Shown: piece by piece, positions 1 through 64,000 of the stretch
How positions within the stretch are numbered: position 1 is the first letter of the stretch
Layout of the letters: each line of letters starts with the position of its first letter
DNA from: an uncultured Candidatus Rokubacteria bacterium
Lineage (GTDB): Bacteria > Methylomirabilota > Methylomirabilia > Rokubacteriales > DASRDR01
DNA length: 64,000 nucleotides
Reading direction: 5' to 3'
NCBI GenBank assembly: GCA_963708025.1
Contig: CAVPSB010000018.1
Coordinates: 224,001 to 288,000 of the forward strand
Translations under genes and position numbers: made by a program
Notes under the pieces: generated by a model
Databases searched by the model: none
Seen by the model: the letters and a program-made list of their open reading frames with translations, nothing else
Told to the model about the DNA's origin: nothing

Positions 1-2
1 TC

Positions 3-1100
3 CGCACCCCGCTCAACGCGATCGTCGGCTGGACCCAGGTGCTGCGCAGCCGTCTTCCCGCGACCGGCTCGTCCGGCCGCGCCCTGGAGTCGATCGAGCG
101 GAATGCCCGGCTCCAGGCGCACCTCGTCGACGAGCTGCTCGACGTCGCCCGGATCATCACCGGCAAGCTCCACGTGGAGATCCGGCCGGTGGACCTGGGC
201 CCGGTGGTGGAAGCGGCGGTGGACGCCAACCGCGCCAGCGCCGAGGCCCGGGGCGTTCGGCTCGACGTCCGGCCGGGGGCCGGGGGCCCACGCGTCATGG
301 GCGATCCCTTTCGCCTCCAGCAGGTGGTCTCGAACCTGCTGTCGAACGCGGTCAAGTTCACCCTGGCTGGTGGCCGGGTGGACGTGCGGGTGGAGACCGG
401 GGAGCACCACGTCGAGGTGCGGGTGCGCGACACCGGGCGCGGGATTCGCCCGGACTTCCTGCCGTACGTCTTCGAGCGGTTCCGCCAGGCGGAGAGCCGG
501 GTCGCCGGCGAGAGCGGCCTCGGTCTCGGGCTCGCGCTCGTTCGTCGCCTCGTCGGGCTGCACGGGGGCAGCGTGCGGGCCGAGAGCGCCGGCGAGGGAC
601 ACGGGGCCACCTTCACGGTGACGCTGCCGCTCGCGCCGACGGAGACCCCGGCCGACGCGCCCCGCGTCCCGTCCCAGCCGGCCGGGCTGGCGTCCCCGGT
701 GGGAATGTTGCGCGGCATGCGGGTGCTGGTCGTGGACGACGATGCCGACACGCGGGGATGGCTGACCGCGGTGCTCGAGGACGGGGGGGCGGCGGTGACG
801 GCGGTGGGGTCCACGCAGGAGGCGCTGTCGGCGCTCGAACAGCGGCCACCCCACGTGCTCATCGCCGACATCGCCATGCCGGACGAGGACGGGTACGCGC
901 TCATTCGGAAAGTGCGGGCGATCCCGGCCGAGCGCGGCGGCCGGGTGCCGGCCCTCGCGCTGACGGCCTATGCCGGCGCCGAGGATCGGGAGCGGATCAT
1001 GTCGGCCGGCTTCGAGCAGCACGTGCCGAAGCCGGCGCAGCCGGCCGAGCTGATCGCGCTGATCGCCACGCTGGCCCGCCAGGCGGGGCGGGGCCGATGA
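3..1100 (+). CDS. Hybrid sensor histidine kinase/response regulator (5'-truncated by window edge)
   Basis: Open from base 3 (RTPLNAIVGW, HisKA helix), HATPase N-box NLLSNAVKFT, G-box GLGLGL, C-terminal receiver (VLVVDDD...DIAMP...KP). Confidence 0.93.
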   Translation, partial: RTPLNAIVGWTQVLRSRLPATGSSGRALESIERNARLQAHLVDELLDVARIITGKLHVEIRPVDLGPVVEAAVDANRASAEARGVRLDVRPGAGGPRVMGDPFRLQQVVSNLLSNAVKFTLAGGRVDVRVETGEHHVEVRVRDTGRGIRPDFLPYVFERFRQAESRVAGESGLGLGLALVRRLVGLHGGSVRAESAGEGHGATFTVTLPLAPTETPADAPRVPSQPAGLASPVGMLRGMRVLVVDDDADTRGWLTAVLEDGGAAVTAVGSTQEALSALEQRPPHVLIADIAMPDEDGYALIRKVRAIPAERGGRVPALALTAYAGAEDRERIMSAGFEQHVPKPAQPAELIALIATLARQAGRGR

Positions 1101-1314
1101 GCGTCGCAACGTTCATCTCGGTCGTGACGCGCTCGGCCTACGTCGGGGCGGCCTCGGCGTCCGTCCCGACCTACGGTCGTCGTTCGGACGGCCTTCGGCC
1201 TTTGGGGTCGTCGCCGATCCTCGGCGTACTCGGAGTACGCCTGCGGTCGGCTCCTCCCTGTGTCGATCGGACAGCCTCCGGCCTTTGGGCGCTGCTCGCT
1301 CCTCGACCCCGCCC
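1086..1314 (+). repeat. Family A dispersed structured repeat, copy 1 (with two 25-nt X modules)
   Basis: Ends GGGCGGGGCCGA / TCGACCCCGCCC; core CGCCGATCCTCGGCGTACTCGGAGTACGCCTGCGGTCGGC shared with other copies. Confidence 0.85.
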
Positions 1315-1371
1315 CCACGAACGTGACTCGTCTGCCATGGCCTTGGAGCTCCAAGGAGCCTAGCGGAGTAG

Positions 1372-2547
1372 ATCGCGACGACGGGTCGGATCCTGAGCCC
1401 GGCGTTCCTGGAGGCCGCCCTCGGGAACTTCCTCTTCTTCACCGCGCTGTCGGCGTTCTTCCTCCTGCCGCTCCACCTCAAGCAGCTCGGCGCCACCGAC
1501 GGCCAGCTCGGGCTGATCATGGGGCTCTACAGCGGGATCGCCATCTTCGCCCAGCCGGTGGTGGGGGTGTGGGTCAACCGCGTGGGCCGCCGCCCGTTCA
1601 TGCTCGGGGGCGCCGCGCTGGCCGCGGTCGCCGCGCTCGCCTTCGCGCTGGCGCCCACCGCGCTCTGGCTCTTTCCCCTGCTGCGCATCCTCCAGGGCCT
1701 CGCCTTCTCTCTCTTCTTCATCGCCAACTTCACCCTGGTCATCGACCTGGTGCCGGCCCAGCGGCGCGGCCAGGCCCTCGGCATCTTCGGCATCTCGGGG
1801 CTCACGTCGACGGCGGTCGGCCCGGCGCTGGGCGAGGTGGTCGTCCGGGCATTCGGCTTCCGCGTGTTCTTCGCGGCGGCGGGCGCCGTCAGCCTGGCCG
1901 CGCTCGCGGTGGCGGCGCGTGTCGGCGAGCCTTCGAGCGGGCGCCCGGCCACCACCACCGGGCTGACCGGGCTGCTGCACGCGGTGCTCACCGCGCCGCG
2001 GCTGCCCATGACGCTGGCATTCGCCTTCGGTCTCGGGCTGGGCGTCGTCTTCACCTTCCTGCCGATCTATGCCGCGACGGTGGGCGTCGGGCGCATCGGG
2101 CTCTTCGCGGTCGCCTACTCCGCGGGCGCGCTCGTCGTGCGGACGGCCGGGGGCCAGCTCATCGACCGCGTGGGCCGGCGCCCGGTGATCATCCCGGCGC
2201 TGGGCCTTCAGGCCGCCGGCGCTGTTCTCCTCGCCGGCCTCGGGCCCCTGGTGGGCCGGTCGGGATGGCCGGTGGCCCCGCTCCTCGGGGTCGTCGGGCT
2301 CCTGGCCGGCTCCGCTCACGGGTTTCTCTACCCGGCGCTCACCGCGCTGGTGATGGATCTCACCCCCGAGGACCGGCGAGGGCGGGTGATCGGCGTGTTC
2401 GGCGCCTACATCCTCGCCGGCAACGCCGCCGGCGCGATGGCCTTCGGGTACCTCGCCCACGCCGTCGGCTACCCCGCCATGTTCGGGGTCCTGGCGGTCG
2501 GGCTCGCGGGTGCCTGCGCCCTGGCGTTGCGACTGCCGCCTGACTAG
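1372..2547 (+). CDS. MFS transporter (start codon uncertain; frame open from 1372)
   Basis: About 12 hydrophobic segments, motif A-like NRVGRR and DRVGRR; first TM (LSPAFLEAALGNFLFF) lies upstream of the ATG at 1519. Confidence 0.88.
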   Translation: MATTGRILSPAFLEAALGNFLFFTALSAFFLLPLHLKQLGATDGQLGLIMGLYSGIAIFAQPVVGVWVNRVGRRPFMLGGAALAAVAALAFALAPTALWLFPLLRILQGLAFSLFFIANFTLVIDLVPAQRRGQALGIFGISGLTSTAVGPALGEVVVRAFGFRVFFAAAGAVSLAALAVAARVGEPSSGRPATTTGLTGLLHAVLTAPRLPMTLAFAFGLGLGVVFTFLPIYAATVGVGRIGLFAVAYSAGALVVRTAGGQLIDRVGRRPVIIPALGLQAAGAVLLAGLGPLVGRSGWPVAPLLGVVGLLAGSAHGFLYPALTALVMDLTPEDRRGRVIGVFGAYILAGNAAGAMAFGYLAHAVGYPAMFGVLAVGLAGACALALRLPPD

Positions 2548-2624
2548 GAAGCCCGGGATCGACTGTGTATACTGGCCGCGCGCGGACCACGCCGGTGGGG
2601 CGGAATGGCGGGAAGGAGTCACCC

Positions 2625-3155
2625 ATGCGGAGCGACCGGGTAGGCAGTCTCGGATTGCTGCTGCTGATCGCCCTGGCCGGGATCGGCGCGAAGGGAACGG
2701 CCGAGAAGCCAGTGGCGGCCGCCGGTGGTCCTCAGGAAGCCGAGGTCACCGGGGTTCTGGTCGATCCCCAGACCCGGCAGCCGCTGGTAGTCCTGCAATC
2801 CAAGCGCGACAAGCGGACGCTGATCCTGACCATCGGGCATTTCGAGGCGAACGGGATCGCCATCCCGCTCCAGGGGGTCACGCCGCCCCGGCCGCTGACC
2901 CACGACCTGATCCTGAACCTGCTCGCCGATCTCAAGGCGTCCCTCGCGCGGATCGTGATCACCGATCTCAAGAACGACGTCTACTACGCGGTGCTCCACC
3001 TCGACGTCGGGGGCGTCGCGCGAACACTCGACTCGCGGCCCTCGGACGCCATCGCCCTCGCCCTCCGCGCCAAGGTGCCGATCCTGGTCGAGGAACGCGT
3101 TTTCGAGAAGGCGGAGCGATCGATGCCGAAGCCGGCGCCGTCCCCTCACTTCTGA
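2625..3155 (+). CDS. Bifunctional nuclease family (DUF151) protein with N-terminal hydrophobic leader
   Basis: IGHFEANGI, PPRPLTHDL, LDSRPSDAIALA motifs; AAGGAG RBS before ATG 2625. Confidence 0.88.
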   Translation: MRSDRVGSLGLLLLIALAGIGAKGTAEKPVAAAGGPQEAEVTGVLVDPQTRQPLVVLQSKRDKRTLILTIGHFEANGIAIPLQGVTPPRPLTHDLILNLLADLKASLARIVITDLKNDVYYAVLHLDVGGVARTLDSRPSDAIALALRAKVPILVEERVFEKAERSMPKPAPSPHF

Positions 3156-3159
3156 ATCC

Positions 3160-4113
3160 TTGGCGGACGCACGACTCGGCTCGGCCCTTCCCTCGCTCGA
3201 GTGGGCAGTCCAGCGTCGCCTCGACGACCTCATCGCCAAGCTAGAGGTGAAGTTCGGCGATCTGCGCGGCCGGATCGAGGTGGCGCCGCGGCCCGCCGTC
3301 ACTTTCGACCTGATCGGGGGGGCCGATCACGCGAAAGGCGGGATCAGCAGCCTCTCCTACGCCCTCCGGATGCCGGAGCTGTACGAGCGCTGGGGGATCA
3401 GCCCGCCGCGGGGGGCCCTCCTCTACGGCCCACCCGGCAACGGCAAGACGCTCCTGGCCAGGGCGCTGGCCACCCTGTCGGAGGCCCTCTTCTATCACGT
3501 GCGGCTCCAGACCCTCACCTCGAAGGTCGGGCCCAACTCCGCCGAGGTGATCAAGGAGGTGTTCCAGCTCGCGAGGTCGGAAGGGAAGGGCGTCATCTTC
3601 CTGGACGACGCCGACGCGCTGTCGCTCGAGCACCTGCTGCCGCCCGACCGGGCCCGCGAGGCGGCCGGGCCGCTGATCAGCGGCCTCTGCGAGCTGCTCG
3701 ACGGGCTCCGGGCCTCGCCGAGCTTGCTGGTGCTGGCCTCGACCAGCCGGCCCGACGGCGTCGAGTCACCGCTCATCGCGCCGGGACGGCTGGATCACCT
3801 CATCGAGGTGCCGCTGCCCGACGGCCCGGCGCTGCGCGAGATCATCGACATCCGCCGCCGCCGGGCGGAACAGACCGCGGGGCGGACCCTCTTCGAGGCG
3901 CTCGACTACGAGGCGCTGGTCCCGCGGCTGACGGGCATGACCGGCGCCGAGGTCTCCGAGGTGCTGCGCCGGGCCCTGGAGGCCAAGGTCCAGCTCGCCG
4001 GGTCGGGCACCGATCCGGGACTCGTCACCACCGCCAACGTCCTGCGCTCGGTGGACGAATTTCGTCGGATACGCGAGGTGGTGGTCAAGATCCGCTACGG
4101 GCAGTACCTGTAG
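3160..4113 (+). CDS. AAA+ ATPase (CDC48/PAN-like single domain)
   Basis: Walker A GPPGNGKT, Walker B-like IFLDDAD, SRH-like PGRLD, GMTGAEV. Confidence 0.88.
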   Translation: MADARLGSALPSLEWAVQRRLDDLIAKLEVKFGDLRGRIEVAPRPAVTFDLIGGADHAKGGISSLSYALRMPELYERWGISPPRGALLYGPPGNGKTLLARALATLSEALFYHVRLQTLTSKVGPNSAEVIKEVFQLARSEGKGVIFLDDADALSLEHLLPPDRAREAAGPLISGLCELLDGLRASPSLLVLASTSRPDGVESPLIAPGRLDHLIEVPLPDGPALREIIDIRRRRAEQTAGRTLFEALDYEALVPRLTGMTGAEVSEVLRRALEAKVQLAGSGTDPGLVTTANVLRSVDEFRRIREVVVKIRYGQYL

Positions 4114-4115
4114 CT

Positions 4116-4241
4116 GGCGCCGTGCCGATGACCTTCGCATCCCGTCGTCCTCGGTCGTCGGCGGGCCTCAACGTATGCGGCATACGCCTCGGCCCGCCTC
4201 CTCCCTGCGTCCTAGGGCTGCTCGGTTTTCGGCCCGGCGCC
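4116..4241 (+). repeat. Family A repeat, diverged copy 2
   Basis: CGTCGTCCTCGGTCGTCG...CTCCCTGCGTCCTAG scaffold conserved; inner hairpin CGTATGC-G-GCATACG; ends GGCGCCGTGCCGA/TCGGCCCGGCGCC. Confidence 0.72.
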
Positions 4242-4255
4242 CATTCGTAGCACCC

Positions 4256-4675
4256 GTGGGGGAAGTCACGGTCGGTGAGACGACGGTCCGGGTCCGGTAC
4301 GCGGAGACGGACACCATGGGCGTCGTCTACTACGGCAACTACCTGACCTACTTCGAGGTCGGCCGCGTCGAGTTCCTCCGCCAGAACGGGCTTCCGATGT
4401 CCGAGGTCGACCGGAAGATCCACATGCCCGTGGTGGAGGCGACCGTTCGGTACGTGAAGCCCGCGCGCCTCGACGATCTCTTGCGCATCCGCTGCTGGGT
4501 CGCCGAGCGCAAGCGCGCCTCGTTCCTCTTCCAGTACGACATCCGGCACGCCGAGAGCGGCGAGGTGATCGCCACCGGCCATACCCGGCACGCCTGCTGG
4601 CACCCGGAGAGCCAGCGGATGATCGGCATTCCCGAGTGGCTGGCCGCGCTCCTGGTGCCCACCAGTCCCTCATGA
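4256..4675 (+). CDS. Acyl-CoA thioesterase (YbgC/FadM, 4HBT family)
   Basis: VRVRYAETDTMGVVYYGNYLTYFEVGR signature. Confidence 0.9.
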   Translation: MGEVTVGETTVRVRYAETDTMGVVYYGNYLTYFEVGRVEFLRQNGLPMSEVDRKIHMPVVEATVRYVKPARLDDLLRIRCWVAERKRASFLFQYDIRHAESGEVIATGHTRHACWHPESQRMIGIPEWLAALLVPTSPS

Positions 4676-4714
4676 GCGTGATCCACGCGCAGGCTCTGAG
4701 AGCGTGTGAAGGAA

Positions 4715-4812
4715 TGGGTCCTCCGACTCCCCCCTCCCCCCGGCCACAGGCCGAAGGCCGTCGAACGGTGGGGGAGGGGGGTTGGGGGTCGGGATGGGGC
4801 GGGAGGTCCCGA
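4715..4812 (+). repeat. Family C G-rich repeat, copy 1
   Basis: CCCCCTCCCCC...GGCCGAAGGCCGTCG...GGGGGAGGGGGGTTGGGGG...GGGAGGTCCCGA, shared with 47400, 48205, and reverse copies. Confidence 0.8.
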
Positions 4813-4830
4813 ACTGAGGAGAGGCGCATC

Positions 4831-5109
4831 ATGATCGACGAGACGGCCATGGAGGAGTATCGGGCGGCGTTCGACGCGGACATCAGCCCGATGCTCGAGC
4901 AGCTGTCGCAGGTCCGGATGCGCTACTTCCGGAAGGTGACCCAGGACTCGCGCCTGTCGGGCGCCGACCGCGTCCTCCTGTGCACCCACACCGACGCCGT
5001 GATCCTCTACTCGCTGCTGGCTCTCGACGGCTCGTCGCCGGAGAGCGCGACCAAGTACATGAGCGCCGTGGCCCAGACGGTGCTCGAGCTCATCGAGGAG
5101 CAAGACTGA
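4831..5109 (+). CDS. Hypothetical protein (92 aa)
   Basis: GAGGAG RBS, coding-like composition, stop 3 nt before fhs. Confidence 0.7.
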   Translation: MIDETAMEEYRAAFDADISPMLEQLSQVRMRYFRKVTQDSRLSGADRVLLCTHTDAVILYSLLALDGSSPESATKYMSAVAQTVLELIEEQD

Positions 5110-5112
5110 CCC

Positions 5113-6747
5113 ATGAAGCCGATCAGCGAGGTCGCCGCCGGACTCGGGCTGGCCGAGGCCGATCTCATCCCATTCGGGCACCACAAGGCGAAGGTCAACG
5201 TGCGCGCCCTGGAGGCGCGCCGGAGCGCGCCGAACGGCAAGCTGGTGGTAGTCTCCTCCATCACGCCGACCCCGCCGGGCGACGGCAAGACCACGGTGAC
5301 GATCGGGCTCGGCCAGGGCCTCACCCGCCTGGGCCGGCGGGCGGTCGTGGCGCTGCGCGAGCCCTCGATCGGCCCCTGCTTCGGCGTCAAGGGGGGCGGG
5401 ACCGGCGGCGGTCGCTCCCAGGTCGTCCCCGCCGACGAGATCAACCTCCACTTCACCGGTGACATCCACGCGGTGGAGAGCGCGCACAACCTGCTGGCGG
5501 CGTGCCTGGACAACCACCTCTTCCACGACAACGCGCTCCGCATCGATCCTCGCCAGATCCTCTTCCGGCGGGCCATGGACATGAACGACCGCGCCCTCCG
5601 CCAGACCGTGCTCGGCCTGGGCGGCCGCTTCCAGGGCTACCCGCGGGAGGAGGGGTTCCTGATCACGGCGGCCTCGGAGGTCATGGCGCTTCTCTGCCTG
5701 GCCGAGGACCTGGGCGACCTCAAGGCGCGACTGGGCCGCATCCTGCTCGCCTTCACGTTCGACGGCCGCCCGGTCCTGGCCCAGGACCTCAAGGTCACCG
5801 GGGCGATGGCCGCGCTCCTCAAGGACGCGATCCACCCGAACCTGGTCCAGACGCTCGAAGGCTCGCCCGCGCTCGTCCACGGGGGGCCGTTCGCCAACAT
5901 CGCCCACGGCTGCAACTCGGTCCTCGCCACCAAGCTGGCCCTCAAGCTCGGGGAGATCTGCGTGACCGAGGCCGGCTTCGGCTTCGACCTCGGCGCCGAG
6001 AAGTTCTTCGACATCAAGTGCGGCTACGCCGGGCTGGCGCCCGACGCCGTCGTCCTCGTCGCCACCGCCCGCGCGCTCAAGTACCACGGCGGGGTGCCGA
6101 TGAGCGCGGTGGACCGGGAGGACCTGCCGGCCATCAAGGCCGGCATGGCCAACCTCGAGAAGCACGTGGAGGACATCGGCCTCTTCGGGGTGCCGCTGGT
6201 GGTGGCGCTGAACCGCTTCCCCTCGGACACCGACCGCGAGCTGGCCGCCATCGTCGAGCATTGCGGCGCGCTGGGCGTCCAGGCGGTGGTGGCCGACGTG
6301 TTCGCCAGGGGCGGGGCCGGTGGCGAGGCGCTGGCCGCGGCGCTGGCGTCGCTGCTGGAGCGCGAGCCGAGCCGCTTCCGGCCGCTCTACGACTGGACGG
6401 CGCCGATCAAGGCCAAGATCGAGACCATCGCGACCCGGATGTACGGGGCGGAGCGGGTCGTCTACGCCAAGCGGGCCGAGGGTCAGATCGCCCAGGCCGA
6501 GGCTCTCGGCTACGCCGGCCTGCCGATCTGCATGGCCAAGACCCAGCGCTCGCTGTCGGACGATCCGACCCTGCTGGGCCGGCCCCGCGACTTCGCGGTC
6601 ACGGTGAGCGAGCTGCGGATCTCGGCCGGCGCCGGCTTCCTCGTTCCCCTGACCGGGGACATCCTGACCATGCCCGGGCTCCCCCGGTCGCCGAACGCCG
6701 AGCGGATCGACGTGGACGCCGCCGGCGCGATCACCGGCCTCCTCTAG
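5113..6747 (+). CDS. fhs: Formate--tetrahydrofolate ligase
   Basis: TPTPPGDGKTT, LREPSIGP, INLHFTGD, HGGPFANIAHGCNS, TEAGFG, MPGLP motifs. Confidence 0.97.
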   Translation: MKPISEVAAGLGLAEADLIPFGHHKAKVNVRALEARRSAPNGKLVVVSSITPTPPGDGKTTVTIGLGQGLTRLGRRAVVALREPSIGPCFGVKGGGTGGGRSQVVPADEINLHFTGDIHAVESAHNLLAACLDNHLFHDNALRIDPRQILFRRAMDMNDRALRQTVLGLGGRFQGYPREEGFLITAASEVMALLCLAEDLGDLKARLGRILLAFTFDGRPVLAQDLKVTGAMAALLKDAIHPNLVQTLEGSPALVHGGPFANIAHGCNSVLATKLALKLGEICVTEAGFGFDLGAEKFFDIKCGYAGLAPDAVVLVATARALKYHGGVPMSAVDREDLPAIKAGMANLEKHVEDIGLFGVPLVVALNRFPSDTDRELAAIVEHCGALGVQAVVADVFARGGAGGEALAAALASLLEREPSRFRPLYDWTAPIKAKIETIATRMYGAERVVYAKRAEGQIAQAEALGYAGLPICMAKTQRSLSDDPTLLGRPRDFAVTVSELRISAGAGFLVPLTGDILTMPGLPRSPNAERIDVDAAGAITGLL

Positions 6748-6861
6748 CTAGCTAGCCCCGATTCCCTCTTTGGACGGTCTGCCCGCGATGGAAGCCGGCC
6801 GCGCCGGTGTGCTAGACTTCCTGACGCTTCAAAGCCTTCGCTGAAGAGCCATGTTCTCCGG

Positions 6862-6985
6862 GGGCAGGGCCGAGGAGCGAGCAGCGCTAGGACGCAGGGA
6901 GTCGCCGACCGCAGGCGTACTCCGAGTACGCCGAGGATCGGCGACGACCGAGGACGACGCGCTGCGACGCTCATCGGCCCTGCCC
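6862..6985 (-). repeat. Family A repeat, copy 3 (short form, in 5' leader of sugar ABC operon)
   Basis: Ends GGGCAGGGCCGA / TCGGCCCTGCCC; core nearly identical to 45856 and 63426 copies. Confidence 0.88.
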
Positions 6986-7009
6986 GCTCACTCGCACGGA
7001 GGAGACGCC

Positions 7010-8326
7010 ATGAGACTGCCCCGGTCGATCGCCGCCTGGCTCCTGGGATCGCTGCTCGCCGCCGCGCTCGTCGCACCCGGGGCCGGTGAGGCGGCTGGGC
7101 CCAAGGGCAAGGTCGTCATCTGGTACGACAGCGGGGCCGCCTGGAATCCCTTCATCACCGAGTTCAACAAGGAGCTGGCCAGCAAGTACCCGGACGTGAC
7201 CGTCGAGTGGGTCACCCAGGACGCGGCGCAGCTCTCGGCGAAGCTGGTCGCGGCGTTCGCGACGCGCCAGGGTCCGGACATCGCCCTGGGCTCCCAGTAC
7301 CGGCTGGTGCCGGTGGAGCAGCAGTTCAAGGCCTGGGCGGACCTCTCCGGCAAGCTCGCCTCCGATCCCGAGCTGAAGGAGATCGCCGGCGCCTTGCCGA
7401 AGGTCCACGTCGACGCGTACTACAGCGGAAAGAAGCTGTGGGGCCTGCCGCAGGTGATCCAGTCGGTCGGGCTCTTCGTCCGGAAGTCCTGGGCCGACAA
7501 GTTGAAGGCCCGGATGCCGGAGGACTGGGACGAGCTGACCACCCTCGCCGAGCGCTTCACGAAGGAGGATCCCGACGGGAACGGCCAGGCCGACACGTTC
7601 GGCTACTGCGTCTTCGGGGCGCCCGGGGTCACGAACAGCGCCGGGACCCAGTTCCTCTACAGCGCGGCGGCCGCCGGGATGCCCCATCCCATCGTGGACC
7701 CCGAGGGCAAGCCCTCGTTCAACACCGACGGGGGGCGCGAGGTGGCCAGGGCGCTCCGGCGCTGGCAGCACGAGAAGAAGGTGACCCCGCCGGCCACGCC
7801 GACCTTCACCCACAAGGAGTTCTACGAGATGGTCCAGGCCGGGAAGTGCGGGATCGGGCGCGTGGGGGCCTGGAACGTCGGCCCCTGGGCGAAGTCGGCG
7901 ATCGGCGAGGACTACGTCGTGATCCCGTACCCGCCAGCCAAGACCGCGCAGAAGGGGTACCAGGTCTCGTGGTCGAACGCCGTCGCGCTCAACGGGGCCT
8001 CGAAGGCCGAGGACGCGACCTACGCGGTCTTCAAGGCGCTCCTGGGCAAGAGCGGGCAGACGGCCTTCTACGACAAGCTCACGAGCTCGGCCCGGACCGA
8101 CCTCGACTGGGCGCGGCTCGCGACGAAGCCGCAACTCGCCTACTTCACCCGGCCGCAGGCCTACGCGCTGGAGATGACCTGGATCGACACCTGGCTGCCG
8201 GTCCTGGACATCCTCTCCCGGCACCTCAACGGCATGCTCGCCGACGCCCGGGTCGACCCCGTGAAGGCGCTGGCCGACGCCGACCGCGAGGCCCAGGCGA
8301 AGGTCGCGGAGATCCGGAAGAAGTAG
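7010..8326 (+). CDS. Sugar ABC transporter substrate-binding protein
   Basis: Signal peptide, GPDI, PEDWDEL, DPDGNGQADTFG; GGAGGAG RBS; followed by two permeases. Confidence 0.9.
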   Translation: MRLPRSIAAWLLGSLLAAALVAPGAGEAAGPKGKVVIWYDSGAAWNPFITEFNKELASKYPDVTVEWVTQDAAQLSAKLVAAFATRQGPDIALGSQYRLVPVEQQFKAWADLSGKLASDPELKEIAGALPKVHVDAYYSGKKLWGLPQVIQSVGLFVRKSWADKLKARMPEDWDELTTLAERFTKEDPDGNGQADTFGYCVFGAPGVTNSAGTQFLYSAAAAGMPHPIVDPEGKPSFNTDGGREVARALRRWQHEKKVTPPATPTFTHKEFYEMVQAGKCGIGRVGAWNVGPWAKSAIGEDYVVIPYPPAKTAQKGYQVSWSNAVALNGASKAEDATYAVFKALLGKSGQTAFYDKLTSSARTDLDWARLATKPQLAYFTRPQAYALEMTWIDTWLPVLDILSRHLNGMLADARVDPVKALADADREAQAKVAEIRKK

Positions 8327-8371
8327 CGGGCCGCCGCGCGGGACGCGCCGCCGCTTCCCGCGCCACGCCTG

Positions 8372-8408
8372 GGGGGATCCGGGGGGGTCTTCCGAGACCC
8401 CCCGAAGA
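8372..8408. repeat. Family B short palindromic repeat
   Basis: CGGGGGGGTCTTCCGAGACCCCCCGAAGA also at 48987-49025. Confidence 0.75.
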
Positions 8409-8417
8409 AACGAGCCG

Positions 8418-9344
8418 GTGGGGCGATCGTCACGCGTCGCGGGGCCGGCAGCGGGTCGTCCGGCCCGCCTCGGACGGGAAGGCGTGCTCTACGCCTTCCT
8501 GGCGCCGATCCTGCTCCTGTATACCGTCTTCTCGCTCTATCCGATCGTGGAGACGTTCGAGCTGTCCTTCTTCGACGCCAAGATCGTCGAGCAGGGGCCG
8601 TTCGTGGGCCTGGCGAACTACCGCGACATCCTGGCGGCGCCCGGCTTCCGGCAGGCCCTGGGCAACACGCTCCTCTTCACGGCGGGCTCGACCGTTGCCG
8701 TCCTGGTGGTGGCGCTCGCCCTCGCGGTCCTGGTCAACATCCCCTGGGTTCGGGGGAAGACGGCGTTCAAGGTCGTCTTCTTCCTGCCGGTGGTCACGTC
8801 GCTGGTGGCGGTCGGCTACATCTGGAAGTGGATGATGGACCCGAGCTTCGGCGTCCTCAACGTGGCCCTGGCCGCGGGCGGGATCCGGCCCGGACCCAAC
8901 TGGCTCTCCAGTCCCGACCTGGCCCTCTGGTCTCTCGTCCTCGTGAACGTCTGGAAGTGGGTCGGGTACTTCCTGGTGATCTTGACCGCCAACCTCCAGG
9001 CCATCGACCGCGGCTACTACGAGGCGGCGGCGATCGACGGGGCCGGGGCCTGGGCGCAGTTCTGGCGGGTCACGCTGCCGCTCCTGCGGGCGGCGATCGT
9101 CCTGTCGGTGATCCTCGCGATCGTCAACTTCCTCAAGGCGTTCGCCCTGGTCTTCGTCATGACCCAGGGGGGGCCGGCGGGGCGGACCGAGCTGATCGCG
9201 ACCTACGTCTACCGCGAAGCCTTCGGGACCGGCCAGCTCCGCTTCGGCTTCTCGGCAGCGGCCTCGATGGTCCTGTTCCTCCTCATCATGGTCGGCACCG
9301 TCCTCGCGAACCGGTCGGGCCGGGCGGGAGAGGTCGCGCTGTGA
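8418..9344 (+). CDS. Carbohydrate ABC transporter permease
   Basis: FVGLANY, EAA loop YYEAAAIDGAGAWAQFWRVTLP. Confidence 0.93.
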   Translation: MGRSSRVAGPAAGRPARLGREGVLYAFLAPILLLYTVFSLYPIVETFELSFFDAKIVEQGPFVGLANYRDILAAPGFRQALGNTLLFTAGSTVAVLVVALALAVLVNIPWVRGKTAFKVVFFLPVVTSLVAVGYIWKWMMDPSFGVLNVALAAGGIRPGPNWLSSPDLALWSLVLVNVWKWVGYFLVILTANLQAIDRGYYEAAAIDGAGAWAQFWRVTLPLLRAAIVLSVILAIVNFLKAFALVFVMTQGGPAGRTELIATYVYREAFGTGQLRFGFSAAASMVLFLLIMVGTVLANRSGRAGEVAL

Positions 9345-10192
9345 CCCGCCGGCGGCGGCTCGGGTGGCGGGACGGGGCGGCCCGGATCGTCGTGTACGGG
9401 CTGCTCGGTCTCGCCGCGCTCGCGATGGCGTTTCCCTTCTACTGGATGGTGGTCACCACCGTGCGGCCCGAGCGCGAGGCCTACAGCGTCGCGCTGAGCC
9501 TCTGGCCCTCCCGGCTGTCCCTCGACGTCTACCGCAAGCTCCTCGCCGACCCGCAGCTCCCGGTCGTGCGGTTCTTCCTGAACAGCCTGATCATCGCCAC
9601 CGGCGCCACCGTCGCCAACGTCGGGACCGCGGTCCTCGCCGCCTTCGCGCTGGGCCGCCACGCCATCCCGGGCGGAGCCCTCGCGTACTACGCCATCGTG
9701 GCCACCATGATGGTGCCGGGGGAGGTGGTGCTGATCGGCCTGTTCCGGGTCGTCAACGCCCTCGGGCTGATCGACACGTACCTCGGCATGCTCCTCCCGC
9801 TGGCCGTGAACGCCGTGAACTTCCTGTTGATCTACAACTACATGCGGGCGCTGCCGCGGGAGCTCGACGAGGCGGCCCGCGTGGACGGCGCGACGAGCTG
9901 GCAGCAGCTCTGGCACGTGATGCTCCCGCTGTCCCGCCCCGTCCTCTACAGCGCCATGCTGCTGGCGTTCCTGGCCGCCTGGCAGAACTTCACGATCCCC
10001 TACCTCCTCGCCCAGAGCAACGCCATGTACCCGCTGGCGGTGGGCGCCCTGTTCACCGAGAGCACCCTCATGGCCACCAAGCAGGAGACGCTCACGCTCG
10101 CGACCATCCTCACGGTTCCCACCCTGCTCGTCTTCGTCCTCACGCAGCGGTTCGTCTTCTCCGGCATCACCGCCGGCGCGGTCAAGGGCTGA
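9341..10192 (+). CDS. Carbohydrate ABC transporter permease
   Basis: GTG overlapping upstream stop; LPRELDEAARVDGA; ends GAVKG. Confidence 0.93.
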   Translation: MTRRRRLGWRDGAARIVVYGLLGLAALAMAFPFYWMVVTTVRPEREAYSVALSLWPSRLSLDVYRKLLADPQLPVVRFFLNSLIIATGATVANVGTAVLAAFALGRHAIPGGALAYYAIVATMMVPGEVVLIGLFRVVNALGLIDTYLGMLLPLAVNAVNFLLIYNYMRALPRELDEAARVDGATSWQQLWHVMLPLSRPVLYSAMLLAFLAAWQNFTIPYLLAQSNAMYPLAVGALFTESTLMATKQETLTLATILTVPTLLVFVLTQRFVFSGITAGAVKG

Positions 10193-10197
10193 CCGGG

Positions 10198-11895
10198 ATG
10201 ACGGTGGAGGCCTCGATCCGGGTCGACGCCGAGCGGTGGCGGGGACCCCTCCGGCGCATCTGGGCCAGCATCGGCTACGACGAGATCAACTGGACCTACA
10301 CCGGACGCGGGAAGGCCCTCTACGCCACGCTGGGAGAGCTGGCCGAGGTGCCCTACCACGTCCGCAACCACAACGCCCTCACCAGCGGCAACGGCCTCTC
10401 GGAGCCCGCCCGCGGGTCCAGCAACGTCTACCAGGAGCGGCCCGACGGGACCCCGGCCTTCGACTTCGCCATCCTGGACCGGCTGTACGACACGATCACC
10501 GGCGCCGGGTTCCGGCCCATCGTCGAGCTGGGCTTCCTGCCCCGCGACCTGGTGCCGGTCGAGGTGGTGCCCGCCGGCTGGCGGCGGGACGTGGGCCGGG
10601 AGACGTACGAGGCGGACGGGCTCTGGAAATCCCCCCCGAAGGACCACGCTCGGTGGGAGGAGCTGGTGTACCAGGTCGTCCGGCACTGCGTCGAGCGCTA
10701 CGGACCGCGGACGGTGGAGCGCTGGCACTTCGAGGTGTGGAACGAGCCCGACCTCCCGAACTACTGGCGCGGCTCCTTCGAGGACTACTGCCGCCTCTAC
10801 GACCACGCGGTGGCGGGGGCGACCCGGGCCCTCCCGTCGGTCCGGATCGGCGGCCCGGCCACCACCGGCCCCGGGGACCCGGCGGCCCGGGAGTACCTGC
10901 GGCGGTTCCTCGAGCACTGCGGGTCGGGTCGCAACGCGGTGACCGGAGGGAAGGGCACCCGGCTCGACTTCGTGTCGTTCCACACCAAGGGCGCCCACTA
11001 CTCCCGGCGCCGGATCTACAACTGGCAGGCGCCGGTCGAGCGGGAGAGCCCGTCGAGCGCGTCGATGCTGCGCGACATCCGGGCCGGGCTGGAGACGGTC
11101 GCCGCCTTCCCGGCGCTCGGGGGACGCCCGGTCCTCGTCGACGAGTGCGACCCCGCGGTGGGGACGATCTACGGCGTCCACGACAACCCGAACTTCGCCG
11201 TGACCAACACCGAGTACTACCCGACGTTCCTCTGTGCCCTGATCCGGCGCGTCCTCGACCTCGACGCCGACTTCGGCGATCGGATCGCGCTGGTCACGAC
11301 CTGGGCGTTCTACATGGAGGGGAAGCGCTTCTTCGAGGGGAACCGGACGCTCGTCACCAACGACAACGTCGAGAAGCCGATCGTGAACGGGCTCCGCATG
11401 CTCGCCCGGCTCGGCGAGACGCGCCTGGACGTCGAAGCGTCCCACCGCCGGGACGTGCTGGGACCCGGCGCGGCGGACGCCGAGGTCGACGCGCTGGCCG
11501 CCGTCGCCGGAGAGCGGGTCACCGTGCTCGCCTGGCACCAGAGCGACCCGTGGTGGACCGAGGGCGCGGCCGAGGTCCACCTGACGGTGGCGGGGCTGCC
11601 GTTCGAGGGCCCGGCCCGCGTCCGGCACTGGCGCATCGACGGCGCCCACTCGAACGCGCACGGCGAGTGGGTGCGGCTGGGGCGTCCCGAGACCCCGTCG
11701 CCGGCCCAGGTCGCCCGGCTCAGGCGCCGTCAGGGCCTCGAGCTCCTGGAGCCGTCGCGTGTCGTGGTCCCGCCGCGGCGGACCCTCGAGTACCGGTTCC
11801 GGCTGCCGCTCCACGCGACCTCCCTGCTGGAGATCGAGCCGGCGACCGGGGCCCGGCCCGCCGCTCGCCGGCGCCGCCGCGCGCCCGGGGCGTGA
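10198..11895 (+). CDS. Glycoside hydrolase family 39 (beta-xylosidase-like)
   Basis: FEVWNEPD acid/base motif, IGGPA, LDFVSFHTKG, VLVDECDP, HSNA. Confidence 0.88.
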   Translation: MTVEASIRVDAERWRGPLRRIWASIGYDEINWTYTGRGKALYATLGELAEVPYHVRNHNALTSGNGLSEPARGSSNVYQERPDGTPAFDFAILDRLYDTITGAGFRPIVELGFLPRDLVPVEVVPAGWRRDVGRETYEADGLWKSPPKDHARWEELVYQVVRHCVERYGPRTVERWHFEVWNEPDLPNYWRGSFEDYCRLYDHAVAGATRALPSVRIGGPATTGPGDPAAREYLRRFLEHCGSGRNAVTGGKGTRLDFVSFHTKGAHYSRRRIYNWQAPVERESPSSASMLRDIRAGLETVAAFPALGGRPVLVDECDPAVGTIYGVHDNPNFAVTNTEYYPTFLCALIRRVLDLDADFGDRIALVTTWAFYMEGKRFFEGNRTLVTNDNVEKPIVNGLRMLARLGETRLDVEASHRRDVLGPGAADAEVDALAAVAGERVTVLAWHQSDPWWTEGAAEVHLTVAGLPFEGPARVRHWRIDGAHSNAHGEWVRLGRPETPSPAQVARLRRRQGLELLEPSRVVVPPRRTLEYRFRLPLHATSLLEIEPATGARPAARRRRRAPGA

Positions 11896-11934
11896 CGCTC
11901 CCGAGGGGCCCGGTCGGCCGCTCGGCGACTCCGT

Positions 11935-11944
11935 GTGCTATAAT
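11935..11944 (+). promoter_or_regulatory. Extended -10 promoter (TGnTATAAT)
   Basis: GTGCTATAAT about 75 nt upstream of ABC ATPase start. Confidence 0.55.
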
Positions 11945-12018
11945 TCCTCGCCGAAGGACCGCTTGACGTCTTCAGGAAAGCCCTTGACGCCGGTCGCGAC
12001 CCAATTGATGGAGCGCAC

Positions 12019-13014
12019 ATGATCGAGGTCGACCGCCTGACGAAGTACTACGGAGCCACGCCCGCCATCCAGGACGTGTCCTTCTCGGTGGAGAAGGGGT
12101 CGATCGTCGGCTTCCTCGGCCCCAACGGGGCCGGGAAGACGACGACGATGCGCATCCTGTCCTGCTTCATGCCGGCCTCGAGCGGCGTCGCCCGGGTGGC
12201 CGGCTACGACTGCTTCGAGCAGTCCCTGGAGGTCCGCAAGCGGATCGGCTACCTCCCCGAGAACGTCCCGCTGTACGGCGACATGACGGTGGCCGCCTAC
12301 CTCGACTTCGTCGGCGACATCAAGGGGCTGGGGCGGGCAGACCGGCGGCGCCGGGTCGGCGAGGTGATGGCGCGCTGCCTGATCGAGGACGTCCGGGGCC
12401 GCCTGATCGGTCGCCTCTCCAAGGGCTACCGGCAGCGGGTCGGCCTGGCCCAGGCGCTCGTCGCCGACCCCGAGGTCTTGATCCTCGACGAGCCGACGAT
12501 CGGGCTCGACCCCAAGCAGATCATCGAGATCCGGTCGCTCATCAAGTCCCTGGCCGGCGCGCACACCGTCATCCTGTCCACCCACATCCTCCCCGAGGTC
12601 TCGATGGTCTGCGACGGTGTCATCATCATCAACCGGGGCCGGATCGTCGCCAAGGGCCCGCTCGACCGGCTGATGCGGGAGCTGGCGCCGGGCCAGCGGG
12701 TGCAGCTCCAGGTGGAGGGGCCGCTCGAGCTGGTCGCCGCGTCGCTGCGAGCGCTCCCGGGCGTGACCCGGGTCGAGACCCGTGGCGGGGCCGACGGGGT
12801 CGGGACCTTCGTGGTCGAGGCCGACCGCGCCCGGGACGTCCGGCGCGACCTGTTCCAGCTCGTGAGCCAGCAGCGCTGGGCGCTCCTCGAGCTGCGGCCG
12901 CTCGGGCTCTCGCTGGAGGACGTCTTCATCCGGATCGTGGCCGGCGAGGAGCACGAGGCGACGGCCGATCAGGCGGCGGCCGCCGACAGCACCGAGGAGG
13001 TGGAGGCGCGATGA
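12019..13014 (+). CDS. ABC-2 type transporter ATP-binding protein (GldA-like)
   Basis: GPNGAGKTT, LSKGYRQR, ILDEPT. Confidence 0.93.
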   Translation: MIEVDRLTKYYGATPAIQDVSFSVEKGSIVGFLGPNGAGKTTTMRILSCFMPASSGVARVAGYDCFEQSLEVRKRIGYLPENVPLYGDMTVAAYLDFVGDIKGLGRADRRRRVGEVMARCLIEDVRGRLIGRLSKGYRQRVGLAQALVADPEVLILDEPTIGLDPKQIIEIRSLIKSLAGAHTVILSTHILPEVSMVCDGVIIINRGRIVAKGPLDRLMRELAPGQRVQLQVEGPLELVAASLRALPGVTRVETRGGADGVGTFVVEADRARDVRRDLFQLVSQQRWALLELRPLGLSLEDVFIRIVAGEEHEATADQAAAADSTEEVEAR

Positions 13015-13778
13015 GGGTCTGGGCGGTCTTCAAGAAGGAGATGCGGCTGTACTTCAGCTCGCCCATCGCGTACGTGGTCTTCGCCATCTTCACGCTGATC
13101 GCCGGCTGGTTCTTCTACAACGTCTTCGCCTACTACACCCTCATCAGCATGCAGTCGGCCATGAATCCCATGATGGCCCGCGACATGTCGGTCACCGAGG
13201 GCGTGCTGCGGCCGCTCTTCCAGAACATCAGCGTGATCCTGCTCTTTCTGCTGCCGCTCCTCACCATGCGGCTCTTCGCCGAGGAGAAGAAGAGCGGCAC
13301 CATCGAGCTCCTGCTGACCTATCCGGTCCGCGACGGCGAGGTGCTGATGGGCAAGTACCTGGCCGCCCTGGCCGTCTTCGTGGTGATGCTCACGCTGACG
13401 CTCCTCTACCCCGCGCTGGTGGCGTGGGCGACCTCGCTCGAGTGGGGCCCCCTGGCCACCGGCTACCTCGGCCTCCTCCTCCAGGGCGCGGTCTTCATCG
13501 GCATCGGGATCCTCATCTCGTCGCTCACCGAGAACCAGGTGGTGGCCGGCGTGGGGACCTTCGGCATCCTCCTGTTCCTGTGGGTCATCTCGTGGGCCGC
13601 GGACTCGGCCGGCGGCACCCTGGGCCGCGTCCTCTCCCACGTGTCGGTGACGGAGCACTTCGACTCGTTCGCCCGGGGCGTCATCGACACCAAGGACGTC
13701 ATCTACTACCTGAACCTGATCATCCTGAGCCTGTTCCTGACGCTCCGCTCGCTCGAATCGAAGCGGTGGCGAGGGTAG
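13011..13778 (+). CDS. ABC-2 type transporter permease (GldF-like)
   Basis: YFSSPIAY, TMRLFAEEKKSGTIELLLT, HFDSFARGVIDTKD. Confidence 0.92.
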   Translation: MRVWAVFKKEMRLYFSSPIAYVVFAIFTLIAGWFFYNVFAYYTLISMQSAMNPMMARDMSVTEGVLRPLFQNISVILLFLLPLLTMRLFAEEKKSGTIELLLTYPVRDGEVLMGKYLAALAVFVVMLTLTLLYPALVAWATSLEWGPLATGYLGLLLQGAVFIGIGILISSLTENQVVAGVGTFGILLFLWVISWAADSAGGTLGRVLSHVSVTEHFDSFARGVIDTKDVIYYLNLIILSLFLTLRSLESKRWRG

Positions 13779-13782
13779 GACC

Positions 13783-15345
13783 ATGCAGCGATTCGCGACC
13801 CCCGCGCTCCTCCTCGGCCTGATCGGCATCGCCGCCGGCTATGCCTTGCGCTTCTATCGCCCCTCCTGGACGGCCGCCTGGCCGGCGGCGCTGATCGTCG
13901 GCGGCCTGCTGCTCCTGTTCGGGCTCTACGCCAGCTTCCCGAACGCCCGCTCGGTCTGGGGCCGGCGGACGACCCGGTACGGGCTGAACGCCGCGGTCAT
14001 GATCGTCCTCATCTTCGGCGTGATCGCGCTGGTGGAGGCGGTGTCCTATCGCCACAACTGGCGGGTCGACCTCACCGAGAACAAGCGGCAGAGCCTGTCG
14101 CCCCAGACCGCCAAGGTGCTCAAGGAGCTGAAGGCGCCGGTCAAGGCCATCGCGTTCCTGCGGCCCGACATCCCGGGCAAGCGGACGACCGAGGACCGGC
14201 TGAAGCTCTACGCCGCCAACTCGGACGGGAAGTTCTCGTGGGAGACCATCGACGCGGACAGCAACCCGCTCCGGGCGACCCGGTACGGCGTCACGACCTA
14301 CGGCACCATCGTGCTGGAAGCCGAGGTGAAGAAGGGCGAGGTCCGGGAGGAGAAGGTCCAGGACGCGGAAGAGGAGACCCTGACCAACGCGCTGATTCGC
14401 GTGACCCGCGAGGGCAAGCGCGTCGTGTACTTCCTCAAGGGCCACGGCGAGAAGGAGCTGGCCGGCAACGAGCGGAACGGCCTGTCCCAGCTCAAGGCGG
14501 CCCTCGAGAAGGTGAACTACGAGACGAAGGACCTCCTGCTGGCCCGCGAAGCGAAGGTGCCGGACGACGCCGGGATCGTCGTGGTGGCGGGTCCCGAGAA
14601 GGACCTGCTGCCGAACGAGATGGATGCCCTGGCGGGCTACGTCGGCCGGGGCGGCCGACTCTTGCTGATGGCGGATCCCTTCAAGGCCCCGGGACTCGGG
14701 GGGCTGGTCGAGCGCTACGGCATCGGGCTCGACAACGACGTGATCATCGACGTGAGCGGGCTGGGCCAGATGTTCAACACCGGCCCCGAGGTCCCCATCG
14801 TCGCCGACTACCCGGCGCACCCCGTCACCCAGGGGTTCCGCCTGATCACGGCGTTCCCGGTCGCCCGCAGCATCACCGTGAAGGAGAAGCCGGCGGAGGG
14901 GGTCACGGCACAGGTCCTGGCACGGACGAGCCCGGAGAGCTGGGGCGAGACCAACCAGGAGCAGATCAAGACGGGGCAGGTGAAGCCGGATCCCGGCGAG
15001 ACGAGGGGCCCGCTGGCGGTCGCCGCCGCCGCCACCGTCAACGTCAAGGCCACGCACGCGGACCAGAAGGGCGCGAAGGCGCGGCTGGTCGTCGTCGGCG
15101 ACTCGGACTTCGCCTCGAACCTAGCCTTCAACGCCCAGGGCAACCGGGACTTCGTCCTCAACATCCTGGCCTGGCTGGCCGGCGAGGAGAACGTGATCTC
15201 GATCCGGCCCAAGGACGCGCGCAACTCTCCGGTCTTCCTCACCGCCACCCAGGGCTACGTCCTCTTCTGGCTGCCGGTCGTCGTGCTGCCGATCGCGATG
15301 ATCGTGGCCGGCGTGGTGGCGGTCGCGCAGAAGCGGGGCAAGTAG
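13783..15345 (+). CDS. GldG-family ABC transporter auxiliary component
   Basis: DLTENKRQSLS, VYFLKGHGEK, LVVVGDSDF, GNRDFVLN, C-terminal TM. Confidence 0.9.
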   Translation: MQRFATPALLLGLIGIAAGYALRFYRPSWTAAWPAALIVGGLLLLFGLYASFPNARSVWGRRTTRYGLNAAVMIVLIFGVIALVEAVSYRHNWRVDLTENKRQSLSPQTAKVLKELKAPVKAIAFLRPDIPGKRTTEDRLKLYAANSDGKFSWETIDADSNPLRATRYGVTTYGTIVLEAEVKKGEVREEKVQDAEEETLTNALIRVTREGKRVVYFLKGHGEKELAGNERNGLSQLKAALEKVNYETKDLLLAREAKVPDDAGIVVVAGPEKDLLPNEMDALAGYVGRGGRLLLMADPFKAPGLGGLVERYGIGLDNDVIIDVSGLGQMFNTGPEVPIVADYPAHPVTQGFRLITAFPVARSITVKEKPAEGVTAQVLARTSPESWGETNQEQIKTGQVKPDPGETRGPLAVAAAATVNVKATHADQKGAKARLVVVGDSDFASNLAFNAQGNRDFVLNILAWLAGEENVISIRPKDARNSPVFLTATQGYVLFWLPVVVLPIAMIVAGVVAVAQKRGK

Positions 15346-15351
15346 GCGGTC

Positions 15352-17115
15352 ATGCGCTGGAAGACGAACGCCGTCCTGGCGGTCCTCCTGATCGGGCTGG
15401 CGACCTTCTTCTACGTGTACGAGGTCCGGCAGGGGCCGGCCCGGGAGAAGGCCACCACCGACAAGGATCGGGTCTGGAAGAGCGTCGAGGCGAAGGACAT
15501 CGAGGAGGTGGCCATCACCCGGAAGGGTGAGACCGTCCAGCTCAAGAAGTCCGGGGAGGCCTGGACGCTGGAGTCCCCGGTCCAGAGCCGGGCCGAGTCC
15601 CAGCCGGTCCAGGACCTGCTGACCTCCCTGGCCACGCTGCGGATCGAGCGGGAGCTCGACCCGAACGCCGGGAAGCTGTCCGATTACGGCCTCGAAGCCC
15701 CGGCCGCCGACGTCGCCTTCAGCGCCAAGGGCGAGAAGCACCGGGTCTGGCTCGGCGCGAAGACCCCGACCGGCACCTGGGTGTACGCCCGGCTGGATGA
15801 CAAGCCCGCCGTCGTCCTGGTCCCCGACTCGCTGCTCCGGGACGCCGAGAAGCCGGTGGCCGACTTCCGGGACCGGACCGTGATCGCCTTCGAGCGGAAG
15901 GACGTCAAGGGGCTCGAGATCAAGACGCCGGGCGGCCCGAGCGTGGCGGCCCAGCTCAAGGGCGACCAGTGGGCGCTGACCAGCCCGCTGGCGGTGGCCG
16001 CCGACCGGGACCAGATCTCCTCGCTCCTCGACAAGGTGAAGGCCGCCAAGATCAAGGAGTTCGTGACCGAGCCGCCGCCGAAGACCCCGGATCCCTACGG
16101 CCTCGAGCGCCCGCTGGCGGTGACCTTGTGGCTCGGGGAAGAGAAGGACCGCGCGGCCCGGACCCTCCGGCTCGGCAAGGCGATCCCCGACAAGAAGGTG
16201 GTCTACGCCCAGCGCGAGGGCGACCCGACCGTCTTCACCGTGGAAGACGCGCTGGTGCAGGCGGTGCCGACCTCCGCCACCGCGCTCCGGGACAAGACGG
16301 TCTTCACCTACGACCGGGGGAAGCTCGAGCGGTTCGAGCTGGAGAGCCCGAAGGGGAAGGTCGCCGCGACGATCGAGGGCGGCGCCTGGAAGCTCACCGC
16401 CCCGGCCCCGCTCAAGGCCGACGAGTCCACGATCAACGAGCTGCTCGGGAAGGTCCGCGACCTCCGGGCCAAGGACTTCGTCGCCGAGGACGCCAAGGCC
16501 CTGGCCCGCTACGGTCTGGATCACCCCCAGGTTCGGCTCTCGGTGTGGGAGAAGGACGCCAAGGAGCCGAAGAGCCTCCTGCTGGCGCCGGGCAAGGAGA
16601 AGGACCAGGCCTACGCGACGACCTCCACCGGGGGCGTGGTCGTGGCGGTGGACGCCAAGGCTCTCGCGGACCTGTCGCGCTCGCCCCAGGACCTGCGCGA
16701 CCACTCGCTCTTCGCCGGCTTCGACCCCGGCGACGTCGCCAAGGTCGCCATCCAGCGGAAGGACCAGACGCTGGTCCTGGAGCGCACGGGTCCGGAGGAC
16801 TGGAAGCTCGTGGCCCCCAAGAGCGGCAAGGCGCGCGGCCAGAAGGTGAGCGACCTCCTCTGGACCCTGCGGAGCCTCCGGTGGCGCGACCTCGTCGCGG
16901 AGCAGGGCTGGGAGCCGGCCCGCTACGGCCTGGACGCCCCGGCGGCGACGATCACGCTCACCGGCAAGGACGGCAAGACGATCGGGGCGCTTGCCATCGG
17001 CGGTCGCGACAAGGGTGACGCCTACGTCCGGCTGCCCGACCAGCCCGCGCTCTACGCGGTCGAGTCCCGGACCCTGGGCGAGCTGCCCGCCACCCCCGAA
17101 GACCTGCTCCTCTGA
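15352..17115 (+). CDS. DUF4340 domain protein (three tandem domains)
   Basis: N-terminal anchor, repeated YGL..P motifs, typical fourth gene of GldA/F/G-like operons. Confidence 0.85.
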   Translation: MRWKTNAVLAVLLIGLATFFYVYEVRQGPAREKATTDKDRVWKSVEAKDIEEVAITRKGETVQLKKSGEAWTLESPVQSRAESQPVQDLLTSLATLRIERELDPNAGKLSDYGLEAPAADVAFSAKGEKHRVWLGAKTPTGTWVYARLDDKPAVVLVPDSLLRDAEKPVADFRDRTVIAFERKDVKGLEIKTPGGPSVAAQLKGDQWALTSPLAVAADRDQISSLLDKVKAAKIKEFVTEPPPKTPDPYGLERPLAVTLWLGEEKDRAARTLRLGKAIPDKKVVYAQREGDPTVFTVEDALVQAVPTSATALRDKTVFTYDRGKLERFELESPKGKVAATIEGGAWKLTAPAPLKADESTINELLGKVRDLRAKDFVAEDAKALARYGLDHPQVRLSVWEKDAKEPKSLLLAPGKEKDQAYATTSTGGVVVAVDAKALADLSRSPQDLRDHSLFAGFDPGDVAKVAIQRKDQTLVLERTGPEDWKLVAPKSGKARGQKVSDLLWTLRSLRWRDLVAEQGWEPARYGLDAPAATITLTGKDGKTIGALAIGGRDKGDAYVRLPDQPALYAVESRTLGELPATPEDLLL

Positions 17116-17120
17116 GATTT

Positions 17121-17272
17121 TCGGGACCTCCCGCCCACCCGATCCTTCGACGGCCTTCGGCCTTTGGCCCCCCTCCCGTCTGACCGGATCGCCGGGACGG
17201 CTCGGGCCTGCGGCCCTCGCGGCGTCCCGCCCTCCGGCGGCCACTGGGGGGAGGGGGGAGCCGGAGGTCCCC
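17121..17272 (-). repeat. Family C repeat, copy 2 (long form)
   Basis: Reverse complement of the 47400 copy; ends GGGACCTCC / GGAGGTCCC. Confidence 0.8.
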
Positions 17273-17342
17273 ATGGCTTCGCACCCCTTCGTCCTGGACT
17301 CCGTGGGGAGAGCCCCGTGAAGGACTCGCGGCAGGGCCCGAG

Positions 17343-18020
17343 ATGAACGCGTCCGACGGCTCGTCGCTCTACGTCAGGCAGCTGGAGCTGGGGCCGATGC
17401 AGAACTTCGTCTACCTGGTCGGGGACCGCACGGCCGGGGAGTGCGTGGTCGTGGACCCCGCCTGGGAGATCGACGCCATCCTCGGCGCCGCCGAGGCCGA
17501 CGGCATGCGCATCACCGGCGCCCTCGTCACCCACGCCCACCCCGACCACGTCGGCGGGGACCTCTTCGGCATGGACATCCCGGGCGTGGCGGATCTGCTC
17601 GAGCGCGCCCCGGCCCGGGTCTACGCCAACGCGGCCGAGTGCCAGTTCCTGCCCGGCTTCGGGTCGGACCTCGTCCCGGTCGAGGCCGGCGCCGAGCTGA
17701 CCATCGGGCGGCTTCACCTCACGTTCATCCACACCCCGGGCCACACGCCCGGCTCCCAGTGCTTCTACGTCGACGGCCGCCTGATCTCCGGGGACACGCT
17801 GTTCATCGGCGGCTGCGGGCGGACCGACCTGCCGGGTGGAGATCCCGCCGAGATGCACCGGAGCCTGACCCAGCGCCTGGCCAAGCTGCCCGACGACACC
17901 GTGCTGCTCCCCGGCCACAACTACGGCGGCCCGTCCTCCACCATCGGCGACGAGAAGCGCCAGAACCCTTTCATGCGCGTCGAGCTGAGCGACTTCCTCC
18001 GCGCCATGGGCCGCGGCTGA
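17343..18020 (+). CDS. MBL-fold metallo-hydrolase (glyoxalase II-like)
   Basis: THAHPDH, HTPGHTPGS, SGDTLF, PGHNY. Confidence 0.93.
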   Translation: MNASDGSSLYVRQLELGPMQNFVYLVGDRTAGECVVVDPAWEIDAILGAAEADGMRITGALVTHAHPDHVGGDLFGMDIPGVADLLERAPARVYANAAECQFLPGFGSDLVPVEAGAELTIGRLHLTFIHTPGHTPGSQCFYVDGRLISGDTLFIGGCGRTDLPGGDPAEMHRSLTQRLAKLPDDTVLLPGHNYGGPSSTIGDEKRQNPFMRVELSDFLRAMGRG

Positions 18021-18024
18021 AACC

Positions 18025-18047
18025 TTCGGGGGACTGGTCCCCCGAAT
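18025..18047. terminator. Hairpin downstream of MBL hydrolase
   Basis: TTCGGGGGAC-TG-GTCCCCCGAA perfect inverted repeat. Confidence 0.5.
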
Positions 18048-18164
18048 AGGCGGAGCGATCCGGGACTTCCGCACCGCGGTGCTGAAGCAGATCGAGCAGA
18101 TCGCCCGGGTCGAGATCGAGCAGCTCGGCCCCGGCTGACGGGCCGGCCGGGCCGGCCGAACCGG

Positions 18165-18809
18165 TCAGGCCGTGGCGATGCCGCCCCGCTCGATCACGTA
18201 GACGTGGTCGAGGACGCGGCCGAGCAGCTTGGCGTCGGACTCTGCTACCAGCGCCGAGACGCCGAGCCGCCGCGCGTCGGCGACCACCTCGGCAATCCGC
18301 TCCGCCAGCGCCGGGGCCACGCCCTCCAGGGGCTCGTCGAGCAGGAGGAGCCGCCTACCGCAGATGAGCGCGCGGGCCAGGGCCACGATCTTCTGCTGGC
18401 CGCCGGAGAGCTGGGACGCCCGGCGCCGGGCCAGCGGCACCAGCTCCGGGATGACCCCGTACGTGCGCTGGAGACGGTCGGCGGTCTCGGCCGAGCGCGT
18501 CGCCCACGCCGGCACCAGGATGTTGTCCTCGACGGTCAGCTCGGGGACGAGCCGGCGGTCCTCGGGCATGTACCCGATGCCGAGGTGGGCGCGCCGAAAC
18601 GGAGGGCTCGCCCGGAGGTCGATACTCTCGAAGCGCATGGATCCCGAGCGGACCGGCAGGGCGCCCATGATGGTGCGGAGGAGCGTGGTCTTGCCGGCGC
18701 CGTTCCGGCCGATGACCCCGCATAGCGACCCGGCCGGCACCCGGAGAGAGACGCCCCGCAGGATGGGCGAGCCCGCCAGGCCGACCTCCAGATCCTCGAC
18801 CTCAAGCAC
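18165..18809 (-). CDS. Branched-chain amino acid ABC ATP-binding protein (LivF-like)
   Basis: GRNGAGKTT, LSGGQQK, LLDEPLEG. Confidence 0.92.
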   Translation of the reverse strand: MLEVEDLEVGLAGSPILRGVSLRVPAGSLCGVIGRNGAGKTTLLRTIMGALPVRSGSMRFESIDLRASPPFRRAHLGIGYMPEDRRLVPELTVEDNILVPAWATRSAETADRLQRTYGVIPELVPLARRRASQLSGGQQKIVALARALICGRRLLLLDEPLEGVAPALAERIAEVVADARRLGVSALVAESDAKLLGRVLDHVYVIERGGIATA

Positions 18810-19617
18810 CGCCGGGTCCGCCCCCCGCCGGCGTCGCCGGCACCGCCCGGCCGGCGCGATCGGCCCGGCGGCCGATCACGTGCTCGCGGATCTTCGGATC
18901 GGCGAGGACGACCCCGGTCGGGCCGTCGGCCAGGATCCGGCCCTCGTGGAAGGCGAGGACGCGCGTGCCGTAGCGCTCGACGATGTCGATGTCGTGCTCG
19001 ATGAAGATCACGGTCGCCTGGCGGCGGGCGAGGGCGGCCATCACGATGTCCATCAGCCCGAACTTCTCTTCCGTGCTGATGCCGCTGGTCGGCTCGTCGA
19101 GCAGGAGGAGCGTCGCCGGGCGGGCAGTGGCCATGGCGATGTCGAGCAGCTTGCGGACGCCCTGGGGCACGACGGCGGCCGGGCGGTCGCGATAGTCGGC
19201 GATCTGGTAGGTGGCCAGGAAAGCCTCGCAGGCCGCGCGCCGCGCCGGGGTGTCGAGCGTGGAGAGCGCCGTCCGGCCGGGCTCGGCCAGGCCGTGGGCG
19301 ATCATGAGGTTGTCGAGCACGGACAGGGTCGCGAAGACCTGGGGCACCTGGAAGGAGCGGCACACCCCCAGCCGGGTGACCGCGCGCGGCGGCAGCCCCA
19401 CCAGGTCCCGTCCGCGGAAGCGGATCACGCCGGAGCTGGGCTTCGTGTAGCCGGTGATCATGTTGACGAAGGTCGTCTTGCCGGCGCCGTTGGCGCCGAT
19501 GATGCTGACGACCTCCCCGGCGGCGACCGACACGCTGATGTCCTGGGCCGCCGCCACGCGGCCGAACAGCTTGTTGAGCCCCCGGACTTCCAGAACCGGG
19601 AGGACCGGGGGCGTCAT
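18802..19617 (-). CDS. Branched-chain amino acid ABC ATP-binding protein (LivG-like)
   Basis: GANGAGKTT, RSFQ, LLDEPTSG, IEHD. Confidence 0.92.
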   Translation of the reverse strand: MTPPVLPVLEVRGLNKLFGRVAAAQDISVSVAAGEVVSIIGANGAGKTTFVNMITGYTKPSSGVIRFRGRDLVGLPPRAVTRLGVCRSFQVPQVFATLSVLDNLMIAHGLAEPGRTALSTLDTPARRAACEAFLATYQIADYRDRPAAVVPQGVRKLLDIAMATARPATLLLLDEPTSGISTEEKFGLMDIVMAALARRQATVIFIEHDIDIVERYGTRVLAFHEGRILADGPTGVVLADPKIREHVIGRRADRAGRAVPATPAGGGPGGA

Positions 19618-20555
19618 GCCCCGGCGCGGCCGCGCTCGAACACGGACCAGAGTCCGCCGGGGAGACAGAGGATGATGGCCAGCAGCGCGGCCCCGAGCAG
19701 CATCTGCCAGACCTGGGGGGCGTGCTGCAGGGCCAGGGTCTGGATGAGCCCGAACACGGCGGAGCCGAGGAAGGGCGCCACCACGCTCCCGGTGCCGCTC
19801 AGGATCGCCACGAACACCAGCTCGCCCGAGGTCGTCCAGTAGGCCATCGACGGATCCACGTGTCCGATGGCCAGCGCGGTGAGGGCGCCGCCGGCGCCAG
19901 CCAGCGCGGCGCCGAGCACGTACTGGACGTGGAGCGCCCGGGCGACCGGATAGCCGAGGTACTCGACGCGCACCTCGTTGTCGCGGATCGCGGCGGTAAG
20001 GCGTCCCTGGAGCGTTTGCAGGTACCGGTGGACGCCGAAGCCGGCCCCCAGGGCGGTCGCGGCCGTGAGGGCGTACAGCGCGGTGCGGGTGGCCTCGGCC
20101 GGCAGCCGGTGCCCGAGCCAGGTCGCTCGCTGGATGTTGAAGCCGTCGGTGCTGCCGAGGCTCTCGCTCTTGACCAAGAGACCGTAGAAGAGCATGGAAA
20201 AGGCCAGGCTGAGCATGGCGAAGAAGATCTCGCGGTAGCGGCGCATCAGGAAGCCGAGCAGGCCGGCCAGGAGCGTCGCGGCCGCCGTCCCGAGGAGGAG
20301 CAGAAGCAGCGCGTCGGTCAGCCGCAGCTTCATCCAGGCCAGGCCGACGGCGTAGCCACCCACCGCGAAGAACAGCGCCTGGCCGAACGACACCAGGCCG
20401 GACCGGAACTGGACCATCAGGCCCAGCACGACCAGGCCGCGGGCCAGGGACAGGAGCGCGAGCGACAGCGCCCACGGGGGGAGCGCGAGGGCGGCGGCCG
20501 CCGCCAGGACGGCGGCGCCGGCGGCCAGGGCGGCGGCCGTCCGGCCGGAGGTCAT
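19614..20555 (-). CDS. Branched-chain amino acid ABC permease (LivM-like)
   Basis: GLVSFGQA, IFFAMLSLAF, AIRDNE. Confidence 0.92.
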   Translation of the reverse strand: MTSGRTAAALAAGAAVLAAAAALALPPWALSLALLSLARGLVVLGLMVQFRSGLVSFGQALFFAVGGYAVGLAWMKLRLTDALLLLLLGTAAATLLAGLLGFLMRRYREIFFAMLSLAFSMLFYGLLVKSESLGSTDGFNIQRATWLGHRLPAEATRTALYALTAATALGAGFGVHRYLQTLQGRLTAAIRDNEVRVEYLGYPVARALHVQYVLGAALAGAGGALTALAIGHVDPSMAYWTTSGELVFVAILSGTGSVVAPFLGSAVFGLIQTLALQHAPQVWQMLLGAALLAIILCLPGGLWSVFERGRAGA

Positions 20556-20562
20556 CTGGCCG

Positions 20563-21459
20563 TCAGATCCGGCGGACCTGGAGCCGGCCGAGAAGCCCGT
20601 AGGGCCGGACCAGCAGCACCAGCGTCATGATGAGGTAGATCGCGAACAGCTCCGCCTGCGGCAAGAGGTGGATGGCGGCGGCCCGGCTGAGCCCGATGAG
20701 GACGGACCCGAGGAGGGCGCCGGGAATCGAGCCCATGCCGCCGACGACGATCACGGCGAAGGAGAGCACGATCGTGTCCACGCCGAGCCCCCGGGACACC
20801 GAGATCATCGGCGCCGTGCAGGCCCCCCCCAGCGCCCCCAGCACGGCGCCGATCACGAAGGTGACCCGGAACAGCCGCCGGACGTCGATCCCGCAGGCCT
20901 CGGCCATCTCGCGGTCGGCGATGACCGTCAGGAGGAGCTTGCCCCACACCGTGCGGGTGAGCCCCCACCAGGCAGCCGCCCCGACGGCCAGGGCCAGGCC
21001 GACCAGCGAGATGTCGTAGTTGTTCACGACCAGCGGACCGACTGTCGTGGTGCCGAGCAGGGCGTACGGCTGCGGCGCCGGCCGCGCCTCCACGCCCCAG
21101 ACGAGCTGGATGGCGTCCTCCAGGATCAGAAACGCGGCGTAGGTGGCCAGCACCACCACGACCTCGTCCCGGCCGTAGAGAAACCGCAGCAAGCCCCCCT
21201 CCAGCACGAGCCCCATCACGATTCCGACCAGGAGCGCCGCGCCGAACAGGAGGGCGAACGACGCGAGCGCCGGGTAACCACGCGCGAACCAGGCGCCCAC
21301 CATGGTTGCCGCCGTGTAGGCGCCCAGCGCGTACAGGCTCCCGTGGGCGACGTTCAGCACCCGCATGACGCCGTAGACGAGCGTCATCCCGACCGCGACG
21401 ATCAGGAGCCACGAGGCGTATATGACGCCGTCGGCGACGATGAAGAGGAGGGTCGCCAT
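20563..21459 (-). CDS. Branched-chain amino acid ABC permease (LivH-like)
   Basis: GVMRVLNVAHG, GGMGSIPG, RPYGL. Confidence 0.92.
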   Translation of the reverse strand: MATLLFIVADGVIYASWLLIVAVGMTLVYGVMRVLNVAHGSLYALGAYTAATMVGAWFARGYPALASFALLFGAALLVGIVMGLVLEGGLLRFLYGRDEVVVVLATYAAFLILEDAIQLVWGVEARPAPQPYALLGTTTVGPLVVNNYDISLVGLALAVGAAAWWGLTRTVWGKLLLTVIADREMAEACGIDVRRLFRVTFVIGAVLGALGGACTAPMISVSRGLGVDTIVLSFAVIVVGGMGSIPGALLGSVLIGLSRAAAIHLLPQAELFAIYLIMTLVLLVRPYGLLGRLQVRRI

Positions 21460-21462
21460 CTA

Positions 21463-21518
21463 TCGGGACCTCCCGCCACCTCCCAATCCCCCCGCCCCTC
21501 CCACCGGGGAAGGGGGGC
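21463..21518 (-). repeat. Family C repeat, copy 3 (short)
   Basis: Minus strand ends GGCGGGAGGTCCCGA directly before livH-like ATG. Confidence 0.65.
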
Positions 21519-21551
21519 TAGCAAGACGTCGCGAGATTCCTTGACGGATCG

Positions 21552-22868
21552 TTACTCGCAGCGGGCGCCCTTGAAGCCTCCGGTGATCCAGTCGGCGCTC
21601 TTCGCTCCCTCGGGCGGGAACACGCAGTCGGCGGGGTAGTAGACGACGTCGGTGACCGTCGGCTGGTTCTTGGCGCGGTCGAACTTGTAGATCCCGACCG
21701 CCGACTCGGTGACGCCCTGGTGGCCCTTCGAGCGCGACATCTCCACGGTCGTCCCGAACGCCTCGAACTTGAGCCCCTCCAGCGCCTTCCCGATCTCCTC
21801 GGGCGTCGGCTTGGCGCCGCCCTTGGCCGCCGCGACCTTGTCGGCGGTGGCCTTCAGGGCGAGCAGAGCCTGTCCCATGTGGTAGGCGGTGTAGGGCGGG
21901 GTGATCCCGTGCTTCTTCTCGTAGGTGCCGCGGAACCAGTTCCCGAGCGGCGTCGGCCGGGCGAAGGCGCTGTACGGGCCGCGGTCGGCGATGATGACCC
22001 CGTCGGGCAGCTTGTCGCCCAGCCGGAAGATGCTGCCGGCCCCGGCCGTCATGGCCATCACCATCTGCTGGTGGAGGCCCCGCGGGACCATCTGGAAGAC
22101 GAAGGCCTCGAAGTCGCCCCCGGCGAAGGCCGTGTGGAGGAGCTGGGGCTTCTTGGCCAGCAGGACGGAGATCTCCGAGCCGTACTGGCCGCCGCCGAAC
22201 GTGGTGAACTGCTCGTTGACCGCCTCCACGTCCGGCTTCAAGGCCTGGAGCGACAAGCGGAAGTCGCGCCAGGCGTCCTGCCCGTACGCGGTGTTCCAGT
22301 TCAGCCCGGCGAAGGTCTTCACGTTGGGCATCCGCTTGAGCAGGTAGCGGGCCATCGCCACGCTGTCCGGCGTCAGGTGAGCGGACGTCCGGTACACGTA
22401 CCGGTACTCGCCGTCCTCGAAGATCCGCGGGGTACTGCAGGTCGAGAAGAAAGTGAGCATCTTCAGCTCGTCGGCCACCGGCGCCACCGCGATGCAGTTG
22501 CCGGCCACCAGGTAGCCGATGACGACGTCCACGTCCCTCCGCTCGGCCAGGCCGCGGAACTCGGTGACCTGCTTGCTGGTGGGCGTGGCCTCGTCGATGA
22601 CGACCAGCTCGACCTGGCGGCCGGCCACGCCCTTGCTGCCGTACGGCGCGGGCAGCGTCCCGCCGTTGATCGCCTCGGCGACCATCTCGGCGCCGTGCCG
22701 GGCCGGCACGCCGATGGAGGCGGCGAACGGCCCCGACAGGAGGGTGACGACTCCCACCCGGAACTTCTCCTGGGCCCCGGCCGGTCGGGCGGCCACGCCG
22801 GCCAGGCCGGCAGCGATCAGGAGCGCGGCGGTCGCGAGCCGCCAGTGACGCCGTGGTGTCGTTCGCAT
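21552..22868 (-). CDS. Branched-chain amino acid ABC substrate-binding protein
   Basis: Signal peptide AGAQE, LSGPFA, YRYVYRT; heads the Liv-like operon. Confidence 0.9.
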   Translation of the reverse strand: MRTTPRRHWRLATAALLIAAGLAGVAARPAGAQEKFRVGVVTLLSGPFAASIGVPARHGAEMVAEAINGGTLPAPYGSKGVAGRQVELVVIDEATPTSKQVTEFRGLAERRDVDVVIGYLVAGNCIAVAPVADELKMLTFFSTCSTPRIFEDGEYRYVYRTSAHLTPDSVAMARYLLKRMPNVKTFAGLNWNTAYGQDAWRDFRLSLQALKPDVEAVNEQFTTFGGGQYGSEISVLLAKKPQLLHTAFAGGDFEAFVFQMVPRGLHQQMVMAMTAGAGSIFRLGDKLPDGVIIADRGPYSAFARPTPLGNWFRGTYEKKHGITPPYTAYHMGQALLALKATADKVAAAKGGAKPTPEEIGKALEGLKFEAFGTTVEMSRSKGHQGVTESAVGIYKFDRAKNQPTVTDVVYYPADCVFPPEGAKSADWITGGFKGARCE

Positions 22869-22999
22869 GGCGCAATCCCTCCTCGACGCCCGGGTCGAGT
22901 CGTCGGTGGTTGGTCGAGTCCCGTGGGCCCTCATCTACGCGGGTCCGACTTCGCTGTCAAGGTCGGGTTTCGGCGGTCGGCCTCCGGTGGGCGACGGCG

Positions 23000-24439
23000 T
23001 CATACCACCGGCCGGGCCAGCACCTCCGGCGCGACCTTGCGCCGGACCCAGCGGCCGTCGGACACGCTTCCCTGGAGCTTGCCGTCCTGGACGATCACCT
23101 TGCCCCGCAGGATCGTGGTGATCGGGTACCCGCGGCAGGTGAAGCCCTCCCAGATGCTGTAGTCGGCGTCGGAGTGCAAGTCGCTGAGCGCGAGCGTCTT
23201 CGTCACGTCCGGGTCCAGCACGACCAGGTCGGCGTCGCTCCCCGGCGCGATGACACCTTTCTGCGGGTACAGGCCGAGGATGCGGGCGGCGTTGGTCGCG
23301 GTGATGGCGGCGAAGCGCGGGAGCGACATCTTCCGCTCCACCACGAACTTGGTGAAGGCGACGGGGACGCGCGTCTCGATGCCGTTGTGCCCGCCGCACA
23401 CGGTGTGGATGGTGTTCCCCCAGAGCTTCACATCCTTGTGCACCGTGAAGTCGTCGGTGGCGGTGGTGCAGAGCCGGCCGTCCAGCAACCCCGCGATCAG
23501 CGCGTCGCGGTCCTCGGGGTACTTGAGGGCGGGGTAGGTGTGGACGGCCGTGCCGCCGGGCCGCTTGTAGTCCTCGCAGGTGAACTGGAGGTAGTTGTGC
23601 AGCGCCTCTCCGTACACGGGCTGCCCTTGCTGCCGGGCCTCCGCGATGGCGACCACGCCCTCCTTGGCGGTGGTGTGGACGAAGTAGACGCCGACGCCGG
23701 TGTGCCGGGCCAGCCGGATGATCTTGCGGAAGGCCAGGTCCTCGGAGAGGTTGTTGTGCACCAGGTGGAGGTTCTCCCCGCCGGTCCGGCCCTCGGCGGA
23801 GAGCTTCTCGGTCATGTAACTGACGACGTCGTCCTCCTCGGCGTGCACGGCCATGATCCCGCCGTGCTTGGCCACCTCGGCGAAGACGGCCCACAGGTGA
23901 CCGTAGGGAATGCGCAGCTCCGAGAAGGTGGTGAAGATCTTGAAGCTGGCGATCCCCTCCTGGATCGCCTCCCCGAGCTGGCCGATGGTTCCCGGCGCAA
24001 CCCGGCCGGCCAGCACGTAGTGGAAGGCGAAGTCGGTGTAGCAGTGGCCGCGGAAGACCTCCCGGCGCGTCTCCACCTTCTCCATGATGGACCGGGTGTC
24101 GGGTCGTTCCTGGGGCGTGAGGATCAGGTCGCCGGCGAAGTCGATGACCGTCGTGACCCCGCCGAAGGCGGCCGCCCGGGTGGCGGCCTCCGGGGGCTGC
24201 GACATCATCTCCGGGCGCCCACCCCAGGTCTCGGGGACCGGGATCTGGATGTGCGTGTGGGGCTCGATGCCGCCCGGGAGGACGATCTTGCCCTGCGCGT
24301 CCACGACTCGAGCGGCATCCCGGGGCAGGGTGCCCGGCCACGCTACCGCGACGATCTTCCCGTCCTGGACGCCGACGTCCCGCACGCCGACGTCGTCCGG
24401 GGTGACGACCAGCCCGTTGCGCACCAGCAGGTCCAACAT
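23000..24439 (-). CDS. Dihydropyrimidinase/hydantoinase-like amidohydrolase
   Basis: PGGIEPHTH, FGGVTT, SFKIF, VHAE, TATDD, KGVIAPGSDADL. Confidence 0.9.
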   Translation of the reverse strand: MLDLLVRNGLVVTPDDVGVRDVGVQDGKIVAVAWPGTLPRDAARVVDAQGKIVLPGGIEPHTHIQIPVPETWGGRPEMMSQPPEAATRAAAFGGVTTVIDFAGDLILTPQERPDTRSIMEKVETRREVFRGHCYTDFAFHYVLAGRVAPGTIGQLGEAIQEGIASFKIFTTFSELRIPYGHLWAVFAEVAKHGGIMAVHAEEDDVVSYMTEKLSAEGRTGGENLHLVHNNLSEDLAFRKIIRLARHTGVGVYFVHTTAKEGVVAIAEARQQGQPVYGEALHNYLQFTCEDYKRPGGTAVHTYPALKYPEDRDALIAGLLDGRLCTTATDDFTVHKDVKLWGNTIHTVCGGHNGIETRVPVAFTKFVVERKMSLPRFAAITATNAARILGLYPQKGVIAPGSDADLVVLDPDVTKTLALSDLHSDADYSIWEGFTCRGYPITTILRGKVIVQDGKLQGSVSDGRWVRRKVAPEVLARPVV

Positions 24440-24634
24440 CAGGCACCTCCGCGACGCCGCGGCAAGACGGACGAGGACTTCCGGGCCGCCCCGAGCGTAG
24501 CGAAACCGCGGGGCGGGCGCAACAGGCAGGCCTGGCCGGCCGGCCCGGCCGCATCGCGGCTTGCCCTGCCGGTCCTCGCCGTGCGACAACTGAGGCGGGA
24601 GCCGGAGACCACGGCAGCCAGGAGGGTGAGCGGG

Positions 24635-26956
24635 ATGGCTCGCGAACTGCGCTCGCACACGTCACACTGGGGCGCCTTCCAGGCGGAGGTCGAGGCCGGC
24701 GCGGTCGTCGCCGTACACCCCTGGCCAGGCGATCCCGACCCTTCGCCGCTGCTCGGCAACATCCCCGGCAGCCTGCGCCACCCGGCCCGGATCGCCCGGC
24801 CGATGGTCCGGTCCGGCTGGCTCGACCGCGGCCCCGGCCCCGACGGACGGCGGGGAGCCGAGCCGTTCGTGCCGGTGAGCTGGGCGACGGCGATCGAGCT
24901 CCTGGCGCGCGAGCTGCGGCGCGTCTACCGCGACCACGGGGCGGAGGCCGTCTACGGGGGCTCGTACGGCTGGGCCAGCGCCGGACGCTTCCACCACGCG
25001 CAGAGCCAGCTCCACCGCTTCCTCAACGGCCTGGGCGGCTACGTGCGGTCGATGCACACCTACAGCAACGGGGCGCTGACCGTCATCATGCCGCGGGTGA
25101 TGGGATCCGTCCGTGACTACCTCGATCGCGCCACCGCGTGGTCGGTGATCGAGCGGCATACCGAGCTGTTCGTCTGCTTCGGGGGCCTCCCCCTCAAGAA
25201 CACGATGGTGAGCCCGGGCGGCGCCAGCCGGCACCCGATGCGGGACCACCTGCGCGCGGCGAAGGCTCGGGGGACGGACTTTGTGTTGATCAGCCCTCTC
25301 CGCGACGACGTGCCGGAGTTCGTCGGGGCCGAGTGGCTCCCGGTCGTGCCGGGCTCCGACGTCGCGCTGATGCTGGCCCTGGCCCACACGCTCGTGGACG
25401 AGGGCCTCCACGACCGCGCGTTCCTCGAGCGGTACTGCGTCGGCTTCGACCGCTTCGAGGGGTACCTCCGCGGCGCGGGGGACGGCCAGGCGAAGACCCC
25501 CGAGTGGGCCGAGCGGCTCTCCGGGATCGCCGCCGGCACGATCCGGTCGCTGGCCCGGCGGATGGCCGCCCGGCGGACGCTCGTCAACGTGAACTACTCG
25601 CTCCAGCGCGTCGAGCACGGCGAGCAGGCGCCGTGGATGGCCGTGACGCTCGCGGCGATGCTCGGCCAGATCGGGCTCCCCGGCGGCGGCTTCGGCCAGG
25701 GCTACGGCTCGCTGGGCTACGTGGGGCGGCCGCCGCTCCGCGTCGGTCCGCCGGCCTTGCCCCAGGGACGGAATCCGGTCAACGCGTTCATCCCCGTGGC
25801 CCGGGTGGCCGACATGCTGCTGCATCCCGGCGAGCCGTTCGACTTCGACGGGCAGCGGCTGGTCTATCCCGAGATCCGCCTCGTCTACTGGTGCGGGGGG
25901 AACCCCTTCCACCACCACCAGGACCTCGGGCGCTTCCGCCGCGCCCTCGCCCGGCCGGACACGATCGTCGTCCACGACCCGTTCTGGACGCCGATGGCCC
26001 GGCACGCGGACGTCGTGTTGCCGGCCACGGTGACTCTGGAGCGGAACGACATCGGCGGGTCACCGAACGACCCCGCTCTCGTCGCGATGCACCGGGCGGT
26101 CGAGCCCTACGGCGAAGCCCGCCACGATTACGACATCTTCGCCGACCTCGCCGCCGCGCTCGGGATCGGCGAGGCTTTCACCGAGGGCCGGGACGAGACG
26201 GCGTGGCTCCGGCACCTCTACGACACGTGGCGCGCCCGGGTGGCGGAGCGCGGGGGGCTGCCCGTGCCCGCCTTCGACGAGTTCTGGGCGGCCGGTCTCC
26301 TGGAGGTGCCCGACGTCGACGCCGACCTGGTGGTGCTCTCGGAGTTCCGGGCCGACCCGGACGAGGCGCCGCTCGCCACCCCGAGCGGCCGGATCGAGAT
26401 CTTCTCGGCCACCATCGACGGGTTCGGCTACAAGGACTGCCCCGGCCACCCGAGCTGGCTCGAGCCCACCGAGTGGCTCGGCGCGCCGCTGGCCGAGCGC
26501 TACCCGCTGCACCTCATCGCGAACAACCCGACGACGCGGCTCCACAGCCAGCTCGACGTCGGGGCGTTCAGCCAGGCCGCCAAGGTGCAGGGGCGCGAGC
26601 CGATCCGCATCCACCCGGCCGACGCCGGCCGGCGCGCGATCCGGAGCGGGGACGTCGTGCGCGTGTTCAACGACCGGGGGAGCTGCCTCGCCGGCGCCGT
26701 CGTCACCGACGCGGTGCGCCCGGGCGTGGTGCAGCTCGCCACCGGGGCCTGGTACGACCCGCTCGACCCGGCCGACCCCGACGCGATGTGCGTCCACGGT
26801 AACCCGAACGTGCTCACCTTCGACCGGGGCACCTCGAGCCTCGCCCAGGGGTGCTCGGGCCAGCACGCCCTCGTCCAGGTCGAGCGGTGGACCGGGCCGC
26901 TGCCCCCGATCCGCGCCTACGCGCCGCCGCCGGTGGAGGAGCGCCCGGGCCTGTAG
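24635..26956 (+). CDS. Molybdopterin oxidoreductase, BisC/TorZ (DMSO reductase) family, no Tat signal
   Basis: SHWGAF, GGSYGWASAGRFHHA, TYS Ser ligand, GGNPFHHHQD, RLHSQ, HGNPNVLT. Confidence 0.93.
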   Translation: MARELRSHTSHWGAFQAEVEAGAVVAVHPWPGDPDPSPLLGNIPGSLRHPARIARPMVRSGWLDRGPGPDGRRGAEPFVPVSWATAIELLARELRRVYRDHGAEAVYGGSYGWASAGRFHHAQSQLHRFLNGLGGYVRSMHTYSNGALTVIMPRVMGSVRDYLDRATAWSVIERHTELFVCFGGLPLKNTMVSPGGASRHPMRDHLRAAKARGTDFVLISPLRDDVPEFVGAEWLPVVPGSDVALMLALAHTLVDEGLHDRAFLERYCVGFDRFEGYLRGAGDGQAKTPEWAERLSGIAAGTIRSLARRMAARRTLVNVNYSLQRVEHGEQAPWMAVTLAAMLGQIGLPGGGFGQGYGSLGYVGRPPLRVGPPALPQGRNPVNAFIPVARVADMLLHPGEPFDFDGQRLVYPEIRLVYWCGGNPFHHHQDLGRFRRALARPDTIVVHDPFWTPMARHADVVLPATVTLERNDIGGSPNDPALVAMHRAVEPYGEARHDYDIFADLAAALGIGEAFTEGRDETAWLRHLYDTWRARVAERGGLPVPAFDEFWAAGLLEVPDVDADLVVLSEFRADPDEAPLATPSGRIEIFSATIDGFGYKDCPGHPSWLEPTEWLGAPLAERYPLHLIANNPTTRLHSQLDVGAFSQAAKVQGREPIRIHPADAGRRAIRSGDVVRVFNDRGSCLAGAVVTDAVRPGVVQLATGAWYDPLDPADPDAMCVHGNPNVLTFDRGTSSLAQGCSGQHALVQVERWTGPLPPIRAYAPPPVEERPGL

Positions 26957-27067
26957 CGCCGGGGACCACCCGCCGGCCGACCGAGCGCGCCGAGCCTGCT
27001 GTTGGTTCGGCGACCAGGCCCGTCAGAGGGTGCTGTATTCGCTGTTCAGGGTTGGAAGCGCCCGCGT

Positions 27068-27328
27068 TCACGCCAGTGGCTCGATCTTCCCGGGCGGCTC
27101 GAGCCGGCTCGCCCTTTCCCACGCCTGCAATAGCTCACGCTGATGGAGGGAGGCCCATTCAGTGACCATTCCGAGCGCCCGGCCCGGCAGCCTACCACCG
27201 ATGATCGCCAAGGTGTTCATGTTGATCAGAAGCTCGTACTCGCCGTACTCCGCATGGAAGTGGGGCGGATTGTGGTCGTCGTAGAAGATCTTGATGACGA
27301 TGCCGTAGAAGCGACTAACCTCAGGCAT
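27068..27328 (-). CDS. DUF4160 family putative toxin (HicA-like fold)
   Basis: MPEVSRFYGIVI..DHNPPHFHAEYG..W..LHQRELL..W..KIEPL. Confidence 0.88.
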   Translation of the reverse strand: MPEVSRFYGIVIKIFYDDHNPPHFHAEYGEYELLINMNTLAIIGGRLPGRALGMVTEWASLHQRELLQAWERASRLEPPGKIEPLA

Positions 27329-27605
27329 TCGGGCTCATCGGGCCGGGCCCCACAAACACCTCCTCGGGTCGCTTGCCCGTCAGGCGGAGGTAGATGGCGT
27401 CCGGGCACAGGTCAACGTCGCCTGGCCATTCGATCGCGCCATGCGGGCCAAGCCTGACCTTGGCAAACACGCCTTCGTGGTCCCACACGGAGAAGACTCC
27501 TTTGCCCGCCAAGTGGGACAGGTCTACCTCGCCCTGTGTCCCGTCCTGATAGCGTAGCCAGATTCGATAGGGTCCAAGCGCCCGAACCTCAAGAGGCCGA
27601 ATCAT
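27321..27605 (-). CDS. DUF2442 family putative antitoxin
   Basis: YRIWLRYQDGTQGEVDL..GAIEWPGDVDLCPDAIY. Confidence 0.85.
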   Translation of the reverse strand: MIRPLEVRALGPYRIWLRYQDGTQGEVDLSHLAGKGVFSVWDHEGVFAKVRLGPHGAIEWPGDVDLCPDAIYLRLTGKRPEEVFVGPGPMSPNA

Positions 27606-27794
27606 GTCAACACCGACCTTGTTGTTCTCACTTGACTCGCTTGTTCTCGCGACGAAAGCCCGCCGTGCTTGGGGTGTTAGCCTGATCGTAGACTATCACG
27701 ACGTTAGCGAGGCCCGGTCCCCTGCCTGTGCCTCCGAGTCGCGCCTACGAGCCGCCCGCCGATGGAGCAACGGCCGGTCGTGTAGCGACGGCCG

Positions 27795-29228
27795 TCAGCA
27801 GGCCGGGCGCTCGAGGATGGCCCGGTCGATCTTCCGGGGGACGAGGCGGCCGCCGCGGGCATCTCCGGTGAGGCGGCCGCGCTCGGCGATCACCCGGCCG
27901 CGGAGGACGGTGACGACCGGCCAGCCGGCGACCTCCCAGCCCTCCCACGGGCTGTAGTCGCTGACGTGGAAGTCCTCCCGGGTCAGGATCTTCCGCACCG
28001 ACGGGTCGAGCAGCGCGAGGTCGGCGTCGCTCCCGGGCGCGATCACGCCCTTCCGCGGGTAGAGGCCGAAGATCCGCGCGGCGTTGGTCGCGGTGACCGC
28101 CGCGAAGCGCTCGAGCGACATCCCGCGCTTGACCACGCCCTCGGTGTACCCGATCCCCAGCCGCGCCTCGGCGCCGACGTTGCCGCCCGTCACGTCCTCG
28201 ATGGTCCGGCCGCGCAGCTTGACGGCGAGCGGCGTGGGGTACTCGTCGGTGGCCAGCGTCGAGACGCCGTCCTCGACCAGGCCCCGCCAGAGCGCCTCGC
28301 GGTCCTCGGGCAGCTTGAGCGAGGGGTAGGTGTGGGCGCAGAGCCCGCGCGGGGCCTTGTAGTGCTCGGCGTCGAAGCACGCGTACTGGTGGAGGGTCTC
28401 GGCGTACACGGGCTGGCCCGTCGCCCGCGCCTGGGTGACCTCTGCCACGCCCTCCCGGGCCGAGGTGTGGACGAAGTACAGCCCGGCGCCGGTGGCGCGG
28501 GCGAGCCCGATCGCCCGGCGGAAGGCGAGCTGCTCGGAGAGCTTCGTGTGGACGAGGTGCATGTTCGCCGCGTCCATCCGCCCCTCGGCCCGGAAGCGCT
28601 CGTAGTTGCACTGGACCAGCTCGTCGTCCTCGCCGTGGACGACCATGATCCCGCCGTGACGGGCGACCTGCTCCATGGCCAGCTGGATCCGGCCGAAGTC
28701 GAGCCGGAACGGCGCGCGCTTCGGGTGCGGCGGCAGGACGTCGGTCGTGAACACCTTGAAGCTCGGGAAGCCCTGCTGGATGGCCTCGGGGATCTGGTCG
28801 AAGACGCGGAGCGGGAGCGCGCCGCAGAGGGTGACGTGGAAGGCGTAGTCCACGTGCGAGTTCCCCGCCCAGCGGGCCTGGCGCTGCTCGATCGCCTCGG
28901 CGATCTCCGTCCCCGGCCGCACGAAGCAGAAGTCGATGTGGGTCGTCGTCCCGCCGCACGCCATGCCGACGGTGTCGTCCTCGGGACCGAGGGTCAGGCC
29001 CGGCTCGTCGGGCACCGTGCGGATCGCGTGGGCCAGGTGGGTGTGGGGCTCCACCCCACCCGGCACGACGATCAGGCCCGCCGCGTCCAGGACCCGGGCG
29101 CCCTCGGCCGGCAGCGTGCCGGCGGCAGCGACGGCGGCGATGCGCTCGCCCACGACGCCGACGTCCCACTGCCCGGCGCCCTGCGGCGTGACCACCGTGC
29201 CGCCGCGGATCAGGAGATCCAGCGCCAT
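27795..29228 (-). CDS. Dihydropyrimidinase/hydantoinase-like amidohydrolase (second paralog)
   Basis: PGGVEPHTH, SFKVF, VHGE, LATDE, KGVIAPGSDADL. Confidence 0.9.
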   Translation of the reverse strand: MALDLLIRGGTVVTPQGAGQWDVGVVGERIAAVAAAGTLPAEGARVLDAAGLIVVPGGVEPHTHLAHAIRTVPDEPGLTLGPEDDTVGMACGGTTTHIDFCFVRPGTEIAEAIEQRQARWAGNSHVDYAFHVTLCGALPLRVFDQIPEAIQQGFPSFKVFTTDVLPPHPKRAPFRLDFGRIQLAMEQVARHGGIMVVHGEDDELVQCNYERFRAEGRMDAANMHLVHTKLSEQLAFRRAIGLARATGAGLYFVHTSAREGVAEVTQARATGQPVYAETLHQYACFDAEHYKAPRGLCAHTYPSLKLPEDREALWRGLVEDGVSTLATDEYPTPLAVKLRGRTIEDVTGGNVGAEARLGIGYTEGVVKRGMSLERFAAVTATNAARIFGLYPRKGVIAPGSDADLALLDPSVRKILTREDFHVSDYSPWEGWEVAGWPVVTVLRGRVIAERGRLTGDARGGRLVPRKIDRAILERPAC

Positions 29229-29235
29229 CGTGCCG

Positions 29236-29565
29236 TTACGGTGCGAACATCTCGCCGAGGACGGCCAAGACCCGCTGGGCGGTCGGCTCGTCGATGCGGC
29301 CGAGTCGCTGCCCGAGCCGGCTCTTGTCCACGGTGCGGATCTGATCCAGAACGACCTGGCCTTGCTTTCGCCGAAACCTGATCGGCACCCGGGTGGGATA
29401 GGCCTGGCCACCGGTGGTCATGGGCGCGACGATCACCGTCCCGATCTGGCGGTTCATCTCATCCGGCGACACGACGACACAGGGTCGGGTCTTCCGAATC
29501 TCGTGCCCCTCGGTGGGGTCGAGGCGCATCAGGTGAACTTCGAAGCGGGACGCTACCACGTCCAC
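29236..29565 (-). CDS. mazF: PemK/MazF family toxin
   Basis: LDPTEGHEIRKTRPCVVVSPDEMN, DQIRTVDKSRL. Confidence 0.92.
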   Translation of the reverse strand: MDVVASRFEVHLMRLDPTEGHEIRKTRPCVVVSPDEMNRQIGTVIVAPMTTGGQAYPTRVPIRFRRKQGQVVLDQIRTVDKSRLGQRLGRIDEPTAQRVLAVLGEMFAP

Positions 29566-29807
29566 TCGGTCTCGTCCCACCGAGTCGATGGCAGCGAGTC
29601 TCCATCGAGGAGCACGTCGTCCCCCCGCTGAGCCATCTGCTTGAACGCCTCTTCCCAGCCGCTTCTCGGCTTGGCGGCAGATCGGACGATCAGCTCACCG
29701 CGGCGGACCTCGAGCTCCACCACGCTGCCGAGCCCACACTGCTCCAGGACCGTCTTCGGGATGCGGATACCCCGCGAGTTTCCGATGCGAACCACGCTCG
29801 CTTTCAT
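29553..29807 (-). CDS. mazE: AbrB/MazE family antitoxin
   Basis: VVRIGNSRGIRIPK; overlaps toxin start. Confidence 0.92.
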   Translation of the reverse strand: MKASVVRIGNSRGIRIPKTVLEQCGLGSVVELEVRRGELIVRSAAKPRSGWEEAFKQMAQRGDDVLLDGDSLPSTRWDETEWTW

Positions 29808-29831
29808 GCTCCGTAGGCCCTCTCTTCCGGA

Positions 29832-29872
29832 GTAATTACCGAGTAATTACGCGACACGGAGCGCGTTGTCAA
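29832..29872 (-). promoter_or_regulatory. mazEF promoter with two GTAATTAC palindromes (probable autorepression operator)
   Basis: TTGACA at 29872-29867; GTAATTAC at 29832-29839 and 29843-29850 overlapping the expected -10. Confidence 0.65.
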
Positions 29873-30096
29873 GCAGCGTGCCAGCGTTGCGCGAAAAATC
29901 AGCCGCCGGGAGCGTCTGACCGTCCTCCGAGGCTGAGGACCCCGGACACGGATCGATTTGGTCTCTGGCGTATCCTGCCGCGCACGTGGTCCGACCTCAC
30001 GTCGTCAGAAACTTCGGCCATTTTCTATCGCACCACGTGGCCCGAGGATTGCTACCCGTCACGAGTGTCCCAATTCTCCAACACGAGGAGGCCGAC

Positions 30097-30442
30097 ATGA
30101 GAGGACGGGTTCTGACATGGCTGGTGGCGGGCGTGGTGCTCCTGAGCGTCGGGGTGGCGATGGCCGCGCCGCCCGGCGCCGCCCCGGGCGGCGGCCGGCG
30201 GTCCGGCGGGGGACGGCCTGCGGCTGATGCGCGGGGAGGTGACGAAGGTCAGCGAGGCCAAGGGGACGCTGATGCTCAAGACCGCCGAGGGCGACCTGGA
30301 ACTTCAGCTCCCACCGAGCGCGGTCAAGGGCATCAAGAAGGGCGACCACCTGACGGTGCGGATCGGGGTGCGCTCGGCCGACGGCGGGGGCCAGCGTCAC
30401 GCGGGGCCGGGCGGGGGTTCCTCGAGCACCAAGTCGCCCTAG
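30097..30442 (+). CDS. Small secreted OB-fold-like protein, apparently frameshifted near 30200
   Basis: GGAGG RBS, signal peptide in one frame, MRGEVTKV...TLMLKT...IKKGDHLTV in another. Confidence 0.55.
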
Positions 30443-30449
30443 CGGCCGT

Positions 30450-30480
30450 GATGGGGGGCCGGGCCGCCTGGCCCCCCATC
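30450..30480. terminator. GC-rich hairpin between convergent genes
   Basis: GATGGGGGGCC...GGCCCCCCATC. Confidence 0.5.
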
Positions 30481-30497
30481 CGCCGACCGGCCGATCG

Positions 30498-30953
30498 TCA
30501 GGCCCAGAAGGCCTCGACGGTGGCGGCGTCGTCGGGGTGGAACCAGGCCTCGGTCACGCGGCCGTCCCGGACGTGGTAGACCGCCACCTCGCGACCGGTC
30601 AGTCGCCGGCCGCCGCGCTCGGCCGACCAGTTGACCAGCGCTACCGCGTGGGCGTCGTTGGCCAGCACGTCGTGGAGCTCGAGCCGGCCGGTCCGCGTCC
30701 GCCTCACGGCGGGCACTCGCCTGACGGTCGCCGGACGCGGACGGAAGATCGATGTGCCGCCGGTGAGCGCCATCGCCTGGGTGTGCATGCCCAGGACGGC
30801 GTCGGCGCCACGGAGCCGACCGGTGTACGGCGAGTCGGGGCCCGGCTCGTGCCAGACGATGTCCGCGGCGAGCATCGCGCGCACGGTGTCGAGGTCGCCC
30901 CGCGCCCAGGCGGCGTAGAGGCGGCGAATCAGGGTCTCGCTGGGATGCGGCAT
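30498..30953 (-). CDS. SnoaL-like/NTF2 family protein with in-frame insertion
   Basis: IRRLYAAWARGDLD..ADIVWH..LELHDVLAND..VYHVRDGRVTEAW. Confidence 0.82.
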   Translation of the reverse strand: MPHPSETLIRRLYAAWARGDLDTVRAMLAADIVWHEPGPDSPYTGRLRGADAVLGMHTQAMALTGGTSIFRPRPATVRRVPAVRRTRTGRLELHDVLANDAHAVALVNWSAERGGRRLTGREVAVYHVRDGRVTEAWFHPDDAATVEAFWA

Positions 30954-31011
30954 CCCCGGTATTCTAGGGCGGCCTGTCGTTCCCTCACAACCGCAACCCG
31001 GGGAGGAGCCG

Positions 31012-31533
31012 ATGCGCGTCGAGGAGAAGCTCGCCAGCCTGGGGATGCCGGTGCCGGACCTCGAGGAGGAGTATCGCAGCAACCCGGCCGGCGCCCACTT
31101 CATCTCGCACTTCGCGGTCCAGAACCTCTGCTACTTCTCGGGGACGGTGCCGCTCAAGGACGGCAAGCCGTTCCGGCCCGGGCTCGTGGGGCGGGACCTG
31201 ACGATCGCCGAGGGGGCCGAGGCGGCGCGCTACGCCTTGCTGACCAGCCTGTCCGCCGTCAAGTACGCGCTGGCGGACCTCGACCGGGTCCAGCAGGTCG
31301 TCCAGCTCATCGGCTTCGTCAACTCGGCGCCCGGCTTCTCGGATCAGCCGCGGGTCATCAACGGCGCCGCCGACCTCCTCGTCGAGCTGTACGGCGACCG
31401 GGGCAAGCCCACCCGCGCCGCCATCGGCTGTCAGGGCCTCGCGCTGAACAGCTCGGTGGAGATCATCCTGACCGTGCTCTTCTCGGGGACGGACGTCCGC
31501 CCGCCGCTGGCCCGCGACCGCCACCAGAAGTAG
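31012..31533 (+). CDS. RidA/YjgF family protein
   Basis: GFVNSAPGFSDQPRVINGAADLL..RAAIG..VEI. Confidence 0.9.
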   Translation: MRVEEKLASLGMPVPDLEEEYRSNPAGAHFISHFAVQNLCYFSGTVPLKDGKPFRPGLVGRDLTIAEGAEAARYALLTSLSAVKYALADLDRVQQVVQLIGFVNSAPGFSDQPRVINGAADLLVELYGDRGKPTRAAIGCQGLALNSSVEIILTVLFSGTDVRPPLARDRHQK

Positions 31534-31550
31534 CGGGCCCGGCGGCCGGC

Positions 31551-32603
31551 CTAGATCAAGCCCGCCCACCCCGCGCGGACGCGGGCGACGAGGCGGGCCC
31601 GGGCGGCGTCGTCGAGGAACGTCGCCGCCGCCGCGTGCTCGGACATCGTGGCCAGCTCGCACGGGCTGACCCCGAGGCGGGCGAGGCACAGCTCCATCTC
31701 GTCGAGCAGGTCGGTGCCGAAGAAGGTCGGGTCGTCCGAGTTCAGGGTGACCCGGACGCCGGCGTCGAGCAGGCGGCGGAGCGGGTGGGCCGCGTAGCTC
31801 GCCACGACCCCGGTGCGGACGTTGGACGTGACGCAGACCTCCAGCGGCATCCCGGTCCGGGCGAGCCGCTCCAGCAACGCCGGGTCCTCGACCGCGCGGA
31901 CCCCGTGGCCGATCCGCTCCGGGTCGAGCGTGGCGAGGGCTTCCAGGACCGATGCCGGCCCCGCCGCCTCCCCGGCGTGGACGGCGCGGTGGAAGCCCCG
32001 GCGCGCGGCCTCGGCGTAGACCGCGGCGAACGGGCCGGGGGGGAAGGCCCCCTCGCTCCCGCCCAGCCCGATCCCCACCACGCCCTGACCGCGGTACGGG
32101 GTGATCTCCTCCAGGCGCCGCTCGGCCACCGCCGGGCCGTGATCGCGGATCAGGTCAACGAGGAGGCCGAAGCCGATGCCGGAGGCGGCCGTCGCCCGCT
32201 CGCCGCCGCGCAGGACCGCCTCGAGGACCCCGGCCGTCTCGAGGCCGTTTCTCGCGTAGTCGCCCGGAGACACCGAGGCTTCGACGTGCACCACCCCGCG
32301 GGCCGCCAGGGCCCCCAGCACCGATTCGGCGAGGCTCTCGAAGTCGGCGTAGCGGTCGAGGAAGCCGCACTTCCAGACCCAGGCCCGGATGAAGGCCTCG
32401 AAGGTGTCGAAGGCGAGCCGGGCCGTCAGCTCGTCGAGGCTCGTGAGCGGGGGCGGCGTGCGTCGCCGGACGCGCTCGAGGAGCCACGCCGGGGACATCG
32501 CCCCGTCGAGGTGGAGGTGCAGCTCCACCTTCGGCGCGGCGCGGAGCCGCTCGCAGAGCTCGGGGTCGAGCGGCGAACCGCCGGGCTCCCGGCCGCCGCT
32601 CAC
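31551..32603 (-). CDS. add: Adenosine deaminase
   Basis: PKVELHLHLDG, VHAGE, RIGHG, EVCVTSN, NSDDP. Confidence 0.92.
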   Translation of the reverse strand: MSGGREPGGSPLDPELCERLRAAPKVELHLHLDGAMSPAWLLERVRRRTPPPLTSLDELTARLAFDTFEAFIRAWVWKCGFLDRYADFESLAESVLGALAARGVVHVEASVSPGDYARNGLETAGVLEAVLRGGERATAASGIGFGLLVDLIRDHGPAVAERRLEEITPYRGQGVVGIGLGGSEGAFPPGPFAAVYAEAARRGFHRAVHAGEAAGPASVLEALATLDPERIGHGVRAVEDPALLERLARTGMPLEVCVTSNVRTGVVASYAAHPLRRLLDAGVRVTLNSDDPTFFGTDLLDEMELCLARLGVSPCELATMSEHAAAATFLDDAARARLVARVRAGWAGLI

Positions 32604-33505
32604 CACCGATGCGCCTCCGCCGGCGGCGGTGCCGGGCTCGGCGTGAGGGAGCCGAGGTCCACCTCGGCCCGGACGGAGAGCCCGTCGGTCGGCGCGTCCC
32701 GGATCTGCAGCTTCCCCTCGGTCGTCGCGACCAGCAGTCGCCCGTCGGCCGCCCAGTCGGCCCACTGGATGCCCTCCAGGGGGAGGACCCGGCCGGCCTC
32801 GACGATCGCGTACCGGAGCGGTTTCGGACTCCCGGGCAGGCTGGTGCGGAACGCCGCGAAGTAGCCCCGCACCGTCAGCCGGGTCGTTCCTCCGGACCGC
32901 GGGCGCACCTTCGCCATCGTCACCGCGTCCGCCCGTCGCTCATCCCACGTGTCGCCGGGGGCTCTCGGCGGCGAGTCCGGTGTCTCCGTCCAGCCGCGCC
33001 GGCGCTCGACCGCGAAGGTGGCCGGCCGGGTCACTGCGAGGCCGAAGCGCTTCCGGCACGGGCCGACCTCGCCCGCCTGTGGCGCGCCGACCTGCCAGAC
33101 CTTGCGGTCCTCGACGAAGTGCAGGCCCCGTGTCCACGTCCCGCAGGTCGTCCAGGCGGCCAGCGCGGTGAGCCAGGGCAGCCGGGAGATGGCGACGTAC
33201 GTGGCTCCGACCTCCCAGCGCGCGGATCCCTTCAGGGTGAAGTAGCAGAACCACCGGCCATCCGGCGAGAGGTCGCACCGCTGGGGGTAGAGATTCGCCC
33301 GGATCCAGGCCCCCGGCGCGTAGACGCCTCGCGCGACGTCCCACCGGCCGAGGTGCGACCACCCGGTGGGCCCTCGCCTGAGGACCGCGACGATCGGGGC
33401 GCTCGCCGCCGGGATGCCGAAGACGCGGGGCAGGGCCGCGCCTCGCGCGCCCGGCGACGGGTGGGCTCGCGCGCCACCTACCGGCCGAGGACGTCCCCGA
33501 GCCAC
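32600..33505 (-). CDS. Conserved hypothetical protein (start uncertain)
   Basis: Coding-like ORF (VLRRGP..YPQRCDLSPDG..WADW) coupled to add by GTGA overlap. Confidence 0.65.
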   Translation of the reverse strand: MARGRPRPVGGARAHPSPGARGAALPRVFGIPAASAPIVAVLRRGPTGWSHLGRWDVARGVYAPGAWIRANLYPQRCDLSPDGRWFCYFTLKGSARWEVGATYVAISRLPWLTALAAWTTCGTWTRGLHFVEDRKVWQVGAPQAGEVGPCRKRFGLAVTRPATFAVERRRGWTETPDSPPRAPGDTWDERRADAVTMAKVRPRSGGTTRLTVRGYFAAFRTSLPGSPKPLRYAIVEAGRVLPLEGIQWADWAADGRLLVATTEGKLQIRDAPTDGLSVRAEVDLGSLTPSPAPPPAEAHRW

Positions 33506-34374
33506 CCGTCCATGATCCTGGCCAGCTCGTCCTGGTGCTTGGTGAAGCCGTGGTCGGCGCCCGGGATCTCGACGAGGTCAACCCGGGGCGCACGGGTCGC
33601 GGCCGCCTTCAGACGTCGCCCGACCTCCAGGTCAACCAGGGCGTCGGCGGGCGAGTAGATAAGGAGGACCGGTGTCGAGACCTGCGCGATGTTCCGGTAC
33701 GGGTCGGAGCGCGTCTGCGGCCCGCGGAGGCTGACCAGGTGGTCGGCGGAATAGAGGGCCTTGCCGAGGGGGCCGAGGTCGATCAGCATCAGCTCCTTGC
33801 CCCGGCCCTCGCGCTGCCAGCGCAGCGCCTCGTCGAGGACCTGGGTGGCCCGCTCGCGGCCGAACTGGCGGACGTTCCACTCGAAGGCGTTGCCGGGGCC
33901 GGCCAGCAGCGCGACCGCCCGCACCCGTGGGTCCCGCGTCTCGGCCGCGTAGTGGAGGGCGCTGTTCGTCCCCAGGCTGTGGCCCACCAGCGCGACCGGC
34001 GCGGCGCCGCGGCGCCCCAGCTCGTCGAGCGCCGCCTGCACGTCGAACCGGTTCTCCTCGAAGAGCGTGGTCTTGGGCCCGCCGTCGTGGTCGCGCAGGT
34101 TGACGGCGATCGCCACGAAGCCGCGCTCGGCGAGCCGGGGGGCGAGGGGCCCCTGGGCTCCCGAGTAGAAGTTCGAGCCGTAGCCGTGGACTAGCATCAC
34201 CCCGGCCCGGGGCGCCCGGCCGGCCGGAGCGTACACCAGCCCCACCGTGCCCCGGCCGTCGGCCGTCCCCAGCCGCACGAGCTCGGTCGTGACCGCGCCC
34301 GGCTGCGCGCTCGCGGCCAGCGTGACCAGCGTGACCAGCACCACTACAACCGTCACGGGGCGCAACGAGCGCAT
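33478..34374 (-). CDS. Secreted alpha/beta hydrolase
   Basis: Signal peptide, HGYGS, nucleophile GHSLG, GADH. Confidence 0.88.
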   Translation of the reverse strand: MRSLRPVTVVVVLVTLVTLAASAQPGAVTTELVRLGTADGRGTVGLVYAPAGRAPRAGVMLVHGYGSNFYSGAQGPLAPRLAERGFVAIAVNLRDHDGGPKTTLFEENRFDVQAALDELGRRGAAPVALVGHSLGTNSALHYAAETRDPRVRAVALLAGPGNAFEWNVRQFGRERATQVLDEALRWQREGRGKELMLIDLGPLGKALYSADHLVSLRGPQTRSDPYRNIAQVSTPVLLIYSPADALVDLEVGRRLKAAATRAPRVDLVEIPGADHGFTKHQDELARIMDGWLGDVLGR

Positions 34375-34457
34375 CGAACCTCCAGGGGACGGCGTCGCGT
34401 CCAGCGTAACACGCCGCGCTGGTCTCCCGATCCGGTCCGATCCTTCAGGGCGGGGTT

Positions 34458-34522
34458 TCCTGTCATCGCCGTCGATAACAAGGCCAGCCGCTATTTTCGA
34501 CAACATGGCTTTCCGAAAATAG
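34458..34522 (-). promoter_or_regulatory. Palindromic element CTATTTTCG-N14-CGAAAATAG, copy downstream of hsdM
   Basis: Homologous to the fic upstream region 37141-37206. Confidence 0.65.
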
Positions 34523-34537
34523 AGCCGGGTGGTCGGA

Positions 34538-35968
34538 TCAAATGATCGCGGCCGCTGAAGGCGGAGGACCTGGAGACGGTCCAGCTGCGCTCGCTGTCGG
34601 CGCGGTCGGGCAGGAGCCGGAAGAACTCCTCGAACGGGCGAGCGGTGAGCGGGGCTTCTTGCCGACCTTGACGTCGGACAGGTCGTAGTACCAGATGCGC
34701 TCGGTCGGCTCGCCCTTGGTGAAGAAGAGCAGGTTGGTCTTGACGCCGGCGCCGGCCGCGGTGAACGACGCCGGCCGGGCAGGCTGACGATGCACCACAG
34801 GTCGCACTCGTCCAGCAGCTTGCGCTTGGTCTGGACGAAGGCGTCTCGTTGGTGCGGAAGAGCACGCCCTCGTCGAGCACGATGCCGCACCGGCCGCCCG
34901 GCTTCAGGCTGGTCGATGACGTGCTGCAGGAAGAGCACCTGGGTGGCGCCGGTCTTGTAGGCGAAGCTGGGTCTGGGCGTCCTTGCCCTCCTTGCCGCCG
35001 AAGGGCGGGTTCATCAGGATCACGTCGTACAGCGGCGGGCGCATCCTGCGAACAGGCCGCCGTAGGTCTCCGTCGCCGGTCAGGGTGTTGCCGTGCCAGA
35101 TGTGCGGGCTCGTCGATGCCGTGCAGCACGAGGTTGGCCAGGGCGATGGGGTAGATGAGGTTGTCCTTCTCGCGGCCGTAGAAGGTGCGCTGCTTCAGGG
35201 TCTCCGAGCTGATCGGCGGTGCGATCGGGCGTCGCCCGGGCCCGGCGCATGTGCTCGAAGGCCTGGGCCAGGAAGCCGCCCGTGCCGCAGCCGGGGTCGT
35301 AGACCGTCTCGCCGAGCCGCGGGTCGATCGACCCGGACCATCGCCCGGATGACCTCGCGCGGGGTGAAGAACTGGCCGCCGTCGTTGCCCTTCTCGCCCA
35401 TCTTCAGCAGCAGCCCCTCGTAGACCTGGGAGAGGGTGAAGACGTGCGTGGCGTCCACGGCCTCGGCGCTGATCTCGTGGACCTTGTCGAGCACGTCGCA
35501 GGAAGTTGCGCTCGGTGTCGATGCGCACCCGCTCGACGCCGGACATGATCTCGCTGATGACCTTCTGGCGCGGCGTGGCGTTCGGGCCGCTCGCGCAGGT
35601 CCTCGCAGGTGAGGGCAGCAGCTCGCCGTTGACGAAGCCGAAGAACGCCGCCCAGCGCGCCGTCTGTCGAGCTCGCGCCCGCTTCGGCGCCGCCGGGGGC
35701 GGCCCAGTCCTGCCAGCGGTAGGGGGCTTCCAGCGACGGGCGTGAACTCGGCGCCCACGGCCTCGGCCTCGCTCGGCCTCGCGCCGCCTCGCGCTCGTCG
35801 AGGATGCGCAGGAAGAGGATCCAGGTCAGCTCCGGGACGTACTGCAGCGCGCCGGCGCAGTTGGAGCGGCGCATGATGTCGCAGATCGACCAGATCGCGG
35901 CGTCGAACGGACTGCCGGGTCGTGAGCCGCTTGCCGTTGTCTGCGCTCTTCCGAGACGCGCGGGCCAT
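34538..35968 (-). pseudogene. hsdM: Type I RM methyltransferase subunit, multiply frameshifted
   Basis: Fragments in different frames: MRRSNCAGALQYVPELTWILFL, GQFFTPREVI, DPGCGTGGFL, ILMNPPFGG, VLDEGVLFR, GVKTNLLFF. Confidence 0.88.
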
Positions 35969-37138
35969 CACTGGCCTCTCTCGGGTGCGAGCGGCGTCGG
36001 CTCCTCGAGGATGTCCAGGATTGCCCGCGCGCAGTAGACCCGGTCGCGCTTGGCGTCCGTCGTGCGGCTCAGAATGTCGAGCGACTCCAGCCGGTCAACG
36101 GCTCGCTGTGCCGTGGTGAAGGCAACGCCGAGGCGCTCCGCCACGCGACGGACGGTCCAGTACGGATTCTCCGCGAGCCGGTTCAACCAGTGTCGCGAGA
36201 GGCTTCGAGGGGATTCCCGCGACGCCGAGACGCCACCTGACCAGCAGGTCGTTGATCCGCGTCGCCCGGCTGAGGGCGTCCTCGGCCTGACGCGCCACGC
36301 CGGTCAGGAAGTATTCCAGCCACGCGTCCCACTCGCTCCGCTCGGTCACCCCGCGCAGCCGCTCGTAGTAGTCCTCTCGCGTGGCCTCGAAGAAGGCGCT
36401 CAGGTAGAGGAGCGGCGCCGGCAGCACGCCGCGGGCGACCAGGAACAGGGTGATCAGCAGCCGCCCGACGCGGCCGTTGCCGTCGAGGAAGGGGTGGATG
36501 GCCTCGAACTGGTAGTGGGCCAGCGCGACCTGTGCGAGCGGGGGCAGCGAGCGTGTCGTGGAGGAACTTCTCCCAGGCGCCGAGCGCGGCCATCAGCTCG
36601 ACCGGGGGGCGGCGGGACGTAGGTCGCATCGGCGAGCGTGCAGCCCGGCGGCCCGATCCAGTTCTGGGACCGGCGGAACTCGCCCAGGGGTGGCCTGGTT
36701 GCCGCGTACGCCCTCCATGAGCCGGGCGTGCAGCTCGCGGACGAGCCGCAGCGAGAGCGGCAGCTTGCGAAGCCGCTCGATGCCATGCTCGAGGGCCACG
36801 ACGTAGTTGCCCACTTCGCGGAGATCGGCCGGGCTGCGGGCGACCGCGGCGCCGGCTTCGGCTGCCAGCAGCTCGCCCAGGGTCGCCTGGGTTCCCTCGA
36901 TGCGGCTCGACAGCACCGCCTCGCGCCGGACGAACGGCCGGATCAGCAGATGCGGGTTGGGCAGGCGCCCCCCCTCGCCGGCCAGGCGGCCGACGGCGCG
37001 GTCGGCCTCCGAGAGGAGCCGCATCAGCCGCGCCGACCAGGTGAGCGGCGGGGGGAGGGGGCTGGGCAGGAACGCCGTGTACCCTTCCGAGACACGGACC
37101 AGACGCCCGGCCGGCCGCCCCCGGGCGGTCAACGCCAT
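35968..37138 (-). pseudogene. Fic family protein with C-terminal wHTH, frameshifted
   Basis: AVLSSRIEGTQ inhibitory-type motif, GEFRRSQNWIG, HPFLDGNGRVGR Fic motif, C-terminal TVRRVAERLGVAFTTA. Confidence 0.88.
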
Positions 37139-37170
37139 GGCCTGTTTTCGCCGCCGCTAATAGCACCGGC

Positions 37171-37206
37171 CACTATTTTCGAATCCATGGTAAATCGAAA
37201 ATAGTG
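37171..37206 (-). promoter_or_regulatory. Perfect 12-bp inverted repeat upstream of fic (probable operator)
   Basis: CACTATTTTCGA-N12-TCGAAAATAGTG. Confidence 0.7.
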
Positions 37207-37257
37207 CCACGCCCGCCCGGAGTCAAGCCGACCGGGTCGTTCTCGCGTCGGCCGGCC

Positions 37258-38539
37258 TCAAAGCTCCCCTGAAAACGCCCGGCGCAGCAACGCCGCCGGC
37301 AGGGCCTCCATGGCAGCCAGTTCCTCCGCGACCACCTTGTACATCCGATCGGCCTCGGCGAGCCTCTCCGTCAACGCCGCCGCGATCCGTTTCTGCTCGA
37401 CGAGTGGAGGGACGCACACTTCGAACGCTTGGACCGTTGGCATGTATACCGCCTGATGGATCGCCCCGCTGGACAGTGAGCGGATGTATTGCCTCGAGGC
37501 TCTCAAGAGGAGGGCCAGGAAGTGCGGATCGAGCTCGGGGCCGCAGACCCAGTTGACGAAGTCCTGACTGGTCGCCATCTCGCGGCCCATGATCGTGACG
37601 AAGCCCACCGACGCCGTCCGTGACAGCACCACGGTCCCTGCGGGTAGCACCCGCGCCGCCGAATTGGCGATGCCGGCGTCGTTCGTGTACTCGCGCGTCT
37701 CGAACGCGACCTTGCCGTCGAGCCCGCGGATGTCAGGCAGGGCTATCCAGGGAATGATCCCGCCCCACCACTCCGGGTGGCCTCGGCTTGGAGTGTGGCC
37801 GCTCTCCAGTCGTGCGAGGGTCACGAGGCGTTTCCACGCCCAGCCCCTCGGCGCGCCACCCTTCACCGAGCCGACTCCGAGTGGCGTGATGCCATGAAAG
37901 GCGCTCCGCAAGTACGATGGCCCGAGGGAACCGGCCGCTTCGAGTCGCGCGACCGCTGCCGCGCGCGCCCGCGCGACCGCTGCCGTCTCGTTGCTCAACC
38001 GCCCCACGACTTTTCGTTGCTCATCGAGTGGGCCAATTGGTAGACGAATGTTTGCGAGGTTCCGTTGGTTGATCTTGTAGATACCGGCAGATGTCTTGGC
38101 GATCGCTTCGATCGCCAAACGTACCTCGCTGCGATCCCAGATCAAACGGAGATATCGTGAATCGACGACATCGGGATTCGGGATTACTTGGATCAAGAGG
38201 TCTGGGTATAGTACGGGCGCGCCGATCTCTGGTGGGGCGAGGCCGCCTCGGCCTACAAGTGAGCGATTTCCATTTCCCCGAATGACATAGAATGCACCTG
38301 GTCTGACCCAATTGCCTTCTGCCTCATGCTCACTGACGTTGAACGGGCTTGCAACTTCCTACATCCAGATGGCCGTCTCTGACAGCGGACAGAGTAAGGC
38401 ATCGTATCGACCCGGTAGGTAACGCGGTCTTGGAGATACCGGTCTTCAGCGGCTCCAGGAGGAGATCGCTGAGCCGAAGCGATACCCATCCTTTTTGGAG
38501 ATCGACCGACCCGGAACTTCCGGTAGTCGGTTTGTGCAT
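37258..38539 (-). CDS. hsdS: Type I RM specificity subunit (one +1 frameshift near 38343)
   Basis: Two TRDs, PLDEQRKVV and PPLVEQKRIA conserved helices, ends LLRRAFSGEL; N-terminal 69-aa ORF joins frame NVSEHEA...IRGNGNRSLVGR. Confidence 0.88.
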
Positions 38540-39366
38540 CAGAACTGGAGCCTCTTGATGCTCGGTGTTCCCGGCACATAGACCACGGCGTTCTCCAGTT
38601 TTCTGAAGAGAAATGAGATGAGGGCCAGGACGTCGAGCGCATCCTCGCGAGACGTTGGCCAGTTAAGTTCCGGTTCATGGGCTTGAGGGTTACGGACCGC
38701 ATTCATGAGTCCCATGCAGAGAAACATGATTCCTTGCTGCTCGTCCTTTTCGCTCTGCGACGTTTGGCTATTCAGCTTTACCGGTCCACCTAGGCTCAAA
38801 GCTTCGCTCATCAATGCCTGACCGCTCTTCGGGATCTGCGTAACATCTCGCACGGCGGTATCGAGGGCCTTGCAGCATTCGAAGACGGCGTGGAAGTAGG
38901 CCCGCCTGCTAAAGTGAGTCCGGCCATGGCGAACGACCTCGGGGTGAAACGCGCGTATGTCGAAGGCCACTTCATCGGGTGATTTGGTCTGCCGGACGGT
39001 TGTAGCCGAGACTCCTGTGTTGATCAGATTGCCGTCCTCGCTAATCCGCAATCCGTAGAATTCGAGGACCGAGTTGACAGCACTCAGTAGCCGCTCGAAC
39101 TCCTCTGGTCTGCCAATCCAGCCCTGGGGATTGCACGCTGTCTTGAGTACTTGTAGGACTCCGTTTGGGCTTCCTGCCGATCGAGCCTGAAGTTGTTGGA
39201 AGGCGGCTGCTACAAAGCGCCACTTTGTTCCACCGTCATGAACAATGTCGGGGTACCCGCTACGCTTGAAGAGTCTGGTGATCTCACTCCCCGAGCAGTT
39301 GTCGCCGACGATCTGTGCAAGGGCTTCAATCGCCTCAGCCCTAAACGGTTGCAGGTCGGTGCTCAC
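38539..39366 (-). CDS. TIGR02391-like protein (putative HEPN-type Rx4H domain with AbiJ-like N-terminal domain)
   Basis: FHPEVV..YFHAVFECCK..SEKDEQQG..VRNPQAHE..DALDVLALISFL; GTGA/TGATG coupling to hsdR and hsdS; low GC. Confidence 0.82.
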   Translation of the reverse strand: MSTDLQPFRAEAIEALAQIVGDNCSGSEITRLFKRSGYPDIVHDGGTKWRFVAAAFQQLQARSAGSPNGVLQVLKTACNPQGWIGRPEEFERLLSAVNSVLEFYGLRISEDGNLINTGVSATTVRQTKSPDEVAFDIRAFHPEVVRHGRTHFSRRAYFHAVFECCKALDTAVRDVTQIPKSGQALMSEALSLGGPVKLNSQTSQSEKDEQQGIMFLCMGLMNAVRNPQAHEPELNWPTSREDALDVLALISFLFRKLENAVVYVPGTPSIKRLQF

Positions 39367-41752
39367 GCGGCGAACAGCCTCGCCTTGGTCTCGCGAAGGA
39401 TGTCGGCCGGTCTCCCGAGGGCCCTCAGGGCTGCCAGGCCGCCGGCGCGGATGACCTCGGGTGTCTCGAAGATCTGCGGGTTCTCCAGACCGTCGGTGCC
39501 GCCGCGGGCGAACTGGGAGGCGAGCGCTCGCAGCGTGGCTGCGGTGCCGTCGGGCAGGGACGCGAGCCAGGCGGCGTGCTTGTAGGTGAAGGCGTCGGCG
39601 CGGGCGACACGCGTTCGCGGAGCGAGGCCGTAGCCCAGCTCGGCGAGCACGTCGTAGAGGTCGTAGTCGGTCATGTCCTCGAGCGCCCGGCACCAGGAAG
39701 GGCGAGCGGCCGGCGTCGGGCAGCTTGCCGAGCAGCGCCCGTCGGTCTGGGGGTGCGATCCAGCAGCCGCGGAAGGCTTCGAGCGTCGGGGCCTCCTCGA
39801 CGAGCTTCGCGGCGAGGCGCTCCTTGTATTCCTCGACGGTGACCGGCTGGGCCTTGCCGTCCACCGTCGTCACGATGTAGCGCCCGGCGTCGGTGACGCG
39901 GACGTCGAACCCCTCGACCAGGAGCGTCCGCTCCGGCGGCTCGGGCGGCGTGGCAACCGCCGCCCTCGCCCGGCGTTCGAGGCGGCGTCGCCTTCGTGAC
40001 GGAACTCCTCGCCGAAGAGGCGCGTCGCGTCGGTGTAGTCGTACACGCGGAACATCAGCTTGCCGGTCGGCGGGTCGAGGCGCGTCCCGCGGCCGACCAT
40101 CTGGTAGAAGGCGATCGGGCGAGCGGACGTACTTGAAGAAGACGATGTTGCGGACGCAGGGCACGTCCACGCCGGTGGTCAGCAGGTCCACGGTGGTGGC
40201 GATGAAATGGTGGCGCGAGGCGCCGCGCAGATCGGGCAGGTAGTCGGCGCCGTCGCTCGCGGCCGTGCACTTGAAGGCGTAGGGGTCGAGCCGCGGCCGA
40301 CCGTTCGCCGCGCACCACGCGGCGTAGAGGTTGTTCAGGGCGATGGCGACGTCGTCGGCGTGGCGGTCACGGGCGCAGAAGATGATCGTCTTCTGCTCCG
40401 GTCCGCCGGTCGCGATCAGGTGCTCGAAGAGGTCGCGGCACATGGCGGCGACCCGCTCGGGCAGGAGCAGCCGGTCCTCGAAGCTGTGGGCCTCGTAGTG
40501 CTCGCGCGCGCGGTCCGCGCCGAGCAGCTCGCCGGTAGTCGCGTCGACGATCGATCTTCTCGGCGAGGTCTCCTTGATCGATCCCGCTCGCGCGCTCGCT
40601 GACGCGGCTTGTCGTCGAGGAAGATGTCGCGCCGGACGATCTCGCAGGCCGCCAGGTAGCCGTCGTCGATCCCCTGGCTCATGTCGTACTCGTAGACCGG
40701 CTCGCCGAAGTGCCGGAGGTTGTCGGCGCTGACCTGGCGATCGGCCTCCGCCTCCCGGCTCCGCTCGGTGCACCTCGAGCTTCCGGGGCGTGGCGGTGAG
40801 GCCGACCTGCACGGCGTTCGGGGTTCCGGGTCAGGACCTGCGACCACTTGCCCCAGGCCGAGCGGTGGCACTCGTCGATGACGATGTGGCTGAAGTAGTT
40901 CTCCGGGTAGTGCCGGATCAGGAAGTTGGCATCGGCTTCGTCGGTGTCGACGTCGAGGGTCTGGTAGGTCGCGACGAGAATCCGGGCGTTCTTCTGCGGG
41001 ATTGGCGCCGGACACCTCGGCGGCGTCGGAGCCGAAGGCGTCGCGTGGAAGGCGCCGAGCCCCTGCGTGCGCAGCTCGTCGCGGTCGCAGACGAAGAGGG
41101 CGCGACGGAGCTGGCCGGCGTCGGCGATGCGCCGGAGCAGGTTGACGGCGATGAAGGTCTTGCCGGAGCCGGTGGCCAGGGAGAGAAGGGCGCGCTTCTC
41201 GCCGCGGGCGAGCTTCTCGAGGACCGCGCGGATCGCGGCGTCCTGGTAGTAGCGTCGGGTGGCTTCGCCGCCGGGGTAGCGCGTGAGGAGCGGGCGGGCC
41301 GCGGGCGATTCCGAGGCCGAAGCCCATGCCCTGCTCGTATCGGGCGCGCAGATCGGCCGGCGTGGGGAACTCGGCGAGCGGCGCGCGGCGCGTGCGTGAG
41401 CCCGGTGAAGCGGTCGAACTCCACGAACCGGTGTCCGTTGGAGGCGAAGACGAACGGGACGTTCAGACGCTTGCAGCGCCGAGTAGAGCTTTCCCTGCTC
41501 CAGCCCGTGCGCCGGCGGCAGGTGCTCCGCCTTGGCCTCGATGAGGGCGACCGCGACCGGCTGGGTGTCGGGATTGACCTTGACCCGGAGAGTGTAGTCC
41601 ACCCGTCCACGGGCCTGCCGTCGGGGCCGGCCGTCGACGATCTCGATCGCGCCGGCGGTCTCCTCGCGGCGGACCAAGTCCTCCGTCCAGCCGCGCGCGT
41701 GCAGGGCTGGATCGATGAGCTTGGCCCTGGTGTCCGCTTCCCCGAGCGGCAT
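39363..41752 (-). pseudogene. hsdR: Type I RM restriction subunit, multiply frameshifted
   Basis: EADTRAKLIDP, IEAK nuclease motif, RYYQDAAI, LATGSGKT, IDECHRS, GLTATP, LLTTGVDVP, MVGRGTR, YDLYDVL. Confidence 0.9.
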
Positions 41753-41895
41753 GCGGGGCGATTATAGACGACGGGGACCTCGGTCCCAAATGGGCGGAGA
41801 ATGCCTGGCCAAGCGCAGGTTTGGGCCCCCGGACTGCTTGACGGGGCCAGGGGCGTGTGGTCTCATGCCCTGCACACAGGAGGCCGAATCGGGGC

Positions 41896-42531
41896 ATGGC
41901 CGGCAGGGGGGTGCGCGGCTGGTTCAAGGTCCGCTTCATCACCGGCTTCTTCGTCACGGTCCCGGTGGTTGTCACCTCCTACGTCCTCTGGATCTTCTAC
42001 AGCGAGGTCAACGGCTTCCTCTCTCCCGTCTACGAGCAGATCCTGGGCCGGCACGTCCCGGCGCTGGGCTTCCTGACCGCGGTGGTCATCATCTTCTGCG
42101 TGGGGATCATCGCGACCAACGTCGTCGGGCGCCGCGTGCTCTACTGGGCGGAGCGGCTGCTACGCCGGGTGCCGATCTTCGGGCGGGTCTACCCGGCGGT
42201 GAAGGACCTGATCGAGGCCTTCTCGCCCCAGCGGCGGAGCGGCTTCCGGGAGTTCGTCATCGTCGAGCACCCGAGGGAAGGGATCTACACCTACGGGTTC
42301 CGGACCGGCGAGGTCCGGGTGGAGGCGGCCAAGCCGGAGCCGCTGGTGACCGTGTACGTGCCGACGAACCACCTCTACCTCGGCGACATCATCCTTGTCC
42401 CCCGGAGCGGCGTCCTGCCGACAGGCCTGTCGATCGAGGAAGGCATCCGGATCATCCTCTCCGCCGGCACCGCCGCCCCACGCCGGATCCCCAGCCCGGG
42501 GGTCGGGGAATCCGACGTCGGCCCCAAGTGA
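41896..42531 (+). CDS. DUF502 family membrane protein
   Basis: FITGFFVTVP, RVPIFGRVY, VEHPR, VYVPT, SIEEGIRIILSAG. Confidence 0.88.
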   Translation: MAGRGVRGWFKVRFITGFFVTVPVVVTSYVLWIFYSEVNGFLSPVYEQILGRHVPALGFLTAVVIIFCVGIIATNVVGRRVLYWAERLLRRVPIFGRVYPAVKDLIEAFSPQRRSGFREFVIVEHPREGIYTYGFRTGEVRVEAAKPEPLVTVYVPTNHLYLGDIILVPRSGVLPTGLSIEEGIRIILSAGTAAPRRIPSPGVGESDVGPK

Positions 42532-42581
42532 GCTAGAATGGGCCGGAAGCGACGCGACCGATCCCCAAGGAGTCCCCACCG

Positions 42582-43106
42582 ATGAAGTTCCTCTGCATCG
42601 CGTGCGACGAAGCGATGAGGCTCACGTCCACCGCCGGCCCCGACGAGGGGTCGCTGACCGTGACGTTCGCCTGTCCCGCGTGTCACCACCGGGTCGCCAT
42701 GCTGACCAACCCCTGGGAGACCCAGCTCGTCCGGACGCTCGGGGTGAAGGTGGGCGGCCGGGCCACCGAGGCGGCGCCGTTCGAGCAGGTCCGCTCGAGC
42801 CTGGTCCGCCAGCGGGACGCCGCCTTCGTGGAGGAGGCGGTGGGACCCGGGCCGCTGGCGGGCGTCGACGCCGAGGGACCGGGCTGCCCGTTCGCGGCGA
42901 TGATCCCGGGCGCCGGCACGGCCGGTGGCGAGGCCGCGCCGGCGGGCCCCGAGTGGACGCCGGAGGCGGCCGCCCGGATCGAGCGCATCCCCACGTTCAT
43001 CCGGCCGATGGCCCGGCAGGCGATCGAGCGCTTCGCGCGGGATCGCGGCTACCCCACGATCACCGACGCGGTGATGGATGAGGCCCGCACCTCCATGGGC
43101 ATGTAG
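42582..43106 (+). CDS. Zn-ribbon protein with C-terminal PCP-reductase-like domain
   Basis: CIACD..CPAC; WTPEAAARIERIPTFIRPMARQAIE. Confidence 0.8.
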   Translation: MKFLCIACDEAMRLTSTAGPDEGSLTVTFACPACHHRVAMLTNPWETQLVRTLGVKVGGRATEAAPFEQVRSSLVRQRDAAFVEEAVGPGPLAGVDAEGPGCPFAAMIPGAGTAGGEAAPAGPEWTPEAAARIERIPTFIRPMARQAIERFARDRGYPTITDAVMDEARTSMGM

Positions 43107-43386
43107 AGCCGCGGCCGATGACCCGTCGCAACTTCCAACCCGGTCGTGACGCGCTCGGTCTGTGCCGTTCGGACGGCCTTCGGCCTTTGGGCGTCCGTCC
43201 CGACCTCGGGGCGTCCTCCATCCCGGCCGCGGCGCGCTCGGCCTGCGGCCTCGCGTCCGCCGCGGCCTCTGGGGCCCGCGCCCGATATCCTCGAGCTACC
43301 AGGGCGTACGTCTCCGGTAGGCGCGGGCCTGCTTCGATCGGACGGCCTTCGGCCTGTGGGGGCCGCTCGCTCCTCGGCCTCGGCTC
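43106..43386 (+). repeat. Family A repeat, long diverged copy 4 between convergent genes
   Basis: GATGAC..GTCGCAAC..GGTCGTGACGCGCTCGG..CGTCCGTCCCGACC; two X modules; ends GAGCCGCGGCCGA/TCGGCCTCGGCTC. Confidence 0.78.
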
Positions 43387-43579
43387 AGTGCTTCAGGCGG
43401 CCGTGGCGGGCGTATTGCTTGTGGCAACGCTGGCAGCGTAGCCAGCCGTGCTCGACCCGCCGCACGATCCAGCCGCAATGGGGGCAGAGCTGGAGCCATC
43501 TTCCCCAGGCGAGCCAGAGTCCCGCTGCGACGGCACCAGCCAGGAGCAACGCGGCGACCGCCACGATGCCGCCGGTCAT
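43385..43579 (-). CDS. Small membrane-anchored Zn-ribbon protein
   Basis: N-terminal TM, CPHC..CQRC. Confidence 0.65.
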   Translation of the reverse strand: MTGGIVAVAALLLAGAVAAGLWLAWGRWLQLCPHCGWIVRRVEHGWLRCQRCHKQYARHGRLKH

Positions 43580-43582
43580 GAC

Positions 43583-44422
43583 CTAGGGCTCGTCGTCTCC
43601 CTGCAAGGCGGCGTCCACCAGGCGAAAGGGAGCCTGAGCCCAGGTGGGCGGCCGGTCGGCCAGGAGCAACGCGCGGAAGGCGGTCAGGGCCGGTCCGGGC
43701 TCGATCTCGGGATTCCCATCGAGGGCTGCCAGGAGCTGCTCCGGCTCCTCGTAGGCCCAGCGGCTGACCCGGGCCACCGTCCCGAAGAAGCGGCGCACCT
43801 TCCGCTCCGCCGCCCGCTCGATCAGCGGCCGTGACAGCGCGGCCAGCACGTCGGCCAGGCCACCGAGGATCGGCGTGTCGATCCGGACGTGACCGGTCAG
43901 GGTCTGCTCGACGACCGTGCCGCCGGTCTCGGTCACCTCGTGGTGATACTCGAGCAGGATGAGGAGCTGGCCCTCGATCGTGGGGACGTGCCGCCGGTCG
44001 TACCGCCCCGCCAGGTGATAGAGACGGCGGTGGTCGTCGGCGTACAGGACGTGGATCGTCCCCGTCGCTCCCCGGTTGTCGTCGCCACGATAGCCGTCCT
44101 CGAAGGGCGTGACCCGGTACTCGCCCACCCGCAGGGCCCGCGCCACGCTGGCGGCGAAATCGGGGTGGTCGAGCAGGAAGACGTACACGGCCTCCCGACT
44201 CGGGAACCGGATGCCGCTGACCCGCTGGGCGAAGGCGCTCCGGGCCAGGACGGCTTCGGCCCGGGCCCGGGCGGGGCCGGGCAGCTCGCTGGTCGGGATC
44301 GGGAGCGGCAACGCATCGAGGGTGACGACCGGCAGCGGAAGCTCCTCGGGCTCGGTGACCCCGGGCCGCGGCATCGCGGTGAGGACGATCAGCAGGCCGA
44401 GCGCGACCAGGCGCCGCCGCAT
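43583..44422 (-). CDS. Hypothetical secreted protein
   Basis: Signal-like N-terminus, coding-like composition. Confidence 0.7.
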   Translation of the reverse strand: MRRRLVALGLLIVLTAMPRPGVTEPEELPLPVVTLDALPLPIPTSELPGPARARAEAVLARSAFAQRVSGIRFPSREAVYVFLLDHPDFAASVARALRVGEYRVTPFEDGYRGDDNRGATGTIHVLYADDHRRLYHLAGRYDRRHVPTIEGQLLILLEYHHEVTETGGTVVEQTLTGHVRIDTPILGGLADVLAALSRPLIERAAERKVRRFFGTVARVSRWAYEEPEQLLAALDGNPEIEPGPALTAFRALLLADRPPTWAQAPFRLVDAALQGDDEP

Positions 44423-44568
44423 GGGGTCACCTTAGCACACGCCTTCCCACACGCGCTTTGCCAATCTTGACGCCTCGTTCTCGACTTTGTTAAAGTGGGC
44501 CACCTCGCGAGAGCCGGTCGGGCGAGGCCGCCGTCGCGGCCACTCGTGATGCAGGGAGGGCGTCGTCG

Positions 44569-44841
44569 ATGACGAAAGCCGAGCTGGTCACCAAGATGGC
44601 GGCCGCGTCCGGGGTGACCAAGGTCGCCGCCGAGAAGGCCCTCCAGGGCTGCCTCGCGAGCATCCGTGGGAGCCTCAAGAGAGGAGAGGCCGTGACGCTC
44701 GTCGGCTTCGGCACCTTCAAGGTGGGCCGGCGCAAGCCACGCAAGGGCCGCAATCCGAGGACCGGCCAGCTCATCACCATCGCCGCGGCGAAGGTCCCGC
44801 GGTTCCGCCCTTCCCGGGCCCTCAAGAACGCCCTCCGTTGA
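44569..44841 (+). CDS. hup: HU family DNA-binding protein
   Basis: MTKAELV, LVGFGTF, GRNPRTG, PRFRP. Confidence 0.95.
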   Translation: MTKAELVTKMAAASGVTKVAAEKALQGCLASIRGSLKRGEAVTLVGFGTFKVGRRKPRKGRNPRTGQLITIAAAKVPRFRPSRALKNALR

Positions 44842-45806
44842 ATCCCGTGAGTGACCGGACCCCCGAGACGCCTGTGAGCACCGGACTCCGCCCATCGGGC
44901 CTTCGCGCTGCCCTCCTCGCCGCGCTCCTCCTCTGCGTGCCGGCGGTCTCCGGAGCCCAGTCGGCCTCGCCGGGCCTGACGGCCAGCGCCGGCGTGCTCC
45001 TCGATCTCGCCACCGGCCAGGTGCTCTACGCGAAGAACGCCGAAGAGGACCGAGCGCCGGCCAGCCTGGTCAAGATGATGACCCTGTTCCTCGCCTACGA
45101 AGACCTCCGGTCCGGCAAGGTGACCCTCGCCGACCCGGCCGTCATCAGCCAGAATGCCGAGCACACGCCACGCTACCGGATGGGCCTGGTCGCGGGGCAG
45201 GTCGTGCCGTTCGAGATCCTGCTGGCCGGCGTCGCCATCGCCTCGGCGAACGACGCGGCGACGGCGGTCGCCGAGCACCTGAGCGGAAGCGAAGAGGCCT
45301 TCGTGGATCGCATGAACGCGGCCGCCGGCGAGATGGGCCTGGTCCATACCCACTTCGCCAACCCCCACGGCCTGCCCGACCCCCGACAGCGGACCACCGC
45401 CCACGAGATGGCCGTGCTGGCCCAGCAGCTTCTCCGCGAGTACCCGGAGAGCCGCGAGGTCCTGGGCCAGACCGCGTTCACGTGGCGGAGCCGGCTCTAC
45501 CAGCGGCGGATCCCGCTCTTCCGGGATCCCGGCGGCGTGGACGCGCTCAAGACCGGGTTCACGCTGGAGGCGGGCTACAACCTGACCGTGGCGGCGGGGA
45601 AGGCCGGTCACCGCCTGCTCTGCGTCATCCTCGGCGCCGAGACGCGCGGGCTGTCCTTCCTGGATGCCGGGCGCCTCCTGAAGTTCGGGTTCGGCGAGCC
45701 GGTCAAGGAGGTGAGGCGGCCGCCGCGTCGCTGGCGTCTGCGCGGCGGACCGGCGGCGGCCACCAAGCCGGTTCCCCGGGCCGTCTCGCGGCCGGCGGGG
45801 CGCTAG
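44838..45806 (+). CDS. D-alanyl-D-alanine carboxypeptidase (peptidase S11)
   Basis: PASLVK (SxxK), SAND (SxN), KTG, FANPHGL. Confidence 0.92.
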   Translation: MNPVSDRTPETPVSTGLRPSGLRAALLAALLLCVPAVSGAQSASPGLTASAGVLLDLATGQVLYAKNAEEDRAPASLVKMMTLFLAYEDLRSGKVTLADPAVISQNAEHTPRYRMGLVAGQVVPFEILLAGVAIASANDAATAVAEHLSGSEEAFVDRMNAAAGEMGLVHTHFANPHGLPDPRQRTTAHEMAVLAQQLLREYPESREVLGQTAFTWRSRLYQRRIPLFRDPGGVDALKTGFTLEAGYNLTVAAGKAGHRLLCVILGAETRGLSFLDAGRLLKFGFGEPVKEVRRPPRRWRLRGGPAAATKPVPRAVSRPAGR

Positions 45807-45855
45807 CTAGGTCCTTTGAAGCGCCAGAAGTAAGGCAGACGAGTGAAGTTCTTGG

Positions 45856-46033
45856 GGGCGGGGCCGAGGAGCGAGCAGCGCTAGGACGCAGGGAGTCGCC
45901 GACCGCAGGCGTACTCTCAGTACGCCGAGGATCGGCGACGACCGAGGACGACCATGGGTCGGGACGGCCGCGAGGCCGCAGGCCGAGCGCGTCCCGGCCG
46001 AGATGAACGTTGCGACGCTCATCGGCCCCGCCC
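45856..46033 (-). repeat. Family A repeat, copy 5 (no X module)
   Basis: Ends GGGCGGGGCCGA / TCGGCCCCGCCC; full core. Confidence 0.9.
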
Positions 46034-46034
46034 G

Positions 46035-46397
46035 CTAGTCGTCGGGTCGGGCGTATTCCGGCTCGACCGACGACCTCACGACCCGTCCTTCCCCGTCGAG
46101 GTAGACCAGGATCCGGTCGTAGCGATCGAGCCGGTCGTTGCCGTCCCCGCCGTAGTAGCGGGACGGGTTGACCTCGACCGCGACCCGGCGCCGGTATACG
46201 AGCACCTCGCCCACGTCGGAGGCCCGCACCTCGACGGGGGAGCCGAACCGGGCGATGACCTCGTCGCGGGTGGTCGCGGTGCCGGGCGGGTCCTGAACGG
46301 TGAGGAGCGGAGGCTCGCGGAGGGGGACGAAAGCCTGGCAGGCGGTGAGCACCGCCGGCAGGGCGAGCCGGCCAACCAGTCGGGCGAATGCTCTCAT
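46035..46397 (-). CDS. Putative lipoprotein (SmpA/BamE-like)
   Basis: Lipobox LTAC, TRDEVIARFGSP, VYLDGEGRV. Confidence 0.72.
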   Translation of the reverse strand: MRAFARLVGRLALPAVLTACQAFVPLREPPLLTVQDPPGTATTRDEVIARFGSPVEVRASDVGEVLVYRRRVAVEVNPSRYYGGDGNDRLDRYDRILVYLDGEGRVVRSSVEPEYARPDD

Positions 46398-46639
46398 GCG
46401 CCTACCCTGCGCCGTGACGGTCGAACCCATCGCATCGCGATGTGCACGGCATAGCCCTCGGCGTCTTCAGCGGTCTGAAAGGTGCGGTCGTCGGGGTCAC
46501 CGAGCGGCCGCTCGCGGCCGCCGCCAGGGAGCGGGACCCGGACGACGGCGTGCGCCGCCCACTCGCCGTCCTCGGACTCGGCCACGGGGACGGCGTGGGC
46601 GTTGATCTGATGCCCCTTGTACGTGACGTTCCGGGCCAC
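46394..46639 (-). CDS. Small hypothetical protein
   Basis: YKGHQI..TFQTAEDAEGYAVHIAMRWV; ATGA overlap with the lipoprotein gene. Confidence 0.6.
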   Translation of the reverse strand: MARNVTYKGHQINAHAVPVAESEDGEWAAHAVVRVPLPGGGRERPLGDPDDRTFQTAEDAEGYAVHIAMRWVRPSRRRVGA

Positions 46640-46701
46640 GGCGGGGCCATTGTACGGGTTCGAGCCGGCCGAGGCAAGGCAACGGCGCGACGGAGGAGTC
46701 G

Positions 46702-47364
46702 ATGCACGTCCGGGCGCTCCTGTTCGACGCATACGGCACCCTCTTCGACGTCCACTCGGTGGTCGCCGCGGGCCGCGCGATCACCGCGGATCCCCGGGCC
46801 CTGTCCGAGCTGTGGCGGGCCAAGCAGCTCGAGTACACCTGGCTCCGCACGCTCATGGGCCGCTACGAGGACTTCTGGGCGGTCACCGAGGCGGCGCTGA
46901 CCTTCGCCTGCCGCCGCCTGGGTCTCGCGGCCGGGCCTGCCGAGCGCGCCCGGCTCATGGAGGCGTACCTCGCCCTCGACCCGTTTCCCGAGGTCCGGGT
47001 CGTGCTCGAGCGGCTCCGGGACCTGCCGTGCGGCATCCTCTCGAACGGCGCGCCGCGGATGCTGGAGGCGGCGGTGTCGCACGCCGGTCTCGGCCCTCAC
47101 CTGCGGGCGGTGATCAGCGTCGATGCCGTCCGGCTCTTCAAGCCGACTCCCCAGGTCTACGCGCTCGGCCCGGACCGGCTCGGCGTGCCGAAGGAGGCGA
47201 TTGGCTTCGTCTCCTCGAACTGCTGGGACGTGGTGGGGGCCAAGGCCTACGGCTTCCAGGTCGTGTGGGTCAACCGAGGACGGGCCCCGCTCGAGGAGCT
47301 GGGCGTCCACCCCGACCTGGAGGTGGACGACCTCGAGGGCCTGGCGCGCGCCCTCGGCCGCTGA
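46702..47364 (+). CDS. Haloacid dehalogenase type II
   Basis: FDAYGTLFDV, WRAKQLEY, LSNG, FKP, SSNCWDV. Confidence 0.93.
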   Translation: MHVRALLFDAYGTLFDVHSVVAAGRAITADPRALSELWRAKQLEYTWLRTLMGRYEDFWAVTEAALTFACRRLGLAAGPAERARLMEAYLALDPFPEVRVVLERLRDLPCGILSNGAPRMLEAAVSHAGLGPHLRAVISVDAVRLFKPTPQVYALGPDRLGVPKEAIGFVSSNCWDVVGAKAYGFQVVWVNRGRAPLEELGVHPDLEVDDLEGLARALGR

Positions 47365-47399
47365 CGAACCGTGCTACGGTGAGGGCCCTGAAGGAATCC

Positions 47400-47527
47400 A
47401 GTCCTTCCGGCCCCCCTCCCCCCGGTGCCCGCCGGAGGGACGGGACGTCGCGAGGGCTGTAGGCCCGAGCCGTCCTGGCGATCCGGTCAATTGGGAGGGG
47501 GGTTGGGGGGTGGGCGGGAGGTCCCGA
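47400..47527 (+). repeat. Family C repeat, copy 4 (in leader of merB-like gene)
   Basis: Ends GGGAGGGGGGTTGGGGGGTGGGCGGGAGGTCCCGA. Confidence 0.82.
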
Positions 47528-48184
47528 ACGGAGCTGACGATCAAGACCGCCGACGAGCTGGTGGACCCCGCGCTCGAGGCCCGGCTGGTGGCGCGGCGGG
47601 CCAGGCGTCAGGATCCTGCCCTGCAAGCGATCCTGCGCCTGTTCCTCGATCGCGGCGGCCCGGTTGGCGCCGATGCGATCGCGGCGGCGGTACCCGGTCG
47701 CCCTCGCGACGCCGTGCTCGCCACGCTGGCCGAGCTGGACGCCGAGGACCTGATCCTGCTGGGCGACGGTGGGGTCGAGCTGGCCTACCCGCTCGCCACC
47801 GGTCCCAACCCCTTCGCGGTGGCCTTCGCCGACGGGCGGCTGCGCTACGCCTGCTGCGCGATCGACGCCCTCGGCATCCCCGCGATGGTCCGGCAGCCGG
47901 TGGCGATCCGCTCCCGGTGCCACCACTGCGAGGCGCCGCTCCACTTCCCGGTCGACCCGACCGGCCCCGGTCGCGCCGCCGACGGCGTCATGGTCTGGGT
48001 CGGCGCGTGGGGAGCGCGCACGCAGAAGGTGTGCACCTCCCTCTGAACGGTCCTGAACTTCTTCCGGTCGGAAGAGCACCTGCGAGCCTGGCGGCGCGAG
48101 AATCCGGACGTGCCCGGAGCCGCCGCGACGGTCGCCGAGGCGTTCCGGCTGGGCCAACGTATCTTCGGCGACCTCCTCACCTGA
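47528..48184 (+). CDS. merB: MerB-like organomercurial/organometal lyase, probable selenoprotein (in-frame TGA 48044-48046); start codon uncertain
   Basis: [13 protein letters not shown] (Cys/Asp catalytic pair), IRSRCHHC, then [31 protein letters not shown] in the same frame. Confidence 0.85.
48047..48076 (+). promoter_or_regulatory. Putative bacterial SECIS element
   Basis: Stem TTCTTCC (48059-48065)/GGAAGAG (48070-48076), loop GGTC, starting 12 nt after the TGA. Confidence 0.68.
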
Positions 48185-48209
48185 GCGTGTGCTAACCAAG
48201 AATCCGGTC

Positions 48210-48293
48210 GTCCGGCCCCCCTCCCCCCGCCAGAGGCCGAAGGCCGTCGCGATGGTGGGGGAGGGGGGTTGGGGGGTGGGCGGGAGGTCCCGA
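48210..48293 (+). repeat. Family C repeat, copy 5
   Basis: TCCGGCCCCCCTCCCCCCG..GGCCGAAGGCCGTC..GGGAGGGGGGTTGGGGGGTGGGCGGGAGGTCCCGA. Confidence 0.82.
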
Positions 48294-48297
48294 TAAA

Positions 48298-48910
48298 TCA
48301 GGACCTGGCGGCGCGCCGGACGGCGGCGTCGCGCAGCCCGCCGAGCGCCGAGATGGTGCCCCGCCGCTCGAAGTAACCGGCCATCGGCTGCCAGCCGGTG
48401 GGGATCGAGCCCATGGCGTAGACGACGAGAGTGCCGCCGTCCTCGGGGACGAGCTGCCAGAAGCCCCAGTTGTCCTCCCAGAGGTCGTTCTCCCGTGTCG
48501 TGTCGAGCCGCCAGGCGAGGATGTGGTCGAACCGGCTGGAGACGATAGCGCATGTGGTAGCGGAAGCTGAAGGGCCCGAACTTGCCCTCGTTCCGGATGA
48601 CCCACGCCTCCGCGCTCTCCTCCAGCACCTCCACGGTCCGGAGCCCGGGGAAGATCTTGGGGTAGCGCGTCGGCTCGGTCAGGATCGCCCACACGGGCTC
48701 GGGGCCCGTCGGCACCCGGATGAACGACACCGCGCCCCGCGCGCCGGATACCGGGACGCCGTCGCGCGGTGGCGGGCCGTCGCGATAGACCACCTCGCCC
48801 CGGGTGAGTCGCTGCCGCTCGTCGGCCGAGAGCGCGGGTGGCGGGGCGCCGGTCGCCGGTCCGAGCAGGAGCTGCGACGGCCAGCGCCGCGATCACGACG
48901 GCGCTCGCAT
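48298..48910 (-). pseudogene. SRPBCC/START-like secreted protein, frameshifted
   Basis: Fragments ERQRLTRGEVV, PEPVWAILTEPTRYPKIFP and NDLWEDNWGFWQL lie in different frames. Confidence 0.65.
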
Positions 48911-48986
48911 GGGCTCGCAACCCTCGGACTTCTCGCCACGCGGTCGTGGCGTTCCACTTCGAGCCGCGGCTTGCCGCGGCCTCCGC

Positions 48987-49025
48987 GGGGGGGTCTCGGG
49001 GGGGTCTTCCGAGACCCCCCGAAGA
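48987..49025. repeat. Family B short palindromic repeat
   Basis: GGGGGGTCTCGGGGGGGTCTTCCGAGACCCCCCGAAGA. Confidence 0.75.
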
Positions 49026-49027
49026 TT

Positions 49028-50626
49028 TCAGGCCTCACCGGGGCGCAAGGGTCGGAGCTCGCCCTCCACCGGCGCCAGCCCCCGGGTGCCCGCCGGACGG
49101 CGGGCGCGCCCGAGCGCGGTCACGAAGATCGCGTCCTTGCCCTGCGCATCGGGCGAGAAGAAGCGGACGACGTCGGCGTCGTAGAAGGTCAGTCCCGACG
49201 CGCCGAGGCCGAGGGCGTACGCGGCCAGGTACATCCGGCCCCCGAGAAGTCCGGCCACGAGGTTCACCGCGCGGTAGCCGCGGTCGCCGTAGCGGGCGAG
49301 CGCGGTGTCGAGGTCCGCGAGGAAGAAGACGACCGCGCTCGCGTCGGCCCCGATGGACTGCTCGAGGCAGAGATAGCCGCCCTCGCTCCGGAACTCGCCG
49401 GCCCGGAGCTGCCGCAGGCCCCGGCCGGCGGCGTCGTAGACGTAGGCTCCGGACGGCAGCCCGTCCACGGCGTGGACGAGGAGGTAGCACTCGACGAGGC
49501 GGCCGTCGGGGTCGGTGACGTCGAGCGGCAGCGGGCGGACGGCGGCGTCGAGGATCGTCGAGAGCTGGGAGAAGGCCACGGGCTCGCGGGCGAACTGCCG
49601 GGTCGACCCCCGCCGCAGGATGACCTGCCCCAGCGGGACCGCCGGTGGATCCGGGAGCGGCGCCAGGGGGTGTGAGACGGGCTCGCCGGGCGCATCCGGC
49701 GCCTTCCGCTCGGCCCCGGCCGCGACCCAGGCCGCCGCGGCGGCGGCGCTCGGCAAGGAGGAGGCGGCGTAGGCCTGCGACACCAGCGGGTAGTCCATCT
49801 CGCGGGAGGACAGCGGGACGGTCGTCAGGGCCAGCGGCTCGAGTGGCGGCGCCGGGGGGGGCGGCGGCGCGTCCCGGCCGAGCGTGACGAGGGCGAGCGC
49901 GGCCTCGTGATCCGCGTCGAGGCCGAGCAGTCGGTTCACGGGGGCGTCGGCGAAGCCGAGCTGGATCCGGGCGGGAACGTCCGCGGCTTCCGCAGTCGCG
50001 AGCAGGTTGGCGAGCAGCGTCCCCGAGTCCCAGAAGAAGTGGCGAAAGGCGCGGGCCTGGTACTTCCACGTGTTCCGCCAGTAGATGGCGGAGAGCACCA
50101 GGGTCGCCGGCGCGCCGGCGATCGCCTCCGGCGCGCCGGCGGCGCCGGCGAGCGCGGCGCGCCAGTCACCGGCCCGGAGCCGGCGCAGCGTGAAGTCCCC
50201 GGGACAGAAATGGTACACGCCCGGATCGAGGCCGGCCACGGCGCCGGCGACGACGTACATCTCCACCTCGTAGAGCGCGCCGGTGGAGGCCGCGGCCCGG
50301 AAGTGAATCGTCTCGCCGCCCGGATAGACCTTCTTCTTCGTCAGCCCCGCCGAGAAGAACAGGATCTGGGCCAGGGCTTCGAGGGAGAGCGGCCCTCCGC
50401 CGCCGGCCGCCACCCGCCCGAGCGCCTCCAGCGCCGCCAGCGCGGGCCCCGGCAGCTCGCGGGGGAGCGCCGTCGCCGGGGCGTCCGGGTAGAGCTTGAA
50501 CGGGAAGGGCTTGATCGCCCAGTCGAGGAAGTGGCCCCCGCTCCGGACGCTCTCGGGCGAGTGCCGGGTCGCCGCGTGGTACGCGCGGGCGCCGATCGTC
50601 CCCGCGCTCGCCGGGTCCCGGCGCAT
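49028..50626 (-). CDS. SagB/ThcOx family nitroreductase-like dehydrogenase (two domains)
   Basis: FRAAASTGALYEVE, WKYQARAFR, RRGSTRQF, YGDRGYR, GLTFYD. Confidence 0.9.
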   Translation of the reverse strand: MRRDPASAGTIGARAYHAATRHSPESVRSGGHFLDWAIKPFPFKLYPDAPATALPRELPGPALAALEALGRVAAGGGGPLSLEALAQILFFSAGLTKKKVYPGGETIHFRAAASTGALYEVEMYVVAGAVAGLDPGVYHFCPGDFTLRRLRAGDWRAALAGAAGAPEAIAGAPATLVLSAIYWRNTWKYQARAFRHFFWDSGTLLANLLATAEAADVPARIQLGFADAPVNRLLGLDADHEAALALVTLGRDAPPPPPAPPLEPLALTTVPLSSREMDYPLVSQAYAASSLPSAAAAAAWVAAGAERKAPDAPGEPVSHPLAPLPDPPAVPLGQVILRRGSTRQFAREPVAFSQLSTILDAAVRPLPLDVTDPDGRLVECYLLVHAVDGLPSGAYVYDAAGRGLRQLRAGEFRSEGGYLCLEQSIGADASAVVFFLADLDTALARYGDRGYRAVNLVAGLLGGRMYLAAYALGLGASGLTFYDADVVRFFSPDAQGKDAIFVTALGRARRPAGTRGLAPVEGELRPLRPGEA

Positions 50627-50889
50627 CAGCGCCGGGGTCGCCGCTGGCGCTCGGGGGGCGGTGGCGGCTGGCGCCGGGCCGCGGCCGCCGCCGCCTGCGA
50701 CGTCTGGCGGAACGCGGTCGCGTCGTTGTCGGTCTTGCCGCCGACCTGGCTTCCGCACTGCTGGCAGACGTAGTCGTACTTGTTCCCCGTCGGCAGGACG
50801 AGGAGGAGCTTCTTGCGGACCTCGACCGCCCGGCGGCAGCGCGGGCAGAAGAGGCTGCTGGCTTCGAACTCACGATACGCGTCGCGCAT
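50626..50889 (-). CDS. Small Zn-ribbon protein
   Basis: CPRC..LLLVLP..YVCQQCG; TGATG coupling to SagB-like gene. Confidence 0.78.
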   Translation of the reverse strand: MRDAYREFEASSLFCPRCRRAVEVRKKLLLVLPTGNKYDYVCQQCGSQVGGKTDNDATAFRQTSQAAAAAARRQPPPPPERQRRPRR

Positions 50890-51104
50890 GGTCGAGCCTT
50901 TCCGTCTAGGGTAGCCGCCTACCGATTGAGGGGTGGCACAAAGCCCGTCAGGTCGCCGTTAGGTCTATACTACACGGACCAGACCGAGAACCGCTCACCG
51001 GAGGGCCCGGATGACTCCACTGCCGAACGATCGCGACACGAAGCTCGTCGCCGGCAAAAAGCCCAGCCAGATCATCGAGATCGGGAAGACCGGTTAGAAG
51101 CGCC

Positions 51105-52020
51105 ATGGCCACGCACTCGACGGAGGCCCTGCAGCAGCGGTTCGGCATCCCGGACGTCGTGCGGTTCGAGGACGGTCCGAACGGGCTCGTCCGGGTCCGC
51201 GTCACAGCGCCCGCCGCCGAAGCCGAGATCTATCTCCATGGGGGCCACGTGACCCACTACCAGCCGCGGGGCGGCCGGCCGGTCCTCTTCGTGAGCGCCC
51301 GCAGCCGGTACGACGCGAAGTCGGCCATCCGCGGCGGCGTGCCCGTCATCTTCCCCTGGTTCGGCGCCAAGGCTGACGATCCCGCGGCGCCGCAGCACGG
51401 CTTCGTCCGCGCCACGGCCTGGGACGTCGAGTCGGTCGAGCGGGTGGCCCCGGACGCGGTGACCCTCGTGCTCCGGCTGGACGCGAGCGATGCCACCCGG
51501 GCCGTGTGGCCGCACCGCTTCGTCCTGCGCCACCGCATCGGCATCGGGGCGGCGCTCGACCTCGCCCTCGAGGTCGACAACGGCTCGGCGGAGCCCATCG
51601 CCTTCGAGGAGGCGCTCCACACCTACCTGGCGGTCGGCGACGTGCGGGAGGCGTCGGTGACCGGGCTGGCCGGCACGACGTACATCGACAAGACCGACGG
51701 CATGACGCGGAAGCGCCGGGGCCCGGAGCCTCTCCGCCTGGCCGGCGAGACCGACAGCGTCTACGTGTTCAACGCGGGCCACCTGCGTGGTCGACGACCC
51801 GGTCGGACGCCGGCGCCTGGTCGTGGAGAAAGAGGGATCCGATACCACGGTCGTGTGGAATCCGTGGGCCACGAAGGCCAGGACCCTCAGCGACCTCGGC
51901 GCCGACGAGTGGCCGGGGCTGCTCTGCATCGAGACCGCGAACGCCGCCGACAACCGGGTCACCCTGGCCCCCGGCGGGCGCCACCGCATGCGCGCCACCA
52001 TCCGGACCGAGCCCCGCTGA
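51105..52020 (+). CDS. D-hexose-6-phosphate mutarotase (aldose epimerase family), one frameshift near 51775
   Basis: IRGGVPVIFPWFG, HGF, ALHTY in one frame; VVWNPW, CIETAN in another. Confidence 0.88.
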
Positions 52021-52209
52021 GGGCGGGGCCGATGAGCGTCGCAACGTCCATCTCGGTCGAGACGCGCTCGGCCTACGGCCTCGCGTCCGTCCCGACCTAA
52101 AGGTCGTCCTCGGTCGTCGCCGATCCTCGGCGTACTCGCGGTCGGCGACTCCCTGCGTCCTTCGGACGGCCTTCGGCCTGTGGGCGCTGCTCGCTCCTCG
52201 GCCCCGCCC
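52021..52209 (+). repeat. Family A repeat, copy 6 (inner hairpin partly deleted, one X module)
   Basis: Ends GGGCGGGGCCGA / TCGGCCCCGCCC. Confidence 0.88.
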
Positions 52210-52292
52210 CCAGCGTGTCTTGTCTGGTCTCGCTATGGCGTAACGTCGTGGCCGACGCAGGCGTGTACGGGCGCGATCGGAAGCTGCCCGCC

Positions 52293-53246
52293 CTACTTCG
52301 GCGCGAGGGCCAGCATCCTGAGCGGCGACCCCGAGGCGCCCCGGATCCGGAGCGGCGGCACCACCAGGCAGAAGAGATTGACCCCGGCCGCGCCCAGGTC
52401 CTCGAGATTCGCGTTCTCGACCAGGTAGACGCCGTTGTCGGCGATCAGGAGCATGTGGACCGGGAACAGCTCCGGGCCGTTCACGGCCGGCCGTACCTCG
52501 TAGGTCGCGGTGTCGGTGCCCGTCAGCCGCACACCCTGGGCGGCGAGCCAGCGGGCCGCGTCGACGCCGGGCCCCGGCGACTTCTCGCCGAGATAGAGGG
52601 CGTTGTCCTTGCCGAAGTACTGACCCCAGCCGGTCCGGATCAGGACCGAGTCGCCGCGGCGGACCTGCACGCCGTGAGCCCGAGCCGCATCCTGGAGGTG
52701 CTGCGCGGTGATCACGAAGCCCGGCGCCAGCGGGTCCGGCCGCCCGCCCCCCGCGACGCGGGCCACGTCCAGGAGGATGCCCCGCGAGAGCAGGAGGTCC
52801 GCCGGGAAGGCCTCGATCCCGAGGTCGTTCCCGATGCCGTCCGGCCGCGCGGTGGCGGCCACGGCGTCCACCCCGCCGTGCAGCTTCAAGTTCCGGCCGA
52901 TGTGGCCGATGGCGTCGATCGTCGGCGCCCCGTGCTGCCCGGAGAAGTAGAGGATCTCCGATGTCCAGGAGACCTGGCTGCCGGGCGCCGAGCCGTACAC
53001 CTCGTGCGTCTGCCGGTGCGTGGCGTTGAGCGCGAAGGCGTACGGCGGGTTGAGGGACAGGACCGGCGAGCGGGAGTCCCACACGAAGCCCAGATCGAAG
53101 ACCCGGGCCGCGCGCACGCCGGTGATGAAGGTTTCGACACTCGCGGTATCGGCCGCGGCCGCCGGCGTGGCGGTCAGGGCGGAAGCGGCCACGACCGAGG
53201 CGGCGGCGGCGATGAAGTCGCGGCGGGACACGTCATCGGGCGTCAT
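52293..53246 (-). CDS. Cyclase (kynurenine formamidase-like) family protein with Tat signal
   Basis: SRRDFI twin-arginine, HGAPTIDAIGH, LIRTG, GTDT, ENANL, GASGSPLR. Confidence 0.88.
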   Translation of the reverse strand: MTPDDVSRRDFIAAAASVVAASALTATPAAAADTASVETFITGVRAARVFDLGFVWDSRSPVLSLNPPYAFALNATHRQTHEVYGSAPGSQVSWTSEILYFSGQHGAPTIDAIGHIGRNLKLHGGVDAVAATARPDGIGNDLGIEAFPADLLLSRGILLDVARVAGGGRPDPLAPGFVITAQHLQDAARAHGVQVRRGDSVLIRTGWGQYFGKDNALYLGEKSPGPGVDAARWLAAQGVRLTGTDTATYEVRPAVNGPELFPVHMLLIADNGVYLVENANLEDLGAAGVNLFCLVVPPLRIRGASGSPLRMLALAPK

Positions 53247-53281
53247 GACTTTCCTCCCTGAACGGCCCGGGTCCGGGCCCG

Positions 53282-53923
53282 CTACTGGGTGGTTCCGGTC
53301 CGGGGCATGGTCCGCGGCTCGGCCGGCGGGAGCGACGAGGACAGGCGCTGGGCCAGGATCCCCACCAGGAGGAGGATCGCCAGGAGCACGAGGGCGACGA
53401 CGGCGATCCGTCTCCGGGGGTTCCTGGCGTCCGGCTGGCCGGCCTTCCGGACCGGTCGCTCCGTGAGGAGCATCTCGGCCGGGCTGGCGGGATGGAGCCG
53501 CCACAGCGCCGGGTGAGCCCCGAGCGCCTGGATCCGCTGGCGGGCGGCCTCCGCTTCCTCGTGGGTGAGGGCGAGAAACGTCGCGAACTCGCCCTGGGTC
53601 AGCCCCGCCTGCACCTCGGACAGCGGGTGGGCCGGCGCCACCTCGCACAACCAGCGGGCCACCCGGTACCGGAGCCGCTCGTCGGCGAGCGCCTTGAAGG
53701 CGAGGGTGTAGGGTTGCTTGGTGCCGGACAGCGGGGCCACGCTCGGCGCGGCCTTCGGTCCGGCAGCGGCGGCGGGCTTGGCGCCGGCCGCCGCGCGTGC
53801 CTGGGCGGCCGTTCCGCCGCCGTTCAGGGGCGCCCGCTCGGCCGGCACCCGGAGGCGCGCGCCGCAGCGCAGGCAGAACAGGCTCTCGTCAGGAACGTTG
53901 GCCTGGCACTTCGGGCAAGTCAC
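53282..53923 (-). CDS. Zn-ribbon domain membrane protein
   Basis: GGAGGAGG RBS, CPKC..FCLRCG, C-terminal TM. Confidence 0.75.
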   Translation of the reverse strand: MTCPKCQANVPDESLFCLRCGARLRVPAERAPLNGGGTAAQARAAAGAKPAAAAGPKAAPSVAPLSGTKQPYTLAFKALADERLRYRVARWLCEVAPAHPLSEVQAGLTQGEFATFLALTHEEAEAARQRIQALGAHPALWRLHPASPAEMLLTERPVRKAGQPDARNPRRRIAVVALVLLAILLLVGILAQRLSSSLPPAEPRTMPRTGTTQ

Positions 53924-53955
53924 GTGGCCCCCTCCTCCCGACCGGCCGCGCCGCG

Positions 53956-55302
53956 CTAGAGCCGCGCCTCGACGGCGCCGATCGCGTCGTCCAGCATCGA
54001 CACCAGCTCGTCGGCCTGGGCGCGGGTGAGCACCAGGGGCGGCGTGAACTTCATGTGATCGCCCATCACGCCGTCCACCGAGCCGGTGCCGGGATAGGTC
54101 ACCAGGCCCCGGTCGAGCGCCTCCAGCGCGATCGCGCGCGCCACCTCGCGGTCGGGCGGGAACGGCGCCCGGCTCTTCCGGTCGGCCACGAACTCCAGCC
54201 CCACCATCATCCCGAGCCCCCGGACGTCGCCGACGATCGGGTGCTTCGCCATGAGGCCGTGGAGCCCGGCCAGCAGGTGGGCGCCGACCTCGCGCGCGTT
54301 GCGGACCAGGTCGTGCTCCTCGATGTAGCGGAGGACGGCCAGGCCGACGGCGGCCGCCACCGGGTGGCCGCTGTAGGTGTGGCCACCCACGAAGTTCGAG
54401 TTGTTGCGCTCGAAGGCCGCGATGAGCTCGTCGCGCACGATGACGGCGCCCAGCGGGACGTAGCCGCCCGAGATGCCCTTGGCGGTGGCGATCATGTCGG
54501 GCACCACGTTCCAGTGGTTCATCGCGAAGTTGGCCCCGGTCCGCCCGAAGCCGGTCATGACCTCGTCGGCGATGAACAGGACGTCGTTGCGGTCGCAGAT
54601 CTCCCGGATCTTCGGGAAGTACTCGGGCACCGGGGGCACCGCGCCCAGCGTGGCGCCGACGACCGGCTCCGCGATGAAGGCGGCGACGTTCTCGGGCCCC
54701 TGCATCCGGATGAGCCGCTCCAGGTAGTCGGCGCAGTACGTGTCGCACGACGGGTAGGTCTGCTTGAAGTGGCAGCGGTAGCAGTACATCGGGGGCAGGT
54801 GGCTCGACTCCTGGAGCATCGGGACGTATTTCCGGCGGCGGATCGTGTGGCCGCCGAAGCCGAGCGAGCCGAAGAGGTTCCCGTGGAAGGACTGCCAGCG
54901 GCCGATCACGATCGACTTCGACGGCTTGCCGCGCTCCAGCCAGTACTGGCGGGCCAGCTTGGCCGCGTTCTCGGTCGCCTCCGAGCCGCCGGAGACGAAC
55001 CAGACCTTGTTGAGGTCGCCCGGCGCGAACTTGGCCACCGCCTCGGCCAGCGCCGGCAGCGGCTCGCTGGTGAAGAGGTGCATGGGGACGAAGGCCACCT
55101 TGCGGGCCTGGGCGGCCATGGCGTCGGCGATCTCCTGGACCCCGTGGCCGATCGAGGTGACGGCCGACGCGCCCCCGGAGCCGTCCAGGTAGCGCTTGCC
55201 GTCCCGGTCCCAGAGGTAGACGCCCTCCCCGCGCACGATGACCGGGTATTCCCGCTTGAGATCGCGGTAGAGGACGCTCGACTGGATGACCTGCTTGCTC
55301 AT
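53956..55302 (-). CDS. Class III aminotransferase
   Basis: GSEATE, FIAEPVVG, IADEVMTGFGRTG, AKG, GHTYSGHP, DVRGLG. Confidence 0.94.
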   Translation of the reverse strand: MSKQVIQSSVLYRDLKREYPVIVRGEGVYLWDRDGKRYLDGSGGASAVTSIGHGVQEIADAMAAQARKVAFVPMHLFTSEPLPALAEAVAKFAPGDLNKVWFVSGGSEATENAAKLARQYWLERGKPSKSIVIGRWQSFHGNLFGSLGFGGHTIRRRKYVPMLQESSHLPPMYCYRCHFKQTYPSCDTYCADYLERLIRMQGPENVAAFIAEPVVGATLGAVPPVPEYFPKIREICDRNDVLFIADEVMTGFGRTGANFAMNHWNVVPDMIATAKGISGGYVPLGAVIVRDELIAAFERNNSNFVGGHTYSGHPVAAAVGLAVLRYIEEHDLVRNAREVGAHLLAGLHGLMAKHPIVGDVRGLGMMVGLEFVADRKSRAPFPPDREVARAIALEALDRGLVTYPGTGSVDGVMGDHMKFTPPLVLTRAQADELVSMLDDAIGAVEARL

Positions 55303-55583
55303 GTCGCCCCCTGGGCTCGGAGGAACGGTCCGCGCCGGCCCCTTTGCCGGTAGCGGGTAGAATACGGCCGCCGACCCGGCAAAATCAAATCGGCAGACGG
55401 GCCCGGCTGGGTCCCGCCGGCGGGCGGGGTCGCTCGAGACCGGGTCGCCACCCCGTCTGAGGGCGCTCGGCTTTCCACGCACCGCCCGGCCCGGTTCCGC
55501 TTCGTGGCCATCGCCCGCTCGGGATAGAATCCCCCATACGCCATGCGCGCGAGGGATCCAGCTCAACTGGCCGTGTGACCACC

Positions 55584-56102
55584 ATGGTGCAGGGCTTTCG
55601 GCTGGCCCGGATGTCCCCACTGATCCTGGGCCTCACCCTGGTGGCGCTGGCTGTGCCAGCCGTGTTCTTCGTCATCGTGATCGCCGGGGGCCGTCTGTTG
55701 CTGGTTCCGGCTCTACTGGTCGTCGCCATCTACGGCTGGGTGTGGCTTCGATTTCGGCCGACCCGGTTCGTCGTGCATCCGGATGTCCTCGAGGTGATCT
55801 GGCCGCTCAAGCGTCGGCAGCTACGCCGGGAGGACATGTCGGATGTCCGACGCATCGACAAGCAAGAGCTCCGGCGTGACGCCGGGTGGTGCCTGCGGGT
55901 CGGGGCGGGCGGACTCTGGGGCGGCTTCGGCTGGCTGTGGACCCAGCGGCGAGGGATCGTGCAGATGTACATCTCGCGCACCGACGGCTTCGTGTGGATC
56001 GAGCGGGTCGGCGACCGGCCGTGGCTGATCACGCCCGAACAGCCCGAGGCCTTTGTGCGCGCCCTGTCGCCCCCCGGACGACCGGTGGGCCCTCTCCGAT
56101 GA
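55584..56102 (+). CDS. Bacterial PH-domain membrane protein
   Basis: Two TMs, RVGAGGLWGGFG, LITPEQPEAF. Confidence 0.72.
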   Translation: MVQGFRLARMSPLILGLTLVALAVPAVFFVIVIAGGRLLLVPALLVVAIYGWVWLRFRPTRFVVHPDVLEVIWPLKRRQLRREDMSDVRRIDKQELRRDAGWCLRVGAGGLWGGFGWLWTQRRGIVQMYISRTDGFVWIERVGDRPWLITPEQPEAFVRALSPPGRPVGPLR

Positions 56103-56103
56103 T

Positions 56104-56826
56104 CTACAGGATCTTGGACAGGAAGGCCTGCAGCCGGGGGTTGCGGGGGCGGTCGAACAGCTCCTGGGCCGTCCCTTCCTCGACGATCCGCCCCTCGTCC
56201 ATGAACACGACCCGGTGGGCGACCTCGCGGGCGAAGCCCATCTCGTGGGTGACGATGATCATCGTCATCCCCTCCCGCGCGAGCTGCTTCATGGCGTCGA
56301 GCACCTCCCGGACCAGCTCGGGGTCGAGGGCCGAGGTCACCTCGTCGAACAGCATGAGCTTGGGTTGCATCGCCAGCGCCCGCGCGATGGCCACCCGCTG
56401 CTGCTGGCCGCCGGAGAGCTGGGCCGGGTAGACGTCCACCTTCTCGGCGAGCCCGACCTTCGCCAGGAGCGCCAGCGCCTGCTGGCGGGCCTCGGCCTCC
56501 GGCCGCTTGCGGACCACGACCGGCGCCAGCATCACGTTCCGGAGCGCCGTCAGGTGGGGGAAGAGGTTGAACGACTGGAACACCAGGCCGACCTCGGCCC
56601 GGACCTGGCGGATGTTGGTCCGGTGGTGGTCGAGGCGGACGCCGTCGATCCAGATCTCGCCCGACTGGACGGGCTCGAGGAAGTTCAGGCACCGGAGCAA
56701 CGTGCTCTTGCCGGAGCCGCTCGGCCCGATCACGACGACCACCTCGCCCCGGGCAACCTCCAGGCTCACGTCGTCGAGGACGTGCAGGCGGCCGAAGTAC
56801 TTGTGGATGTGGCCGACCTTAACCAA
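56104..56826 (-). CDS. Polar amino acid ABC ATP-binding protein (GlnQ-like)
   Basis: [35 protein letters not shown]. Confidence 0.95.
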
Positions 56827-57490
56827 CCCGGAGCCTCCGCTCGGAGTAGCGCGCCAGGCGGGACAGAGGATAGCAGATCGCGAAGTAGAGCGCGGCCACG
56901 ATGCCGAAGACCTGGAAGGACAGGAACGTCTTCTCCATGAGGATCTGGCCGGCCCGCGTCAGCTCGACGTAGCTCAGCACCGACACGATCGAGGAGTCCT
57001 TGACGAGCCCGATCGCCAGCCCCACCGCGGGCGGGATCATGACCCGGACCGCCTGGGGGAGGACGACCCACCGCATGATCTCGAGGTAGCCGAGGCCGAG
57101 GGCCCGGGCCCCGTCCCACTGGTCCTTGCCGACCGACTGGACCCCGGCCCGGACGATCTCGGCCATGAAGGCGCTCCCGTTAACGACCAGCGCGGCGACG
57201 CCGGCCCAGAAGACCGGCACCTCCACCTTCAGCAGGATCGGCAGCGCGAAGAAGATGAGGTAGAGCTGCAGGAGGAGCGGCGAGTCGCGGATCACCTCGA
57301 TGTAGGCGGCGGCCGGCATCCACAGCCACCGGCTGCGGGCAGCCCGGCAGAGACCGACCACGAGGGCGATCAGGGTGCCGAGGGCCAGGCCGAGCGCGCA
57401 CAGCCGGAGCGTGTTGCCGAGTCCCTGCAGGAGCAGGAGCGCGTCCCACAGGTTGAGCTGGTCCTGGACGAACTTGGGGACCACGCCCAC
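56819..57490 (-). CDS. Polar amino acid ABC permease
   Basis: [21 protein letters not shown]. Confidence 0.92.
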
Positions 57491-57494
57491 CCGC

Positions 57495-58160
57495 TCAGGC
57501 CTGGCGGAAGGCCCGCCGGCCGATCAGCTTCAGCGCCGCCGAGATGGTCAGGGTCATCACCACGTACATCGCCGCGACTACCAGGTACGTCTCGAACGAG
57601 CGGAACGTCCGGGAGATCAGCATCTTACCCTTGAGCGCCAGGTCCTCGACCGCGATCACCGAGACGAGGGACGAGAACAGGATGATGCCGATGAACTGGT
57701 TGCAGAGCGGCGGGTAGATGACCCGGAACGCCTGCGGGAATACCACGTGGCGCATGAGCTGGGGATAGCTGAGACCGAGCGACAGCCCGGCGTGGTACTG
57801 GCCGCGCGGGATGGCCTCGATCCCCGCCCGGATGATCTCGGTGAGGTAGGCCCCGTTGTTCAGGACCAGCCCGATCAGCGCGGCCGAGTAGTTGGGGACG
57901 TCGATGTTGACCTGCCCGAGCCCGAAGTAGATGAAGAAGAGCTGGACGAGAAGCGGCGTGTTGCGGACGGTCTCGACGTACCACGTCGCCAGCGCGCGGA
58001 TCCAGCGGATGCCGGACAGCCGGCAGAGGGCGCCGATGGTGCCGACGACCAGGCTGAAAAGGAGCGTCAGGAGCGAGAGGTGGATCGTCGTCAGCGCGCC
58101 CTCCAGGAGCGTCGGGAACTCCTGGAAGACGAGCCGGAACTGGAAGACGTAGCCGGGCAC
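57495..58160 (-). CDS. Polar amino acid ABC permease
   Basis: RNTPLLVQL, EIIRAGIEAIPRGQ, FRSFE. Confidence 0.92.
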   Translation of the reverse strand: MPGYVFQFRLVFQEFPTLLEGALTTIHLSLLTLLFSLVVGTIGALCRLSGIRWIRALATWYVETVRNTPLLVQLFFIYFGLGQVNIDVPNYSAALIGLVLNNGAYLTEIIRAGIEAIPRGQYHAGLSLGLSYPQLMRHVVFPQAFRVIYPPLCNQFIGIILFSSLVSVIAVEDLALKGKMLISRTFRSFETYLVVAAMYVVMTLTISAALKLIGRRAFRQA

Positions 58161-58200
58161 GCGGGGACGGGAGGCTCAGGCGCGCGGCGCCCGGGGTGGT

Positions 58201-59022
58201 CTACCAGCTAGGAGAGACCCTCGCGGGCTCGGCGTTGAACCACTTCTTGTACAGCTCCTTCATCTTGCCGCTCTGGTGGAGCTTGTAGATGTAGAAGTTC
58301 AGGAAGCTGAGCCACTCCTGGTCGTTCTTCCGGACGCCGAAGGCATAGGGATTCAGGTCGAACGGCTTCTCGATGAACCCCAGGCTCTTCTTGGGGTCCC
58401 GCCCGGCGTGGTAGACCGTGTACGTGTAGTCCTCGATCTGCGCGTCGGCCTTTCCCTGCTGGACCGCCAGCAGCGCCGCCGACGCCTGGTCGAAGCGCAG
58501 TATCTGTGCCTTCGGGGCCTTCTGGCTGACCAGGATCTCGCCGGTCGAGCCCGTGGTGACCGCGACCTTCTTCCCGTTCAGGTCCGGCCAGTCCTTGATC
58601 TTGGCTTCCTTCCGGAAGATGACGCCGAAGCCGTCGATGACGTAGGGCTCGGTGAAGGTGATCGTCTTGGAGCGCTCGACGGTCGCGGTGAAGTTCGAGA
58701 TGGCCACGTCGATCTTGCCGGCCACCAGGAAGTTGATCCGGTCGGGCGCCGTCGGCACCGCGACCAGCGTCAGCTTGACCTTCATCTGCTCGGCGAGGTC
58801 CTTGGCGATGTCCACGTCCATGCCGACGATGTTGTTCTGGGCGTCGCGGAAGCCCCAGGGTGGGAAGAAGTCGAAGGTGCCGACGATCAGCTCGCCGCGC
58901 TTGATGACCGCCTGCAGCGTGTCCTGTGGTGCCGCCTGCTGCGCCGGCGCGGTGTGCGGCCACAGCGCGAGGCCGAGCAGGGCCAGGAGAATCCCGCCTG
59001 CCGCGATCCGTCTGGTCCCCAT
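58201..59022 (-). CDS. Polar amino acid ABC substrate-binding protein
   Basis: Signal peptide, RGELIVG, GMDVDIA, GKIDV, LYKKWF. Confidence 0.92.
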   Translation of the reverse strand: MGTRRIAAGGILLALLGLALWPHTAPAQQAAPQDTLQAVIKRGELIVGTFDFFPPWGFRDAQNNIVGMDVDIAKDLAEQMKVKLTLVAVPTAPDRINFLVAGKIDVAISNFTATVERSKTITFTEPYVIDGFGVIFRKEAKIKDWPDLNGKKVAVTTGSTGEILVSQKAPKAQILRFDQASAALLAVQQGKADAQIEDYTYTVYHAGRDPKKSLGFIEKPFDLNPYAFGVRKNDQEWLSFLNFYIYKLHQSGKMKELYKKWFNAEPARVSPSW

Positions 59023-59126
59023 ACCGCCCCCTTTTGCGATGCATCGACGTCGGGAATCGCCCCGACACGCGCCCGCGCGTCCGCGGGACGCCAGATTCAA
59101 GCATGCGGCTCGGACTGTGTCAACCG

Positions 59127-59174
59127 GAGGCAGCGACACCGAGGCAGGCAACACCGAGGCAGGCGACACCGAGG
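59127..59174. repeat. Three-copy 15-bp tandem repeat
   Basis: GAGGCAGCGACACC-GAGGCAGGCAACACC-GAGGCAGGCGACACC-GAGG. Confidence 0.7.
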
Positions 59175-59263
59175 TGGGAATACTGTGGTCGGGAGACCGG
59201 GGCCCAGGCTCGTCGGCCGGGCGCCGGCGCCGGACGTTGCCGAGGAAGTGCCGGTGGACGGTG

Positions 59264-59306
59264 AAAACAGACGGGAGGGTGCCGGGTGGTCCCCCGGCAC
59301 CCTCCC
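59264..59306 (-). terminator. Rho-independent terminator of pilin gene
   Basis: GGGAGGGTGCCGGG/CCCGGCACCCTCCC 14-bp stem followed on minus strand by GTCTGTTTT. Confidence 0.7.
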
Positions 59307-59327
59307 AGTGAGGCGAAAGGAGTGCGC

Positions 59328-59657
59328 TTAGCAGGCGCTGATGTCGTTCGGGTTGTACGTGATCTTCCCGTTGGTGGCGTCCGCCGCCCAGTTTGCGCCC
59401 GGGCACTGGAGCGCGAAGCCCTGGACCAGCGTCTGGAGCGTGCCCTGGGTCGGGAAGGTGCCGTCGTTCTTGCCGTAGTAGATCGCGCTGGCCGAGCGGA
59501 GCGCGGCGATCGTGCCGTTGTCGGCGGCCAGCCGGGCCTTCTTCTGGACGTCCTGGTAGAGCGTGATGGCGATGGCCGCGATGATGGCGATGATGGCGAC
59601 GACGACCATCAGCTCGACGAGCGTCACACCACGCTGGTTCCGCATCTGTCGGAACAT
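59328..59657 (-). CDS. Type IV pilin (short)
   Basis: NQRG|VTLVELMVVVAII prepilin motif with E5; C-terminal Cys pair. Confidence 0.9.
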   Translation of the reverse strand: MFRQMRNQRGVTLVELMVVVAIIAIIAAIAITLYQDVQKKARLAADNGTIAALRSASAIYYGKNDGTFPTQGTLQTLVQGFALQCPGANWAADATNGKITYNPNDISAC

Positions 59658-59754
59658 CGAGTTCCCTCCTCTGTACGGGTTCGGATCGGGCAGCCGGCTC
59701 CGGTCCCGAATGAGCGCCGGTCCGGGCTGCGGAATCGCACGCGCCCGGATGTAA

Positions 59755-59770
59755 TGCAAGAAGCGCCCCA
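59755..59770 (-). promoter_or_regulatory. Sigma-54 (-24/-12) promoter of pilin
   Basis: TGGGGCGCTTCTTGCA = GG-N10-GC. Confidence 0.6.
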
Positions 59771-59991
59771 TCACAGGAAGTCCTTGATTCTGCGCTACGC
59801 TTCCCGCCCTCGTGTGGCTCATTCCGGTCCGGCCGGGTGTCAGGACGTCACAGCCGGCGGCCTGCGAATGAGCTCAAGCCCTTGTGGAAGTGAACGAATC
59901 TCGGCTTGCGCCGAGAAACGCGCGCCACGACCAAAAATTGCCAATGCGAGCCACCTAACGGTGGGACGGCGGAGACGGCCGGCGCGGCCTG

Positions 59992-62900
59992 TCAGCTCCG
60001 CTGCGCGTCGGGCAAGGTGGTCGCGACGGCGATGGGGACGACGTCGGCCCGCTCGGGGGCGAGCACGAGCAGGCTGGCGCCGGCGATGCGCAGGCCGGCC
60101 CCTGCCAGGGCGCGGCAGTAGGCGGCGAGCTGGGCCGTCGCCGCCGCGTTGACCGGAGCTAGCTTGACCTCCACCACGACGAGCCCGACGGCCGTCTCGT
60201 ACACGAGGTCGGCCACGCCCTCCACGAGCCGGCCGTCCACCAGCGCGGCCACCGGCAGCTCGCGGAGCGCCCGCCCGGCGCCCGCGGCGGCCTGGTAGGG
60301 CTCCGCGGCCAGGGCGCGCTCGACGAGCCGGCTCGCCGCGGCGATGCGCTCCGCGGGCGCCTCGAGCCGGGTCGCCGCCACCGCCGCCACGGCGCCCGCC
60401 GGTCCGGCGCCGAGGTCGGCAAGCGCGAGCGCCCGGTGGACGAGCGCGCCCAGGCGCGCCCCCTCGCCCCGCGCCGGCCCGTCGCCCGCCGGGTGGAGGA
60501 CGCCCGACGTCTCCCGCCCGCGGGCCAGCACCGCCTCGCGGGCGGCGGCCCAGGTGGCGGGCGGCGTGAGCGCCGGCGCGAAGTCCGCGGGCGCCGCGGT
60601 CGCGACGGGCGCCGCCGACTCCGCGGTCACGCGGCGGGCATCGGCCGTGGCCTCGTCGAGGAGCGGCGCGCAGAAGCCGGCGAAGCCCCGCGGCGTGAAG
60701 CCGGACAGGAGCGGGAGCACCAGGTGATCGCGCGCCCGCGTCGTGGCGACGTAGAAGAGACGGAGCTGCTCGGCCGCCGCGCGCCGCTCCTCGCGCTCGA
60801 CGAGCGCCGCCACGTTGTCCGTCTCCACCGTCCATTCCCCGACCTTGCCGAGGCAGACGCCGAGCGCCGGCTCGCCTGGCCGCCGGTCCACCACCAGCCG
60901 CGGCGTGCCGGCGGTCCGATCCCACTCGAGGTCGGGCAGGACGACGACCGGGAACTCCAGCCCCTTGGCCGAGTGCACGGTCATGAGCCGGACCACCTCG
61001 TCCCCCTCTTCCACGATGGGCGACTCGCTCTCCTCGTACCCACCCCGGTCCTGGGCCCGCAGCCAGCGCACCAGCGCGCGGAAGGTCGAGCGCCCGGTCG
61101 CCTCCAGGGCGCGGGCGGTGTCGAGGATCCGCAGCAGGTTGGCCACGCGCTGGTCCCCGTGCGGGTCGAGCGCGTAGGTCGCGAGGACCTCGGTCTCGAC
61201 GTAGAGGGCCTCGACGATCGCCGCCGCGCTCTCCCGCGGGCGACGGCCGTGGAGGTCGCGCAGGAGCCGCCAGGCGTCGCCGAGCACCGCCGGCGCCGCG
61301 GCCGGCAGCGGATCGAGGTAGGAGAACCGGCCGCCGGCGGCGGCGTGGGCCAGGAAGGCGCCGTCCTCGAGCCCGAAGAACGGCGAGCGGAGCGCGGCCA
61401 CCAGCGCGACGGGGTCGTACGGGTCCTCGATCGCGGTGAGCGCGGCGAGCGCCCAGCCGACCTCGGAGCGCGCGTAGTAGTGCCGCCCGCCCAGGGTTCG
61501 GTACGGCACCCCGGCCGCCCGGAAGGCGTCCTCGTAGACGCCGGCGGCGCCCAGCGTGCGGAAGAGGCAGACGACGTCGCCGTAGCCCGCGGCCCGGGAC
61601 TCGCCGCGCGCGCGGTCGCGCACGCTCCACGCCCGCTCGGCCACCGCCCGCCGGACGAGCGCGGCCAGCGCGTCGGCCTCGCGCGCCCGGCGCGCCTCGA
61701 CGCCGGACGGTGGCGGCGCGTCCGGGGGCTGGTCGAGGAGCAGGGGCGGCTCGCCGTCCGGCGTCCCGGGCGGCGCCACCACCGCGGCGTAGGCGGGCTG
61801 GTAGTCGCCGTCGTCGGGCGGCTGCATCTGCGTCTCGAACAGCCGGTTCACGGCGCCGAGGAGCCGGGTGACCGAGCGGAAGTTGGTCTCCAGCGTCAGG
61901 ACCTCGCCCTGCTCGGCGAGCAGCGCCCGCGCCCGCGCGTAGGTCTCGATGTCGGCCCGGCGGAAGCGGTAGATGGACTGCTTGGGGTCGCCGACGAGGA
62001 ACAGGCGTCCGGGCTCGAGGCGCACCGCGTCCCACGCCGGGGCGGCGGGGCCGGCCGGATCCTCGGCGAGGAAGAAGGCGATCTCGAGCTGGAGCGGGTC
62101 CGTGTCCTGGAACTCGTCGACGAGGAGCGTCCGGTAGCGCGCCTGGAAGTCGCGGCGGACGTCCGGCCGGGCGCGCAGGAGGTCGCGCGTCACCGCCAGG
62201 AGGTCGTGGAAGTCGAGGAGCCCGAGGCGGCGGAGGCGGTCGCGATAGGCGCCGACGAAGCCGGTGAGCCAGCCGGCGAGGCTGGCGGCCAGGTTGTGGA
62301 GCCGGACGGCGCGGGCGGCGGCGACCCGCTCGCCCAGCTCGGTGAGCGCCGTCCGGGCCCGGGCGAGGGTCTCCCGGCCCCACACCGCCTGGTTCCCCCG
62401 CCCCGTGACCTTGCGGAACGGCAGCTCGGTCAGGAGCGCGGTGATCTGCTCCGCCTCGGCCAGCGTCTCGGTGTGGCGGACCCAGGCGACCAGCTCGTCC
62501 AGGTGCTGCACGAGCCGATCGCTGGCGGCGCGGGCCCGGGCCGGGGCCGCCGCGGCGAGCTCCTCGAGCCGATCGCGCACCGCGTGGTTCAGCTCGCCGA
62601 ACGCTTCGGCGAGCGGGCGCCGGCAGCCCGGCGAGGAGATCGCGCTCCCTCACCAGCGCCTCGGCCAGCTCGCGCAGGCTCTGGAGCGGGACGCCGAGGG
62701 CGATCGCTTCCTGGAGCGCCGGCGGCGCGTCGGCGGCGGCCCGCTCGAGCCAGCGCTCCCACGTCTCCTCCAGCAGGAGCGCCGTCTCCAGGGGGTCGGC
62801 GACCCGGAAGCCGGGATCGATGCACGCCTCGACCGGCCGCTGCCGGAGCAGGTCGCCGCAGAACGCGTGGATCGTCCGGATGGGCGCCAGCTCGAGATCC

Positions 62901-63190
62901 GCGAGGGCCTCGTCGAGCCGGCGTTGTTCGGCGCTGGCGGCGTCGGCGGCGTCCGGTCGGGCGCGCTCGATCGCCTCCCGGAGCCGGAGGCGGAGGTCGG
63001 CGGCGGCCTTCTCGGTGAAGGTGATGGCGACCACCTCGTGGAGCCGCGCGCGGCCGCTCCGGACCCACGCCAGGATGCGGGCGACGAGGAGCGTCGTCTT
63101 GCCGCTCCCCGCGGAGGCCTCGACGAGGAAGGACGTGGCGAGGTCCCGCTCCGCCCGCTCCCTGGCCGGAGCGTCGGCGAGCACGGTCAA
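59992..63190 (-). CDS. addA: AddA-like UvrD helicase/nuclease (frameshift near 62600)
   Basis: EASAGSGKTT, ITFTEKAA, TIHAFC, VDEFQDTD, VGDPKQSIYRFR, MTVHSAKGLEFP, YVATTRARD, GVADLV. Confidence 0.9.
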
Positions 63191-63192
63191 TT

Positions 63193-63362
63193 GGGGACCT
63201 CCCGCCTACCCCCCCAGCCCCCCTCCCGATAGACCGGATCGATCGGACGGCCTTCGGCCTGGGGGGGACGGCTCGGGCCTGCGGCCGATCGGACGGCCTT
63301 CGGCCTGTGGGCGACGTTCCGTCCTTCCGGAGGCCACTGGGGGGAGGGGGGTGTCGGAGGAC
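63193..63362 (-). repeat. Family C repeat, copy 6 (two X modules)
   Basis: Colinear with 17121 copy; minus strand ends GGGAGGTCCCCAA-TTG (addA start). Confidence 0.82.
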
Positions 63363-63425
63363 CGAGACCTTCAAGCGCTCTCACTCGACCTCCTCCTGGT
63401 CAGCCACCGCAGCGATCACCCGGAT

Positions 63426-63551
63426 GGTCCCGGGCCGCGGCCCGAGCCCCGCTAGGACGCAGGGAGTCGCCGACCGCAGGCGTACTCCGAGTACGCCGAG
63501 GATCGGCGACGACCGAGGACGCCGCGGGGCGACGGGCCCCGGCCCGGGACC
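63426..63551 (-). repeat. Family A repeat, copy 7 (core with a different outer stem)
   Basis: Core GCTAGGACGCAGGGAGTCGCCGACCGCAGGCGTACTCCGAGTACGCCGAGGATCGGCGACGACCGAGGACG; ends GGTCCCGGGCCG/CGGCCCGGGACC. Confidence 0.85.
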
Positions 63552-63553
63552 GC

Positions 63554-64000
63554 TCACTCGATCTCGGCCAGGCGCGCATAGTCCTCGCGCACCGGGTCTG
63601 CCCGCTTCCGCTCCACCCACGCCACGCGCTCGCGGAGCGGGCCGCACGCCATCTGGTAGTCGCACCACCGGCAGGTCTCGGGCGATGGGTTCTGGAAGAA
63701 GCGGCCGGCCGCGATGCCGTCCAGCACGGTGGCGAGCACCCGGTCGAAGTCGCCCCGCCGGGCCTCCCAGTGGGCGGCGGTGAAGGCGAGCCGCCGCCGC
63801 TCCCCGCGCCGGGTCAGGTAGTAGTACTGCGCCTCCTCGACGCGGGCGTCGAGCCCGCGCGCCCGGCAGAGGGCCTCGGCCGCCAGCCTGTAGACGGGGA
63901 GCTGGAGCGCGGTGCCGGCGGCGAGCTTCCCCCCGGCGCCGCCGCGGCTCTTGCCGCTCTTGTAGTCGATCACGCGGGCCCGCGTGCCTTCCGCCGTGAC
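63554..64000 (-). CDS. addB: AddB-like PD-(D/E)XK nuclease C-terminus (truncated by window edge)
   Basis: VIDYKSG, LQLPVY, CRWCDYQMAC Fe-S cysteines; upstream of addA. Confidence 0.85.
   Translation of the reverse strand, partial: VTAEGTRARVIDYKSGKSRGGAGGKLAAGTALQLPVYRLAAEALCRARGLDARVEEAQYYYLTRRGERRRLAFTAAHWEARRGDFDRVLATVLDGIAAGRFFQNPSPETCRWCDYQMACGPLRERVAWVERKRADPVREDYARLAEIE

Follow-up and report, generated by a model that had tools for sequence, protein, structure and literature searches.

A probable MerB-fold selenoprotein with UGA at the position of the second catalytic cysteine in a Rokubacteria genome

A 64,000-nucleotide stretch of DNA from an uncultured Candidatus Rokubacteria bacterium (here termed the window) contains a gene in which UGA 48044-48046 is very likely decoded as selenocysteine (Sec), with translation continuing for 45 codons until a complete MerB domain has been formed. 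Judged from sequence, the gene is almost certainly that of an intact selenoprotein and not a broken gene. It can be assigned by sequence comparison to a large clade from soil and groundwater whose members are cut short in public databases. The product is, quite probably, a Sec-inserted protein of MerB fold with a lyase-type active site, for which an organomercurial would be the most likely substrate. The features of the locus are presented in Table 1.

Table 1. Positions of the features discussed, numbered along the window
Feature	Position	Strand	Basis or remark
HAD-superfamily hydrolase, upstream neighbour	46702..47364	+	Pfam PF00702, E 5.5e-20
G/C-rich hairpin repeat (REP/MITE-like), upstream copy	47398..47527	+	direct repeats D1, D8; fold -81.5 kcal/mol
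Putative Sec-containing MerB-family CDS	47510..48184	+	translation with TGA=U
Codons Cys115-Cys116-Ala-Ile-Asp119	47852..47866	+	PDB alignment to MerB
CHHC motif	47918..47929	+	Cys137 aligns with third conserved MerB cysteine
UGA, predicted selenocysteine, residue 179 (MerB Cys159 equivalent)	48044..48046	+	PDB alignment
SECIS-like hairpin	48059..48076	+	folding; encodes peptide FFRSEE
G/C-rich hairpin repeat (REP/MITE-like), downstream copy	48203..48293	+	fold -63.1 kcal/mol, z -2.85

Reading frame and conservation of the UGA codon

When TGA is treated as a stop, the reading frame called in the window ends at 178 aa. Translation with TGA=U reproduced what the first-pass annotation had described, namely that the ORF ends at TGA 48044-48046 and the same frame continues for 45 codons. 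Exactly 45 sense codons follow (the last of which encode GDLLT), and a second TGA at 48182-48184 terminates the frame. If GTG 47510 is the start, the product has 224 residues. The start codon is only tentatively placed: ACG occupies 47528, and the closest in-frame start, GTG 47510, lies within a repeat element, 12 nt 3' of a GGGAGG stretch. Relatives start just before the motif (E)L(E/T)IKT, where the window has ACG 47528. In DNA of 71% G+C, an open frame beyond the TGA carries little weight, and it is homology and conservation, rather than the open frame or the hairpin alone, that place read-through above chance. The TGA itself was recovered in independent data, since an assembled contig from a separate run (X1) matched the stretch 47849-48079 with 0 differences and retained TGA 48044. 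Furthermore, a contig from an RNA library covered 47782-47932 with 1 difference, where DNA carry-over is possible. Contigs from four runs were compared with the stretch, none of which spans it as a whole, and gaps in coverage are uninformative.

It can be observed that the codon is strongly conserved. At the column of residue 179, TGA was present in 28 of the 30 relatives' loci, with Cys in the other two, and in 71 of the 72 public MAG loci, with Cys in the remaining one; the Cys-form loci are L039, L046, and L124. The host MAGs of the 72 loci are mostly Rokubacteria/Methylomirabilota from soil and groundwater. By hand count, 83 of the 87 matches of at least 220 bits carry TGA, one of the 83 being from an unpublished genome (G132). 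TGA and hairpin are shared by about 100 loci, the most distant of which are 43-45% identical, the 45 downstream codons being conserved as protein, and residues N183, F185, W194, G203, F212, and F219, located 3' of the UGA, are invariant. The full-length database homologs compared (n=25) have Cys (23) or Ser (1) at the column, and P0057, also with Cys, repeats L046. Orthologs in which the column is occupied by TGA or Cys and the coding downstream is conserved, which had been named as the evidence to look for, were accordingly found both in relatives' loci and among database proteins. The anticipated truncation by annotation is equally apparent, as about 95 of the best 120 database homologs cover merely 60-82% of the query (most 72-79%). 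Among the best-matching entries of the clade, most of which stop at the catalytic residue, names range from “hypothetical protein” and “alkylmercury lyase” to “mercuric reductase”.

These data bear directly on the reading in which the TGA is a true stop, arising from a nonsense mutation or an assembly error or ending a natural 178-residue protein, with the downstream region untranslated. Gene callers do terminate there, in the window (178 aa) as in the short entries among the best 120 homologs. However, recurrence of the same TGA in about 100 loci followed by codons conserved as protein, the Cys substitutes in homologs, retention of the TGA in an independent assembly and the absence of the final third of the MerB domain in the cut protein render a true stop very unlikely.

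The SECIS-like hairpin and the selenocysteine machinery

Folding confirmed a 7-bp stem beginning 12 nt 3' of TGA 48044-48046, as proposed in the earlier annotation. The stem is formed by a 5' arm at 48059-48065 (TTCTTCC) and a 3' arm at 48070-48076 (GGAAGAG), separated by the loop GGTC (GGUC) at 48066-48069, and constitutes the local minimum-energy fold. A G is present in the apical loop, as is demanded of bacterial SECIS elements. In terms of stability, the hairpin was not significantly different from shuffled sequences (z +1.32 over 76 nt; z +0.55 over 47 nt, where 144 of 200 shuffles did equally well). An Rfam search of 47400-48400 at a permissive threshold gave no SECIS or credible match, the best being miRNA models on the repeat hairpin. 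The bases of the hairpin are nevertheless fixed even at synonymous sites across 69 distinct Sec genes. Both Phe codons are TTC in 69/69 genes, the Arg codon is CGG in 69/69 compared with 36% elsewhere in the same genes, and the Ser codon is TCG in 67 of 67 genes with Ser compared with 43% elsewhere. The Glu codon is GAA in 63/69 compared with 16% elsewhere, and the other six genes have GAG, in which a G-U pair is retained. Codons adjoining the hairpin are free to vary; the Arg located 13 codons past the UGA, for instance, is written with at least 5 different codons. Such fixation of synonymous sites is an RNA-level constraint on the hairpin. Moreover, the hairpin is disrupted in the two Cys-form loci for which DNA was compared (L039 and L046). 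No two-sided compensatory change in the stem was found among the 69 Sec genes, so that support for the hairpin derives from conservation, not covariation. Other genes of this genome that contain UGA also have hairpins at a comparable distance.

All four components of the Sec machinery, whose presence in the genome had been set as a check, were detected in the genome contigs above curated cut-offs: selA (597.8 bits), selB (371.9 bits), selD (398.4 bits, itself Sec-containing and interrupted by an in-frame TGA), and tRNA-Sec (selC, 76.2 bits). A selC-selA-selB cluster is located on contig C32. Contamination of the MAG is put at 8.18%; the dispersed repeat that flanks the window gene is common to its contig (C18) and the sel-bearing contigs C7 and C32, and links the three as parts of one genome. 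Unusually large selenoproteomes are described for Methylomirabilota (PMC13188914). In the mechanism proposed here, SelB with Sec-tRNA(Sec) would recognise the GGUC-loop hairpin past UGA 48044 and insert Sec at residue 179, after which the 45 further codons would be translated and the MerB domain completed.

Read-through of UGA occurs in bacteria, and the codon might be read without selenium, by a near-cognate tRNA (Trp, Cys, Arg) or through a lineage-wide code change. The latter is opposed by the use of TGA as the terminal stop of the window gene and of 14 of the 30 relatives' loci, from which the genetic code is deduced to be standard. In addition, Cys alone alternates with UGA in quantity, and the conserved hairpin and complete Sec machinery fit SelB-dependent decoding. 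Selenium-free read-through is therefore scarcely credible, and decoding as Sec is retained below.

MerB fold, active site and relation to known lyases

With the TGA read through, the protein matched Pfam MerB (PF03243) with 97.6 bits (E 7e-28, cut-off 27) over profile positions 2-126 of 126. The full profile is covered only with read-through, the last third of the domain being lost if the protein is cut at the TGA. A profile search of the genome contigs gave 90.1 bits for the MerB locus, with 1 TGA inside. The AlphaFold2 model of the read-through protein has a mean pLDDT of 87.6, and its 11 Foldseek matches in the PDB with E <= 0.001 were all MerB or MerB2. The fold is common to MerB (EC 4.99.1.2; plasmid R831b type; PDB 1s6l, 3f0o, 3f0p, 3f2f), with E from 1e-10 to 1e-11 and TM of 0.63-0.77 for the model. 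Both curated NCBIfam MerB models scored below their cut-offs (NF009710, 76.0 vs 193 bits; NF033555, 62.6 vs 200 bits), and identity to annotated plasmid MerBs is 28-35%.

The motif YACCAID, taken earlier as the Cys96/Asp99 motif, was located at 47846-47866. Alignment to PDB structures places Cys116 at MerB Cys96 and Asp119 at MerB Asp99, both columns being invariant, and the TGA at Cys159, the leading C of the CC pair in MerB, in agreement with the earlier assignment to the second catalytic cysteine. The active-site residues of MerB are named by Haft & Gwadz (bioRxiv 10.1101/2022.07.06.499078). From the catalytic triad, C116 and D119 are kept, and the Cys159 position is occupied by UGA (Sec), chemically similar but a different residue. 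The equivalent of the third conserved Cys and the FF pair are likewise kept. Columns C137 and H138 are invariant among relatives, and the motif to which they belong reads CHHC in 49 of the 69 Sec forms, CHRS in 10 and other variants in 9, with none found in 1. Besides Sec in place of Cys159, the protein differs from MerB in an extra cysteine before the Cys96 equivalent; this Cys115 occurs in all Sec forms (69/69), whereas 23 of the 25 Cys forms have V or I instead. The active site would comprise Cys116, Asp119, and Sec179, together with the clade-specific Cys115. As in MerB, a carbon-bound thiophilic metal would probably be held between Cys116 and Sec179, with Asp119 protonating the leaving carbon. 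Cys115 might assist in the release of the tightly held metal, or might form a protective Se-S bond.

A Cys-form sister clade (database proteins P0011-P0062; loci L039, L046), 46-54% identical, shares length, motifs, and phylum. It differs in having S-I-C-L-T at the column in addition to V or I for Cys115. A quick tree nests this clade next to one of the Sec subclades. The MerB outgroups fall in two separate positions, their branches being 1.5-4 changes per site long, for which reason neither a root nor the direction of Sec/Cys change is read from the tree.

SaoL is a MerB-like “selenocysteine-assisted organometallic lyase”; it has a C-U dipeptide, is confined to anaerobes and serves as marker of an SAO locus of nine genes that includes an ABC transporter (Haft & Gwadz, bioRxiv 10.1101/2022.07.06.499078). 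SaoL (NF040728) resembles the window protein in belonging to the Pfam MerB family, in Sec at the MerB Cys159 position, in a substrate that is unproven and in database entries cut about 50 residues short of the true end. In contrast, the residue preceding U in the 69 Sec genes is L (62), T (3), Y (2), H (1) or F (1) and never C, the window gene having L-U-T. NF040728 scored the window protein at 47.8 against a cut-off of 140, over residues 46-146 only. The hosts of the window family are Rokubacteria/Methylomirabilota-type MAGs from soil and groundwater, the window gene has no SAO locus (Pfam of 13 neighbouring ORFs), and partners, where present, are Sec-glutaredoxin-like, Zn-ribbon, and MerF/T-like. 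On these sequence comparisons the window family is distinct from SaoL, the sole MerB-type selenoprotein found in print: no description of a non-SaoL Sec-MerB was found in the literature searched, MerB, alkylmercury, and SaoL are absent from one supplement of BSepDB, and the deep-Sep supplement lists just a C-U (SaoL-type) protein.

Gene surroundings, substrate and significance

The neighbour described as a haloacid dehalogenase was identified as a hydrolase of the HAD superfamily. The neighbour clusters that recur across 73 related loci do not include this gene, and it is no conserved partner; the clustering (ORFs of at least 70 aa with a GC3 filter) misses small UGA-containing partner genes. 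Other neighbours are a nitroreductase-like gene and, just downstream on the minus strand, an SRPBCC gene whose Pfam match covers no more than half of the profile, the first. The reported lack of mer and sao genes nearby was upheld, as Pfam searches of the 13 neighbouring ORFs detected no merA, merR, merT/P or SAO-type gene, whereas merB on an E. coli plasmid lies between merA and merD. MerA matches in the genome reached at best 385.8 bits, against a cut-off of 454.45. A MerF search of the genome gave no match, and neither did its control, so that it shows little. No close homolog of the operon partners of relatives was found in the window genome. The description as a stand-alone gene holds for the window and fails for 20 of 72 related loci, where the gene leads a mer-like operon with Sec-glutaredoxin-like, Zn-ribbon, and MerF/MerT-like membrane genes. 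The Zn-ribbon protein itself has up to three predicted Sec, the MerF partner matches Pfam with E 1.8e-10, and MerT/MerTP and UxxU HMA are further mercury-type partners in a related locus. In the two closest relatives the gene is further accompanied by a metal-binding domain of UxxU type and by a MerA-like flavoprotein that contains Sec, and the MerA family search placed UGA-containing flavoprotein genes beside merB in genomes G001 and G003. UxxU metal-binding proteins (NF041115) and Uxx-star glutaredoxin-like proteins (NF041212) are known selenoprotein types that occur as neighbours of the lyase in relatives, outside the window; in L057, neighbours read with TGA=U scored slightly below the respective cut-offs (92.2 vs 95 bits and 55.6 vs 66 bits).

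The partner genes following the gene in 20 of 72 loci make an organomercurial the likeliest substrate, and we regard methylmercury or a similar compound as roughly an even prospect. A real MerB-fold selenoprotein might instead cleave or bind some other thiophilic element, carbon-bound or free (in compounds of tin, lead, arsenic, selenium or tellurium), or might be no lyase at all and work as a chaperone or sensor for metals, which we consider possible and somewhat unlikely. Hg-Se binding is very tight, which could hinder product release and may argue for another substrate. MerB entries 5u79-5u7c, which we take to be organotin and organolead complexes, exist in the PDB. MerA above the cut-off is missing from the genome and from 59 of 61 related genomes, both curated MerB models failed, identity to annotated plasmid MerBs is at most 35%, and neighbourhoods vary by subclade (rhodanese, LigD/Ku, luciferase-like monooxygenase). 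The same doubt is voiced by the authors of SaoL for their Sec form (10.1101/2022.07.06.499078). Nevertheless, all MerB catalytic positions are retained and the recurrent partners, where present, are of mercury type, which favour an organomercurial.

The window copy itself is flanked by two copies of a repeat. The downstream copy begins 19 nt past the stop codon, and the 35-nt core occurs in 66 copies in the genome (reversed control, 0). The upstream copy is missing from the translated upstream frame of P0004, a 90%-identical database relative, and the ancestral start seems, from this sequence comparison, to have been displaced by repeat insertion. A promoter/terminator scan found none on the + strand near the gene. 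Given the apparently displaced start and the lack of a promoter-like site upstream, expression of the window copy is putative. The copy could be a stranded remnant of a real family, its operon and native start lost to the insertions, unexpressed or decaying; the flanking repeats, the ACG at the relatives' start position, the partner genes missing from the genome and the half-profile SRPBCC gene would accord with this. However, the frame is fully open with invariant residues, UGA, and hairpin all intact, an in-frame GTG with GGGAGG upstream is available within the repeat, the RNA-library contig covers part of the gene (subject to possible DNA carry-over), and entire subclades likewise lack the operon. 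A remnant is thus judged unlikely, and the copy is treated as an intact gene.

It is tentatively suggested that Rokubacteria of soil and groundwater and their neighbours carry a selenium-based counterpart of mer, composed of Sec-MerB, Sec-glutaredoxin-like, Zn-ribbon, and MerF/MerT-like proteins with UxxU and, in some, a Sec-MerA-like flavoprotein. If so, this counterpart would demethylate or handle trace organomercury, with the window gene as its stand-alone member. To our knowledge, MerB is the sole enzyme dedicated to breakage of the mercury-carbon bond, and merB counts in environmental surveys serve to estimate methylmercury degradation. Such a sink would have been overlooked by merB surveys because every member is cut at the UGA, and members of the clade may be counted as fragments or as enzymes that lack the second catalytic residue. 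If active, the family would offer a natural Sec/Cys pair for the role of selenium in carbon-metal bond cleavage and would reveal how an enzyme escapes from the very tight Hg-Se bond. Furthermore, the family would add metal handling to the large selenoproteomes of Methylomirabilota (PMC13188914).

Reading frame and protein family

Open frames past a stop are cheap in DNA as G+C-rich as the window (71%), and the hairpin that follows the UGA does not exceed shuffled sequence in stability; the case for selenocysteine (Sec) therefore rests on homology and conservation. Sequence and translation show a frame open from GTG 47510 to TGA 48182-48184 save for TGA 48044-48046, after which 45 codons follow, reading [15 protein letters not shown]...GDLLT. 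The coordinates of the first-pass annotation all hold except its start: the codon at 47528 is ACG, which does not serve as a start. The read-through product of 224 residues matches the Pfam MerB profile at 97.6 bits over positions 2-126 of 126, and against solved structures MerB and MerB2 are the only matches at E ≤ 1.2e-8. In the PDB alignment the UGA coincides with Cys159, the leading residue of MerB's C-C pair; Cys116 and Asp119 line up with Cys96 and Asp99, and Cys137 matches the third conserved MerB cysteine. The MerB active-site residues are those named in the preprint of Haft and Gwadz. An AlphaFold2 model built with 24 relatives as input reached a mean pLDDT of 87.6 and a pTM of 0.86, low confidence being confined to residues 1-4 and the loop right before residue 179. 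Foldseek gave 11 PDB matches for the model at E ≤ 0.001, every one a MerB or MerB2 (E 6e-12 to 8e-8). Identity to annotated plasmid MerBs does not exceed 35%, and no model of NCBIfam release 20.0 is passed by the read-through protein, the cut-offs being missed for MerB NF009710 (76 against 193 bits), MerB NF033555 (62.6 against 200) and SaoL NF040728 (47.8 against 140).

Conservation of the UGA and of the hairpin behind it

When 61 related genomes were searched in all six frames, 41 proved to carry the gene, with "1 TGA" in nearly every match. Among 30 returned loci that were aligned, TGA occupies exactly this column in 28 and TGC in two (L039, L046). A pattern scan of public genomes, limited to one per species, yielded 74 loci, mostly from Rokubacteria, Rokuibacteriota or Methylomirabilota MAGs, with a few bins labelled Gemmatimonadota, Acidobacteriota, Myxococcota, Binatia, Actinomycetota and one archaeon. 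At the 72 loci aligned across the column (L116 and L130 have no alignment there), TGA is present in 71 and TGC in one (L124). Orthologs with TGA or Cys at this position, as the first-pass annotation had suggested seeking, are found in both sets. In the phylum-wide search, 124 of 251 genomes matched at E ≤ 1e-10; by hand count, 83 of the 87 listed matches of at least 220 bits contain a TGA, including that of the unpublished genome G132, the other four being three full-length forms without TGA and one partial match ending before the column. Other families of the class gave mostly weaker matches, to stop-free (Cys) forms. TGA also serves as a terminator: the studied gene ends in it, as do 14 of the 30 homologs in the alignment.

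The gene-caller product of the studied gene has 178 residues. Among the best 120 database matches, 25 cover at least 93% of the query and the rest 60-82% (most 72-79%); the short proteins are mostly 164-194 residues long and annotated as "hypothetical protein", "alkylmercury lyase", "organomercurial lyase" or "mercuric reductase". The 25 near-full-length proteins have Cys at the column in 24 cases and Ser in one. Ser at the Sec column was observed in the database proteins P0013 (T-G-T-S-T-T) and P0117 (D-S-R-S-T-T), with NFFRSEEH kept; either a change of TGA to TCA or a sequencing error could account for them.

It can be observed in 69 Sec genes that U is preceded by L (62), T (3), Y (2), H (1) or F (1), never by C, and followed by T (56) or H (13). 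SaoL, by comparison, carries a C-U motif, and is described in the Haft and Gwadz preprint as having anaerobe hosts and marking a nine-gene SAO locus. Furthermore, a second cysteine (Cys115) right before the Cys96 equivalent is present in all 69 Sec forms, and V or I in 23 of 25 Cys forms, the exceptions (P0008, P0009) nesting among Sec forms. A fast maximum-likelihood tree with 98 rows, which four classical MerBs on very long branches do not root, needs at least three Sec/Cys changes; in it the Cys clade of 23 members adjoins one Sec subclade (support 99). In the literature searched, no MerB-type selenoprotein other than SaoL was found: SaoL is the sole MerB-type entry in the tables of two prokaryotic selenoprotein reviews (PMC9312934, PMC13188914), the C-U protein is the sole such entry in the deep-Sep supplement, and one BSepDB supplement contains no such term. 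The 2026 review (PMC13188914) cites a groundwater MAG study with 63 predicted selenoproteins in one Methylomirabilota MAG, and that study may already list the present family.

Regarding the hairpin, the arms, GGUC (GGTC in DNA) loop and 12-nt spacing of the first-pass annotation were confirmed, and its bases are fixed at synonymous sites in the 69 Sec genes. Against shuffles its stability gave z of +1.32, and +0.55 in a second test in which 144 of 200 shuffles were as good. For codon analysis, 94 loci were reduced by duplicate removal to 71 distinct genes, 69 Sec and two Cys forms, L124 being dropped for its split alignment. Codons within the hairpin, numbered by position after the UGA, are nearly invariant (see table), and those bordering the stem are free to vary, Arg +13 being AGG, CGG, AGA, CGA or CGC. 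Judged from sequence, selection at the hairpin codons evidently acts on the RNA, not on the protein. No probability is stated for the codon bias because the sequences share kinship, and none of the 69 Sec genes has a two-sided compensatory change because the stem scarcely varies. Pairing is lost in the two Cys-form loci with available DNA (L039, L046). L124, whose TGC gene branches within the Sec forms, retains it, which fits a recent change. In the two glutaredoxin-like UGA genes of the window's genome the hairpins start 17 nt past the U of UGA, against 15 nt here. A search of Rfam gave no match for the element.

Features of the window, hairpin codons of the Sec genes, and the gene cluster of the related locus L057
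Feature	Location	Orientation	Remarks
D-Ala-D-Ala carboxypeptidase	window		neighbour, unrelated to lyase gene
HAD hydrolase	46702-47364		neighbour, unrelated to lyase gene
G/C-rich hairpin repeat, REP/MITE-like	47398-47527 and 48203-48293	direct	flanks lyase gene
Hairpin	arms 48059-48065, 48070-48076; loop GGUC 48066-48069	+	12 nt past TGA; local minimum-energy structure
SRPBCC/polyketide-cyclase-like ORF	48296-48793		neighbour on minus strand, opposite to lyase gene; Pfam profile 5-63 of 126 only; remaining frame Arg-rich
Nitroreductase-like gene	window		neighbour, unrelated to lyase gene
Phe codons	+5 and +6		TTC 69/69 each; elsewhere in same genes 89%
Arg codon	+7		CGG 69/69; elsewhere 36%
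Ser codon	+8		TCG 67/67 Ser; elsewhere 43%
Glu codon	+9		GAA 63/69, other 6 GAG keeping G-U pair; elsewhere 16%
Lyase (Sec-MerB)	L057 cluster
Sec-glutaredoxin-like gene	L057 cluster		U-x-x-C
LysW-like Zn-ribbon gene	L057 cluster		three UGA; C-x-x-U and U-x-x-U
MerT-like membrane protein fused to HMA domain	L057		G-M-T-U-x-x-U; NF041115 92.2 vs 95 bits; MerTP 75.4 vs 180
Class-I flavoprotein disulfide reductase	L057		C-x4-U, without C-terminal cysteine pair; best model MerA 352.8 vs 454.45 bits

Sequencing runs were compared with the window as assembled contigs. A contig of sequencing run X1 spans 47849-48079 with 0 differences, and one of X2 spans 47775-48079 with 13, none among those listed lying at 48044-48046; 25 further differences fall beyond those listed. 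Summed contig depth over the UGA and hairpin (48031-48092) climbs in X1 and X2 from a level near 10 to 141-459, a 10- to 40-fold rise that is smaller in X6 and X20; the bin 47845-47875, which encodes CCAID, shows an increase as well. At 85% identity or above, both conserved stretches are therefore matched by contigs from many members of the community, across which the two stretches are near-identical DNA. In the RNA library X20, 47782-47932 is spanned by a contig with a single difference, and others cross 48032-48106, one with a loose end reading through a TGA. These give only a hint of expression, DNA carry-over being possible.

Selenocysteine machinery and surroundings of the gene

The genome (8.17 Mb, 49 contigs, 99.67% complete, 8.18% contamination) was searched for selA, selB, selC and selD, the check named in the first-pass annotation, and all four were found above curated cut-offs: selA at 597.8, selB at 371.9, selD at 398.4 and tRNA-Sec at 76.2 bits. 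Contig C32 carries selC, selA and selB as a cluster; selD (C7:91381-92304) has one in-frame TGA of its own. Two glutaredoxin-like genes with an active-site TGA lie elsewhere (C19:253977-254201, C14:485115-485213). The genome is probably rich in selenoproteins.

The 35-nt core of the flanking repeat has 66 copies in the genome (39 forward, 27 reverse) at up to 3 mismatches, against 0 for the reversed control, with copies also on C7 and C32. A frameshift or a truncation may account for the SRPBCC ORF beside it. The upstream copy carries GTG 47510 and a GGGAGG stretch. The translated frame of P0004, a database protein 90% identical, reads ...GVELTIKT without that copy, and the window's gene reads ...TELTIKT after it; the ancestral start therefore seems to have been replaced, GTG 47510 within the repeat being the likely new start. 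The operon partners of relatives have no close homolog in the window's genome. In agreement with the first-pass annotation, which had reported no merA, the adjoining genes are unrelated and no MerA above cut-off occurs in this genome; one is present in just 2 of 61 relatives.

Gene context in relatives and proposed function

No universal neighbour exists across 73 related loci. Certain subclades have their own: a rhodanese just downstream at 11 loci, LigD just upstream at 10, and a luciferase-like gene in others. In the genus g5 subclade (L084-L128), the rhodanese-domain sulfurtransferase gene lies 22-142 nt past merB on the same strand at 11 loci, and an ECF sigma factor gene about 1.6 kb upstream. 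A compact operon is common to about a quarter, with a glutaredoxin-like gene after merB at 20 of 72 loci (L059-L127), mostly at 18-83 nt (207 and 788 nt in two). Its S-T-U-Q-S-C motif has UGA at the first active-site position in 19 of 20. A LysW-like Zn-ribbon gene comes next in 19 of those 20 and occurs anywhere in 21 of 73 loci; the gene after it is MerF-like (9 of 74 sources) or MerT/HMA-like (13 of 73). At L070, the MerF-like part retains one Cys of the usual pair. The closest relatives of the studied gene are at L057 (genome G001) and L058 (G003), each 62% identical in the best segment. The L057 cluster (5032-8610) holds eight in-frame UGA codons in about 3.6 kb; L058 has the same gene set, but with the Zn-ribbon gene upstream and carrying two UGA.

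A UGA decoded by SelB and a MerB-type site of Cys116, Asp119 and Sec179 are supported. On sequence grounds, Sec insertion at the UGA is very probable. Lyase chemistry, argued by analogy, is likely, and for mercury as the substrate metal the chances are about even: it is favoured by the partner types in relatives and not by the absence of MerA. By analogy with MerB, R-metal would be bound between S and Se, and Asp119 would protonate the carbon. Candidates for releasing metal from selenium are the clade-specific Cys115 and, in loci that have it, the Sec-glutaredoxin-like partner; alternatively, they may guard Sec as an Se-S bond. The hidden Sec-containing MerB-like lyase cut short by annotation, as first proposed, is supported by the MerB match, the conserved UGA, the hairpin constraint and the Sec machinery, and the feature is real: a genuine selenoprotein gene, mis-truncated.
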